Source of the DNA: Massalongia carnosa | Taxonomy: Eukaryota | Length of the DNA: 64,000 nucleotides | Reading direction: 5' to 3' | NCBI GenBank assembly: GCA_965645245.1 | Contig: OZ287068.1 | Location: 1,302,001 to 1,366,000 of the forward strand | Part shown: in pieces, positions 1 through 64,000 of the stretch | How the letters are laid out: every line of letters starts with the position of its first letter | How positions within the stretch are numbered: the stretch's first letter is position 1 | The notes under the pieces: model-generated | The model's input: only the letters and a program-made list of their open reading frames with translations | What the model was told of the DNA's origin: nothing | The model's database searches: none | Position numbers and translations under genes: made by a program

Positions 1-3000
1 TAATCGGAAACAAGCTAGCAATCCAGACGCTGCGAGGTAAGAGCTACAGACTCATCATTCACAGGCAGCTGAAAGCATAGACTTGTCTACACTCCGTGTT
101 TCAATCATCCTACCTGCACTTTCTCTTATTTATCTACTCCCAATCACTACAAAATGCTTACATTATCAATGCTTCTTTCGTGATACCATTTCCTTAAGCC
201 ATTCAAGTCTAGATGTTTTCTATTTGCATGGAGCATTCAGACTCTTCAACCCTTTATCAAGCTTACACATGGCAATCAGACGGAATGCTCCTCAGAAAGC
301 TTGGACATCAGGCATGAATCCAATCACCCAACGATCAACTACTCCCGCCCAGCTTAATGGTGCCGGGCCACAGCCAAGGCCTATGTCACAGAAGCCTGTA
401 AACGCTCAAGAATCGAATACTTCAGATAAGCACGCCAATGATCGCCTAGTTTTCTTGTTCGCAAATATTATGGTACGTCATCTACAAGCTTGGCAAGATT
501 TCAACCATGCTAACTTTAATAGGGTCTTCCTGCCTCAATCACAGTCAAGAATGGTGATACCTTCACGGGTATATTTTTCGGTGCAACAATGGAAGGTCAT
601 GACTCTGCCTACCTCTTGAAGATGGTGCAGCAGATCAGCAACAAAGGAGAGATCAATGGCGCAAAAGAAGTCATCGAGGAATACATTGGTGTTGGTGACG
701 ATTGTGCAATGTCCTTTGACATCAAGGAAGTCATCGACCTTGCTGTTGAAGGGGTTGTATTCAATAATCGAGACAGAGCCCAAAATGGTACTTCCCATCA
801 GGAAGCTCGTCCCCCCTCGTACTAATCCTTGTCACTAGGTTCTGCAAGTTTCCGGACCGATGCCGACATTTCTGGCAATCTAAATATCCGTGAGCGCGAT
901 CTTCAACGGTGGGAGCCATCAACGGAACCGGATGTTGACCTTTCACTTGAACAAACGGAGGGATCTTGGGATCAATTCAAGGTCAACGAACAAAAATTTG
1001 GACTCAAGAGCGATTATGATGAGAATATCTATACTACGACCATAGATCGGTCCAACCCATTATATCCGCAACGCGAGGCGGAGGCCCAAAGGATTGCACA
1101 AGAGATCGAACGTACCTCTACTGATAACGTTCATGTGAGGGAAGAGAGAGGCACGTTAAAAGAAGGCGATGGATTAGATGAAGAGAACAAGTAGGTCTTA
1201 CGTCTTGGGTTCTACCCACAACTGCGATGCTGATAATTCATAGATTTAGTGGAGTTCAACGTCAAGCCTCGGATTACCCACCCTTACAGCCTAGTCAAGG
1301 CAACAAGTACATGCCCCCAGCTCGTCGCCTTCCAACGAGTAGACCGACTGTTGCCGGGGCTCCTGTTGACCCTGCAATCATCTCTTCGCAAATTGCTCGC
1401 CCTGAAAGTATTGTTCAAGATCGCAAAATAACAACAGCAACCTCAACCAAGGTTGACACAAATCGGTCAAATAGCACAGAAGCAGGGCAGGCAGAAACTC
1501 CAAAGGAGAGCATAAGAGAGAGTAAGGATGTCATGCCATCTAACCTGCGGCCATTGGGGAACAGCAAAGCACCCATATCGAGTACTTCCGCGACTACGAA
1601 TGTTGAGACCGAGGTCCTCGACTCGTTCCGTCAATTCGCTAACTTGGAGAAAATCAAATTTACGGATAGTCGACGTCAACGAGCTTCGCATGATAAGGCC
1701 ATCAAGCTCAACGATCTAATGAAATTTTCCAAAACTTTTAAGCTCCTCACCCCAGTGCCAAAAGACCTCGTTCCAATCCTTGCAAAGGACAAATCCAAGC
1801 AAGAAGAAATTATGGAAAAGGCTCAACGCAATGCTGAATCTATGATGAATACGCCGCCGAAACTTGCGGCACTCGTGACTTCTGGGGATCTAAAACCTGC
1901 AAGGCCTCTTGCCGAAGCGAAGTATGAAGGGACAAAGATTTCACCAAGCGCTGCACTCGTGCCGAGCGTATCGGAGTCTCAAGACTATTTGCCTGGTCGT
2001 TCGGTATACCCAATCCAAGGGTCACAAGCTACTGTTCCACCAAGAGAGCGACATAACCAGATCAACAACATGCCAACTCCTTCACCCAAGGCCGGCCAAG
2101 GCCTACTTGGCCGTCGCCTGGAAGACAGCCATCGAATGTACAAAGTAGGGCTGCCTGTAAATGTTCCGGCACCCTTACCTATCCAAAGTGCCCCGAAGGG
2201 TACCTCGAGGTCCACGGCTAATCCTCCACCGGTACCGTCTTCGCAGGCATCAAGCATCGCCCGCACACCAACGTCGGCTGCTTCGGCCAAGTTCAATGTC
2301 AAGGCGATGGAATTCAAGCCTAATCCAGCAGCCAATACATTCAAACCAACTGGAGAACCTAGCACAACCTCTAGCCCTAGAGCTACTCCAAATGCCCGTC
2401 CTTCATCTCGCGCACCTAGTCCCACAGCCTTCTTCGGGAATAAAAAGCCCTTGCCACCCACAGAGAGACTTTCGATCTTAGACAATTTCAACCCTCTCAA
2501 ACGACTTAAGGAAAAAGCTCAAGATGATGAGGGCAAGTTGAAGGACTACGCTTCTAATGGTGGAATTCCTCATGCTTACGCAACTCCTCCTACATGGAAA
2601 ACTTTCAAAGATGGCGAGGAGTACAAGTCTTACAAAGACATGTTTGACAACCTTTCTCAAGCGCTCACCAAGGTCTCCTCTCAACAGGCATCTCCAGTCA
2701 ATCCGCCACTGCCCCATCAGCACCAATTGCCCCTTCATCTGCAGCACGGGTCATATGGTGTACCTCAATTGCATGCCCCTCAACAAGCGCCGTTTCCGGT
2801 CCAACAGCAGAATCACCACTATCCCAATGGACCGCATCACTACGATGACCACCGTATGCACTTATCTGCGTCATCCTCCTCAGTCTATCCGTCGCCGAGA
2901 CTGCAGAATACTAACATGGCTTACCCATCCCCAATGGCTCAGCCAGCCCAACTCGCGTATGGTCAGCCAGTACCACACTATGTTATGGGACCTAATGGCC

Positions 3001-3591
3001 CGCAACCGACTCATTTCAGGCAATATGCTGCAGGGCCTCCGATGGTCCCAGGCCAAGGGCCGCAACTCGCAGCGCCGATGATGGTTCAGCAATCCTCTCA
3101 AGGAGGCTTCGTGGCTCCTCATGGCATGAGCGTTCCTTTCAACCCTCAGATGCCAATATATCCTCCCGGGCAACCTACAGCCTATGGTGGGCAGCCCCAA
3201 GCTCCCAATGGATACCCGAGCCCTGGCCGTGGAGCCCCAATGATGATGCATCAAGGTTCCCATCAAGGGCAACAAGGCCAGATTTATGCGAATCCAGGGC
3301 AATATGGCCCTCCTGTATATGCACAGCAGCCACCTCCCCACAGTAAGTTTAATTGAAGCGCCCGCCCACGTCACGAGGATCAGCCATCTAACAAGAATTC
3401 TAGTGATGCCGATGAGAGGTTATGGCTCTCCGCAGCCACCCTACAACCAAAGCCCCCAACAGCAGCATCACTACCCACCTCACAGCAATCGTGGCCACAA
3501 TAATAGCTACGGACAGCCTTCACATCAACACATGACAGCGCAGCATCCTTCACCGAGCGTACCAATGGATAATAGAGAAGATTCTAAATGA
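1..3591 (+). CDS. PBP1: Pab1-binding protein / ataxin-2 homolog (LSm + LsmAD + PAM2-like + Pro/Gln-rich tail); 5' end lies outside the window
   Basis: Spliced model with introns 37-279, 473-522, 788-838, 1191-1243 and 3343-3403, all GT-AG. It gives QKAWTSGMNPITQR, the LSm segment ITVKNGDTFTGIF, the LsmAD motif WDQFKVNEQKFGLKSDYDENIYTTTIDRS, a PAM2-like KFNVKAMEFKP and a P/Q-rich C-terminus. Stop at 3591. Confidence 0.92.
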
Positions 3592-4579
3592 GACGGTAAC
3601 CTGCAGAAGCCGCGGATTTCATCCGTCGCTTCGACGCGATTCTGCACGGCGCTCCGATGCTCCGATTGTCCAGCTTTCATCTGGAGCTGTTTGACAAGGC
3701 ATGACTAAGGATCCTCCGTGCGTCATTCCCTTACCTGTCATCCCACTTTAGCGGCATCATCATACCCGCGGCATGAGCGAAAGGCGTTTTCGATGGCCCA
3801 GGATACATATCCATCAGTCTGTTAAAAAAAGCCTAGCCGCTGTGGAGGAGGGCACAACAGGGGAGAGATCAGCGGGGTTAGCAGGATTGGTTGCTTCTTC
3901 TGGCGAAGACTGAAAGATGTATGCAATTGAGTGACTAAGTGGGGGATTGTAGCTGATAGCTGCTGTGTGTTGCAGCTGTAGCCGATGAATGATCTAAATG
4001 AAGCTTGCTTAATCGGTAGGTGCACACTATCAGATTGTGTGAAACTGTGCTCGTGCTCCAACATGCAATGCTACCCACCGATGTTTCAGTGCAGTGTATT
4101 GAGGGTGACAGCAAGAAAATGGAATGCCATGGCGGATGCCAAGCGATACTTGCGAGTGGCGGTGGGTATCGAGTGGTTTTCTATCTCTGATATCTGCATT
4201 CCTGGAATTAAACACCTATTTACGGAGGTACCTTACAGCAATGCAGTGGTTTTGACCTACACCAACTTCAGAAAGTTCTCTTAATGAGTTCTTTTTGGAA
4301 GTGCCGCTGTGGGTAAAGGAGTCTTTTTGCGCTGATGACGTGACCGTAATATATAAATTTATAGCCGAGGCAACGTTAGATTCCGTGAGGAAAACTCCTT
4401 ACTCCTTGTAGTTAGTTGGCTCCGGATGTAGTGGTTCCTACGACGGAGATTAGATTTGTTTGGATGCGCTTCAATCGATGGCTGACTGATTAAGGCGGGG
4501 AATTCTCTTCCCCCACTGCACACTTCCTATTTATAAAGACTGATATCTTCGAAAAAGGCCATTTGATTACCATTTTTCA

Positions 4580-6531
4580 ATGGATATTGTCGATCGTGAT
4601 TTGGAAAAGGCCGAACGCGATGCAAGTATTGACCGTTTCCCAGCATCCGGGAGCAAGACGCATGATGGAGTCCAACGAGTGCCAACCGCGGGTTCCAGCT
4701 CGACCGGAACGTCCTCGTCGGCATCTGTTGTTCGGGAAGAGATGGGAATATCGAGATTAAATACACAACGAGATCTAGAACGGCATCCGACGGCGCTGAG
4801 CCGCATCGAAACCCAGCGCACACAACATAGTGGGACTGTGGGAAGAAGCCTGAAGTCACGCGAGTCCAAAAAACCGCTGCCCAACTTTGGTGGAGGAAAG
4901 GATTATCCACCTCTCTTGCCAGAGCGCGAAGAATACGTGGTCGAGTTTGATGGACCGGATGATCCGCTGCATCCACAGAACTGGCCGATGAAAAAGAAGT
5001 GAGTGGGCGCTGTGAAGCCGGACACATGCAAGCGACACATGCAAGCGAACTAATAATGTTGAAAGGGTTTTCCTTGCCGTAATCCTCGGATATACCACAC
5101 TTGTAGCAACTTTTAACAGCAGTATATTCTCTTCAGCAACCGGGGCGGTCGCCCACCAATTTCACGTAGGAACAGAAGTTGGAATACTGGGGATTTCACT
5201 ATATGTTCTGGGGTTCGCGACAGGGCCCATCCTTTGGGCCCCACTGTCGGAGTTGCGCGGTCGAAAGCTTCCATTGACTATCGCCATGTTTGGCTTCTCG
5301 ATCTTCTCGATCGGAACGGCCGTGGCGAAGGATCTTCAGACCGTGATGATTTGTCGCTTCTTCACCGGCGTCTTTGGTTCTTGCCCTCTTGCAGTCGTGG
5401 CCGCAGTCTTCTCCGACATGTTTGACAACCGCACTCGCGGTCTCGCCATCACCGTTTTTTCGATGACAGTATTCTCCAGTCCTCTTCTCGCCCCATTCAT
5501 CGGAGGGTTCACCGTACTGAACCGGCACTTGGGATGGCGCTGGACAGAATACATTGCCGCGATGCTTGGGTTCCTAGCATTTGGGCTCAACCTGGTTTTT
5601 CTTGAAGAAACGTACCCACCTGTCGTCTTGGTGCAAAAGGCAGCGGAGCTCCGTCGGCGCACGAAGAACTGGGGAATCCACGCCAAGCAGGAGGAAATTG
5701 AGGTTGATTTCCGCGAGCTCATGACCAAGAATTTCAGTCGTCCATTGCGCATCCTCGTGACGGAACCGATCGTCTTGTTGCTGAGCATCTACATGGCCTT
5801 CATTTACGGCCTTCTCTACCTTTTTTTGACCGCCTACCCTATCGTGTTTCAACGAATTCATGGGATGAACCTTGGTATTGGCGGCTTGCCTTATTTCGGC
5901 ATGATTATCGGCATGTTCATTGCAGGCATCACGATTGTCCTTTTGCAACCGTCGTACAACAGGAAATTGGCCGCCAACAACGACATCCCAGTTCCCGAAT
6001 GGCGTCTTCCTCCGGTCATTGCGGGTGGTATAGCTTTCACCGGGGGGCTATTCTGGTTCGGATGGTCCGGGTACAGGTCGGACATTCACTGGATTGTACC
6101 CGCCTTGTCTGGGATCCTTATCGGGTTCGGCCTTTTGTCCATCTTCCTACAATCTCTTAATTACATCGTCGATGCTTATCTTATGTTGTACGTATCCTCG
6201 CATCTTCAGTGATACCTTCTCTTTTGCCCCTATCCCTCCTTCGCTCCCTCCCTTTAGAAAGAACCCCACATCTAACTTCCCTCCCTCCCACAGCGCCGCC
6301 TCCGCCATCGCAGCCAACACCTTCCTTCGCTCCCTCGCCGGTGCCGTCTTCCCCCTCTTCTCCATCTACATGTTCGACGCCCTCAAGGTCAACTACACCG
6401 GCACGCTCCTCGGCTGCGTCGCACTCGTGCTGGTGCCGATCCCTATCGTCTTCTACCGCTTCGGTGCCAAGCTTCGCGCCAGGTCGAAGTTCGCGCCCAC
6501 AATGAAGCCAGTAGTGGTGGAGGACGAGTGA
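4580..6531 (+). CDS. MFS multidrug/polyamine antiporter, DHA1 (Tpo1/Flr1-like) family
   Basis: Exons 4580-4998, 5066-6187 and 6294-6531. Motifs [43 protein letters not shown] and YIVDAYL, with multiple hydrophobic helices. Confidence 0.92.
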
Positions 6532-6563
6532 GTACGTCCTATAAATTCCTTTAATGTTGAAAA

Positions 6564-6593
6564 GGGGGGGGGGGGGGGGGGGGGGTAGGGGGG
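6564..6593 (+). repeat. Poly-G tract just after the MFS stop codon
   Basis: About 22 consecutive G, followed by TAGGGGGG. Confidence 0.9.
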
Positions 6594-7397
6594 TATAATA
6601 GTGGCACTAAAGCTACGATAGGCGGAATACCAGTGACTCGCTCAATCATCATCATCATCGAGGAGTAATATAAATCATTTGGATCATTAGAGTCGGAATT
6701 GGAGTTCTCCGACCCCACAGCGCTGTCGGCAGATCAAACGTGTAAATAATCGGTGCTCCCCATCGCAACAGAGATATATTCTGGCATAATTAGTTTAGCC
6801 TTCATGATCATGGATTTTTTTTCCTTCCATTTCCCAAGAATAGAAATCCATCCATCCATTTCCCCTTCTTATTTTTGTATTACTACTGATGAATGACATC
6901 CGATTGATCGATCAACAACTCAAATCAGTCAACCGGTCAATTTAACCAATCGATCAATCACTTAACCCCTTGTGAGAGGGGGGTGGATGGATGGAATGGA
7001 AAGAAGCGGAGAGAAGGAGAAGAAGTGGGGGGCGGGAGGTCTTTGCTCTGATTCTTCTCTTCTCCGATTCCCGATCTGAGGGCCGATTGGATTAAGAGGA
7101 GAGGAGAGGGATGGAAAGTGGGGTTGGGTTTGGGTTGGTGATGATGATGGGTAGGAGGGGGAGAAAGGGGGTGGATGGTGAGAGAGCGAGGGAGGGAAAG
7201 AGAAGAGAAGAAGAAAAAGGTACGGTGTAGGTACGAATGAATGAATAAATATAGAACCATATCGCTGCCATCGCGATACGTATCTTATACATATACCCAC
7301 CCATTAGATAGGTTGGCCGTCGGACAAAATTACCGATTTATTACCAATTTTATCCGACGCCAGCCTACCATCAGATATATCCCCACACCATCCCAGT

Positions 7398-9946
7398 TTA
7401 CCCCGCCCCCGAAAACACCAAATACCCCGCCACCACCCCTCCAGGACTCCATCCGCCGGGATTGAAATCCTGCCTCGGATCCCCCCGCCCGTCCAAAACC
7501 ATCACGTCCGAGTTCCTTGTGTTCACCCCCAACCACCACAGCGCTACTGGGCTGTTGACAACACGCGCCTGCTGGCGGATGCACTTGTCGCCGCACACAG
7601 TCGCGGGGCACGAGTAGCACCCGGACACCTCGCCGTGGAAAAACGTCCAGAAGGCAGCCGCGTACAGGAATAGCTCCTCCCCCCCGTCGATGTTCTGCGC
7701 GAGCCCCATGCGGCACGCTTGGTCCTCGCCCGCGCACCAGGCAAAGTCCGGATCGCCGTAGAGGGCCAGGGCCGGGGCCCACGGAGCGGGGGCGTTTTGC
7801 AGGGAGCCGGCGCCTTGCCAGTAAGCGGTTTCGGACTGCTGAAGACCGGCGAATACGTGTTGCGCGCCCTGCAGGTTATAGTTGTACAACGTATTGTGCT
7901 CGAAAGCAGTACCGGTCAACCAGGTGCCCCCTTTGGCTTCGATGAGGGCACCCCGGCCCGTGGCGATATTCTGGTAGCCGCCACGCTCGAGTGAGTGGTC
8001 GGCGGTCCAGCCCCACATGTTGTCGATATAGCAAGAGGAAGAAGAGGTGAGATGGAGCATCGCGAAGGCGGCGAGGCAGGTTGCCGTGTTGGATCCGTTG
8101 CAGGCAACGTTAACGTTTGTGTCTGCGGTGCCGCCAACTAGGATGTGAGTGTTCCAGAGGCCGACATCGCCTGGGAGTGAGCCTGCCATGTTGACTTGCA
8201 GGATTATGGCGCCAGGGGCAATATCGGCAACTGAGAAGCGCATGTCTTGGATTTGAGCGAGACCTATTTGGCCAGGGTTGCCAATCATGATTATTGGTTT
8301 TGGATTATTGCGGTCACCAAAATATCCACCAATACCTAAGGGTTGATTCAGCATTCTGGACAAGGATTTGTATCAAAAATCTTACCTGAAATCACAGGCC
8401 AAGCCTCTCCTACTATTCGACTTCCCGGAGGAACATAGAGGGTGTTCCTTACAACATAGACGCCATACGGGAAGTAAGAGAGTTTGCCTTTGGCCGCGTT
8501 ATCTGCTAAAATAGCATTCAGCGAGATCGAGTCGTCCGTTGCGCCATCGCCTTTGACACTGACTTGGGTTAACACGAAACCATAATGGTTTACAGCGAGA
8601 CTTACGGATGGCCAGCGACAGCTTTAACATTTACGATCTGGTCATTTGTGAACTCTGTGTAAGTAGGTTGAGCCTTGGTGAAGAATTTTCCATCTGATAG
8701 CAGTTTTGCAGATCGAGCTATTCTCAGCGTTTTCCCAGTTTGAAAGTTCCCAGGATCTAAATTTCCCCAGATCCAAGTATCAGACGGATCGATACTCTGT
8801 AATCTTATACTCCCGTCAGCTGCCACAGCGACGGGATTCACGCCCAAATGAGATAGGTTCTCGATGATAACTTGATTATTGCGAGGTCCGTTGTCGCGAG
8901 ACGAGTCACGGAATTTGATTGTGGGCCCTGAATTTACCGAAGTCGAATCCAATATAATAACGCTCCCAAGCTGATTGCCGCCGATAGCATCGATACCCAA
9001 GCCACAAGTGTCAAAGGTGGCGCCCTGAATGAGGGCAGTGAACCCGCCAGTAAAAGCCAGTGCTGTTGTGCAATGCTGAAACGAGATATTCTTGAAATTT
9101 ACTTGCTGGTTTCCATTGCGGATCCCAACTGCACCTCCGACGATCGTCTTTGCTTCAACTGTTAGCAGATTATGGTCAACTTCCACCGAGGGCAAATCTT
9201 ACAATATCTGTCACAGATGTGGTCGACCCCTGATCTAAGGCAATTCCAACATGTCCATTCGAATTGGTAGCCATTTGGATCTTGATATTGGTCAGTTGAC
9301 AGGCTTGAGCAACACCCCAGTTTAGCGCAATAACGCCCTTGTCTTTGTCAATATCTGTAGTATCAATCACAATGTTTTTGATCGCAACGAAAAAGTTGGT
9401 TGTCCCGCTTGTACCATCAGTTGCAAAGTCATATCCGTTGATCAAAGAACCGCCGCTGAATCCTGACGAAGCTTTGAAAATTGGTGGATTGTTGGGGTCG
9501 CCAACAAGAATTGTGTTCAGTCGTAGATCCACGGTCCTCGATATCCTATACTCACCTCCAGGAACGAAAACTTCGGCTGGGCGTGTTGTGACCTCATTCT
9601 TGTAACGCGTGCCCCCTTTCCCGTCGTTATTGATTGCGTTCTGAAGCGCGTCTGTATCATCCTGCAGGCCATTTCCAGCGGCTCCATATGATCGAACGTT
9701 GCGATAGACTGGATAGGTAAAGTCTGTCCCTAAGAAAGGAGCGTAGCCTCTGGCAGACCCCGTGTGATCTTGTGCATCTAGCCAGTATATCGATTCGGCC
9801 AAACTAAGAGCTATTGGGATCTGAGGTGGACCGTTTCCTTGACGCGCTGGGAGAACCGCGGGTGGAGATCTACTCTCCGCCATAGAATAAGCCGAAGCGG
9901 CTGCTACGATGGCGATCGCAAGCGACCAAGTGCATGCCTGCTGCAT
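7398..9946 (-). CDS. Secreted GH55-type exo-beta-1,3-glucanase (tandem pectate-lyase-like beta-helix domains)
   Basis: Signal peptide; YPVYRNVRSYGAAGNGLQDDTDALQNAI; a second repeat VKGDGATDDS; WGWTADH; EHNTLYNYN; QSETAYWQ, which matches the GH55 catalytic QxETxYxQ motif. Three GT-AG introns near 9200, 8600 and 8385 join the four ORF pieces. Confidence 0.88.
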
Positions 9947-12776
9947 GATGAGGTCAGGGCACGTAGGTGGAAAGGTAGGGGCTCCAAGGATAAAAACAAC
10001 GAGAGATGATGAATCGGCGAAGTTAGGAATTGGAGAGGGATGAAGCAGTTTCTAACCGTGAGGCTCTCCGGATTCTGCGGCCAATATGCAGTAACCTGCA
10101 GGCCTTCATCATTGCCTTGGATGATCTGCCTTGGCTGGGCTGAGACATCATAAATTATTATTCTGAAATTATAAGGAAGTCGGGAACTAACAAGGGCCTA
10201 TCAACATCAGGCCACCGACTATTCAAGGCATTGAGCCTTGGTTTTAGGCTCATGATTGGAAGAGCGGAAATCTAAGCCGCTATACAAAAGATAAAATTTC
10301 AGAGGAAACGAATAGGTATTTGACACCGTTGAGAAACTTGCGCTCCGAGATGAGAGGAAACTAGTTTCATTTTTGGTTGAGAAGTAGTTATAGAGCTATC
10401 TAGGAGGTTTTAGGCCTTTTAGGTACCCGATACTTGCTTTTTGAGCGGGAAATATGTGTGCTGTTTCTTTGCTACTAATCCCTCTCTCCTTTCTCAAAAC
10501 ATAACGCGTGTGGCTGAATTTGTAATTGAGAACCATGAAGTTAGCTAACTCTCGCTTGTAAAATAGCCATGTATACTCTAGAGTATGCAGCAGATATTAC
10601 CTTAATACCTTCCTATGCGCAACAACGAAATCTTGATTCATATCGCCGCCCCCCTTTGCGTGTAAACAAAAAATTACATTTCTCTATTCATAGAAATTGC
10701 AAGTCCTGCATGACGGACGACCAAGGATCCTAGCACTGAAGCTCCCAAATGGTAGTTTTTGTGCATACTTTCCCCAGCTCCAAAAATTACCTTGCGCTTG
10801 TTATCTTCATCAGGGGCTCTTAATTGGGTTTGATCCTACATTCACAAAACACGCTGTTAGTAATAGATGGCGGAAACTGCAGCGTCATGGATTCAAAAGC
10901 CATGGGGACAACTCCAATTGCAAGCAGAAGTTTTAAATGTTTTCTCAACTCGACATTTGCTTGCGCTGCTAACTCAAAGAGCTGACAAAAAACTCCTAGC
11001 TCGGACTAACAAATAACTAGTATCCCCCAACCCTAATAGAGACAATGTTAGCCTATTGAATAACTCCAAAATGATCTCTCAAGTCACCATGGCGGGAAGA
11101 CATGAAGGACGAATAACAAACAAAGCCAGACGGGAAGAATGGCAGCGGAGAGGGAGGAGAACCGAAGGGTTCAATCGGGTAGAGTTGGAAAGCAATGCCC
11201 GCCAAGACATCACCTGGGTTCCGATTATAAGGCACCTTTATATTTAATAACGCAGAAGAGAATCAAGCTTCACATTAGTCTGCCCTCTTTCTAGCATGGC
11301 GAGGTCAAATAGCCCACACATCTGCTTGAACAATTGGGTTGGGAATTATGACAAGAAACTTGCACAATCTAGGATGATTCTGCGTACACAGAAAAATCCG
11401 GTTATTTTCTTGGCTCTGATATGATAAAAATTAAGATGATTTTCAAAATAGAAAATGAACTTCGCTTCCTTTCAACAATGTTATTCAAAGCGGTATTAAG
11501 GCCGTAATGAAGCGTTTGGACCGGTGTAAATAGCTGAATCATCACTATGAAGGATTAGCTTCCCATTCTTTTGGCGCATTCTCGTGTTTCTATGCCATGA
11601 CATCTTTTCCATTTCAGAACCCGATGGGTTCACAAACAGCACATGTAGCCTGTCTGATACAACGTCAAACACTTTGAGTCGGATCTGAAGTCTGTCACAA
11701 AGGAGTTGGGCTTTTTTCAGAAAAGGTAGCCTTTCAAGCATCAAGTGTCTTCAAAAGGGCGTCCTCATTTGTTGAAATGATGAAGGCTGTCAGATCAATG
11801 GGGCTTTCATTGAGGGTGAAGCACGACATAAGCATAGTTACGGACGGGTAGCCTGTAGTCAAAGATTTACGAAATCTTCTCCTTCATCAGGTATTTAGCG
11901 CAACATACCAACAGCAGAGACCAACAAACTATAAGACGAGTCCACAGGTGCTATGATAATGTCGGGGTGCTCTTTTAGACGATCGCATCGATGCTTTTTG
12001 ACCTCAAGTGAATCTTTCGTAATTTAGAAGCCTATTATCATGGCCAATCGGCATGATAGCTTTAGAAGCGCCGATTAATAAATCTTGGTTTGAGTATCCT
12101 CGAGAGAAACCAGTCAACAGGATTCAACGCGCCTATTCTAATAAATCCAATTTTCAGGAGAACTTTAAGCGTATTTGTGAAACAGTTTCCTATTTCCTAG
12201 ATGAGTTAAATATATATCGGCAAAGTTTCAAAGTCTTATTCGCAGAAAGATCTTTTCCTCTTGTCGTATATAAGGATGCTGGAGGGAAAAGTATTTTGAA
12301 GTAGTTAAACTAACGATTAGGATCCTAAGAAAAGTATGACTAAAGGAGAATTGGTTTTCTGTTCAGGTAAAAGAGCCATATGGGAATGTCATGTACCAAT
12401 CAAGTTGCTAAATTATACCTACCGTCACCAAATATGTAAAGCTCAAACTCATGGTTCATCCGCGACAAAAACTCGTAGGCCAGAAGATTCAATGATCCAG
12501 GAGGGGAGTGGGTTGCCCAGCTGCATAATTCTCTGCCCTGCTTTTTTGGAGTAAAAAGAGAGAGAGGGAGGTATCCTGCGAATATGAATATTTGGATGTA
12601 GAGTGAACGATGTTTGAATGTATTATACAGAATGCACTCTCGTGCACGCCCCTCAGCTTTGCAGCACAATGTTAGCACAAATTCGCCTACCTAGGTTCAC
12701 TGCTCAATCTGAAAAGCAGCATCGTAGAAAAGGTCCGGTCCGTCTTCTATACCAACCCAATCTTTATATACAATCC

Positions 12777-13603
12777 TTAGGCCTTCTTGCCTGATTGAAT
12801 CCCCTTGGGTCTGCGTTTTCCAATATCCCAGCCCCAACCTCGCAGCACCTTGACCACCTTAGGCGTGACGGCCGCAGTGATAGGGATGCGGATGAAAATA
12901 AAGCTCTTGTGGATCGCATACGCAAGCGCTAGTTGCGTCCAAATACCTTTATACACAAATCAGCATGAGAAACAGAGTGTCATCCCGCCACGTGGATAAA
13001 ATATGACTCACTGGCATTTTCGCCCCGGTTCTGTTTTTCCGCTTCCTTAACCCCATGGTCGTAGCCCGCAAGTCCCATTTCCTCATTTTGCAGCGTATCC
13101 AGACCCCGATGCTCGCCCACCTTGTTATCGGCGCCCTCGATTGCCACCTCAGGGTCAACCATCCGGGCTGGAAATGGGTAGGGAACCACTTTCCAGAACC
13201 ATTCTAGCACAACGTGTTCCCAGTGACCTATACGATCGGTCCCAAGCCAACGAACAGCAAGGAAGCAGAATGGAAAATCTAGCGCGGAAAGCGCCAAGTA
13301 GACCCCTAATGCTGACCATCCATATTCTCGGCTTAGTTTCCGAAACCGCTGAGATAAGGAGAGCGATGATTCAGGGGGGTGGGCAGCTGGATGTGAGGAG
13401 GGAGGAGGCTTGGTGGAGTGGAAGCGTTTGCCGAATAGATGTTGGCCGGAACTGCGTCGGGAAAGAAGTTTTAGAAGGGGTGAGTGATGAAACGTTATCT
13501 TCTGTGCCTGTGGATTAACCCTGGAAGCTGGGAACCTTAGGTTGCAGGTTGAGTTGCGGAGAGTGGAGAAAAGTTTTTGCTTGAGCAGTTGAACGGATTT
13601 CAT
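12777..13603 (-). CDS. NAT2: Mitochondrial DUF1279/FAM210 family protein (Nat2-like)
   Basis: Basic N-terminal presequence; LSQRFRKLSREYGWSALGVYLALSALDFPFCFLAVR; after the intron (~13011-12947), IWTQLALAYAIHKSFIFIRIPITAAVTPKVVKVLRGWGWDIGK. Stop at 12777. Confidence 0.88.
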
Positions 13604-14252
13604 CTTTGACAGGATGTCCCGGCTTTTTCTGCCGAGCACAAATTCAGGGGTTTAACTTGTCAAGTGAGCAACGCCAAGGGAAAGGTAGAATCTAGCTCGA
13701 GGTTCTTCATTGCTGCGGAATGATGGCAACACGGAATCCTATCCAAGTGGACATATCACTACGATTAAAATTCCTTCCTACCCGGCACTGGGTTATTCCA
13801 TAAATGCAAAGGCTGACTCCGGAAGACTCCCGGAATGCCGATCACGTGCCTCATGATACATTGCGCTAGACCCCTTTGGTGTTTTTCGGTTTTTCCAATC
13901 GATTTGCAAAGAACTTTTGCTCAATGGCAGATGCGAAGCTGGACTTAGCTTTTCCCATAGTTCACTTATGAGACATGCTTACCAACATGCAGATATCTTA
14001 CTAAGGGATATCAGTTACGCATATAAAAAAGCCCTGTTATTATCCCCGTCCTTTCTTGCCTCTACGAGCTGTCTAGCCCCTCCGGGTTAAAAAGTTTCGC
14101 TAAGCTCCTTCAGATTAGTGTCCCGGCTGACTAACGTGGCCGTGAGGGAACGTCTGAGCGCAAAACTCAAAATTACGATCAGATATTCGTAATTAATCAT
14201 GTAATATTGCGAGTTTTCAATGTTTTGATGTCTTACTTTTCATGTTTACATA

Positions 14253-15296
14253 GGCTATTTCATCGAAAGACTTCAACTAGAATTTGTAAATAGAGTTTCT
14301 GAGCTGAGGGATAAACTGATTGCACTTCGCATAGAAATCGAGAACTGACTTAACGAAAATAACAAGACGTATGTAAAATTGCTCTATACATTATAAACAT
14401 GAATAAACGTTTTAAAATTTATAACGGAAAATCAATACGATTCCTGGTGCATAAATATAAATTCCCCACACCAAACATTACAAATCTTCAAGACCAAAGG
14501 GTTGAGTTTAAGACATCTTTTACGTGATGGACGAAGTATGCTTCACGCATCGTCACGAATTCTTTTCAGGGTTGTGTCTTCCGTAAATGCTTTCTAAGCG
14601 AGGTACAAGGTCGCAGTGCGGCTCCTGTAGGTTTCCTGTATGCCTCAAAACCTTAGTTGAAGAGCTTTTTTATATGCAACGTGGTCTTGAAACCAAAATT
14701 TGCAAAGTCTTTTTTCGGAAGCAGTTGCGATCGAGTCATAGCATCTAGGAAACTGGATTAGCACTGTGTTGGGATCTCATTGAGAGTCTAGTACCAGGAG
14801 ATTTGGGTCAGGGCTTGACAGAGGTAGGAAAACCTGGTTGACGGTTTCAATAACCTGGGCATCAAATCCCCATAGAAACATCCAACTAACATAGTATACC
14901 AGGAAGATGTCAAACTCTGTTCTTGGAAAGAGCGCTGTGTGACCAGAACAAAACCCATGTCTCTAGAGTTGAAGAAATCCAGCCTTACGTAATACATGAT
15001 AAGAGGATTGACTTTGCAGTTTACATGGAACAACCCTCTGGATGGAGCAGTACCGGCACTTGAGACGCCAAAAGGCTGCAAGGGATTCGTCTGACAGCAG
15101 GCTCATCATTTTAGGGCTGCTGCACCGCAACGCAGGCAACTGTGACTGGAAAGTAGGTAAACTAGTTGCCACATCATCAGGACTCGGAGAACCATTTGCC
15201 AAAACGGGAGATGTCGTGATCGCTTGGAGCGCATGTAGCTTTGTCGAGTCTTGGACTGTTCCCAAGGCGTGGAGAAAGAAAGCAAGAAAAAGCTAG
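14253..15296 (+). pseudogene. Possible decayed coding relic of unknown family
   Basis: A branch/acceptor-like CTTAC...TAG precedes a protein-like frame GYFIERLQLEFVNRVSELRDKLIALRIEIEN*LNENNKTYVKLLYTL*T*, and further broken frames follow. AT-rich; no family recognised. Confidence 0.25.
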
Positions 15297-16160
15297 TTAC
15301 TCCGTTGACGAGACCATGAGATTTCCTTAGTAAGAAAGGGCCAAAGGGAAGCAGCGGCCATTTAAGTTTGCTGCCGCATACCTACCTAGGTAAGGCTAGT
15401 TTTTGATCATTTGATAGCAGGCCTGTAGGTAGAAAGGGGCATCACAGGACAACAAGGGCTGCAGGTGGCAACTATGTTTGACCACATGAGTGGTGGGACT
15501 CGGACTTCCTTCGAACTGACGAAGCCATTGACTTTTTTGAAATTCAATAGTGTTTTTGATCACCACTTCTGTTATCGTGATGGGATACCTATTTTGCCCC
15601 GTCACCGTGAAGACCGAAGGGATCGACAAGTAGTATGTAAGCTAGAACCGCCAAACGGCCAAAGTTTCATGCCGCCAAGCGAGATATCCAATTTTAAGGG
15701 GATAGGAGTTTTTTCATTCATCTGCGCAAAGGATGCACGGACAAGAAGAGCCGCACTTTTTTATTCACCAAGTTTGACTAGGCACTCTGTAACTGCGCAA
15801 ACAGCATACAGAGTACAATACAAACGGATACAGGGTAAGATAATTAGTCACATGATACACCGGAGAAAGTACACAACCGAAGTCCCTAGCTAAGCCTAGA
15901 GCTGACCTATTTGGGTTAAGTTTCGCTAAGGACAGACCCGTAAATCGCGGCTTAGGGCTCACACCGCCAAGCCCCAAACTCTTTTAAAACTTCAACAATT
16001 AAACTTCGACACAAGTTGGGCACGAGTTGGGTGGTAGAAGGGAGTGCTTGTGGCGAATATGGTGTTATTCAATTCGGGCCTCATCGAGTCCTCTATAACC
16101 ACCACCACCATCACCCCCACCTCCCTCTTTCGTTCGTCAGATACCTAGGAAATGGCGATT

Positions 16161-16208
16161 GTTGGCGAGTTGGCACATTGGCACATTGGCAAATTGGCAA
16201 ATTGGCAA
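16161..16208. promoter_or_regulatory. Tandem 8-bp repeat containing four CCAAT boxes (minus strand)
   Basis: GTTGGCGA GTTGGCAC ATTGGCAC ATTGGCAA ATTGGCAA ATTGGCAA, with ATTGG at 16177, 16185, 16193 and 16201. Confidence 0.45.
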
Positions 16209-17642
16209 GCTTTCATGCCGGCTGCCGAGCCTCCCGGAAGATCAATCATCTAAAAGAACTTTGCCTTGATGTCTGACGGGATATGGGCTACCGACGCCAT
16301 TCGATCCCTTTGCGCTCGGTCGTTTGCCTGGTTCTAACCTCCTCATGCTGTATCGCATGCAGCATCGGCAAACGAGGGTAAGGTTTCGCTAGAGCCTTCT
16401 CCGGACTGGAGAACGCTTGTAGTGGATGTGGCACACCGCCATTGGCTTAACACGTGCATGAACTCTGAACTGCCACCACCCGCTGCTGCAACTCCCTCGA
16501 ACGAGGATCAACGCGCATGAGAAGACAACATAGAGCACCTGTCACGCCGCACGTGGAGAAGCTGGGGCGCAAAGGAATTCCTTAATTCAGCGTCACCAGG
16601 GCTCAAATACAGGGCACACGGCCGAAACGTCCACCCAATTGTGCCCTTTCAATAGCCCTTTTTACACTCGGTACTGCACCCCGTCTTTGCCTAAGGGTTT
16701 GCGACCAACCCTGAAAATCATACTATCGTGATTTGACTTTTTTCACTGCTGCCGGCCACAGAACATGTTGAAACGTGGGAGAGCTAAGCACGGAGAATTT
16801 TGCGGGTGTTGCATGATTGATACTGGGGGCCATTTGCTGGGATGACATACCCACCAACTCCATGACGCTTGACCTTTGCGTTGCATCCTGTCATAGCGAG
16901 AGCGCTGCGAGCTTTCATTTGGAAGCGTTTAATCATTTGATGCGTGAAGGGAGATGAAAAGTGCGCAAGGGATGAAAAGTCAAATGGGAGAGCAAGTCTA
17001 AATTTCTCCTAGCTTTCCCCCTAACAGCCGTCTTTGCAGACTTTGACTTCAAGTCAAGAAGGCCGGAATTAGGCCTGAATTCCGATCCCATGTCTGGCTC
17101 CAATGCTCCCTGCTGGATGGAGCGATTTGCTCGATTCACTGAAGAACTTAGGGGTAAGCTGAGGATGATTAGAATTTCTCATGCTGGATCTTCCTGAATG
17201 GGAAATTACGTGCGGCATGGTGTAACGTTATTCCTTTGGTCATTGTATCATTGTCGTCTCTTCTCCTGCTAGTACCTTTTCTAGCATGGCACTAAATTTT
17301 ATGTTGGGACTCTGCGGTTGATTCGTTCGTTCGGCACTGTCAAGTTTTGATAGGTATAGGCATGTTTCCTAGAGGCTATTTGATATGCAGCTAAGTGACC
17401 ACAAGCACCAATTCCAGTCTTCTGGTTTTCAAAGCCTTTTTGACCCTTGCCTTCTAACCTGCATCAAAACCTTCTTACGCGAAAAGCTGACAGGTGCAAG
17501 TGCCGAACTAGCGCTTATAGATACTCCTTGTTGATGGATGCCGATATTATATATCTATCTCGCTCGCCGCATTCTATATTGATCACTTGAAGATTCATTA
17601 CACCTCCCCACTTCCAAGAGTATCTAGCTACACTGTTTACCA

Positions 17643-17975
17643 ATGCCAATGCTTTACAGCACCATGGGCAGCACTTCGCCAGATCGCATCTTGCCTGACC
17701 AGCTTACCGTGGCAAGGGCACTCGAAATAATCAGGACCAACGACGATGGCCAAGTTCATCCATCTGTCAACGCGGTGCTCGAACGAGCTCTTGGGGAGAT
17801 TTGGTACCGCGTGCAAACACAGCCAACTTATGTGATGACCAAAGACGATTTCACCATCTTCAATCGGTATCGAGCACGGTTCAGTACCAATCGCTTAGCG
17901 CAACAAGCTGTGGCGCGATTTTGGAATCATTTCCAAGGGGACCCTTCTGAAGTCGATGGACGACGTGTATCTTGA
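17643..17975 (+). CDS. Small (110 aa) intronless hypothetical protein resembling a conserved Pezizomycotina family
   Basis: Clean ATG-to-TGA ORF with TATA-like sequence upstream (~17547-17580) and globular composition. The segment EIWYRVQTQPTYVMTKDDFTIFNRYRARF...AVARFWN resembles fungal hypothetical proteins (from memory, unverified). Confidence 0.7.
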   Translation: MPMLYSTMGSTSPDRILPDQLTVARALEIIRTNDDGQVHPSVNAVLERALGEIWYRVQTQPTYVMTKDDFTIFNRYRARFSTNRLAQQAVARFWNHFQGDPSEVDGRRVS

Positions 17976-19636
17976 AGTAGTGCCTATCTCAACGCTTTGC
18001 GGTGTCGCCCATTAATATCTTATTCCCCGATCCGTCTATAACCTATTGCTAAAGTATATTACGAAACAACATTTTGAGCTACGGACTTCCTGCTGATGTC
18101 CTCTTTTGTGTGAGCGACTGCTCCAGGGTTCATCTCCGATTATTGGTATCACCACCCATGTGGATGAATCGCTAAGGCTCTCAAATCACTCAAGATGAGA
18201 TACTCTAGTATGTTTGAGCTCATGCAAGAATTCCAGGTGGCTCGAAGGCTGCATTTATATAACCTTGTTTAGTCGATTTTGGGGATGTTTCTGTTTATTG
18301 GTTCGAGAGCCGCATATGAATTACGGTTCCTCGCTCTCTGAGTTCTGACCGGGATCTTCTAGGATCACATCCACAGATCCATGAGTTTGGGTGGCGTTAC
18401 AGCAATGTCACCTTAGACCTGGACTCTTTTGCATTGGCCACGTTTTCCCCCACACTTCCAGCAAGGAGGTGTTCTAAATGCTTGTTCCCGTTCCCATTCC
18501 CATTAATGGCACAAACCTTTACTATGTCATCGATTGAGTCCACAAGACAAGGTATACGAAGATCAGCGTTTCCACTATAGGAACAGAATCGATCAGTCTA
18601 CAATTTCTTCCAAACTTCCAGATAGTCATGCTATTTACAGCCATAGCTCTTATGTCACATTTTAAATCACTCTGGATGGCTCAATACCGGATTGCTCAAT
18701 AGTGGTCAGTATTTGTATCCAGCATGGCGGATTTGGCGATACACTTTTCACCAAAGGATTTCGAGAGGAAGCAAGCGCAGATTTCCTCACCCTTATTTCG
18801 TCTCTGGGGCTTCTAACCGAATTGAATCTACAAAGTCTGGTATCAAATGATGGAATGAGAATGGCCAAGACTGGGTTTCGGGGGGTTTCCGGTATCATGT
18901 GCAGATTCGAGAATTGAACGTTTTCATCCACGATCTCCAGGTATATTCACATTTTCGTGTTCGGATGATCCTTTTGGCTTCTTAATACCTCTCGATCCTC
19001 TTGACGCTTACACCACCACCCGAATGGACCAAGCACGGTTATTTTCTCATTCCCACGTCCATCAATTAATGAAGGTTTAATTGAGGAACGATTATGCGTG
19101 GCCACCTCCATCTGCCTACGTGCTTCTTTCAAGATCTCGATCTCGCATGTGATGAGATCCCCAGTAGCCAATCAGAGCCCGAGGTCTGACCAGATACAAC
19201 CATCTTGAACACTATAGAAGGATAGCCGTTCATGGCAATCAATTGCTTACATGTACGCAAGCCATCGCCTGTCTATTTAAGGAACTGGAATGCGACTCAG
19301 CGGAAGTGAGACATCATGAGATACGAACCATCCGGAGCATCAGAGAGACCGTTTTCATTTGCTCAATTAGCCCTTTCATTCTGCTGTATGTCAAGTACTA
19401 CGATTTGTGTGGCTCGCAAGGAAGCCTGGGTATGTAAGGTATAAAATGCCAAGGGAATGCCCCCTTCCGCGTTTGCCACAGCATTCCTTTACGCGTAAGG
19501 AATGTTAGATACCAAAGCGATTTATAAGACCAATGTTTATCCTCATGAGAACGCGCTCTCACTTTGTCTGCTCCGAGATTGCCGTCTTCAAACTCACCCC
19601 TTATTTTTGAACATTCGGTGCCGTAACATTCACAAC

Positions 19637-21120
19637 ATGTATAGAAAAACAGATATTCTAAAATGGGTCTTTGCGTTGTGTGTTTTGCTTTTGGCTACGC
19701 AATTCGTGAATGGAGCTCGAGACCCTCCTCTACTGGGAAGAAAGGGTGCTATGCCAATGCGCCGTCAGACATGCGATCCAGCGAACCCACATGTTGACGA
19801 AACCCAGGTAGTTTTCTTTATAGAAAGATAAAGGTCAAACTAGCGCTTATTCTTGAAGGTCTTCAACGACACCTGCAATGCGAATCCGCAGAACGACTAC
19901 TGGACATGCTACAATCAGTTGTACGCAACAACTGATCCAGTCTTTCCGACGCCCACTGACCGATTGCCAGGACTGTGTATGCTCAAGAATCAGCACGTAA
20001 CGTCTGTGCGCGCCTTTACGCCACCTACAACAGCTGCCTGGTTTTAAACAATTATGACAACGTGCCATGCTCCGACGACCGACTCGGCTATGTCAACTGC
20101 TCAAACTCGACGTATAGTACTCCCTTTTCCCAAACCCGGCTGCCTATGCTGACTTCAACGTCCATAAGCATGCAAGCCTACGCCTATTGCGCTTGTTACT
20201 ATCAAATTCCGCAAGACATTTACGAATGCGCCAACGTAATCCTCGAAGTCCGGCCGTCAAGCGCCATTCGCACTTCCACAATCCCTACCTCCAGCATCCC
20301 CAGCACGAGTGCCGTCCTCACCGCACCCATTCTCCCCTCCAGTGCGACTACCACTGTGAATCTAGACGGCCTCATCACTCTTGGCCCAAATGGTCTTGCG
20401 TCGCCTACGGATTCCCCATCCACCAAGGCTCTCCTCATCACCACTCCGCCTTTTCCCCCTCTTATCCCAGCCGAGTCTAGCTCCACGCCTACCCTTATCA
20501 AAACCGCCGCCCCCATCAGCTTACTCTCGGTAGATATTGGGTCCCCGCCGACCCTAATCGCCACTCCTCCAGCCAATCCGCTCATTACTCCCGGAACAGG
20601 CCGACCCCTCCCTACCCTGAACTCGGACGTCATCACCCTCCCTTCCACCCTAAGCGACATTCTCTCCTCCATCCCAACCCCCGATTCCACCACCAGCACC
20701 ACCATTACTCACTATTCGACCACCATCGCCACCTTCACCGCCACCATCACCTCCTGCCCCCCCGGAATCACGGAATGCCCCACGGTGTATTCCACGTACA
20801 CGAGCGTGATCGCCAGTGCGGTTGCCAGGGAGGAAGGGTGTCCAGTTGCAAGGAGGCTTGTGAGGCGGATGGCGGTGTGACACGGCGGCGAATGAAATCG
20901 CTGACAAATGCAGGAGGGTAGGGTTCGGGACATTCCGCGCGCGGTGGCAGCGATATCGGTGGCGCGGGAGGCCGGTCGGGCAGATGCCGTTCTGGCATGG
21001 GCTGAAGGCTTGTCGCTTCGGTTCTGGGTGTGGGTGTGGGTTTTTCTGCTTCTTTTCGCAGGCTTTCTAGGCAAGGAGAGGTGGGAAAGGCGGCTCGTGG
21101 AACGAGATCGCGTTTTGTGA
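19637..21120 (+). CDS. Secreted or cell-surface protein: signal peptide, Cys-rich domain, Ser/Thr/Pro-rich stalk, C-terminal hydrophobic anchor
   Basis: Introns ~19808-19858, 19921-19970, 20112-20168 and ~20860-20913 join the ORF pieces in frame. The N-domain has about 10 Cys, followed by a mucin-like region and C-terminal FWVWVWVFLLLFAGFLG. Confidence 0.75.
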
Positions 21121-21961
21121 AGTCCCGTTTGATCGTTCGCTCCATTTTCCCTCGCAGCTGCTGCGAGCGACTGTTTTTTTTTCACATGCTGGGGAAATGG
21201 AATTCACCATAGAACGTCGCCGAGCTATTGTTGTTCCTTTTCCGTTCTCTCTTATTTTTCTTCGATTTCTTGGGAGACTAGCGGCTGGTTCGGGGGGTTT
21301 ACGGGTACATAATAATAAAATGTCGTGTGGCGTGAAGCGCGGAACTGGGAAAGAAAACCATAATCCCTCCCCCTTCCTTATTCGCTTACATACGACGAAC
21401 CCCTTCCCTTCCATCTTCCATTCCTTTCCTATCCTATCCCTATCCCTATCTACCTCCCCCTCTTCTCCTACTTCTTCTTTGTCTAGCCTGAAACGAAAAC
21501 AAAAACAATAACAATAACGGAGACAAACCATGCAAGGTAAGTAAGTGTAATCGGCGAACCCCCCCACCCCACTCTACTCCTACCTACATACCCCTACCTA
21601 TCCCGTTTTTCATCCACGTGGGTTTTTTCTCTCGTTGTTATTAACTAGTTCTCTGAGATAGAGAGAGAGAGAAAGGGGGGGGGGTGATGATAGATAGGGA
21701 TTCTGGGGTTTGGGTTGTTTGTATGTATCTAGAGGCGGAGAGAGAAATAATCAGGATAGGGAAATTGGACGCGTTCGGAAACAGGGAAAGTTGAGAAGTG
21801 AAATGATGCAAATGATTGTCATGCGCAATGGCTTTCTTTTCCATTCAGATAAACTGCGAAATGCTTACCTGCTAAATCAATGCAGTCATGATTGTTTTTG
21901 CGATATGCATGTTATTTATTAACAAACGCTTCTCGTCTCCAGTAAAATACTCCAACCCCCC

Positions 21962-24136
<2,175 letters not shown>

Positions 24137-25027
24137 CTTGGCAGCGCAGAAACAAGTGTCAGTGAATCGAAAGGAAAGACTTGGGGTAGAATAGAGGCAT
24201 AGGCTTTGATATAAAAAATTATGCCAGCAGCAAACACGGGAGAAAAGAGAGAAAAGAGAGGAAAGAGAGAAACATTGAAGCCGAGGATACAGCTTCACGG
24301 AGCACATACGTTCGGAAGCATATCACCTCGGATATCGCTTCGGACATGTTTGTAGAATCATGCTATCATCACGGGTAACTGTCGTCGCAAGACGACGAAC
24401 TGCAGCAGGTGCTAGGGCAGGTGCTAGAGGAGGCTCTGGCTTACAAGTACAAGTAGGGTACAAATGACGCAACGTGGGTCGGTGAAGGCATACGAAATAG
24501 GAACATGCACGCAGTGGGAAGTATGTGTATGAAATGGCCGCATTGCCGACGGCGAGATGATGGGAAAGGAAAGGTCGGAAGGTGAACGGGTCGATTGCTT
24601 GACAATGACGCATTCACGTGATTTCAACGTTTCGAGAACACCTGACGTCGCTCGACTAACTAGGCCTAGTTATCGGGTTTGTCAGGAATCTTTGCCTTGT
24701 TTGAACTCTCAATCGATCGTACGGCTTTCTTCAAGGATATTGAACGACAACGGATGAAAAAGAAGCTGAGAGCGAGAATATATAGCATCAGCATGATGCA
24801 TGGAAGAGCTGAACTCCGCAGACCTGGGAAGTGCGATTGTTTTGCCGGCGAAGCATATACATGATGGTTTAGTCTGATCATTGAAACATCTGAACTAGAA
24901 AGTATCTTTCCCACGTGACAGGCCGCATAATCGAAAGTGAGAGGACAAACCCCGCTAACTCTGTTGGGTCTCTTCGCCGCATCTTCCTTTCTTCCATCCT
25001 AGAACCATATTTTACAAGAGACTTCAG

Positions 25028-25067
25028 CTTCTTCTTCTCCTTCTTCGCCTTCTTCTTCTTCTTCTTC
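25028..25067. repeat. Imperfect (CTT)n microsatellite
   Basis: cttcttcttctccttcttcgccttcttcttcttcttcttc. Confidence 0.8.
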
Positions 25068-25772
25068 AGGATAGGCTTAGCGAAAATGGCGCTGGGGGAT
25101 TCTAAAGGGATTGTAGAGGATCTATGGAGGTCTTCCCGTTGGCTTCCAGCTTATATATGTTCATCAGATATGGATTGTTATGAAACCCTCAAGTCTGGCC
25201 TGATGATCCAAGCGAAGAAACTAATCACTGGTTATGCTATTTCATAAATTCATTCCGCGTGTTGCCTATGTCACCCCGTAATTCGCGGGCTCCATCGTGT
25301 CAGCTGAACATATACATAATTTCTATCTATGTTTGGGCAACTCTCCCCTCGCTGCTGCCCTGCTGGCGCTCAGTTTTGCTGAGGGCCCCTCCTATAATGG
25401 CTTTGTTTTGGCAGCAGTGAGGGGAAAAACTCCATCTACCTATGCGGCTGATTCAGGGAGTGGGTGGGTGGGCAAAAGACCTTTTGGTGCTGAACTCCGA
25501 ATCAATGGTGATGATGAGGAGAAGAGTGCCAAAAGGCCACCTATTTATGCCCTTTCTCTCCCTTGCTTGTCCAACTATTTTGGAAATCCTCCTCCTTTGT
25601 CCTTTGCCCTTCGTCGGCTGTTCGCGGCCTGCCTCCACTCGGTCCCGGCATTACCTTTCGCCTTAGCCGAATTACTATAATCATGTCTTTTGGTCTTTAA
25701 ATTTTGTACTAATCGTCAGCCGGTATCGTTACCATTTCCGTCAATTAACGTCCCTCCTTATTGCTTTCTTCT

Positions 25773-27428
25773 TCAGCGCTTCAAATTCTCATGGTCTGCA
25801 GCTGCACCTCTTGGACTCCTCTGAGGGGTCCTCTCCCCATTACCTTCTCTCTCACCAGTGAGCAATCCCGTCTCTTCATCTTCTCTGCCCTCTGCTACTT
25901 TCATTCCGGCTTTGGGTTGGTTATTCCGAATAGCGACATACAGCGCGCTCCCTAAGATAAGGCTGCTTCCGATAAGGCTCAAAATGCTTGGGGTAGTATT
26001 CCACATAATCTTGTCGAATGCTATAGCAAACAACATCTGCGTATAAACCATATTAGTAGCCCTCGAGCTCCTTTCATGCTGCAAGCCTGCTGTAAGAAGC
26101 AATTGCATGGCGAAGCCACAGATGCCAAGGAAAAGAAGCAGGCCCCATTCTCTCGGATTGGAAGGTAATTTGAAAGTAATGTTTGGAATGACCAAGAGAG
26201 CCACCATGCTGACCAAAGTAGTCCAAGCTGCGAAATAATTCACCGATATAAGAGGATGAGCACGTTTTCCAATCCAGCGAATTGACGTGTAGGCAGTGGC
26301 AGCACCGAATACACCCAATATAGAAGCACCGACTGCGCCAAGACGTTGGGCTGGCGTAACATGGATCAATCCTCCAACTTCAGCCGGAGTGGTCGCGTTC
26401 AACAAGGGAACGCCATCGCCAGCCCCGCTACCAACGACGGGAGTCGAACTTGAGTGGTTTGGGAAAAATGACAATGGACGAGCAATTAGGATAACCCCTA
26501 TCAAAGATATGACGCCTGCGAACTGCTCTTTACGTGTAAAAGGTTCGTGCAGAAATATGGAGCACACCCAGCAAGCAACAATAGGGGCCAAAAAGGTTAT
26601 GACTGTCGCTTCTGCAAGGGGAAGGTATTGAAGCGCATCTGCATATCCATGTTATTGGGGTTGTTGTACCAATCATGCGAGCGTCGTTGGACCTACAATA
26701 TAGACCCCACACTACGATTTCGTTAGCTTCCCGTTAAGACTCTCTGTTCGAAGCAGTCCAGAGCTCACCTCCAAAAAACCCGCCAAACCCTCGGAGAAAG
26801 AGTAGTGTGCGGACTTCCTTGTTACCAAAAGGGAAGTGCTCAACATGGGCCCACCACATGTAGGCGCTGCTCAAGACTACAGTGATCCCCATTCGAGCAA
26901 ACAGAATCTACATCCACAACAATCAGTCAACATTTTGGGTACTGGGAATACATGTAGATACGCATGACCGACTTGAAGCGTATGCATGCCGTGCCCGTTT
27001 TGCTCTGTTTCCAACATCCTTGTGAATGCGTTCATTAGAGCGCCAAAGAACTGCGACACCATCACCAACGTCATCCCCTTGTTGCGACCCCAGAAAGCAT
27101 GACACCAGCTCTTGTATGTCCGCGTCGGCGGTGGAGAGATCGAAGATATGCGGCTTCCATCACTGCCACATTCACGTCTCTCGTTCGCATTGTCCGCGGG
27201 GTATGTGGAAGTGACGGAGATCGTATCGGAGGAGTGTGCGAATGTAGACTGTAGCGGCGTGGATAGGAATGGACTGTCATCACTTTCTTCAGCGGGGAGT
27301 TTTTCCCCGCCGAAGATGGAGGCTTTCAACCCCGCCGCATTGCCTGTTTTACTTTTATCACCCTCCGAATCTGGCTTCAGCAAAGAGAAGGACATTGGTG
27401 GGCCAAGAGCAACCGATATTCCATGCAC
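25773..27428 (-). CDS. EamA/DMT-superfamily membrane transporter (YMR253C-like)
   Basis: Spliced frame MHTLQ/ILFARMGIT...LRGFGGFFG/VWGLY/YALQYLPLAEATVITFLAP, including a 15-nt micro-exon; second repeat YTSIRWIGKRAHPLISVNYF...MVYTQMLFA. About 10 transmembrane segments. Confidence 0.88.
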
Positions 27429-28781
27429 ATGATAGAGCTATGCATTTGATGAACTCTACTCCAGGATAAATGGTTGAGAATCGCCAGCTCATACACGTAA
27501 TCCCCCTCCACACCGCATCCTAGGTATCAAGGTCTCTCTTGCGCCATTGAGCGGCTCATGAGGAATATTGAAATCCCGACCCCGATGATTGGACGGACCA
27601 TGACTCGATGTCACGTGACGGCTATTTAAAATTCTCCTTTTATCGGCTACACAGGACAAAGTGTACATACAGGGAGCAGGGAACAACAGGGTATAGGGTA
27701 TAGGGTACAGGGTACATGGTTCGTAACTAAGTAGATGTAAGTAACGAAGTACAGAGGAAGTTCGAGCTATAGTAAGTTAGCAGGGAGCGAATCCCCGCTT
27801 TTCCTTCGGCACGGGACTCGGTCTCACTTTGTGCAGCGATGGAACGGACAACGGCAATGCGATTACCGATACTCCGTACTCTGTACAGTGTCTGCTTGAC
27901 CTCCTCCTTATCCCTACCAGTCCAACAACAACGCTCAAATCCCAATCCAAAAAAAACCCCCCAGAACAACTTGATTAGTCATGTTTCAAGTTCTCTATCG
28001 AGCAGCAAGAAGAAGGCCAAAATGTGGCCGCATGAGGCGCTTGGATCGGCGTGGTCAATGCCTCAAAAGCTCAATCTAAATGCAGGCTAATGAAATTGGT
28101 TGCTCGGATACGCCACAGCACATCCTTGCACATCTTTATGGTTTCGGGGTCAAAGAGCAACGGGAAAGATGTGATGGTGTTCATTCATTTACTCCTGAAG
28201 ATGCTGGATGCTAGAAATCGGCATTTGCAGCTCATGACGAAGTGCGACTGCAGCCTGGCGACGTGTGAAAGCTCCCGTCCTTCCTGTTCTCTGCCTTATT
28301 CAATGGCATTCCGGTGAGAGTAAAAATGTGATTGGGTGATTGGCTTTTGGCCTCGACGACAAATCGCCTATCCTCTCTCCCAGTCAACAGATTGATCCGC
28401 GTCCGTCTGCGCTAGGCCTCATTCCTTTTCATATCGTCCGCGCGTATAGTCGTCGCGAGCCTTCCGCTCTTTGCAGAGTACGATGGCGCAACAGAAAGGA
28501 CCCCCGGGCAGGAGATGTCTTCCGCCGTTTCGGGAGGGGAATCGACCGCAATTTCCCCATGCCCCTGGAATAAATAAATGTCGTCGCGGCTGAATGACCA
28601 AGCTCAGTCCCTTCCGTGTTGTAATAGGTGTTGCGCGGTGTGCTCGCTATAAGTACTCAGGATCTTCCACGCGGCTTCTGGATTCATAATAAAGCCAGCC
28701 TCTCAAGTCACTCTTTTACTTTAGCATTATCGTTCGTTACCGGTGTGCTTTCATAGTCACTCTTTTCGCCAACACGGCAAC

Positions 28782-31600
28782 ATGTTCTGTCTTTCTCTGT
28801 TGATATGCCTCCTGGCTCCGACCATTGTACATTCTTTACCAGGACATTTGAAACATCGTCAAGTGTATCACCTTGTCCAAAACCAAGCGCCGAAGCCGGA
28901 TGATATTCTTGCAATTGGGACCAAGTCCCTCTCGGTTTCTCCTAACGCCCATACCAACACCGGAGTATACGCTTCTTTGCAGGTCATCCAGGACTTGGCG
29001 CTAATCACCTGCATTTTCTCTAGTATGTGAAAACTGCGCTTGAAACCAAAGGAGAATCAAGTATTGTACCATTTGCTACCGCTGTTCCCACGGTAGCCTC
29101 TACGATAAGAGTGACGGGTAATAAATCTACCGGCCTTGTCGTGGCACCTACACCTACCCTAAAGGCAAATGACATCTTCGCCACACCGGTTGGCACAGGC
29201 AAACCAGCAGCGGTGATTGCCTCAAGGCCAGACCATCCTGTACCGAGGAAAGGCATAGTGAGCTTTCTCCTTGGGTTTGGGAAATACAACCAAAAAGGCT
29301 AACCGTCGTCCAGACCGACCAAAAGACCCCTATCGGTACCAACAAGTTCTACGCCGGATTTTTCTTGGGCGATCAAGCCAATGCGGTGTGGACTCATCCA
29401 TATTCGTTGCAATGGAGCCGAGGAGGTGGCAATGCCAAATCATGGGGCATTAGTGTTTCACACACCGAGCCAAACCAGAGGGTAAGACAACCGTCGCCAA
29501 AAGTCCTATACAACGCATCGTTCCGTTTTCGGCTGTAAAACTTTCTCATCGAGATTTAGATTCATCTCATTCAAAACGAGCACTCTCGATAGACCGCTAA
29601 CCCCTTTCAGATTTTTGGCCCGAATCCTGCAGCAAATCCTGTCGAGTATTATATCAACCCTCTAGGAGTACAATCTCTTATATTTTCCGCGACGGAACTC
29701 AGTTCGTTAGTGTTGGGTTTCCTGATTGTTGAGTCAAAGTTGCTGATCTGTTACAGCTATACATCTTTGACCACAGATACTTTAACCGCATTTTCTGCCA
29801 ACGTAAACCTCCGAGCCAGCACTAGCTCAAAACCGGCCATAACATTGCCACTCGTGCAAGGCATGGGGTTCGTTACCGCCATTTATAATTCCGTCACTCC
29901 CGTCATTGAGAGTAGCGTGTACTTCAAGACCATCACCCCGCTCAAGTCTCCAAAAGCCGGGGTTTCCAAGTACAAGATACTGCTCGCCGACGACAAGACA
30001 TGGCTTTTGTACGCCACGGCAAACAACGGCACTGGCCTCGCTTTGAAGTCCGTCTCAAGCACTCGGCTGGTGGCACCGGGATCCTTTTCTGGTACCATCC
30101 AGATTGCCAAAAATCCTGGAGCCGACCCGCAACACGAGACTTTGTACGACAAATGCGCAGGTGCTTATGCGACTACTGCCTCCATTGCCGGACAGGTCGA
30201 CGGGGGTTACGGCTCCTACACTTTGTCCTGGAAGAAGGGGGGCAATGGTTCGCCGTTGGTGATGTTTGCTCTGCCCCACCATCAAGAGTCGTTGGATGTG
30301 AAGTCGGATTACGGTATGACTGGGCTTTTCCTTCAGACCACCACCAAGGGAACGGCAAGAGCGTTTGTCGGCGATTCGTGGACTTTCATCGAGGCCAACC
30401 TTCCCTACACGCTTGGATTCGCCCCTTGGAATGTCGACAGCGGGCCCGTGAAATTCCTTCCAAACAATACCAAGGCCGCCATCAACGCCGCCGGAGCGGG
30501 CGATCTCTCCCAAGACATGATCGCTCAGACCAACCTCGACAGCATGTATTTTAGCGGCAAAGCCTTGAGCAAGTTCGCCGCCGCCATCTACGCGGTCCAC
30601 GATCTGGCGGGCAACGTGAGCCTCGCGGATGCCGGGCTGGCGAAATTGAAAGTTGCGTTTGAGCGCTTCGCAACTAACAAGCAGACATTCCCGCTCACGT
30701 ACGAATCCTCATGGGGCGGCGTGGTGTCCACCGCCGGGTACGTGACCGGCGACCCCAATGCCGATTTCGGGAACTCGTACTACAACGACCATCAGTAAGT
30801 CTCCTCGGGTGTTCCACAAACCCGGCGCTCCCGCACTAAATCCCCATCTCCCTAGCTTCCACTGGTCCTACTTCATCCACACCGCGGCCGTAATCGGTTA
30901 CCTGGACCCCAGCTGGGTCCCTGCGCACAAAGACTGGGTCGACACCCTCGTCCGCGACTGCGCTAACCCCTCGGCCCAAGACGGCTACTTCCCCGTGTCG
31001 CGCTCCTTCGACTGGTACCACGGGCACTCGTGGGCCAAAGGGCTCTTCGACAGCGCCGACGGCAAGGACGAGGAATCCTCCAGCGAAGATGCCTTCCTCG
31101 CCTACGCGCTGAAGCTGTGGGGGTGCACCAGCCGCAACGCCGCGCTCGAGGCCCGCGGCAGCCTCATGCTCGCCGTGCTGCAGCGCTCCCTGCGCAACTA
31201 CTTTCTGCTCCAAGCCGGCAACACCAACCACCCGGCCCAGTTCGTCGGCAACAAGGTCTCGGGCATCCTGTTCGAGAACAAGGTCGACTACACCACCTAC
31301 TTCGGCACCAACCCGGAATTCATCCACGGCATCCACATGCTCCCGCTCGTGCCCTCGAGCGCCTACACCCGCTCCCGCGCCTTCGTCCGCGAGGAGTGGG
31401 ACGCCTTCTTCGGCGACGGCCGCGTCGACGCCGTCCAGGGCGGCTGGCGGGGCATCCTGTACGCCAACCTCGCCCTCGTCGATCCCAAGGCCGCCTGGCG
31501 CTGGCTCACCGGCCCCGCGTTTAAGCCCGAATATCTCGACGGGGGCGCGTCCAAGACGTGGTATCTGGCCCTGGCGGCGGGGTTGGGCGGTGCAGTGTAA
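28782..31600 (+). CDS. Secreted GH81 endo-1,3(4)-beta-glucanase (Eng1/Acf2-like)
   Basis: Signal peptide; PIGTNKFYA; PLVQGMGFVTAIY; DSMYFSGKAL; DFGNSYYNDH/HFH; FDWYHGHSWAKG; DEESSSED catalytic motif; GILFENKVDYTTYFG; IHGIHMLP. Five GT-AG introns. Confidence 0.95.
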
Positions 31601-32050
31601 ACGGTATGATACCTATTTACCTACCTACATATATACTCCCCCTTTATCCAGGTATCTATCGTATCGTATCGAACCTTGTATGTATAACTCGCCGGCTGGA
31701 TTGGGGACGTTAGTTATACCTATTACCTCTATGTATACATATATCACATATATACAATACAACATATGCATTGTTGCGGATCGGTCGCGTTCGTTAGTGA
31801 AACTCGGATTCTTGGTTCCTGGGTATAGTAGGTGTGTGCCTTTCTTTATCGGGAGGGACTTGGTAATTATATATTATATACTTTCCCTTTACTCCGCTAT
31901 ATTCCCTTGCTATTATCTACAACTCCCTTACTACTCCCTTATACTCCCCACCTTAAATTAATTTTTACTTTAGCTAGTTATGAGTGTGGAGAAATGGACA
32001 TTGCGGCGACTAGTCTCCGCGAATAAGACGAAGAAAATTTGAGCTCAATG

Positions 32051-34366
32051 TCATTCCAGAATGATCAGCCTCTGCCGCCATAGTATGTCCTTGACATCCT
32101 TGAGAATGATAGGCTGGCCCACAACTTGGGCAATGCCATCCTTCTCAACAATGAGTAAAGCTCTGTTGTAATTTGATGTGCTGCGAGTATCGCCTTCGTT
32201 GGCAATAACCCTGACGACTGTGCAGTCTACTTCACGCCGGTCTCTGAATCTTTGCGTGTCAATAGTTGCGTGCCCTATCACCCCATAAAAGCCAGATTCG
32301 CTCGGTCGAATGCTATCCAGGCCAAAAACTGCCGTGAACAGTTCTTGATCGGCTGGTGAATCGGAGCCTTTGCCATCGGTCGTGTTCATAGTAAGATCTG
32401 CTTGAGGGTCCAGCAGAAGATTACCAGCATTATTAATGCCATACGAAATATCCTGTCTTTGCCAAAACACATCGATAGTATCTGCCCAGAATATGAGATG
32501 AAATGAAGGTGTGATACGGCTTTGCAACGATGGTATGATATCATTGGCCTCAACTGCGCGGGCTCCCGAGCCATTCAGGTTCAACTGCTTTAGGTTGCTC
32601 GGATATTGACGTATATTCGATATCTGCCGTAAACTAAAATCTTCCTTTTCACGGTGTTGAGTTGGCTGTATGCGGCAGAAACAACGGATTGCTACTGGTT
32701 TGAGAAGACCCTCACCATGGTCAACTGCCTGAGAGTCCCGATAAGTCAGCCATGACCAGGAGGGGACGTCATGCAGCTTTCGCTTATATCTGCCAGATGT
32801 CGACCAAAGGAGATTTTGCTCGAATAAAGAACAAGGCAGGCCCCAGAAGAATTCGACTTCGGTGATGCTGGTCAAAGTGTTGAATATACCCTGAAGGGCG
32901 TTCAATGCATCGGAATCAAAGGAGAGGTTCCTGCCGTTGTAAGAGTCTAGAAGGCTCGAAAAATGGCGATGAAATAATTGATAATAGTTCGCTTGCTCTT
33001 CACGTGGCTGACGCAAGAGATCCCACGAGAAAACAGACCCCATCGGCTCATGTGTTGAAACGATGTTCTTCTCAACGCCGTTCGGAAGGTGCTCAAATTG
33101 AGTTTCTTCACAGTATGACGTTTGAAAACATTCCCAATACATCTGCCTCGATCCCATTACGAGACATCGTCGGGCAAGAAGCCTTTCTTGGAAAGTCCAT
33201 CCTCGAGTCTCCCAAGGTGGTACAATATCGTCCTCTCTGAATTTCGAGACAGCTTGCGGGTCGGAACAAAACGTAAATTTCGGCTCCAGACATGAGATCA
33301 GAGTAACTCCATCAATTTCGCAAGTAATTTGGCTCCTGAGCCTGGCATCAGGCCTCACGCCTGGTAGTCCATCCTGCGAGCCATTCATGCCATTCGCTAC
33401 TACTGTGAACAGCGAACCAGAGTAGATTGCACCCATGCGTGGGATATACCATTGCTTGTCAGCTTCGTCATCTTGTACCACACAGAGCAGGTCCACCCAA
33501 AGAAAACGCTCTCCTAATCGTTCAACTAGATCTCTTAAGTCGTCCACCGCCGGTGGAAGACGAAAGGACTTCAGAAAACCAGTCTTAGCAGCGTTCGGGG
33601 CGCAATCCGAGGTAAGGCCACTTTGAGCTTTTGTCGACCCCCAGACCCAACTCAAGGCTATATAAGGTGGAATTTCTGCATTCTCGGAGCAGGAAAACTC
33701 AACGATAGCTTGCTTCTGAATATCTACAAGCCTGATCTTCAGAATTGGTTCTCCCGATGGCGAGAGACAGGCATCGCCGTGTTCATGAAGGCAAAGATCA
33801 AGCCATTCACGGATCAGGCGAGGGTCGTAACCATGCGTCATAATTCGCGCCTCTGGGGGGCCGATCGTCGAGCGTTGTTGCAAAGGCGTGCCCGTTGTTG
33901 TTTGCGAATTGCTTTTTGGCGACACTGGTGAAATGTTTCTTCGAAGCATTTGGGGTGGAATCGCTGATGCCTGGAAGGCATCATCTAATTTGAAAAAGAT
34001 TGGTTCATGGCCTGTATAGGTATTTTTTTGGACTTCCACGGAAATGGCAATGCGAGCATAGCCGTTGGTGACGGAGTTTGAAGTGTGACCAAGCGAAGGT
34101 ATGTAGCGCTGCAGTCCGCATGTGACCTCTTTGACTGTTTTTTGAAAAACAGGATATTTCGAAGGCAGTCTTTTCGTGATCGTTTCTTGTAGAAGAGAAA
34201 CGACAGCATCACAAAGTCGGCAACTCTCTCTCCGTGACTGCAAGTCGACCCAGCGTCCAAGGCGGACGGAATTCTTTTCTGAATCGGGCAGTCTGATACC
34301 CTTGACAGCGTCGTTCAAGAGATCGCGCACATCTTGAGTGTTGCAGACTTGACACAGTCCCGTCAT
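32051..34366 (-). CDS. Heterokaryon-incompatibility (HET, PF06985-type) domain protein
   Basis: Intronless 771-aa ORF with the HET blocks IREWLDLCLHEH, IRLVD, YIALSWVWG, FLWVDLLCVVQDD, MGAIYSGSLFTVVA and WETRGWTFQERLL, followed by YNGRNLSFDSDALNALQG and PSWSW. Confidence 0.93.
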   Translation of the reverse strand: MTGLCQVCNTQDVRDLLNDAVKGIRLPDSEKNSVRLGRWVDLQSRRESCRLCDAVVSLLQETITKRLPSKYPVFQKTVKEVTCGLQRYIPSLGHTSNSVTNGYARIAISVEVQKNTYTGHEPIFFKLDDAFQASAIPPQMLRRNISPVSPKSNSQTTTGTPLQQRSTIGPPEARIMTHGYDPRLIREWLDLCLHEHGDACLSPSGEPILKIRLVDIQKQAIVEFSCSENAEIPPYIALSWVWGSTKAQSGLTSDCAPNAAKTGFLKSFRLPPAVDDLRDLVERLGERFLWVDLLCVVQDDEADKQWYIPRMGAIYSGSLFTVVANGMNGSQDGLPGVRPDARLRSQITCEIDGVTLISCLEPKFTFCSDPQAVSKFREDDIVPPWETRGWTFQERLLARRCLVMGSRQMYWECFQTSYCEETQFEHLPNGVEKNIVSTHEPMGSVFSWDLLRQPREEQANYYQLFHRHFSSLLDSYNGRNLSFDSDALNALQGIFNTLTSITEVEFFWGLPCSLFEQNLLWSTSGRYKRKLHDVPSWSWLTYRDSQAVDHGEGLLKPVAIRCFCRIQPTQHREKEDFSLRQISNIRQYPSNLKQLNLNGSGARAVEANDIIPSLQSRITPSFHLIFWADTIDVFWQRQDISYGINNAGNLLLDPQADLTMNTTDGKGSDSPADQELFTAVFGLDSIRPSESGFYGVIGHATIDTQRFRDRREVDCTVVRVIANEGDTRSTSNYNRALLIVEKDGIAQVVGQPIILKDVKDILWRQRLIILE

Positions 34367-35129
34367 CTTGAAGGTTTAGTCATGCGATCCGTAGTCCAAA
34401 GGGGAGTTGGATAATGGACGAGCTGCCAAAGCGAGGCTGCAAAGCCCGCAATTCTGATGTATAATCCTCCAATAGCCACCTCTTACAAGCCAAACTCTTA
34501 TTCACACCTCACACACGTGGGAGGGATGGTAGCGTCAGGAAGAATGTATTGACACTGTAGGAAACTGATGTGATGGCTATGCTTCGTCAATCTCTGTGGA
34601 TTTTAGATGTCGGAAGCTCCCATTGTCGTCTGAATTCCACAACCAAGCTACGTTAAGACCGATCGCCCATGCCAGTGGCCTCTTGAGGGGAACGTGCTGG
34701 TTCCGACTGTGGCATTTATCATTCTGGTGTATGGACAATGCCTCTTCTGCAACATTGCTGCAGAACCCGCGCTCTCTGGCGATTGCGTCAACCTCGTCAA
34801 TGGTAACAAGTCTTGAAGGTAGGCGCTTTCCCCGGCTTTCTCTTCCGCGTTAGTTAAGACATGATGCTCCGGCCACTCTAGGAGAAGCCTTTGGTGAGGT
34901 TTGGAACAAGTATTCCTATTGTTGTTCGTTCAAAACGGTTGTTGAATAAGTAAAACTACTTAGGTAGGAGAGCAAAGAGCACATGCGCCGAGGCTGGATC
35001 ATACCTACATGATCTGCACCGAACGCTGGGGAGCACGCTTTGGAAATCCGTCACACCTATAGTTAGGACTGGTAGCGGCATGCCGTGCTAGCGGTGCCAC
35101 TGACACTTCTAGTGGCATAGCATGCCGGC

Positions 35130-35911
35130 ATGGCATGGCACAGGCTATACGCAAGTCATCCCAAAATCCTGAAGGAATGGTTTGAACTGTACATGACCAC
35201 CCGAGCAAAGTATGGAGTCGCAGATGAAGATATTTACAATATGGATGAAAAGGGGTTTGCCATGGGCAGTGCGGATAGTTCTAAAGTGATAGTCAAGAGG
35301 GAAACAACCTCATCAATATCCTGAATGCATGGCGGGGGGCAGGTCTTATTCCATACAATCCCGAGCATGTTTAGGCAAACTGCCTAGATCTATCATTCCT
35401 TCACCTCGCAACATCGTTACCACTACCCTCACAACGAACAAACGCATTCAGGTAGCTAGCGATGCTTTGTTAACCCGTGTAACTCCATCTCTCCGCGCGC
35501 ATGTTGAATTGCTTCAAACAACCGCATTGAATGCCGTGGCTGATAGAGTTATTCTACGGCATTTCAATCAGGAACTAGTTGAAAAACAGGCTCAGCGACG
35601 CCAAAAGGCGTCTAGAAAGGGGTGTGATAAAGCGAGGGTGCTAACTGTGGGTGAGGAGCTGGCTAAGATCGAAGAGAAACAGCAAAAAGAGGAGGCATTA
35701 GCCAGAGAAAAGGAGCGATATCATGCTTTAAATGGTAAAGTGAAGTTCGCAAAGGCCGTCTGGGAAGAAATGCGTATGGAAAGTGATATTTTTAGTTAAT
35801 TTTGGGGATGTAGAAGCATCGTGGTGATGTTCTTTTCCTTTTGGTGGAAGGGGATAGTTGGCCGGGATATTTTTGATGGGGTGGCCCGACCCGAATGGGT
35901 GGCTAATACGT
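35130..35911 (+). mobile_element. Truncated, internally deleted Fot1/pogo (Tc1-mariner superfamily) DNA transposon with right terminal inverted repeat
   Basis: EWFELY...KYGVADEDIYNMDEKGFAMG carries the first Asp of the pogo DDD motif. It jumps directly to a charged C-terminal region (ARVLTVGEELAK), so the rest of the catalytic core is missing. The element ends ...ATGGGTGGCTAATACGT followed by TA. Confidence 0.85.
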
Positions 35912-36143
35912 TATGGCTTGCTTGGAATGGTCCTTGCATGCGCAGGCAATTGCGCCAAACAGGTGCCAAGCAGCTAGGTCCAGAAGTGCTCAGTGTCGTC
36001 AAGCGAGCGAAAGATATCCTATGCACGCTGATCAGCCCGCTGTTTCTTATTCTGCAAGCGTTATGTATCTAACTCAATAGCACCCAATACTACAACTAGT
36101 ATTAGCCACCCATGACAACGAGGGGGTAGATGAGTGGGCAAAA

Positions 36144-36382
36144 GGGGAGAGTGGAGGGGAGAGTGGAGGGGAGAGTGGAGGGGAGAGTGGAAGGACTCAG
36201 CAATTGCCAATTGGGGGCCTGAAGTGCCTCCCGTAGCGAAATTTAGTCAGCAGAAAAGCAACGAAAGCAGCTTGGGCCGAGACGGAGGAAGCCTACGTCT
36301 TGCTCCCTCGCTGCTCCCTCCTGCTCCCTCTGTGCTCCCCCGTGCTCCCTTGCTGCTCCCTCTTGCTCCCTCGATGCTCCCT
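36144..36382. repeat. Two short minisatellites: (GGGGAGAGTGGA)x~4 and degenerate (TGCTCCCTC-based)x~7
   Basis: Visible directly at ~36144-36191 and ~36301-36382. Confidence 0.8.
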
Positions 36383-36502
36383 CTAAAGCGGCCCTGCTCC
36401 CTTTCCCGTCCCGGAACGGCAATTTCAAATCCTAAGTTCGGGGTGTATATAATATATATATATACTGTAGGTATGTACCACACACCTATCTTTCACTTCA
36501 AG

Positions 36503-36628
36503 AGTAGGTAGGTAGTTAGGTAGGTAGGTAGATAGGTAGGTAGGTAGATAGGTAGGTAGGTAGGTAGGTAAGTAGGTAGGTAGGTAGGTAGGTAGGTAGG
36601 TAGGTAGGTAGGTAGGTAGGTAGGTAGG
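36503..36628. repeat. (TAGG)n microsatellite, about 30 units with a few variants
   Basis: Long run of taggtaggtagg interrupted by tag/taga/taag variants. Confidence 0.95.
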
Positions 36629-36736
36629 GTTCTATTGTAATTGAAAAGTGCTCTTGTTGCTCTATCTATCTATCTAGTGCTCTAGAATACCCCCCCCTCC
36701 CCCTAAAAAAAAAAAAAACCAAAGCAAACCACGCAC

Positions 36737-39700
36737 TCACAGAAACGCACCCATTTCCCCCCTCAAGCTCGCGCCTTTAGCCAGTTCCAGTTTCGTGCCC
36801 ACACTCATGGGTCTCCGGCCCGCGACTCCGACCACGACTTTGCCTTCTCCCTTCCTCGGTAGCGGGTCCGGGGCCGCGACGATGCTGGGGATGATGGCGG
36901 TGGCGTTTGCTGCATTAATGGTATGAGTAATGGCGGGAGGATGCCCCATGCCCTCGCCCTCCCCTCCACTTCCACCACCATCTCCCTCAACCGCGCCCGG
37001 CTCAGCCTGCCTCCAACATCGATTCCCATCGTCATCCATGCCTTCCTGCAGCCCCCTCTGACTTTCGTCCCAGAACCCGACCGTATCGCCCTCATCGTCC
37101 GCAATGCTGGACCCGAAGCGCTGGCTGCTCGACAAACTACGCATGCTGTGGCGAGAAAAGCGGGAGAGCCGGTGCAGGAGCGGGGTGCTGCTTCTGCGAC
37201 GGTGGTGGCAGTGGCGAGGGGACGATATCGGTGGGGAAATGCAAAGGGAGGAGTGGGAGTAAGAGTGGTGGTGTGGGGAGGAATGCGGGGTTTGATAGTG
37301 ATCGGCGAGGAGGGAAGGGTTGTGCCGGCGGCGTTTCCATAGCGAGTGGGATGACGTGCGGATGGAGGGACCGCCGGAGAATAGCGGGTTTCCTGTTTGG
37401 CGAGTGGAGGCGCGGTGTTTGTGGAAGGCTTCTAAAGTAGAAGCTACCCGGGAGAGGGTTGGAGGTGGGGGGGAGTTGACGATGCGGATGGTGGCGCGGT
37501 GCGGACTATGGTTTTGTTTTGGGTCTGGAGCGGCGTGTGGTGCCGTTCGAAAAGGGATCTTGTTCATGGTGTCGAAGGTGGGGGTTTGCGGGAAGGCGTG
37601 CATGATCGAGGAGAACTGCCCCGAGTGCTTGCTGGCCAAATGTCGGCTTGAGGAGTCGTTGGTGGTGTCATACTCAGTCGTGCTTTGACTTCTTCGTGCA
37701 GTGGTGTTCCGCCAGGAACCTCGGATCATGCCAAAGCCTTGGGGGCCAACACTCGTAGGGGCAAAGTCACCTAGTCGAACACCGTGGCCCATGCCGCCAT
37801 GACACGCACGGCCGAATCCACGCAATTGCTGGGCCGAGAAGAGACTTGCGTCGGGAAAGCTCATCCCCGAAGGGGCTTTCCCGTACCTTGAGTATCTTCG
37901 CCCTCGTGGGCTTTCGGTTAAGAATGATAGACTCGATCCACCTGTGCTGGACGAGCTGTCCGAATAGTTGGCTCTCAATCTTCGGCTTTCTCCCTGCACA
38001 ACACTGAATTCCGGTACAGCAACGGGTTCTGGGCGAAGATGATCGAAATTCCCAACATAGTCTCGCCAAGAATCGCGCCTTGGATTTCCAGAAGTTTTTG
38101 ACAAGCGGACTCGTGAGCGATGATGATTAGGACCCGATGGCCAGAACCCCGAAAGGTCGATCTTGGGAGCTTTGGAAGATTCTCTTTTTGGGCTTGGGCT
38201 TGGGCTTGGTTGCTCTCTCATCTCGTTATTCGGAACTGTTACCCAGGATGATTCTTGCAAAATAGGCCGTGAGATCTTCTCCTTGGAAGGACTTTGTGAG
38301 CCGTCCCTCCAGCCCCTCGGTTTTCTTCTTCTGACATATAAAAAGAGTAGAAACAACGCCCCCAGAATGATCGCTATTGGAATCAAGATCGCTGCCAAAA
38401 GCAAACGTTTTTTGGATCCACCTTTAGTCAAGGAAATAGGATGTGAGGATTCGGTGTGATCTGAGCGCGGAGGCGAGCCAGTCGCAGCACTTTGGGTCCA
38501 AGTGCTGGTGCTCTGACTACTGTCTATATCCCTCGCATTGACTGCAATAATAAACGTCTGAGACTGGCTTTGCGACCCCTCACGTGCCGTAATGTTCGCC
38601 AGGAATTGCTGTGGCTGTACGCTGCTTGGAAGGCTGCCATTGAGTCTCATATCCGCCGAATCAAATGTTAGCCATGTCCCAGCTTTCCCCAGGTCTACGG
38701 AGACGACCACATCTGCGCTGGTGAAAAGAGCTTGATCTATCTGGTAATCAAAATCCTCCCCTATGGTGGCGTTCAATGTGCCGAGGGAGCCCCGGAAGAA
38801 GGATTTCGGATCGGTTTCCGAAAGCATGACAAGCACAACAGTAATGGCCACATCCCCATAGATGTCTGTTGCTGTAACAGTAATGTTTTGCGACATTGCA
38901 GAAACAGGGGGCGTACCGAAAAGGCCAAGGGCGTTTTCATCCAAAGACATCCACTCAGGAATACTTGCAGCGACATGCGTTAGATCGGATGGTTTTGCTG
39001 GATTGCCATCCAAGGTAAGATCCGCCAAGAGCCCAGAGAAGTTGAAAGAGGTTCCTTGCGTAGCATTGACGATCTGCGCATCTCCGCCAAATGAAAAAAT
39101 ATGACTCTCTACCACCATCTGAAAGGACACCACAGCCCCAGAAAATCCAACAACTTCAGAAGCCGTCAAGTGTATGTCGTATGTCTGAGAAAGTTCTACT
39201 GGCGATGTCAACTGCGGGGTAGTCCCGGAGAACGAGAGGGTGCTTGAATCAAAGTTGATCCACGAAGGCAACGGGGTGTTGTTGGCGCAGAGAGCATAGT
39301 ATGCCGTATCCTTGTTTGTATTGGTGAATGTACTTCTCGAAAACAAGAGATAGAGTGGGCTGGAGTGCGAAATCAGCAGGCTGCTGGGGCTGGAGAAAGC
39401 TCCGTACGCAGGAAGCTGATCTGATACTGACACGCCAAGCCCAGGGCCGGTTTCGTTGGACACAACGAGCGTGACTGGCATTGATGTTGGCCCTGTGACG
39501 TCAGTCGCGACTAGATTTAGAGAGACAGGTCCTATATCTTCAGAACCAGGTGTGCCGAATAAAGTACGGCTGGAGTCATCCAATTGTAACCATGCCGGGG
39601 AGTCAGACAGCGAAAAGCGCATGGCTGGCGTTGTAGATGCGAAAGTCGACTCTGAGAAGATGAAGGAAAATGGTTTGCCAACCCGAGCAACAGGCGGCAC

Positions 39701-39781
39701 CTGCGAGTTTACTGGGAGGACGATACTGGGAGCTGCTGCAATTGCATTTGCAAGAGCTAGAAACCAAAGACGTGCAGCCAT
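36737..39781 (-). CDS. AXL2: Axl2/Bud10-like polarity glycoprotein (cadherin-like/He_PIG repeats, single TM)
   Basis: Signal peptide; PVNSQVPPVARVGKPFSFIFSESTF; repeated P.WL.FD....L.GTP units; TM LLLAAILIPIAIILGALFLLFLYV followed by RRRK; KEKISRP; long Ser-rich cytosolic tail. Confidence 0.9.
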   Translation of the reverse strand: MAARLWFLALANAIAAAPSIVLPVNSQVPPVARVGKPFSFIFSESTFASTTPAMRFSLSDSPAWLQLDDSSRTLFGTPGSEDIGPVSLNLVATDVTGPTSMPVTLVVSNETGPGLGVSVSDQLPAYGAFSSPSSLLISHSSPLYLLFSRSTFTNTNKDTAYYALCANNTPLPSWINFDSSTLSFSGTTPQLTSPVELSQTYDIHLTASEVVGFSGAVVSFQMVVESHIFSFGGDAQIVNATQGTSFNFSGLLADLTLDGNPAKPSDLTHVAASIPEWMSLDENALGLFGTPPVSAMSQNITVTATDIYGDVAITVVLVMLSETDPKSFFRGSLGTLNATIGEDFDYQIDQALFTSADVVVSVDLGKAGTWLTFDSADMRLNGSLPSSVQPQQFLANITAREGSQSQSQTFIIAVNARDIDSSQSTSTWTQSAATGSPPRSDHTESSHPISLTKGGSKKRLLLAAILIPIAIILGALFLLFLYVRRRKPRGWRDGSQSPSKEKISRPILQESSWVTVPNNEMREQPSPSPSPKRESSKAPKIDLSGFWPSGPNHHRSRVRLSKTSGNPRRDSWRDYVGNFDHLRPEPVAVPEFSVVQGESRRLRANYSDSSSSTGGSSLSFLTESPRGRRYSRYGKAPSGMSFPDASLFSAQQLRGFGRACHGGMGHGVRLGDFAPTSVGPQGFGMIRGSWRNTTARRSQSTTEYDTTNDSSSRHLASKHSGQFSSIMHAFPQTPTFDTMNKIPFRTAPHAAPDPKQNHSPHRATIRIVNSPPPPTLSRVASTLEAFHKHRASTRQTGNPLFSGGPSIRTSSHSLWKRRRHNPSLLADHYQTPHSSPHHHSYSHSSLCISPPISSPRHCHHRRRSSTPLLHRLSRFSRHSMRSLSSSQRFGSSIADDEGDTVGFWDESQRGLQEGMDDDGNRCWRQAEPGAVEGDGGGSGGEGEGMGHPPAITHTINAANATAIIPSIVAAPDPLPRKGEGKVVVGVAGRRPMSVGTKLELAKGASLRGEMGAFL

Positions 39782-40184
39782 CCTCGTCTATGTCAACTCC
39801 ACTTGATTCGGGAGCTTGATGAAAATGACAGGCTTCGCATAAGAGCGCTCAGCGCAATGGTTGAGGAACCAAACGACCACATAGGCTGAGGAAACTTAGC
39901 TGTATCTGAGCCCTGAAGAAGAACCGATAGAGAATAACAATTGAAAGGAACAGAAAAGTAAGAAATCGTCGACATCCTCGACATACCCGGCCACAAAGGG
40001 GTCCTTCGCGTCGCCCAACCTCCAGAATGTAGATCGCGTTCACATATGTGAGCACTCTATTCTCGCGATTTGGACCTGCAAGGGGCGGTGCCTCCTAATC
40101 GCATTCCTCTTGATGGCTGAACATGTAAGTGGAAAATGGCATTCAACAAGGGAAAAGATAGATTTGAGTCTCTGAAAAGTGATT

Positions 40185-40700
40185 TCAAGTTGGAAGCAGA
40201 GAAAGCATCATTTGAATACCCGTCCGCCTCGGAGCATAGTAATCCTCCAACCGATCCACCTCCTGGAATCCAACACCAGCGTACAACCTTCTCGCGGGCT
40301 CCCTCGCCTCATCAACCCACAGCTTTATAGCCTCGCCCCCATGACGTCTCAGTTTCTTTTTCTGCATCTCCAACATTGCCCTGGCAATTCCCCGACGTCT
40401 GTGCTTCTCCAGCACGCAAACCTTGTGAAGGAGACTCGTTCTCTTGTGGCGGGCGAACACCGCATACGCAATCAGCGCTGTGGGGTTAGACGGTGAATCT
40501 CCTTCCAAGACGAGTGTAAGTTCCGTGTTATGCTTCTTGAGTTCGACGTCAAAGTCAAGGATCTCGTTCCGCGGGAAGATTCTTTTCTCGGCTTGCTTGA
40601 CCCATTTCAGAAGATTTGATCCTTGTAGGGGCTTGGCCAATGGCTCGAAATCAGCCGACCAGTATGTAATGGTCGCCATTGCGCTCTTTTTGTTCTCCAT
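40185..40700 (-). CDS. GNAT-family N-acetyltransferase (RimI-like)
   Basis: LHKVCVLEKHRRRGIARAML (acetyl-CoA motif A) and ARRLYAGVGF...DYY. Confidence 0.88.
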   Translation of the reverse strand: MENKKSAMATITYWSADFEPLAKPLQGSNLLKWVKQAEKRIFPRNEILDFDVELKKHNTELTLVLEGDSPSNPTALIAYAVFARHKRTSLLHKVCVLEKHRRRGIARAMLEMQKKKLRRHGGEAIKLWVDEAREPARRLYAGVGFQEVDRLEDYYAPRRTGIQMMLSLLPT

Positions 40701-40864
40701 GGAGAGTTGTACTCTAGAGTCTACACAGCCCGTAGCGATTAAAAAGATGCAAACAGAAAGGTCTTGGTAAATAAAGGAAAGCGGAAAGATTCCGCACCTT
40801 CACCAAATCCAGGTCGTAACGCGTGCACACACAACCTATCTATAACCTTCCATCAACCCAAACC

Positions 40865-41931
40865 ATGACGTCGCCCCCCTCCCCCTCCCGCTCCCCCCCC
40901 CTCATCACCATTTCCGAAGACCTCATCCCCTCCCTTCCACCCATCCTCCCCACCACAACCTCGCACTCCTTCCACGGCCTGCTCTCGCCGCCGCTCCTCC
41001 TCGAATCCGACGCGAAAGAAGGCTGCGGGGGCCAGCTATGGCCGGCAGGGATGCTGCTGGCGGAGTTTTTGCTGGCGCGCAGGATGGACGTCTTGGCGGG
41101 GAAAACAATGTTTGTACGCCAACTCGACTGAATGGTTGATTGATTGATCGTCGGAAACGGAAAGAGGATGGGCGATTGGGAGGAATAAGTGGCTGAAATA
41201 AAAACAACGAAATGCGCACAGCGTCGAGTTGGGAGCTGGTAGTGGCCTTGTCTCGTAAGCAACCCACACCTTCCCCTTACCCCCTTCAAAACCAGCTCTC
41301 TAACCATCTCCTTCCCCCCCTCTCGCTCTAAAAAGCCTCGCCCTCGCCCTTTCCTCCCCAACCCTAACCCTGTACCCAACCGACCTTCCGCCCCTCCTCC
41401 CCCTCCTTCACAAAAACACTACGCTTAACCACGCCAACCTCCTCTCTCCGGTTTACCCCTCCGTCCTCGCCTGGGGCTCGCCCTCCCCCTCCTTCCCTTC
41501 CGGTCTTTCCGCAGTCTCAACGATCCCTTGCCCGCCGCCAGACGTGCTGCTAGCGGCCGATTGCGTGTACCTGGAATCGGCGTTTCCGCTGCTGCTAAGC
41601 ACGATGCGGGAGTTGGTGGGGGAGGCGACGGTGTGTTTCTTTTGTTATCGGAAGCGGAGGCGGGCAGACGCGGCGTTCGGGAGGATGCTGAGGAAGGCCT
41701 TTTGTGTGGTGGAGGTCGGGGGGGAATGGCAGCGAGAGGGGTTGTTTTTGTACGTTTCTGTCTTCTCTTTTTTTCTCTCTCTTTTTCTTGCGATAAAGAT
41801 TTGGTGGAATGGGAAAGGAACAACAGGGGTGGGGGAAGGGGGCTGATGATGCGAGTAGGTATGAGATTCGGAAACGCTCAGGGAAGATGCAGGATGGAGG
41901 TGGCAACTGGAACGGTACACCGTCAGTTTAA
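40865..41931 (+). CDS. EFM6: Protein-lysine N-methyltransferase Efm6-like (METTL21 / Methyltransf_16 family)
   Basis: EGCGGQLWPAG; after the intron, VELGAGSGLV (SAM motif I); DVLLAADCVY; CYRKRRRAD. The last exon starts at 41859 (YEIRKR...) and stops at 41931. Confidence 0.85.
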
Positions 41932-42145
41932 GTGCTGCTGGATGGAGAAGAATCGTAAGACGTTAAAAACTTCGTCGATTCCTTTCTAAAATTCATCAAA
42001 GTCTCGGTATGAATCAAACCGCTTCTGTTTGCCGTTGCTATGTAGGTCGTGAAAAGCATTTAGAAATGGGTTCCATGCGTGGGAACGCTCCTCGTAACGC
42101 CACGTACGGCATCCGTCATAGTCCCATCCATACAGTAACGTCCAC

Positions 42146-45102
42146 TCAAACACTCCCCAACTCCACAAACAAAAAGCCGCACCCCACGCAATCCAGCGTG
42201 AAACCCAACAACACCCCGACCCTGTACATCCACCCCACATCTTCCGTCCGACCGATCATGGTCCCCACCGCCGCCGTTGCAAACACAAGACTTGCGATTA
42301 CACCGCCGATGACGCCCAAGCCGACAGTCGCGGCGTCCCGTTTACGACCTGTAGTGGCAATGATGAAGGCGAGGAAGAGAATGGCGAACGAGGCGATGAA
42401 AGAGGCGATGCAGGAGCGGGAGAGGAGTCGATCGCGGGATTCTAGGGCGCGGACGGTAGGCGCTGTGGAGGTGAGCGAGATGGTGGAGTAGTGGCGGCGC
42501 CGGAACGTGCGGGTAGGGGAGATGATGTCGTCGAGATCAGTGTCGGCTTCCGCCGAGGCTTGGCTGTTGATATATTCGCCGTCAATTAATGGTTGTCGTT
42601 CGTTAGGGGTAGATGGTTTTGACTTGGGCAATCCTAGACATAATTTGACCCTCTTGGTAGATGCGTTGACGCCTGCGGCCAGGAATTCAATTGCTTTAGA
42701 TAATGCCGCTGCACCAGGAACACGGCTTGGCGCGTTGGGGTCCACGAAGATAGTGTAGGCTTCGTTTTCCGAGCATTCATCTCCATTATCGAACTCGTTC
42801 CAGTAACGTTGGTATTGAGGTATTGATGGTCCGCTAAGTTGCCTTCGAAGGGGGTGCTCTGCACGCGAGCGTGATTTACGTTTCTTTTTTAAAGCACTGA
42901 GTGATGGTGATTCAAGCAACTCCGGGGCCGACGTTGCTGACGACTCCGCCCGTTGAGCCGAAAAGACGCTGCTAGATTGCCCCTCACCCGAAGTGGACGT
43001 GTGTCGTGTATTTGTTCCGTCCGGGCTGAGCTGGTTGTCGGAGCTCCGCCGATGTGGGGGTTTCCCTTGCACGGGTATCTTACGTATATCATTCTTAAGA
43101 GCAGGAAGCTGCAGACGTGTCAGTAGAGGTCGCCTTGGTTTCTTTGCTCACACTAACCCAAAAAGGACGAGGCATGCCATGAGGATGGCATAAAGTGGCC
43201 ACGGCGTGAGTTTCCAAAGAGAAACCACGAACCCTTTCTGTCTGATCTGGCTGTTAGCAGAATCTAGTATATTAGCCAATACCATCTTACAAGGTGGGAT
43301 TCGTCAAGTGCGGTAACAAGTTTGGCGCTACCTTCACCTTCATATCGGACCTCTAACACCGCATGAGGGAATGCCGTAGAGGCCGCATTTCCCTTGCCAA
43401 AGGTTAGGAAGTCTTCGTTGCCGCATGCTATTTTAGAAGAACACTGTCTCATCGACACGTCCTTATCCAGCGTGCCCCAAACACCACCTGACTCGCTATT
43501 GCCTAGCCCGACAAAACGTGAACGCTTCAACTGTATCTGCACCAACGGCTGAACCTCCCGATGTTGGGTAAACCAAGTACTAACGGACTGAACGCTCTCA
43601 ACATCGTTTAAGTCCGCGGTATAGTTTAGCTTCGAGGGTCTAGCCTGGATTTGGGCGGGTGATAGATTAGAGCTAAGATCAAATAGATCCCGCAAGGCCT
43701 TCCGTTTGAATCGAGCTTTCCGCACACCACGGTTCGCCGTGGGTGTGGACGCATCCAGAACATCAGGAGAAGTGCGTACGACCACGACAGCGTCACCTTT
43801 GGGCGCATACCGAATGCTTGCAGCAGCTTTCTCTGTGGTGTTTCCTGGTACATTCTCCGAGTCACCGATGGTAGCAGCGCTCCGACGTTTTGCAAATCGT
43901 TCCAAGTCATCGCAAATCATGACACCAATTTCATCTTCCGGTATACGACCCAGTCCGGAACCGCGGCCGTTGATTGAATTGCTGCGGGAAGATTTTGTGC
44001 TGGAAGGTGTCCCTGTGGAAGCTGGAGAAGTGACCGGGATCCAAAGTCGGGTATGTTGCAACAGCAGTATCTGTATTTCTATTAGGTTTTCCGGATGTAT
44101 CCAGTAGGAAGCCTTGCCCGCCCTACGACCAAGCGGTAGAATGGCAAGCGTGGTGTCCACATCAATGCTGGATCCTTCTTCACAAGCTGAATGGATTTGT
44201 GCAGCGCTTGTTGGAACCCCTTCATCGCTTTTGGCTAAACGTAGAGAACGATTCTTCGTCCGGCTATGGAAAAGAGTTAGGTTCTCCACGGTGCTTTCTC
44301 GGTCGTCGTTTTGCGGAAGGAACCCTTCCTCCCATTCCACCTCGGCTTCGAACGGGGCTCTGACAGCTGCCAACACTTCGCTCCATTGCGTCAACAACGG
44401 CCTAAAATCTCTTCGCGCGAAGCCTGTCTGTCGTCCAAAGACTTCTTTATGAAACCGTTTACCTAGCTCCGACGAACCTGTCCACTTTTTATATTTCTTC
44501 AACAGTTTCTGAAAAGCCAAGCGTTGTGCGCCCACAAAGCGTGCCAAGGATTGAATCTCTTCTCCAGCCCTGTTATGCTGTTAGCGACGTTTCCACACCT
44601 TTAGGAGCTCCAAGCATACTTCAAAATTGCTTCTTCTGCCTTTGAGAATTTCTCGAGTCGTCTCACAGGGATTTTATGATGATTCGAATAAAGGTTACGC
44701 TTCTCCAATTGAACCACTTGCTTGTCGAGGTGAACTGATGGGATGAATTGTCAGCATGAACTGTGATTGACCACTACCTGGCATACGCACGCAAACGGCG
44801 TGTGATTTCGCCCGCCTTGCACTGCACAAAGAGGTCAACCCTCTGGTGTTGTTCGCGCAACTCGGCGTAGAGCTCATCCTCAAACTTCTGCAATGCCTTT
44901 GCTTCATTGCATTTCCCCGGGATGGCGATTGCTTCCGCTTGGCTCTTTGTCGTGTTAGCTTTGATCAGACGCTTGATATCGTTGTAGTCGACATTGTCTG
45001 GCATTCCTTGCGATAAGCATTGACCGCATGGAATGGGGGCGTTGTCTTACAGTTCTCCCACACTGGTATGGACCGCTGCTGAAGCGTGTCACCGTATTTC
45101 AT
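42146..45102 (-). CDS. SPX-domain plus degenerate VTC-domain membrane protein
   Basis: Exon 1 MKYGDTLQQRSIPVWEN, then YNVDYNDIKRLIK; AFQKLLKKYKKW (SPX); FPHAVLEVR and ERVRGFSLETHA (VTC-like); YQRYWNEFD; three C-terminal TM helices. Five GT-AG introns. Confidence 0.88.
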
Positions 45103-46393
45103 TTCCCTATGTTGGTTGGAATGAAGGAATGTGTGGATCTGGATATGCGATGCTTGAAAAGAATAAACTTAAGATATATACCCAATACGGCATGTACGGA
45201 TTCAACGATGATAATGATCACTATGATGGAAGAAATGTATATTTTCCATGCACTTGAAAAATGTTATATGGAACAGGGACGGTGGTCAATACCAGGAGGG
45301 ACCGCTGCACCCAATGAACTCAAACTTCGACTGAAGATCAAAAAAGGATGTTGACCAAAGAACCAACCACAGTATTTTTCAACTGTGACATCGCACGCTT
45401 GCTTACCGCCCGTTTGTACCTACTTTCTCCAATACGCCGAACTTGGAAAGTGGGAACAGTACTCTGTACCTGAGGCTTGTTTACTTACTACGATCCAATT
45501 CCAGTAAGGTAAGGCGTTGTACACTCGTGGAATGACTTGTGATCTTCACCAGGCGGGCTGAGTATGATAATGAACGCAGAACGCGCTGGATAGCGAAGAG
45601 AGACTCTTTCCGATATATGTTTCTCCGCGGGTGGCGGTGGCAACCTTTGGAACAAACATGCCCGCAAGAGGGTTAGGGTTTCCACCCTTTGCGACCGATC
45701 GCGAGCGATTCCGAAGATTCCGAAGATTCCCAACGAGAGAGAGAGAGAGAACCGAAAGTGAGGGGGTGATGCAGAGATGCAGAGATGCAGAGCTGCAGAA
45801 CCGCAGAGATGTAGAACTGTAGAACTGCACCAGGATAGTATCGTGCAAAACCGGGAATTGAGGGATATAGAGTACGGCAATCTGCATAAGTGTGCCGTTA
45901 TACTGGTAGGATACTTGGATAATTAATCCTCGTTGGCGTCGTTCGGTTATCGGGCGGAGAGGAAGTTCCGTTGATAGTTACTCGGTATGCTGTACAAAAC
46001 ACCTAGGTCCGTACGGAGTACTCCGTCTGAGGTATTGTAACCACAGTACCTATCGGAGAAGCTAAACAGATACAGAGCAGTATAGAGTACGGAGTACACT
46101 ATACTCCGTAGGTACTGTAGAAAACAATAGGTACAGAGAGCTTGGTACGTATGAAACGGCAAGCCCGCAGTGAGAGCCGCAAAACTTCAAGCTCCTACAC
46201 AGTAGTGGAATGGAAATGGAGCCCTAATCCCGATTCTTACATACTTCAAAGGGTCAAGCCCTAACACCATCCGGAAGAGGCATAGAGCATGACTACTTTG
46301 CATTAGTGTCGGTATTGATAGCGTCGATCCTATCCAAGTGCCTTCTCGGGGGATTTTCCAGCTTAGATATCTGTACAACATACGGATAGAACA

Positions 46394-48700
46394 ATGGGGC
46401 CGACCATCCTCAGCGTGTCAATCCCGATATCAAATCCCGTATCCCAAGACCTTCATCCATCTCCCTCCTCGGCTCAATCCTTTCTCTCCATTCTCACGTC
46501 GTCGCCCCACGCCTTTTTACAACCCCCGCCGAGCCTGCATGCCGCTGCCCTGGTCCTGGCAAAACAATATCTCGATCCACTAGCCGAGTCGACAAGTGAA
46601 GCACAAGCCCAGCGACTGCATGATGCAAGAAAAAAGCGGAAGCGGAACGATGTCGATAGCAGCATTTCCGCGGATGTGCTTCGGATGAAGCAAGTGTATA
46701 CCCAAGGATTTGAAATTTCGCAGATTTGGGAGCAGGCCAGGAGGATAGTGGACGCAAGTCGGCATGAGGTCGAGAGGGGTTTGTCGGAGGTCTTGTCAAA
46801 CGACAAGAATGGGCCGACGGCAGCAGGTGGGAAAGTTGTTCGGGTGGACCAAATGATCGACGATCCATCACCTGGTTATGACAAAGATAGGTTGGAGGTT
46901 AAGGCGTCCGAGAAAGATGAGGCAGAAATTTCAGAGGATAGCGAAAACCAAGACGGCGACGAGGCTGAACGTGAAGCGAGCCTTGGGGAAGGATCGATTG
47001 GATATGCAACGGATGATGAGGCCGTCGAAGCAGAAGATGTGAGTAGCAACCTCGATCCAGGGGTGGACGACACTTCGGAGTCGGAAAGCCCGAGAGAGAC
47101 TTTCATGCCCGATAAGAATGGCTTAAACGATGGCTTCTTTTCAATCGACGAGTTCAACAAACAGTCCGAGTTTTTGGAACAGCAAGATGCTCGGGGCGAG
47201 CAAACCAATGGTGCTGTTAGCGATGAGGAGGAAATTGATTGGGATGCCGATCCCGCTGCTATCGCTCCCGCTCGAAAAAGTGGTCAATCCGCACAGAGCG
47301 AGGAAAATCAGGAATCGGGTGAAGAAGACGATGGACCCACATTCGGCAATACAAACTTGAACGCTCCGGACTCATCCGATTTAGCATCTGATGCTGACGA
47401 GGTGGAAATGGAAGACATGGACAATATGAATAACACAAACGACATTAAATACGCTGATTTTTTCGCCCCACCGCCCCGCAAAGCCACCAAATCCACTCGC
47501 CGTCGTGCCCTCCCCAAAACCCAGCCTCCTCCCAGGGAAGCAGTTTCCAGACCCACTGACGACGACATCCAACGCACCATCTCCGCCGTCCGCCGGGACA
47601 TCTTCGACGACGATGATCCTGCCCCCGACGACGACGATAACAACTCTGCTGCTTCCGATGATCCGTCCACCCTCCGCCCCTCGAATCACTCAAACCACCA
47701 AACCCGCCAAGCTCAACTCGCCGCTGAAATCCGCCGCCTCGAAGCCGCCAACGTGGCTAAGCGTGACTGGACCCTATCAGGAGAAGCCCGCGCCGCCGAC
47801 CGCCCCCTCAACTCCCTCTTGGAAGAAGATCTTGAGTTCGAACGAGCCGGCAAGCCGGTACCGGTGATCACCAACGAAGTGAGCGAGGACATTGAAGCCC
47901 TCATCAAGCGCCGTATTCTCGCCCGCGAGTTCGACGAGGTCGTTCGTCGCCGCCCCGGAAACCTCGCGACCGGCCCCGACGTCCGCCGCGGCCGGTTTGA
48001 ACTCGACGACTCTAAGCCGCAGCAGAGTTTGGCGGAGCTGTATGAGGTTGATCATCTGAAGGCTGCCAACCCGGACACCTACGTTGACGCCTCCATGGAA
48101 AAGCAAAACGCCGACGCCGCTGCCGCGGAACAGCTCTGGCGTGATATTAGCGCCCAGCTCGACGCCCTGTGCAGTTTCCACTACCGTCCTAAACCCCCAC
48201 AAGCCATGGTCCGCGTGGTGGCCGACGTGCCCACTATCAGCATCGAAGACGCCCGGCCGAGCGCGGGGGCGGACATGGGTGGCGAGAGCATGTTAGCGCC
48301 GCAGGAGGTGTACGTCCCCGGAGAGGGCAGGGGCAAGGAAGAGCGACAGAGGGAGGTTGTGTTGAAGGGCGGGGCGGTCGTCGGGAGGGCTGAGATGGGC
48401 AGGGACGAACGGAAGAGACGGAGAAGGAGGGAGAAGGAGCGGATCAGGAAAGGTGGAGGTGGTGGCGACGGCGGTGGAGGGGCGGTTGAGGGGAAATCGG
48501 GTCCCAGCGTGATTAACGGGAAGGATGGGAACAAGAGGAAAAGGCAAGGGGAGAGGGAGATGGTGGGCGCGTTAAAGAGGGGCGGGGTGAAGGTCATTGA
48601 CCGGAAAGGCGAAGTGCGAGACGCGCACGGAAGGAAAGTTGAGCCCATGCCCAAGGGAGGTAGGAGAACTGGGGCTGGGGCTGGAGGGTGGAAACTGTGA
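46394..48700 (+). CDS. MPP10: U3 snoRNP / SSU processome protein Mpp10
   Basis: LNDGFFSIDEFN; IKYADFFAPP; LEAANVAKRDWTLSGEA..RPLNSLLEEDLEFE; IEALIKRRI; LDDSKPQQSLAELYE; LDALCSFHYRPKP; LAPQEVY. Confidence 0.95.
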   Translation: MGPTILSVSIPISNPVSQDLHPSPSSAQSFLSILTSSPHAFLQPPPSLHAAALVLAKQYLDPLAESTSEAQAQRLHDARKKRKRNDVDSSISADVLRMKQVYTQGFEISQIWEQARRIVDASRHEVERGLSEVLSNDKNGPTAAGGKVVRVDQMIDDPSPGYDKDRLEVKASEKDEAEISEDSENQDGDEAEREASLGEGSIGYATDDEAVEAEDVSSNLDPGVDDTSESESPRETFMPDKNGLNDGFFSIDEFNKQSEFLEQQDARGEQTNGAVSDEEEIDWDADPAAIAPARKSGQSAQSEENQESGEEDDGPTFGNTNLNAPDSSDLASDADEVEMEDMDNMNNTNDIKYADFFAPPPRKATKSTRRRALPKTQPPPREAVSRPTDDDIQRTISAVRRDIFDDDDPAPDDDDNNSAASDDPSTLRPSNHSNHQTRQAQLAAEIRRLEAANVAKRDWTLSGEARAADRPLNSLLEEDLEFERAGKPVPVITNEVSEDIEALIKRRILAREFDEVVRRRPGNLATGPDVRRGRFELDDSKPQQSLAELYEVDHLKAANPDTYVDASMEKQNADAAAAEQLWRDISAQLDALCSFHYRPKPPQAMVRVVADVPTISIEDARPSAGADMGGESMLAPQEVYVPGEGRGKEERQREVVLKGGAVVGRAEMGRDERKRRRRREKERIRKGGGGGDGGGGAVEGKSGPSVINGKDGNKRKRQGEREMVGALKRGGVKVIDRKGEVRDAHGRKVEPMPKGGRRTGAGAGGWKL

Positions 48701-48832
48701 GGAAGGAGCGAGGAGAAGGTGAAAAAGTCCCAATCGAAATGTTTTTGGTAAGATATAGGGTAGGGTAGAGGCCTCTGTACTTTCTTCATCATCGCCTCTT
48801 TCCTTTCTCCCCCCCCTTCTCGGGGTCCAAAC

Positions 48833-49636
48833 CTATCGCTTCGCCTTCCCCTCCCCAATCCTCTCCTCCCTCTCCAACCGCCTCACCTCCCTCTCCAACT
48901 CCTCGACGCCATTCTCCCGAAACCTGATCACCTTCCTCACGTTCCTAGCCGTAATCTCCCGAATCCCTCCTTCTCTTCCATCCTCCGTCATCGTCATTGC
49001 GGCGGTGGTGTTCTCCCTCCTCTCCCGCACGAGCGTGCGAGCGGTCATGGCGAAGCGCATGTCGCGCGGGCCGTCGACGAGCTCGAGAATGGCGCTGGGC
49101 GCTTGGTCGTTGTTTCGGTTGCGGGGCTCAATGCGGAGCACGCGCGTGTATCCCCCGGGCCGGTTCTCGTAGCGAGTGCGCAGGGTGGTGAAGAGGGAGG
49201 GGAGGTGGGTTAAGGGGTTCTGGAGAAAATGGAGGGGAAAGGTTAGATAGGGGTTTTTGGGGGGGGGGGTATAATAAATCAATTGATAGATAGATAGGTA
49301 GGTAAGTAGGAGGATAGAGAAGACAGTAGCGCGGGCGATACTCTAGAGAAATAACAGAAATCACCTCGAAAATCCAAGACAAAAGAAGAAAAAGAAGAAA
49401 AAGGGAAAAAAACAACTCACAAACAGCATCCCCATTGCCTTCCGCCTCGCCGCATCGGTGTTCCGCTTCGCGAGCGTGATTAGCTTCTCCGCCAGCCGCT
49501 GGGCTTCCTTCGCTTTCGGCCACGTCGTGGATATGGACTCGTGCTCGAACAGCGACGTGACCAGGTTGCGGAGCAGCGCTTGGCGGTGGGAGGACTTGCG
49601 GCCGAGATGCCGGTATTTGAGGGCACCGCCGGCCAT
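48833..49636 (-). CDS. MRPL8: Mitochondrial ribosomal protein bL17m
   Basis: [51 protein letters not shown]; after one intron, [14 protein letters not shown]...[12 protein letters not shown]. Confidence 0.95.
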
Positions 49637-49903
49637 TTTTGGAAAAGGGAAAAGGGAAAAGGGCGGGTGGGTTGGTTGGATGGATGGAAGAGAGAAAGGA
49701 GTTAGAGGATTTGGAGTGGGAGTTGTGGCAGAGCGCCCATTGATATGTGTATAGGTAGTTTATACTGTATGTACTCGGGAACAATAGATATGCACGCGAT
49801 AAACTCTCGCTAAGAGGTGCTTAATACCGCTACTCTACACCGAAAACTCGTCTGCGCCCAAACCTAACATAACGAACGAACGAACGAACGAAAGAACCCC
49901 CAA

Positions 49904-50326
49904 ATGGGTCTCCTCACCGGCCTCCTCGCCGGCATAACCTTCACTACATTCTCGCTCTACCTCCCCCTAGCCCTGCACCAACGCACGCGGGCGCACCAGT
50001 CCCTCATCCTCCACCAGCAGACGCTCCTGCTCACCTCTTTGGTGGATCCTGCCGCTAGGTCGCGGTCCAGCCGGAATAGTAGCATTTACCGCTATAGTTA
50101 CGGTTACGATAACAGCCACAGTAGCTGGGAATACGATGATGGGGAGGAGGCGACGAGGCCGCGATACCGATTGCAGAGGGGGAGCTGGGTGGAGAGGTGG
50201 AAGGATGAGTGGAACGGGCAGGTGGAGGGCGCGGTGAGGTGGGTACAGGGGGTGCGGTGGGGGGAGTTGAGGGATGGGGTCGAGGGGAGATGGAGGGAGG
50301 GGAGGGGAGGGGAGAAGAGGGTTTGA
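49904..50326 (+). CDS. MIC12: MICOS complex subunit Mic12 (Aim5)
   Basis: N-terminal MGLLTGLLAGITFT transmembrane segment and C-terminal ERWKDEWNGQVEGAVRWVQ..W, typical of fungal Mic12. Confidence 0.8.
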   Translation: MGLLTGLLAGITFTTFSLYLPLALHQRTRAHQSLILHQQTLLLTSLVDPAARSRSSRNSSIYRYSYGYDNSHSSWEYDDGEEATRPRYRLQRGSWVERWKDEWNGQVEGAVRWVQGVRWGELRDGVEGRWREGRGGEKRV

Positions 50327-50827
50327 GTGTTTTGGGGGGGGGGGGGGGGTGGGGAGTGGTGGGGAATGGGAAGAGGTGGAGTGGAAGACTTGTTTGCCGT
50401 ATAGATTCTTGGGCAAAAAATCTATGAAGGAGGGAAACAGGGCAGGTCTCTGGCTCATGATTGGTGTTGGCTCAACTTTTCTACTCGGCGCAGGAGACAG
50501 AAGGCTACAAACTGGTTAATGGGAAGCACCCGCCCCATATTGATCATTCCATAGCCACAATCGTGGGGTTTGCTTTGGTTCATACGTAAGTCGGTCCAAC
50601 GCATCTAGTTAAAACATCATCATTAAAACTATTGCTAATCTTGTAGAGGTCAACCGCCAACATCCCTATACACATTGCCTCCGACAAAATGCTTTATAAA
50701 GCCTAATCGCGCTGATAGACTCCCAAAAGGTGGTTCTCTCATGGTTCCTGAGCTTCAACGCGGACATTATTTTGTTCGCACATTACTACTATCCAGAGAG
50801 AACTTGCAGACCCAGCGCACTCGAATG

Positions 50828-53489
50828 TCATTTAGTCCCTACACTCGGCATGGAGTAAACCCCATTTTGGAAATTAGGCATGGGCAGCCCATTACTCAGA
50901 GGGGGAGTGTTTATGCTAGCATGAACATTGGGAGGAAGAGAGTGCTGTCCCTCGGGCAAGCTAGCGATAGCGGATGGCGGTGGCTTCGGGGGAAGATGCG
51001 CTGGTGTGCCCCATTTTGATAGTGAATTGGTAAGTGGTGCGGTAGGACCATTAGTGTGTGCTGAAGTCTTCCGGCTACTGTAGGGTTTTGAGTCATGGCT
51101 TGGATTGAAAGCACTTTGCGTAGGTCCTGAGGGTATCTGTGAGCATGCGTCTGGGTGTCGACCATATGGCGAAATCAGATTACCATTCGAAAACATCATC
51201 CCTGCTCTTGCAGTTGGTTCGTTAGGTCTACCACCGTATGACATCGTCTGAGGCGTGTTCCCAGAACCAGGCACAAAAGCTCTGATTTGCGGATTGAAAG
51301 TTTGACGAGTATAACTCCCAGGGAGCGGATGCGGCGCTCTTCCACCTTGTACACTCGACTGATAAGGTAGCTGCCCATAGGGATAAGGCACCGGGTGCAA
51401 GGCGGCCGTGGATGTTTGATCATGCATTGCGGGCGGATAGTACTGTTGCTGTTCCCTTGGCCTTTGATAGGGGTAGGGATAGGTACCTTGGGGCCATTGC
51501 TGATCAGACATCTGTGACTGTGGTCGAGAAAGCTGAACGTTATTACTTAACGCTGGCGAAGACATGGCCGGCGAATGGGGACCCATGGGTATTTGCGGCT
51601 GGATGGGCTGGTAGTACTGAGTTGCCTGGTGGTAACCAGGAAATGCAGTAGGATTTACGGTCTGCGCACTGAAAGTAGATGCATTCATTAGAGGAATCTG
51701 CTGCATCGGCATCGAGAAAGCCGGCGGGTTTTGCATGGCCTGGTATCCTTGTGGGTAGGGTTGTTGCAACATCGGAGCACTGAGTGGCGCGGCTTGATTC
51801 ATCCCAAGGTGAGGTTGGCCACTATAAGGGCTATAATAGGTCGCTGGGCTGACCGGTTGATCGTATGTTGACGCAGGATACTGTAAAGTAGGATAATAAG
51901 CGTTGAATTTCGACCGTGCTTCAAATCCATCATCATGATTTCTCTGCTTCTTTTTTTTTTTTTCATTCACCGAGCTGGCACGGGATACTTCGTTCGATAC
52001 TTCGTTGGCATCAGCAGCCTCAATGGGGTCATTATCTTCAAAGCCTTTGAAAATACGCTCTCTGGTTTCTTTGTACTTTGCTTCTCTTTCCTCTCGAGTC
52101 ATAGCCGCCTTGTCTTTTGCAGCCACAGAATCTGTTGGAGATACAACGCCAGTCCCTCGCTGACTGCCATCCCCAGTCTCGGAGCCTGTTTTGGAGGGAG
52201 CCATTGAGTTTTCTGTGGTGTTAGGTCCTGACCCGAGGGATTGGCCGTCCTTATCTAGCCCTGCTCGACGCATAATTTTCATTGTTGGCTGAAACGAGAC
52301 TGGATCGGTAGAAGTTGGCTGTCTTGAGATAGCTGACAATGGTGGAGGACTTCATGATTTACAATTAGCCATAAGAAGACTTTGGATAGTTGATTTAAAC
52401 TCACATTCGGCAGTATGGCGTTCGATATAATCGCACTGAGCTAACTGCATTATCGACAAAGTGAGTCAGTGCATAATAATCAGCCAATTTATGCGCAAGC
52501 AACCGACAGAAGGAATTGCACGGAGGCAAATCTATCATCGGTTCGCTGGATATTATATTCAGCATTACCCCACCAGTTGAAAGAAGTGTGCTTACGTTGA
52601 ATCTCTAACGAATGTGATTACTTCCTGTTCTAAACGTAGAAGGAACAAACGATCCTTGGGAGATTCGAGTGCCTCAAATAACTTTTCGTCCGGTTCTTGA
52701 TATTGAAATCCAAACGCAGCCCCAGGAGGGGCAATAACTTCCGATCGTGGAAGAACAACTGGCGTTGGTAGAGCAGAGGCCAAAGGGGGAAGAGTCATTT
52801 GCGGTGCCTCTTCCTTGATCCCAGGTATCCCTCGACGACTCACTGGATATGATCGATGGGGGCCTGGGCCCATTCTTTCCGATATCTCATAAAATTGATC
52901 TCTAAATGCTCGACTCCCGGCCTCAGATCCTACCCTCGAGCTTGCTGCCCCTGATGCGGGGCCAGAATATAAATCCTCATCATCCGCAGCTTTGACACTA
53001 GCGCTATCATCGGGCCTAAGCGACTCCTTTTCATCCAAAGCAAAAGTGGTTCCAGACGTCGCGCTTTTGCCATCAAGACTTGCCGGCTTTGTAGACGATG
53101 AGGAGATTTGAGTTTGATCATCATCGCATTTAAGCCCAATTCGAATGGAATTACGTTGGTCATGTTCAGGCATGGGGCTAGACGACGGAGATTTCTCTCG
53201 GACAACAAGCCGGGACATTGAAGTCCGGAGTTCTCCATGCAACTGTGATGCTGAGGGGCTTTCGGCCACTGTAGCTTTAGTTGACAGTGCAGGCGAAGTA
53301 GTATTTGCTGTTTTCCGTAAGTTTTCTTCCCGCACTATAAGACCCCGACCAGCCTGCGCTGGAGCAGCCATAGCGGCGATCTACCATATGTTAGCTAATC
53401 TATGAAATACGAAATTGCAGTAGAAAAGAAGTCCATACGCTTGCAAAGGACGGTTTAGAGCCATTCATTTTAGGCGCGTGCGTTGCCAT
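50828..53489 (-). CDS. R3H + SUZ domain RNA-binding protein (Rbs1/Encore-like)
   Basis: Exon 1 MATHAPKMNGSKPSFAS; FALDEKESLRPDDSASV; PKDRLFLLRLEQ; R3H DLPPCNSFCRLLAHKLADYYAL; SUZ MKIMRR...TREEREAKYKETRERIF; P/Q-rich tail. Three introns. Confidence 0.88.
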
Positions 53490-54353
53490 AATACGCCAAA
53501 AGATCTATCGCCCACACAAATGAATGATATTAAGACAGACACAACCCTTTCCCGGAAATGCAGTAAAGGAGCGTAAAAGTTGGTATTTAGAAGGCTAGAG
53601 GTCAAGGAGAGGACATCTCAAAACTTTTCGACGGCGTCGAAGAAAGATTCTTTGACATTATGGAGGCTCGCCATGTGATCTCACAGAGCCTATGCAACAG
53701 TGACGCTCCTCAAAGCACGGTGATCGTCTTGTTGAGTAGCACAAAGAAAACCTGCACAAAAAGAATCTGGGTGCTACCACGCTCAGAACCCTATTCCGGT
53801 TTCTTTTCAGTGTGACTATTGGAGAGAATCGGTCTTGCGCTGTATTCAGTGAAGAGTCTCATGTAGTAGAATCGCATCCAGGAGAGGCTGGAGGTGTAAG
53901 AATACCTCTGGAATGGAAGTGTAACAAAGTGTGTCGTTCTTCCGTATGAAGTGACTCCAGCCTTATTCGTCACTAGCGGGGATCTCCGTAATCCGTACAT
54001 GATTAGTTAGTTAAATCTAGTTAGCGTGTGGCCATACGTTCCCATCTATACTGCGTACAGAGTAACTACCAGTGAGTGAAGCCATTCGCTTAGCGGAGAT
54101 GTTTTCGTACTCGTACATCAGGACAAATGCGTATTGCCGGTTACCCCCAATTCATCAACTCGTTCAAACCAGCCCTCCTTAACCTCACGTTGGCAGTTGA
54201 AACACTATTATATAACATACTGTTCTTGCTGTAGGGCATGAGTTAGTATCAGTGCTACTTTGTAATTTCTCGGTTTTCTTTAACTAGAAAGATTCTTCCA
54301 TAAGCGGCTTCGTTAGGCTGTATCGTCTTATATTCATTATTGGGATTAAATAG

Positions 54354-55573
54354 ATGAATCGCTTCCGTGGTCCGTTTGCTGCCGGACAATCAAAGGCGAC
54401 AGGACAAACCCTCTGTCAGAAATGTCTGCAACGAGATAAGTGGCTGAAGAAATGAATCTAGCCTATTAAATTCTAATATTGGGTTACGGCACTATAGTTT
54501 CGAGTGCAAGGCGACTGCTCAAGATAGGCCGTATGCATCCAGGCCGTCACGAACACAACAGCTTGCGAATCCAAAACTGGTCCCAAAACTGACAAGCGAT
54601 ATCCCAAACGACCTGCTGCGAAAGTATGGTTTGACTATAACTTTAGATAGAAAACATGCTGATGGCGTGTAGAAAGGGGGTCGCTGACGAGCAGCTGGCA
54701 AAAAATGAGGCTGAACGAGGAAGGAAACGCAAAACGGACGAAAATGAACCTCCAAATGGGTTACGAAAGCATTCAAAGTCACTATCATCACATTCATCTT
54801 CCTCAGTCTCAACCATATCTACCAATCTATCACGTTCCCCCCGACCTTCCAAACGTCGTTCCAAATCAAGGCTAAGTCATCTCCCGTTAAGCTCCGTTGA
54901 AAATCGCAAACGTAGGAGGAGCTCTAGTCACTCGTCAATGTCCTACACATCCGAATCCTCAGTTGGAAAAAGACACCAGGATCGTCCCCGAGACGCAGGC
55001 CGTCAAGTCCGACGTAGGCGTGCTTCAATCAGTCCTGGCGACCGTGGCAGAGAAAGGGGGCATCCCAGCAATGGTAGTCACAGGCGTAGAAGACGCTCAA
55101 CTTCGTCATCATCTTATACTTCCGAGTCTTCCTTTGAGAGAAGGAGACGTAAAGACCGTTCTATGAATAGGGATGTTGATATGAGCCGTCGTCGCTCGTC
55201 TATGAGTCCAGATCTGCGGGGGAGTGATCGGGGGTTTGTTGCAAAGAGAAGTAACCGACGAACAAGAAGCCGTAGTCATAGCCGAGATAGAAGCCAGGTT
55301 GCTCGAAATCGTCTGTCAATGACTCCTGGACCGTCTACAAGTTTAAACCGAGGCCATCGGACCCCAAAAGTCTCCGATTCCATGGCCAGGGACCGTGGAT
55401 CACGATATGCCAATGATAACGATCGGTATGGAAGCAGCTTCAGGGAAGCAAATCGGAACAACCCCAGAGCTGCGCGGCCTGCCCCGTTTTCTCGGCCACA
55501 GCAGAAGGGAAGGAGTCTGAGCCCCTTCAGCAAGCGTTTGGCGTTAACCCAAGCTATGAATATGGGTGCTTAG
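54354..55573 (+). CDS. CCHC zinc-knuckle, Arg/Ser-rich nuclear protein (SREK1IP1/ZCCHC10-like)
   Basis: Exons 54354-54435, 54488-54623 and 54673-55573. The spliced product reads CQKCLQRGHYSFECK...RPYASRPSRTQQL, then an RS-rich region and C-terminal RSLSPFSKRLALTQAMN. The first intron is AT-AC. Confidence 0.88.
54436..54487 (+). other. Non-canonical AT-AC intron with U2-type signals
   Basis: 5' ATAAGT, branch CTAAT at 54473-54477, 3' TTAC. Removing it restores the CX2CX4HX4C knuckle in frame. Confidence 0.8.
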
Positions 55574-55805
55574 TTTTATAGAATGTTCTCGTACTAGCGT
55601 CGGCGTTAACGGAAGACTGCAGTGCAGAGGGTTTTGCCAGGCTATCCAGATGTAGCGACAGAGTCGCAGATGACCAGATCAATGCAGGTCCATGATTATT
55701 GAGTTTAATATTTTTATACGTCGATTCCGTGATCAAGTCCATGCTGAAATGCCGAATCGCTCAGGATGAAATAAATCAAGTCCACCAGGTACCTTATCAA
55801 CAGTA

Positions 55806-56420
55806 CTAATCCATCTCTTCGTTTTCCCTTTCCCTCCTCTCCTCTTCCTCCTCCCGTTCACGAACATGCACTCCCTCCACCAGCTCCTCCCCCTTTATAC
55901 CCATCTCTTCTTCCCCGCTTCCCTGTGATTTCCGCTTCGCCGCCTCGATTCTATCTCTCACCAACCTCGCAATTGCGTTCTCAGTCCGCGCATTCAGTCT
56001 TTCCATCTTCCGCGCAACATCCCGCTTCAAATCCCAATTCGGTTTTTTAGGCTGCAATCGAAATAAATCAATGGGCTTCTCCTCCTTCTCTTCTTTCTCC
56101 GCTTGCCGATTCGTCTCCTCTGCTATTTGTGCCGCGCGGTCTTCTAGCGTTTCTTGATTCTCGGTAGGGGCGACCTCAAAGCCAAGTTTTGGTCCACGGG
56201 TGGTGGGATCATAATTACGCCCCGAGAGGTAATTTGTGATAACTGACGGAGGCGAAGAAGTGGTAATGGTATTCGATGAGGATTCTTCAACAATCGTGTT
56301 CCAGCGATCTTCGGCGCGAGTAGAGCTGTCAGGTTGCTTGCGTTTTAGTGATTTGAGCTTTGCAAGGCGGGCCTTGCGTTCCGTTGACGCTGCATCAAGT
56401 GAAGCATGGGTAGACGCCAT
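55806..56420 (-). CDS. cwf18: Pre-mRNA splicing factor Cwf18 (CCDC12 family)
   Basis: ERKARLAKLKSLKRK; YLSGRNYDP; IDLFRLQPKKPNWDLKRDVARKMERLNARTENAIARLVRDRI. Confidence 0.93.
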   Translation of the reverse strand: MASTHASLDAASTERKARLAKLKSLKRKQPDSSTRAEDRWNTIVEESSSNTITTSSPPSVITNYLSGRNYDPTTRGPKLGFEVAPTENQETLEDRAAQIAEETNRQAEKEEKEEKPIDLFRLQPKKPNWDLKRDVARKMERLNARTENAIARLVRDRIEAAKRKSQGSGEEEMGIKGEELVEGVHVREREEEEERRERENEEMD

Positions 56421-56657
56421 TGACTTATATTAGAAGGAACTAGCAGTTATTCAAATTCGGAAGGAATATCGCGGTTATGATCTCGTACATAATGATCCAA
56501 GACACATGAGGGGAGTTAAACCTTGAAATGTAGGGCTGATGGTTTGCGGGCCGAGATTTCCAAGCCATTTTAAAAAAAAAAAGGAAAACTGAGATCATAA
56601 ACTTCAAAATCAGGCTTTAAACCAGGACGATGTGCCCTTGAGAGGCGTAACCCCTTT

Positions 56658-59084
56658 ATGCTCACCCTCAATTCGCATATATCAATTTGCCGTATACGTT
56701 CCTGCTTACTATTTCGACTATTCATAGCAGTCGCTACCGCTCCATCCGCCATACAGCCCCAATCCTCCAGTTATCACACCACAGCTACGATCTGGCATCA
56801 GCGTCAAGTAAACCCTCCAGGTTTAGTCCAAAAGGGAGTGAAGGATGTTTTCAGCGGAAGGGAGGGGCTGCGCTGCAACATTTTAGATCGTTCTAAATCT
56901 GCAGGTGAAGGAGGCTTTGACTCCAAAACAAGCACATCGGGTCGAGGAGTCTCTAATTTAGATAAACTTTCAGGCCATCAATCAAAAAATGCTGCTCCCA
57001 ATAGGAGAAGGGATACTACAAAAATACTATTCGCTAGAAATAGGAAATCTCCAAAACATTTGTCAGGAAATATTTCTGCAGACACGCCTTGGGTCTCCAC
57101 TGATGAATTGCATCCTACGAAATCTCTGCAGCATATGCAGAGCACACGGGCCGAATCCAGGGACAGCAATGGGCGGGTTTACTTTCATGTTGGTGTCGAC
57201 AAGGAGAATTCTACTCGAGGCGGACCCGGGACATTATCTAAGCGACCTAGACTTGTTTCCATAAGATCCTTCCGGAATCTAACGACGAGGCATATAAAAG
57301 ATAATGATCTCGACGACTTTTCGACATTTTGGTCCAAGAAGTACGTTTTCATGGCTAAGCAACAGCAATCTCGAGACATTGTGCCGAACGCTAGATTTAG
57401 AAGAGGAGTCTTGAGTATGGTCAACCTCGACATGGATCGAGGAACTATTGCACGCAAGTGGTTAAGTCATGATCCAGCAACACGGAACCGACTTTGGGAA
57501 AAAATGATGCTTCTAGCCTTGCAGCGCTATCCAGAGCGCGCTTTGAAAGCTTTAGACGTGGCAATATTATTCTGCGTTCCTAAAATCCCAAGGCATAGAA
57601 TCGAAGATTGCCTGGACCACCTCGCTGCCATCTATCTCGAGCGTGTCAAGAACCCTCCTCCTTGGCATATCAACATGATATATCATCTAGTGTACAATTT
57701 TGCCAAGACTTCTCGAGTAGAAGACGAGGAAGCCAATTCAATCCCGCAGCGAACAGTCTATTGGGTCTTACATCATTTTGATGTTGAGCAAGTGCAGACT
57801 CTATACGAGGTACTATGCAGCCAGCGGATTCGTATATACCCCATGACTTTACTACATTTTTTAGCCAGGTTCATGGACCAGGGGGAACTACCATTATCAA
57901 TAGATGTTCTTGAAAGAATCAGCAAGTCTGGCATTGATACAAGCTTAGATCCTGTTCAATCTGCATGCGTCAAGCTGATACGCGTTCATATTGGCAGCAA
58001 TAATAATAATTCTTTGCCTAAAGAATTGTATAGAACTCGCACCTATATTCTAGCTCAGATTCTTCAAATGGGTATCTGCCCTGCTATCGCCATGTATAAT
58101 GCTATGCTACTAAATACTATAGAGGCTTCCGAATATCAACTTCTAATGCCCTTCTATAAGACGATTATTGAGAACGGCCTAAAACCAAATAGGACCACAT
58201 ATGCCTACCTACTTAGAGGAGTAAAAGAGAGCTTGGACTACGATATTTTTAGAGTTGTTGCCCAAGATGCAGAAGCTGATGGTACTTTACATCGCGATCC
58301 ACGCCTAGTTTGCGATCTCCTCGAAGCTATCTTCAAGCTAGAGGAAACCACTGGCCAACGGGTGTTCTTTGATAAACTACTGCCGACATACAAAAAATAC
58401 TGCGATTTAAGCCTTCTCCAAAGCTTAGGTCTAACAGAAGCTCTCGTAGATGACCCAGAAGCTCCGGATTATCCAGTTATGTCGCCGTCACCGAGAACTT
58501 TAGGCCTTATGCTCATAGCATATATCAAGCAGTACCCCACCATCAGAATGTGGAGTATTTACAAGCGGTATCGACGTTTGGTGAAGCAAAGACATCCTCA
58601 GATAACAGTTCTTGCAGGGACTGATCATATCGCTAATGCGTTTTTAATGACCTTCAGAGAGCAGCCTAGGACGTTGCAAAAGGGCACCGCTGTAGTCAAA
58701 GATATGCTGGAGGCCTTCGGCAGTGTCAATCCTGCCAATACCCAAGACTCTGAAGCTTTCAAGTTCGCTGCCCCTTCGGTTCAGACCTGGTCTATTCTTC
58801 TTGCGGGTCATATCCGCCACGGCCAAGCGAGAGCAGCCGAGAAGATCCTGTCAATGATGCGCAGTAGAGGCTTAGAGCCTACTCAGGTCACCTGGAATAG
58901 CCTCATTTCTGGGTACGCGGCGATGCAAGACATTAACAGCGCCGTAAATACAGTTCAGAGGATGGAGGCAGAGGATTATTCGATGGATAGCTACACTTTG
59001 AAAGGCTTAGGACGATTTCACAACCGAGCTCGCTTGTTGCAGGCGTTGAAGGATACTTTAGGAGACAAGCTGGAGGCTGAGTAG
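56658..59084 (+). CDS. Mitochondrial pentatricopeptide-repeat (PPR) protein
   Basis: 808-aa ORF with a presequence-like N-terminus and PPR repeats such as GLKPNRTTYAYLL, PSVQTWSILLAGH..HGQARAAEKILSMMRSRGLEP and TQVTWNSLISGYA. Confidence 0.88.
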   Translation: MLTLNSHISICRIRSCLLFRLFIAVATAPSAIQPQSSSYHTTATIWHQRQVNPPGLVQKGVKDVFSGREGLRCNILDRSKSAGEGGFDSKTSTSGRGVSNLDKLSGHQSKNAAPNRRRDTTKILFARNRKSPKHLSGNISADTPWVSTDELHPTKSLQHMQSTRAESRDSNGRVYFHVGVDKENSTRGGPGTLSKRPRLVSIRSFRNLTTRHIKDNDLDDFSTFWSKKYVFMAKQQQSRDIVPNARFRRGVLSMVNLDMDRGTIARKWLSHDPATRNRLWEKMMLLALQRYPERALKALDVAILFCVPKIPRHRIEDCLDHLAAIYLERVKNPPPWHINMIYHLVYNFAKTSRVEDEEANSIPQRTVYWVLHHFDVEQVQTLYEVLCSQRIRIYPMTLLHFLARFMDQGELPLSIDVLERISKSGIDTSLDPVQSACVKLIRVHIGSNNNNSLPKELYRTRTYILAQILQMGICPAIAMYNAMLLNTIEASEYQLLMPFYKTIIENGLKPNRTTYAYLLRGVKESLDYDIFRVVAQDAEADGTLHRDPRLVCDLLEAIFKLEETTGQRVFFDKLLPTYKKYCDLSLLQSLGLTEALVDDPEAPDYPVMSPSPRTLGLMLIAYIKQYPTIRMWSIYKRYRRLVKQRHPQITVLAGTDHIANAFLMTFREQPRTLQKGTAVVKDMLEAFGSVNPANTQDSEAFKFAAPSVQTWSILLAGHIRHGQARAAEKILSMMRSRGLEPTQVTWNSLISGYAAMQDINSAVNTVQRMEAEDYSMDSYTLKGLGRFHNRARLLQALKDTLGDKLEAE

Positions 59085-60396
59085 GTGGAGAAGAAGAACA
59101 TGAAAGATAAAAAGCCAAGAAGCAATCTTACCAAGCTCGGTAGCTTTGCGTTTGGGTGGATGGTGAATTATTACCGTAAAAAGCTCTACCCATGCAAATC
59201 AGTGCCTTTCTTACTTTTCTATACATACTTAACCTCCCTCGGAATCCTACATTGAAGTCCAGACGTTCAATTATTCACTCACCCTAATCCCTCATTTTCC
59301 TTCCAAAATAATAACCATTCTTTTATCCGCCCCTTCACCTCATCCTAACCCTCCAGATGAATAAATCGCTGTTCCAGATAGAAAGAAAGAAGAAAAAATC
59401 CCTATCATCCCATCATCCCCTCTCCTTTTCCCCCATCTCCAACCCAGAATATCCTTCATTCGTCCATCCACTTGCAGATTCCCACGCCCGAAATAGAGGG
59501 GCGTAAGGAACGGATATGCTGAAAGGGGTTTGGGGTTATGGTATGTTATATGGTATGTGGATGGGGGGTTGTTTTTTATTTTTTTTTATTTTTGGTGGGA
59601 GTTTTGGTAGAGGAAGTGATGAGAGGTGGAATTGATCTATTAGTTGAGAAGGAGGAAGGTGGCATACGTTGGATCGGTAGGAGAAAGGAGGGGAAGAGAG
59701 CGGGTGAGTTGTAAATTTGGGGCTTTTCTATTATTATTTGAAACCTAGGGGGAGAGGAATAGTGCATGAGGATTTTGCCCGGGGGGGCAATCTTTAGGTG
59801 GACTCTAGGCAGGTGCCTAGGCTGGAGTTTGATTTAGTTGATTGATTGCAGGAGAAGGATCGTGTTGGGGTAGGAGGGGTTGCTGGTTGTGATGAATTGG
59901 AGGAGGAGGGAAATGATGATTGGGTATACAATAAGGCTCACCAGATCGTCTGGGAAGAAAATGCTCACATGTGACTGACTTTTTCGCTGCCGTGAAGTAA
60001 GGGGAAGTCTCAGACGGGAGGGAATGGAGGTTGAGGCTATTTTTCCTTATTCGGGTAGGCAGGCAGTTTCTTCTCTCATGCTCTCTGTAGCCGAATCACA
60101 TGGAGGATGACATGAACGAAGGAAGATTGTGATGGTAGGATTGTTCCTGGAGATAAGGTGAATGGAACCTGATTATCCATAGCACTATTAACAAGAATAT
60201 TTCCTCCCCCCCTTCACCCTAACCAAGCTATTTTCTGATAAAAACAATTCCTCACGTATCGCTCGATCTCCAGCTCTCTAGTAGTCGATCAACTTTGCCT
60301 TAGCCGAGCAACAAGTACAGTGTTGTCTGGCTACCCGGTCCAGCCCAATCCAAACACCTAGAACTCCACCGCCAATGAAAAACCCCATAGTCCACA

Positions 60397-61005
60397 TTAT
60401 CTATTTGCCATGATAGATGCCTAAAGAGATTAGAATGCTAATTAAGCAAAAGATTTACAAAAACGTAAATCCTTTTCTTGAAAGAAAGAAGGGCCGGGAA
60501 ACGGAATGGGAAGAAAACTCACTGCCATAACAATGCAACAGATGCTCACGTAGGGGCTTAGTCGTTCACCTACACGAGCACATTTCCAGAAGGGTCCGAA
60601 GACTCTATAGTATCCCCGTAACAAATACTCGGCGGTCAGCAACCCTATTTTCCCTTCAAGTCTATCGGTCACCCGAATAGACTTTCGATCACGAATAAAT
60701 ATAAGAAATAGAAAAACAACAGCAAAGGACTATTGTTGTTGGACAAGAGAGATCGATCAATTGATAGATAGATAGGTCCCGGCGTGTGGCAAAAGGAATC
60801 AAGTAAACGTACCCATCTCGGTTGCGGTCCATGATCCCGGGGAACACATAGTGCGCATAAGTGCTGGTGCAGATAAGCAACAAGAGCACGAGCAGAAGCG
60901 ATTGGAAGTTGAAAAGGGCGAACTGAAGGCCAGTCAGATTTGTGTTTCTCAACCTCTCTATGCCTGCTTCCTTCACCTCTTCCGAAGAAAAAATGGACCC
61001 ACCAT
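60397..61005 (-). CDS. KSH1: Protein Kish (TMEM167/Ksh1), about 72 aa
   Basis: ATG-only exon (61005-61003), then exons 60922-60813, 60604-~60523 and 60420-60397. Product: MFALFNFQSLLLVLLLLICTSTY...GVFGPFWKCARVGERLSPYVSICCIVMAASIMANR. Confidence 0.9.
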
Positions 61006-61395
61006 ATTACTGATTTCCGAAATTTACCCTTTAGTAGAACATTCACTGCCCACTCGCCTAGTAAAGATTTTTTCTTTTATTAATCAACAAAAACTCTACT
61101 TATCCATCGGCTAGGTCACCTTACAATCGTCTAACGTTAGTTAACCGACAAGCGCGCGGCCCGGCCCGCTTCGAGAGCCGCCTAAATCATCGTTCACCAG
61201 CCAATCATGATGACGTTCAATAACCTACCATCCACGACTCCAACCGAACGCCGTCGCAAATCGGTCATTTTCACCGACGACGTCGCGCCCGAACCATATT
61301 CGGACGATTACGACCACGGTCACGACCACGACCAGGGCCAGGACCATACGTCATCTCCTTCCAAAGACATCAAACCAAATCGTGCCCACCGCAGA

Positions 61396-61934
61396 ATGAC
61401 TGAACCTCGCGCTCGCGCCGCTCGTCATAAAGGCCAGCAGAATTTCCACCCTGAAAGTACTCTACTCCCCCAACCCCCACTACGCTAAACCCCCATCCCC
61501 AATTCCAAAGACTCCGTTAACCCCTTACAGTCACCTCCCTTCTCTACGCCTTCGGCGACGACCCGCACCCTCTCCCCGAAACCGTGCGCCTCCTTGATGA
61601 AATCACAACCGACTTCATTATCGAGACCTGCCACGCGGCCGCGCGCGCCGCGACTGTGTCGCGCCGGCAGAAGATCAAGGTGGAAGATTTTAAGTGGGCG
61701 GTACGCGGCGACGAGCGCATGGTTGGGCGCGTGCGAGAGTTATTGGGGATGGAGCGCGAGTTGAAGGAGGCGAGGAGGCAGTTCGATACGGGGGAGGGGA
61801 AGGTGGGATTGGAGAGGGGGGGAGGGAGCGGTGGGGTGGGGAGGAAGAGAAAGAGGAGGGAGGGGGAGGAGGTGGTGGTGGAGGGGGGAGTGGGGGAGAA
61901 GGGGGAGAGAGGGGGGAAGCGAGTTGCTGTTTAG
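61396..61934 (+). CDS. TAF13: TFIID subunit Taf13 (an in-frame upstream ATG at 61207 could extend the N-terminus)
   Basis: MTEPRARAARHKGQQNF; intron 61457-61530; LLYAFGDDPHPLPETVRLLDEITTDFIIETC...KIKVEDFKWAVR...GRVRELL. Confidence 0.92.
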
Positions 61935-62447
61935 GAAGATCTGATGGGTCATAGAGGCATATCCAGGGCGCTTTTCTCAGGCGGGTAGGTTTCATGCGTT
62001 TTTCTCATAGCGCTGGGAGTTGGTCGATCACATTGCAGCAACCCTTTTGCGGGAGGGGCAACCTCGACTTTAAGGTCGACTGGTTGCAAATTTGCAAACC
62101 ACAAACATCACCCACCGATAAATACGCTGTACAAGTTACACATCGAAACCGGGGCCTTGTATTATTCGCCACAAGGACTTGATGTGTATGCAGTGCTTAA
62201 TGAGCAGGTTCTTGGGTGGATGAGAGAAATCCTAAAGACAGACACTAGTGATGATGGGATCTCATACTTACCGGCCGAAGGGTGGCGGGACCCAATAGTT
62301 CATTCAGATAAGGGAACTCGTGCCTCGATAGGAAAACTTCCCAGAAAAGCCGGATTTGGGTTTTAGGCTCTTCTCTTTCCACTTTTAAACTGATAAATCC
62401 TTGTCACTTACGAGAACACGTTTTTTGTTCAAGCTCAACCAAAACGT

Positions 62448-63311
62448 CTAGCATTTTACGGTTCCTTGTGCCTCAGAGCCTTTCGCAAGCTGCATATAAC
62501 GTATGCATCGCATTCCGCCTACTCTTAACAGTCGAATTTTCGCTGAAATGCTCATTCCTCCATCATCATCCCAGATATTTAATTGGCTCCAATTCGGAGC
62601 CAGACGGCTGAATTCTAAAGACATATAATAGGAATAGATCGTCAGAGGGAAGTCCACTTTCTTATACTTTTTAGCTTTATACTTGATATCTGCCTCATAC
62701 ACAAATCGCCAATCCAAACGCGGTATCAGTTAAGAGGTCTGTCAGAAAAATACAATTTGATCTTTTGGGTGGTAACGGTGTAGAATCTTCGTCGTATCAA
62801 CATAGCTCTCAAGGAATCAAACGTTCTTTTTAGCCAAAAACAAACGCCGATCTTTCTAAGATCAAAACCTGTGTTACGATTAACAGCTTTGAGTGATGGA
62901 TAGACTTCGACAGGAATTTTATCTGAATAAGAGACTTTCCTGGTCGCTCTGGATAAGTTCGGAATGATAAGCACTAACTGGGGAAGTTTTCCTTGTAGTT
63001 ACATCGAAGGCAATCATCGGATCCTTTGAAAAGTCCATGGTGTTCTAGGATACATCCTTGAGGAACTTGAAGGATACGGGTCCGCTGCGGCATTGAAGAA
63101 CCAATTCACGGGCGCCAACCTATGGTTTTCCGCAGTCCAGTCAATACACAAACTTCGCAGCCGTAAATAGAGACTCGAAATAAAATAAGAACCTATCTTG
63201 AGGCGGACGTTTTAGCTTGATGATGCTATTATGGCGAGAATAAAGGATGGAGGATGGAGGATGAAGAAATTGAAGAAGGGTGACGAGGAGGGTGAAGCGA
63301 TAGTAGGATCC
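62448..63311 (-). pseudogene. Possible frameshifted or decayed gene of unknown family
   Basis: A chain of protein-like minus-strand fragments (MDPTIASPSSSPFFNFF..., LVLIIPNLSRATRK..., LDWRFVYEADIKYK...) separated by stops and frameshifts, with no clean intron signals. Confidence 0.25.
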
Positions 63312-63721
63312 ATTGGCGAAACTATTGATGAGTGATTTGGCGCGGAGAGTATATTTCGAGCAAATCGTGGATCTAAAGGAAACTGGCGGGATGCCTAAAC
63401 GATGTTCGAGGAAGCTTCCCGTGAATCTGATAGGGAAACTCAACCGAGTTGAAACAGCCGACTGAACAGAATGCTGAATGGCTATCGGGCTGTCGGATGA
63501 TGCCGTTCTCGCAACCTGAGATATGGCTTAGCATCTAACTTCTTTGATGTTTCAAAGTGGAAAGAGGCTTGAAGACCCTTGGGGGAAAAGGCCTGGCCTA
63601 ACAACTCTCAAGGAAGCAGATTTAGCAAGCCAGCAATATCATCACCTATACCTACATTTCACACTCCAGAACCTAGAGAATCTGATCCAAATATGGAGGA
63701 ATTTCCCTGGCTCAAACATAC

Positions 63722-64000
63722 CTATGGGTTTCCCAACCCGGTCCGAGAACTCATGCTCTCACTCTCACTCCAAATCTCCCGACTCTCCCTCTCCACCTTC
63801 CCCATCGCCCCCGCCACCTCCTCCAACTTCCCCACCACATCCTGCACCTCTTCCCTCACCTTTGTAAAGAACTTCTCGTTCACCTCCCTCCTCTTCCTCG
63901 CCGCCAGAAAATCTTCCTCATCCCCTTCTCCTCCGTCCTCCCGGACCCCATCCCTAATGTGACTTCTCTCCTCCTCCTCCTCCTCCTCCTCCTCCTCCTC
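63722..64000 (-). CDS. 3' end of an unknown gene entering from beyond the window
   Basis: Open minus-strand frame: poly-Glu (CCT repeat on +), then EDFLAARKRREVNEKFFTKVREEVQDVVGKLEEVAGAMGKVERESREIW...GNP*, coiled-coil-like. Stop at 63722-63724. Confidence 0.7.
   Translation of the reverse strand, partial: EEEEEEEEEEERSHIRDGVREDGGEGDEEDFLAARKRREVNEKFFTKVREEVQDVVGKLEEVAGAMGKVERESREIWSESESMSSRTGLGNP

What the first reader, a model, noticed from the sequence alone, without database searches (positions are those of the whole stretch)
54436..54487. Natural AT-AC intron, apparently U2-spliced, splitting the CCHC zinc knuckle of an RS-rich protein
Seen in sequence: exon 1 ends CQKCLQR-G| and the intron opens ATAAGT, the fungal GTAAGT consensus with A at +1. 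It has a normal CTAAT branch point about 11 nt from the end and closes TTAC. Splicing gives CQKCLQRGHYSFEC, a perfect CX2CX4HX4C. Retention hits TGA a few codons into the intron. The GT-AG alternative I found (weak GTGGCT at 54440 to TAG at 54497) stays in frame but deletes the zinc-ligand His (CQKCLQRDNFEC). Established knowledge: Dikarya lack the U12 spliceosome, the U12 signals (ATATCCT, TCCTTAAC) are absent here, and A..C termini are a tolerated compensating pair for the major spliceosome. Inference: this is a deliberately suboptimal intron that could act as a splicing-fidelity sensor or autoregulatory switch with three outcomes (intact knuckle, His-less isoform, NMD target). The host is a likely splicing-associated protein lying tail-to-tail with cwf18. 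Standard gene predictors would mis-model it.
Basis: partly seen in the sequence, partly recalled or inferred. Interest (0 to 1): 0.85.

Follow-up and report, generated by a model that had tools for sequence, protein, structure and literature searches.

The report
Ancient AT-AC intron in fungal zinc-knuckle gene
A short intron with the rare ends AT...AC splits the zinc-knuckle of a ZCCHC10-like gene in this lichen-type fungus, the same odd intron is kept in relatives across filamentous ascomycetes, and it causes many public gene models of this family to be wrong.

Summary
Positions 54436-54487 are a 52-nt intron, ATAAGT...CTAAT...TAC. Removing it joins exon 1 and exon 2 into an intact CX2CX4HX4C knuckle. 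Pfam zf-CCHC_3 matches profile positions 2-13 in exon 1 and 15-41 in exon 2, so only the split Gly codon is missing.

Contigs from three studies show the same A and C, so this is not a sequencing error.

I resolved 77 orthologous metagenome loci. 62 carry an intron at this exact phase-1 site. All begin AT and end AC (59) or AA (3), and none is GT-AG. The other 15 have lost the intron. The second intron of the same gene is GT-AG in all 42 distinct sequences.

The signals are major-spliceosome type (AT-R-N-G-T, CTRAY 10-12 nt from the end). No U12 motifs are present.

The F. graminearum orthologue FGSG_10073 has a published 52-nt AT-AC intron found by RNA-seq.

100 of the 169 database proteins I retrieved lack the intact knuckle.

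Verdict: a real, ancient U2-type AT-AC intron, a new member of a known kind. No RNA data exist for this organism. The "fidelity sensor" idea is untested and has no specific support.

The parts
54354..54435 (+). Exon 1 of the zf-CCHC_3 (ZCCHC10-like) gene: start ATG, MNRF...CQKCLQR plus the first base of the Gly codon
   Evidence: Pfam PF13917 profile 2-13. The N-terminus matches orthologues.
54436..54487 (+). AT-AC intron, 52 nt, phase 1
   Evidence: Same site and same termini type in 62 of 77 resolved orthologous loci.
54436..54441 (+). 5' splice site ATAAGT (U2-type consensus with A at +1)
   Evidence: Family pattern A-T-R-N-G-T in 39 distinct introns.
54473..54477 (+). Branch-point motif CTAAT, branch A at 54476, 11 nt from the intron end
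   Evidence: CTRAY at 10-12 nt in 34 of 39 distinct introns.
54485..54487 (+). 3' splice site TAC (YAC in place of YAG)
   Evidence: -3 Y in 38/39, -2 A in 39/39, -1 C in 37/39
54453..54455 (+). In-frame TGA met if the intron is retained
54440..54497 (+). Alternative GT...AG pair (GTGGCT...TATAG). It stays in frame but removes the zinc-ligand His. This is the form chosen in one public annotation of a relative.
   Evidence: P0013 Sticta canariensis and P0035 Polytolypa hystricis models.
54488..54623 (+). Exon 2: last two bases of the Gly codon, then HYSFEC...LLRK plus 2 bases
   Evidence: Pfam PF13917 E 2.6e-11, profile 15-41
54624..54672 (+). Intron 2, ordinary GT-AG (GTATGG...CTGAT...TAG), 49 nt
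   Evidence: 42 of 42 distinct orthologous sequences are GT-AG
54673..55573 (+). Exon 3: Arg/Ser-rich tail ending RSLSPFSKRLALTQAMNMGA, stop TAG
   Evidence: The C-terminal motif is conserved.
55806..56420 (-). Neighbouring cwf18 splicing-factor gene, tail-to-tail
   Evidence: Pfam PF08315 E 4.4e-44. Same arrangement in 36 of 80 loci.

Best explanation
Positions 54436-54487 are a genuine spliceosomal intron with AT...AC ends. It is removed by the major (U1/U2/U4/U5/U6) spliceosome from the pre-mRNA of a ZCCHC10-family zinc-knuckle / RS-rich protein.

How recognition most likely works:
- The 5' site is recognised through its otherwise strong consensus: -1 G, +3 R, +5 G, +6 T.
- U2 pairs with the CTRAY branch site.
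- In the second step the 3' YAC, held 10-12 nt from the branch A, is accepted because A(+1) and C(-1) form the tolerated substitute for the usual G(+1)-G(-1) contact.

The intron is old. It predates the split of Lecanoromycetes, Eurotiomycetes, Dothideomycetes, Leotiomycetes and Sordariomycetes.

It has stayed AT-AC because of an epistatic lock. Changing only the first base (giving GT-AC) or only the last base (giving AT-AG) should break the second step. The only routes out are a simultaneous double change or clean loss of the whole intron.

What is shown and what is inferred:
- Shown: the sequence, the conservation, intron loss several times, the absence of any GT-AG conversion among the loci examined, and RNA-level use in one orthologue.
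- Inferred: the spliceosome type, the A-C contact and the lock.
For: 1. Exact junction. Pfam PF13917 covers profile 2-13 in exon 1 and 15-41 in exon 2. The spliced frame is open for 372 aa and is 258/372 identical to the Sticta canariensis protein.

2. Not an error. The termini are reproduced in contigs of three studies.

3. Conservation. Of the 80 best loci out of 339 relatives, 77 were resolved. 62 have an intron at this site: 59 AT-AC, 3 AT-AA, 0 GT-AG. 15 have none. With the window there are 39 distinct intron sequences, 37 AT-AC and 2 AT-AA.

4. U2-type signals. +3 is A in 34 and G in 5. +5 is G in 39/39. +6 is T in 37/39. CTRAY occurs in 34/39 at 10-12 nt from the end. Lengths are 46-59 nt. 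ATATCC occurs in 0/39 and CCTT[AG]AC in 0/39.

5. Internal control. Intron 2 of the same loci is GT-AG in 42/42 distinct sequences. Its lengths are 48-283 nt, branch distance 9-18 nt, and +6 is T in 28/42. Fisher p = 0.0017 for +6 and Levene p = 7e-10 for the spread of branch distance. The sequences are related, so these tests are descriptive only.

6. RNA evidence in an orthologue. Zhao et al. [quoted passage not shown] P0091 carries the name FGSG_10073, has PF13917 and was found with this family. A newer F. graminearum model (P0100) has the intact knuckle.

7. Protein models. 86 of 154 proteins read Arg just before the His. That is what a last intron base of C (or A) in front of the G-N of the Gly codon gives, and it excludes G.

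8. Lineage. Passages in PMC2846911 and PMC11347168 report no U12 splicing or minor snRNAs in Ascomycota.

9. A-C rescue. A passage in Sheth et al. 2006 (PMC1557818) says a G-to-A change at the first intron base is rescued, less efficiently, by G-to-C at the last base in yeast and human U2-type introns.

10. Escape routes. Intron absence needs 6 changes on a tree of the loci, at least 4 of them forced by well-supported branches. That tree is weak, with 69 columns.
Against: - There is no RNA evidence for this organism. No listed run is on record as RNA, and all laid contigs are unspliced and DNA-like.
- The genome is not held, so I could not check for the absence of U11/U12/U4atac/U6atac in this organism.
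- The snRNA dependence of this intron has never been tested.
- Three loci end AA rather than AC. The simple A-C pairing account does not explain this.
- The 10-12 nt branch distance also fits the U12-type spacing range (recalled).
- The lock is an inference. It predicts what is seen, but so would selection for a regulatory role.
- The 80 loci are the best-scoring relatives only, and their taxonomy is inferred from nearest named proteins.
Confidence: 0.88

Rival explanations
1. Regulatory sensor. Selection keeps the AT-AC ends because a deliberately weak, second-step-limited intron lets the cell, or the protein itself, tune the output between intact protein, a His-less isoform and an unproductive transcript.
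For: - The termini are conserved across five classes with no conversion.
- The intron is kept unusually short (46-59 nt) with tight branch spacing, compared with intron 2.
- The human family member ZCCHC10 was detected only in the catalytic C complex of spliceosomes (PMC3923134, passage).
- A chordate ZCCHC10 cluster carries the same Pfam family (a lead only).
- The neighbouring gene is the splicing factor cwf18.
Against: - At least 4 lineages lost the intron altogether and kept the gene. Any such control is therefore dispensable.
- The outcome of retention is not conserved: 20 stop, 11 frameshift, 8 in-frame open, of 39.
- The alternative AG is absent in 6 of 63 intron-bearing records and is equally present where there is no intron.
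- The His-less form is known only as a predictor's model, not from RNA.
- The tight length and spacing are equally expected if a YAC 3' site can only be found by its position.
Confidence: 0.12
2. Fossil of a U12-type intron. An ancestral minor-class AT-AC intron at this site was taken over by the major spliceosome when Dikarya lost the minor one, and kept its termini. This concerns origin and is compatible with the best explanation.
For: - AT-AC and AT-AA are termini known for U12-type introns (recalled).
- The branch-to-3' distance of 10-12 nt lies in the U12 range (the range is recalled).
- Minor-to-major conversion is an accepted route (PMC10639083 passages).
- Early-diverging fungi keep minor snRNAs (PMC11347168 passage).
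Against: - No residual U12 motif in 39 distinct introns.
- ZCCHC10 is not among the human or mouse minor-spliceosome-responsive introns in the one supplementary file of PMC11347168 that is held. Only ZCCHC8 appears. That table is not a full list of minor introns.
- A search for ZCCHC10 with U12 found one paper, which was not opened and whose title is unrelated.
- No DNA of orthologues outside Pezizomycotina could be examined.
Confidence: 0.2
3. The productive mRNA uses the GT(54440)-AG(54497) pair, or the intron is not removed at all, and the AT-AC reading is a coincidence. Equivalently, the locus is a pseudogene or an assembly error.
For: GT-AG is the default. Public annotations of two relatives use this model (P0013, P0035).
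Against: - It deletes the zinc-ligand His and two profile positions of a domain that is otherwise conserved.
- 69 of 169 database proteins carry the intact knuckle, among them short-contig entries from run assemblies.
- RNA-seq of F. graminearum gave the AT-AC junction, and the authors list confirmation primers for it.
- The termini are invariant in 39 distinct introns while the interiors differ.
- The bases are reproduced in three studies.
Confidence: 0.03
4. The intron is removed by another machinery: the U12-type spliceosome, or an IRE1/tRNA-ligase type cut-and-join.
For: AT-AC ends are typical of U12-type introns. Small unconventional introns do exist in fungi (HAC1; recalled).
Against: - U12 5' and branch motifs are absent, 0/39.
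- Ascomycota lack the minor spliceosome according to PMC2846911 and PMC11347168 (passages).
- There is no stable local fold around the junctions (z = -0.29).
- The conserved +3 to +6 and CTRAY signals are spliceosomal hallmarks.
Confidence: 0.02

Closest known systems
U2-type AT-AC ('AT-AC II') introns, e.g. human SCN4A/SCN5A and TAF2 (Sheth et al. 2006, PMC1557818, passages seen)
   Same: AT...AC ends on an otherwise U2-type 5' splice site. Conserved at the same site in orthologues over long distances. Very rare: 24 among about 610,000 introns in five species in that survey.
   Different: - Here the host lineage has no minor spliceosome at all.
- The intron is very short (46-59 nt) with a fixed branch-to-3' distance.
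- It is conserved across five fungal classes with 0 conversions among 62 intron-bearing loci.
- snRNA dependence has not been tested here.
FGSG_10073 AT-AC intron of Fusarium graminearum (Zhao et al. 2013, PMC3577648; main-text passages and supplementary tables seen)
   Same: Orthologous gene (PF13917). Same length (52 nt). Same kind of termini. The old gene model was likewise wrong.
   Different: In that paper it is one row in a table of non-canonical sites. The gene family, the position inside the zinc knuckle and the conservation are not discussed in the passages I saw. I did not see the F. graminearum DNA itself.
U12-type AT-AC introns
   Same: Terminal dinucleotides, the occasional AT-AA variant, and a short branch-to-3' distance.
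   Different: There is no ATATCC 5' motif and no TCCTTAAC-like branch site (0/39). The lineage is reported to lack U11/U12/U4atac/U6atac.
GC-AG introns with compensating strong 5' consensus
   Same: A non-canonical terminal base goes with a stronger match at the other 5' positions. Here +5 G is 39/39 and +6 T is 37/39, against 40/42 and 28/42 in intron 2.
   Different: GC-AG switches freely to GT-AG by one change. AT-AC needs two coupled changes.

Membership tests
U2-type (major spliceosome) AT-AC intron | Intron begins AT and ends AC at the junction that restores the reading frame | tested here: met
U2-type (major spliceosome) AT-AC intron | 5' splice site fits the U2-type consensus apart from +1 (R at +3, G at +5, T at +6) | tested here: met
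   ATAAGT in the window. A-T-R-N-G-T in 39 distinct orthologous introns.
U2-type (major spliceosome) AT-AC intron | Ordinary fungal branch site (CTRAY) upstream of the 3' end | tested here: met
   CTAAT at 54473-54477. Present in 34/39, with near-matches in the other 5.
U2-type (major spliceosome) AT-AC intron | Junction seen in RNA | not testable with these tools
   No RNA run is listed for this organism. It is met for the orthologue FGSG_10073 in print.
U2-type (major spliceosome) AT-AC intron | Splicing depends on U1/U2/U4/U6, not on U11/U12/U4atac/U6atac | not testable with these tools
   No genome is held. The literature reports no minor snRNAs in Ascomycota.
U12-type AT-AC intron | 5' splice site ATATCCTT | tested here: not met
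   ATAAGTGG in the window. ATATCC in 0/39.
U12-type AT-AC intron | Branch site TCCTTAAC about 10-15 nt from the 3' end | tested here: not met
   The motif is absent, 0/39. Only the spacing (10-12 nt) agrees.
zf-CCHC_3 / ZCCHC10 protein family (PF13917) | Match to PF13917 above the gathering score | tested here: met
   Exon 2 alone scores 43.7 bits against a cut-off of 27
zf-CCHC_3 / ZCCHC10 protein family (PF13917) | Intact CX2CX4HX4C knuckle | tested here: met
   Intact only after AT-AC splicing
zf-CCHC_3 / ZCCHC10 protein family (PF13917) | Association with the spliceosome | not tested
   Human ZCCHC10 was found only in the C complex (PMC3923134, passage). Nothing is known for fungi.
Autoregulatory / NMD-switch ('poison') intron | Retention conservedly gives a premature stop | tested here: not met
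   20 stop inside, 11 frameshift, 8 in-frame open, of 39
Autoregulatory / NMD-switch ('poison') intron | Splicing responds to the level of the encoded protein | not testable with these tools
   Needs an experiment
IRE1-type unconventional intron | Paired stem-loops at both cut sites | tested here: not met
   Fold z = -0.29. Spliceosomal signals are conserved instead.

The most novel reading that the evidence does not exclude
Selection keeps the AT-AC ends as a built-in gauge of second-step splicing. In humans this protein family sits in the catalytic (C) spliceosome. Its own message carries the one kind of intron whose removal depends on the non-standard first-base/last-base contact in step 2. 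The amount of intact knuckle protein would then report on, and feed back to, the stringency of 3' splice-site proofreading. The circuit would be conserved since the common ancestor of most filamentous ascomycetes.
Probability: 0.1. Interest if true: 0.85.

Novelty: new member of a known kind. Interest (0 to 1): 0.55.

Why it matters
1. It is a clean natural case of a major-spliceosome AT-AC intron in a lineage without a minor spliceosome. It is conserved at one site in five classes of fungi, with 0 conversions to GT-AG and at least four clean losses. This is what a two-base epistatic lock predicts. It can be tested in model fungi and bears on how splice-site pairs evolve.

2. It has a practical cost. 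100 of the 169 public proteins of this family that I retrieved lack the zinc knuckle, and at least 89 of them in ways traceable to this intron. Annotation pipelines that allow only GT/GC-AG systematically break this gene.

3. The strict length (46-59 nt) and branch distance (10-12 nt) suggest how a YAC 3' site is found, namely by position.

4. The host protein belongs to a family seen in the catalytic spliceosome, which makes a feedback role worth one experiment.

Tried and rejected
- RNA evidence for this organism: no RNA holder listed. The four runs I laid are all contigs with no joints, i.e. DNA-like.
- Whole genome: none is held, so I made no snRNA census and no genome-wide count of AT-AC introns.
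- Rfam on the window at gathering scores: 0 matches.
- RNA fold across the intron: no more stable than shuffles (z = -0.29). The IRE1-type idea was dropped.
- PDB profile search: only a low-complexity hit to CIR1 (E 8e-4). No solved relative was found.
- Earlier findings of this scan: nothing by words or by sequence.
- Literature searches:
  - 'AT-AC' + 'zinc knuckle': 2 papers, listings only, unrelated by title and abstract start.
  - 'ZCCHC10' + 'U12': 1 paper, listing only, unrelated by title.
  - 'FGSG_10073': 0 papers.
  - 'PF13917' / 'zf-CCHC_3' / 'ZCCHC10', at least two terms: 0 papers.
  - A broad AT-AC intron / filamentous fungi search returned nothing on this gene in the 15 titles listed, and none of those held the phrase 'AT-AC intron'.
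  - So I found no description of this intron's conservation in the library searched. Subscription journals are not covered.
- PMC3091305 matched 'AT-AC' only through PKS domain strings and is irrelevant.
- First attempt at intron 2 boundaries: it took the shortest in-frame pair and gave wrong GC/AT donors. I redid it with the donor fixed at the orthologous position.
- The count of the alternative GT..AG pair is a script index error (it reported 0 of 39) and should be ignored. The usable figures are GT at +5/+6 in 37/39 and Ser AGY in 57/63 intron-bearing and 15/15 intron-less records.
- One search printed nothing because the filter was too strict. I repeated it. No locus is above 92% identical to a named protein, so no locus could be tied to a named species.
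- Deep origin (Basidiomycota, early fungi, animals, plants): not examined.
Full report
**What is in the window**

On the + strand, an ATG at 54354 opens MNRF...CQKCLQR. After one further G (54435) the sequence reads ATAAGTGGCT ... TTCTAATATTGGGTTAC (54436-54487, 52 nt) and then GG CAC TAT AGT TTC GAG TGC.

- Joining 54435 to 54488 gives ...CQKCLQRGHYSFEC...
- With a second, ordinary intron (54624-54672, GTATGG...CTGAT...TAG) also removed, the frame is open for 372 aa and ends ...LALTQAMNMGA.
- Retention reads DKWLKK and then TGA at 54453-54455.
- The only GT-AG alternative (54440...54497) stays in frame and gives CQKCLQRDNFEC, without the zinc-ligand His.
- The branch motif CTAAT is at 54473-54477, with its A 11 nt from the intron end.

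**The junction is exact**

Pfam zf-CCHC_3 (PF13917, 41 positions) matches exon 1 at profile positions 2-13. It matches exon 2, starting at the His, at positions 15-41 (E 2.6e-11, 43.7 bits, cut-off 27). The single missing position is the split Gly codon. The gene downstream on the opposite strand is cwf18 (PF08315, E 4.4e-44).

**Not a sequencing error**

No whole genome is held and no run is on record as RNA. The four runs I laid are all contigs.
- X1 and X3 are near-identical to the window and may be its source.
- X4 is a lichen metagenome of another study. It covers all 2.6 kb with variant sites, and none of the listed sites is at 54436 or 54487.
- X5 is a third study. One contig spans 54379-54672 without a difference.
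- No joints were seen, as expected of DNA.

**Relatives**

A search with exon 2 found 52 proteins. The closest are from lichen-forming Lecanoromycetes. The spliced window protein is 258/372 identical to the Sticta canariensis entry (Peltigerales).

Many of the retrieved sequences were visibly wrong at this very place. Across all 169 proteins fetched:
- 69 have the intact knuckle.
- 13 read straight through an insertion that starts with Asp and ends with Arg.
- 74 begin or join inside that insertion (...R-H-[YF]-S-[YF]-E-C, with no CX2C).
- 2 are the His-less form (Sticta canariensis and Polytolypa hystricis).
- 8 are cut before the His.
- 3 are otherwise odd.

The Asp after Arg/Lys means the intron starts A then T or C, after the exon's G. 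The Arg before His (86 proteins, against Gly in 67 and Ser in 1) means the last intron base is C or A, not G.

The 169 are not a random sample. They are 90%-identity cluster representatives retrieved with two queries, and the second query favours Hypocreales.

**DNA of orthologues**

A scan of metagenome contigs found 339 stretches that encode a relative, and the best 80 were returned.
- 77 could be resolved. L012 and L042 are cut in exon 1, although the visible tail of L012 ends ...CTAC. L056 failed my pattern.
- 62 have an intron at exactly this phase-1 position. 59 are AT...AC and 3 are AT...AA (L067, L080, L069). None is GT...AG.
- 15 have no intron there.

With the window there are 39 distinct intron sequences whose interiors are mostly unrelated. 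Their features:
- +1 A and +2 T in 39/39.
- +3 is A in 34 and G in 5.
- +5 is G in 39/39, and +6 is T in 37/39.
- -3 is a pyrimidine in 38/39, -2 is A in 39/39, and -1 is C in 37/39.
- CTRAY occurs in 34/39 with the branch A 10-12 nt from the end. By my reading of the printed sequences, the other five have CTGAG, CCAAC or CTTAC at 10-11 nt.
- Lengths are 46-59 nt.
- U12 motifs: ATATCC in 0/39 and CCTT[AG]AC in 0/39.

**Control within the same genes**

With the donor fixed at the orthologous position, the second intron gave 42 distinct sequences.
- All are GT-AG.
- Lengths are 48-283 nt.
- The branch distance is 9-18 nt.
- +6 is T in 28/42.
- Two loci were unresolved and 12 lack this intron.

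So the AT-AC intron has a tighter 5' consensus, length and branch spacing than its neighbour (Fisher p = 0.0017, Levene p = 7e-10). The sequences are related, so these tests are descriptive only.

**Losses**
- Three loci lack intron 1 but keep intron 2 (L020, L023, L024).
- Twelve lack both. Among them are contigs of 21.8 to 227 kb, so they are genomic and not cDNA.
- On a tree of the knuckle region, absence needs 6 changes, at least 4 of them forced by well-supported branches. The tree has only 69 columns and is weak.

**Breadth**

DNA-level AT-AC loci sit next to named anchors as follows.
- Eurotiales: L044/L046 are about 91% identical to the Thermoascus aurantiacus protein.
- Lecanoromycetes: the window, and L009 next to Lasallia.
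- Groups anchored by Leotiomycetes, Sordariomycetes and Dothideomycetes proteins.

Protein-level signatures come from several named species.
- Tricladium (Leotiomycetes).
- Patellaria (Dothideomycetes).
- Polytolypa (Eurotiomycetes).
- Many Sordariomycetes.

All five classes lie in leotiomyceta. I saw nothing from earlier-branching Pezizomycotina or from outside the subphylum.

**RNA evidence in an orthologue**

Zhao et al. 2013 (PMC3577648) list 28 F. graminearum genes with non-canonical sites found by RNA-seq. They state that seven genes with such sites are shown in a figure and that all these sites were confirmed by Sanger sequencing (passage). Their tables give the following.
- FGSG_10073, minus strand, intron 738569-738620 (52 nt), AT-AC.
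- A model revision from 738572-738860 to that intron.

The database protein named FGSG_10073 (P0091, 261 aa, PF13917) came up in my family search and begins inside the intron. A newer F. graminearum model (P0100) has ...CQKCLKRGHYSYEC.... I did not see the Fusarium DNA.

**How it most likely works**

The lineage is reported to lack U12 splicing (PMC2846911 conclusions; PMC11347168). The signals are those of ordinary fungal introns except for the two end bases.

Sheth et al. 2006 (PMC1557818, passages) describe U2-type 'AT-AC II' introns. Examples are SCN4A/5A, which is conserved from human to fish, and TAF2, which is shared by human and fly. There were 24 such introns among about 610,000. The same paper notes that a first-base G-to-A change is rescued, less efficiently, by a last-base G-to-C change in yeast and human.

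I therefore read this as a major-spliceosome intron in which A(+1) and C(-1) replace the G-G contact of the second step.

Either single reversion should be defective. That would explain 0 conversions among 62 intron-bearing loci alongside several clean losses. The strict length and the 10-12 nt spacing fit a 3' site that must be found by position, because it lacks AG. These mechanistic steps are inference.

**The sensor idea**

Nothing specific supports it.
- Retention outcome is not conserved: 20 stop, 11 frameshift, 8 in-frame open, of 39.
- The alternative AG is simply the Ser codon AGY. It is present in 57/63 intron-bearing records and in 15/15 intron-less ones.
- Several lineages do without the intron.

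In its favour:
- Human ZCCHC10 was detected only in the C complex (PMC3923134 passage).
- A chordate ZCCHC10 cluster carries PF13917 (a lead only).
- cwf18 is a conserved neighbour, found downstream on the opposite strand in 36 of 80 loci.

I put it at about 0.1.

**Origin**

A U12 fossil is possible. The termini, the AT-AA variants and the branch spacing would fit. But no motif remains. ZCCHC10 is not in the table of minor-spliceosome-responsive introns that I could search, and that table is not a full list. I give it 0.2.

**Novelty**

The kind of intron is known, and the Fusarium instance is in print as a table row. In the library I searched, I found no account of this intron's conservation, its position in the knuckle, or its effect on annotation. 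I rate it a new member of a known kind, of moderate interest.

Noticed in passing
L067, L080, L069 (intron 1, 3' end): Three loci, with two distinct sequences, end the intron in AA instead of AC (...CCTTTAA|GCC and ...CATGCAA|GCC). The rest of the gene is intact and intron 2 is a normal GT-AG. Shifting the boundary to the following AG would break the frame. A(+1) with A(-1) seems to be tolerated.
   Followed up: partly
window 55806-56420 (-) and 36 of 80 loci: The splicing factor gene cwf18 lies tail-to-tail just downstream of the zinc-knuckle gene. This arrangement recurs in 36 of 80 loci (tblastn, all on the opposite strand). Many of the other loci are too short to tell.
   Followed up: partly
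window 54486-54524, run X3 record 3: A 151-nt, low-depth contig matches only the start of exon 2, with 5 differences. Before the match it carries ...GCTGACCATCCCTC, and the match itself begins with the AC. It looks like the same AT-AC-type intron end (CTGAC 10 nt from AC) from a second fungus in that sample.
   Followed up: no
PMC3577648 supplementary table: The same F. graminearum table lists a second AT-AC intron, in FGSG_08743 (347 nt). By the coordinates in the UTR table it seems to lie in the 5' UTR. I did not examine it.
   Followed up: no
window 56601-59084 (+) and 52592-53380 (-): There are two long open frames beside the locus: 827 aa on the + strand and a 262-aa Ser/Pro-rich frame on the - strand. 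Neither was examined.
   Followed up: no
L020, L023, L024: These loci have lost the AT-AC intron precisely but keep the GT-AG intron 2 (55 nt). Twelve other loci lack both introns.
   Followed up: yes
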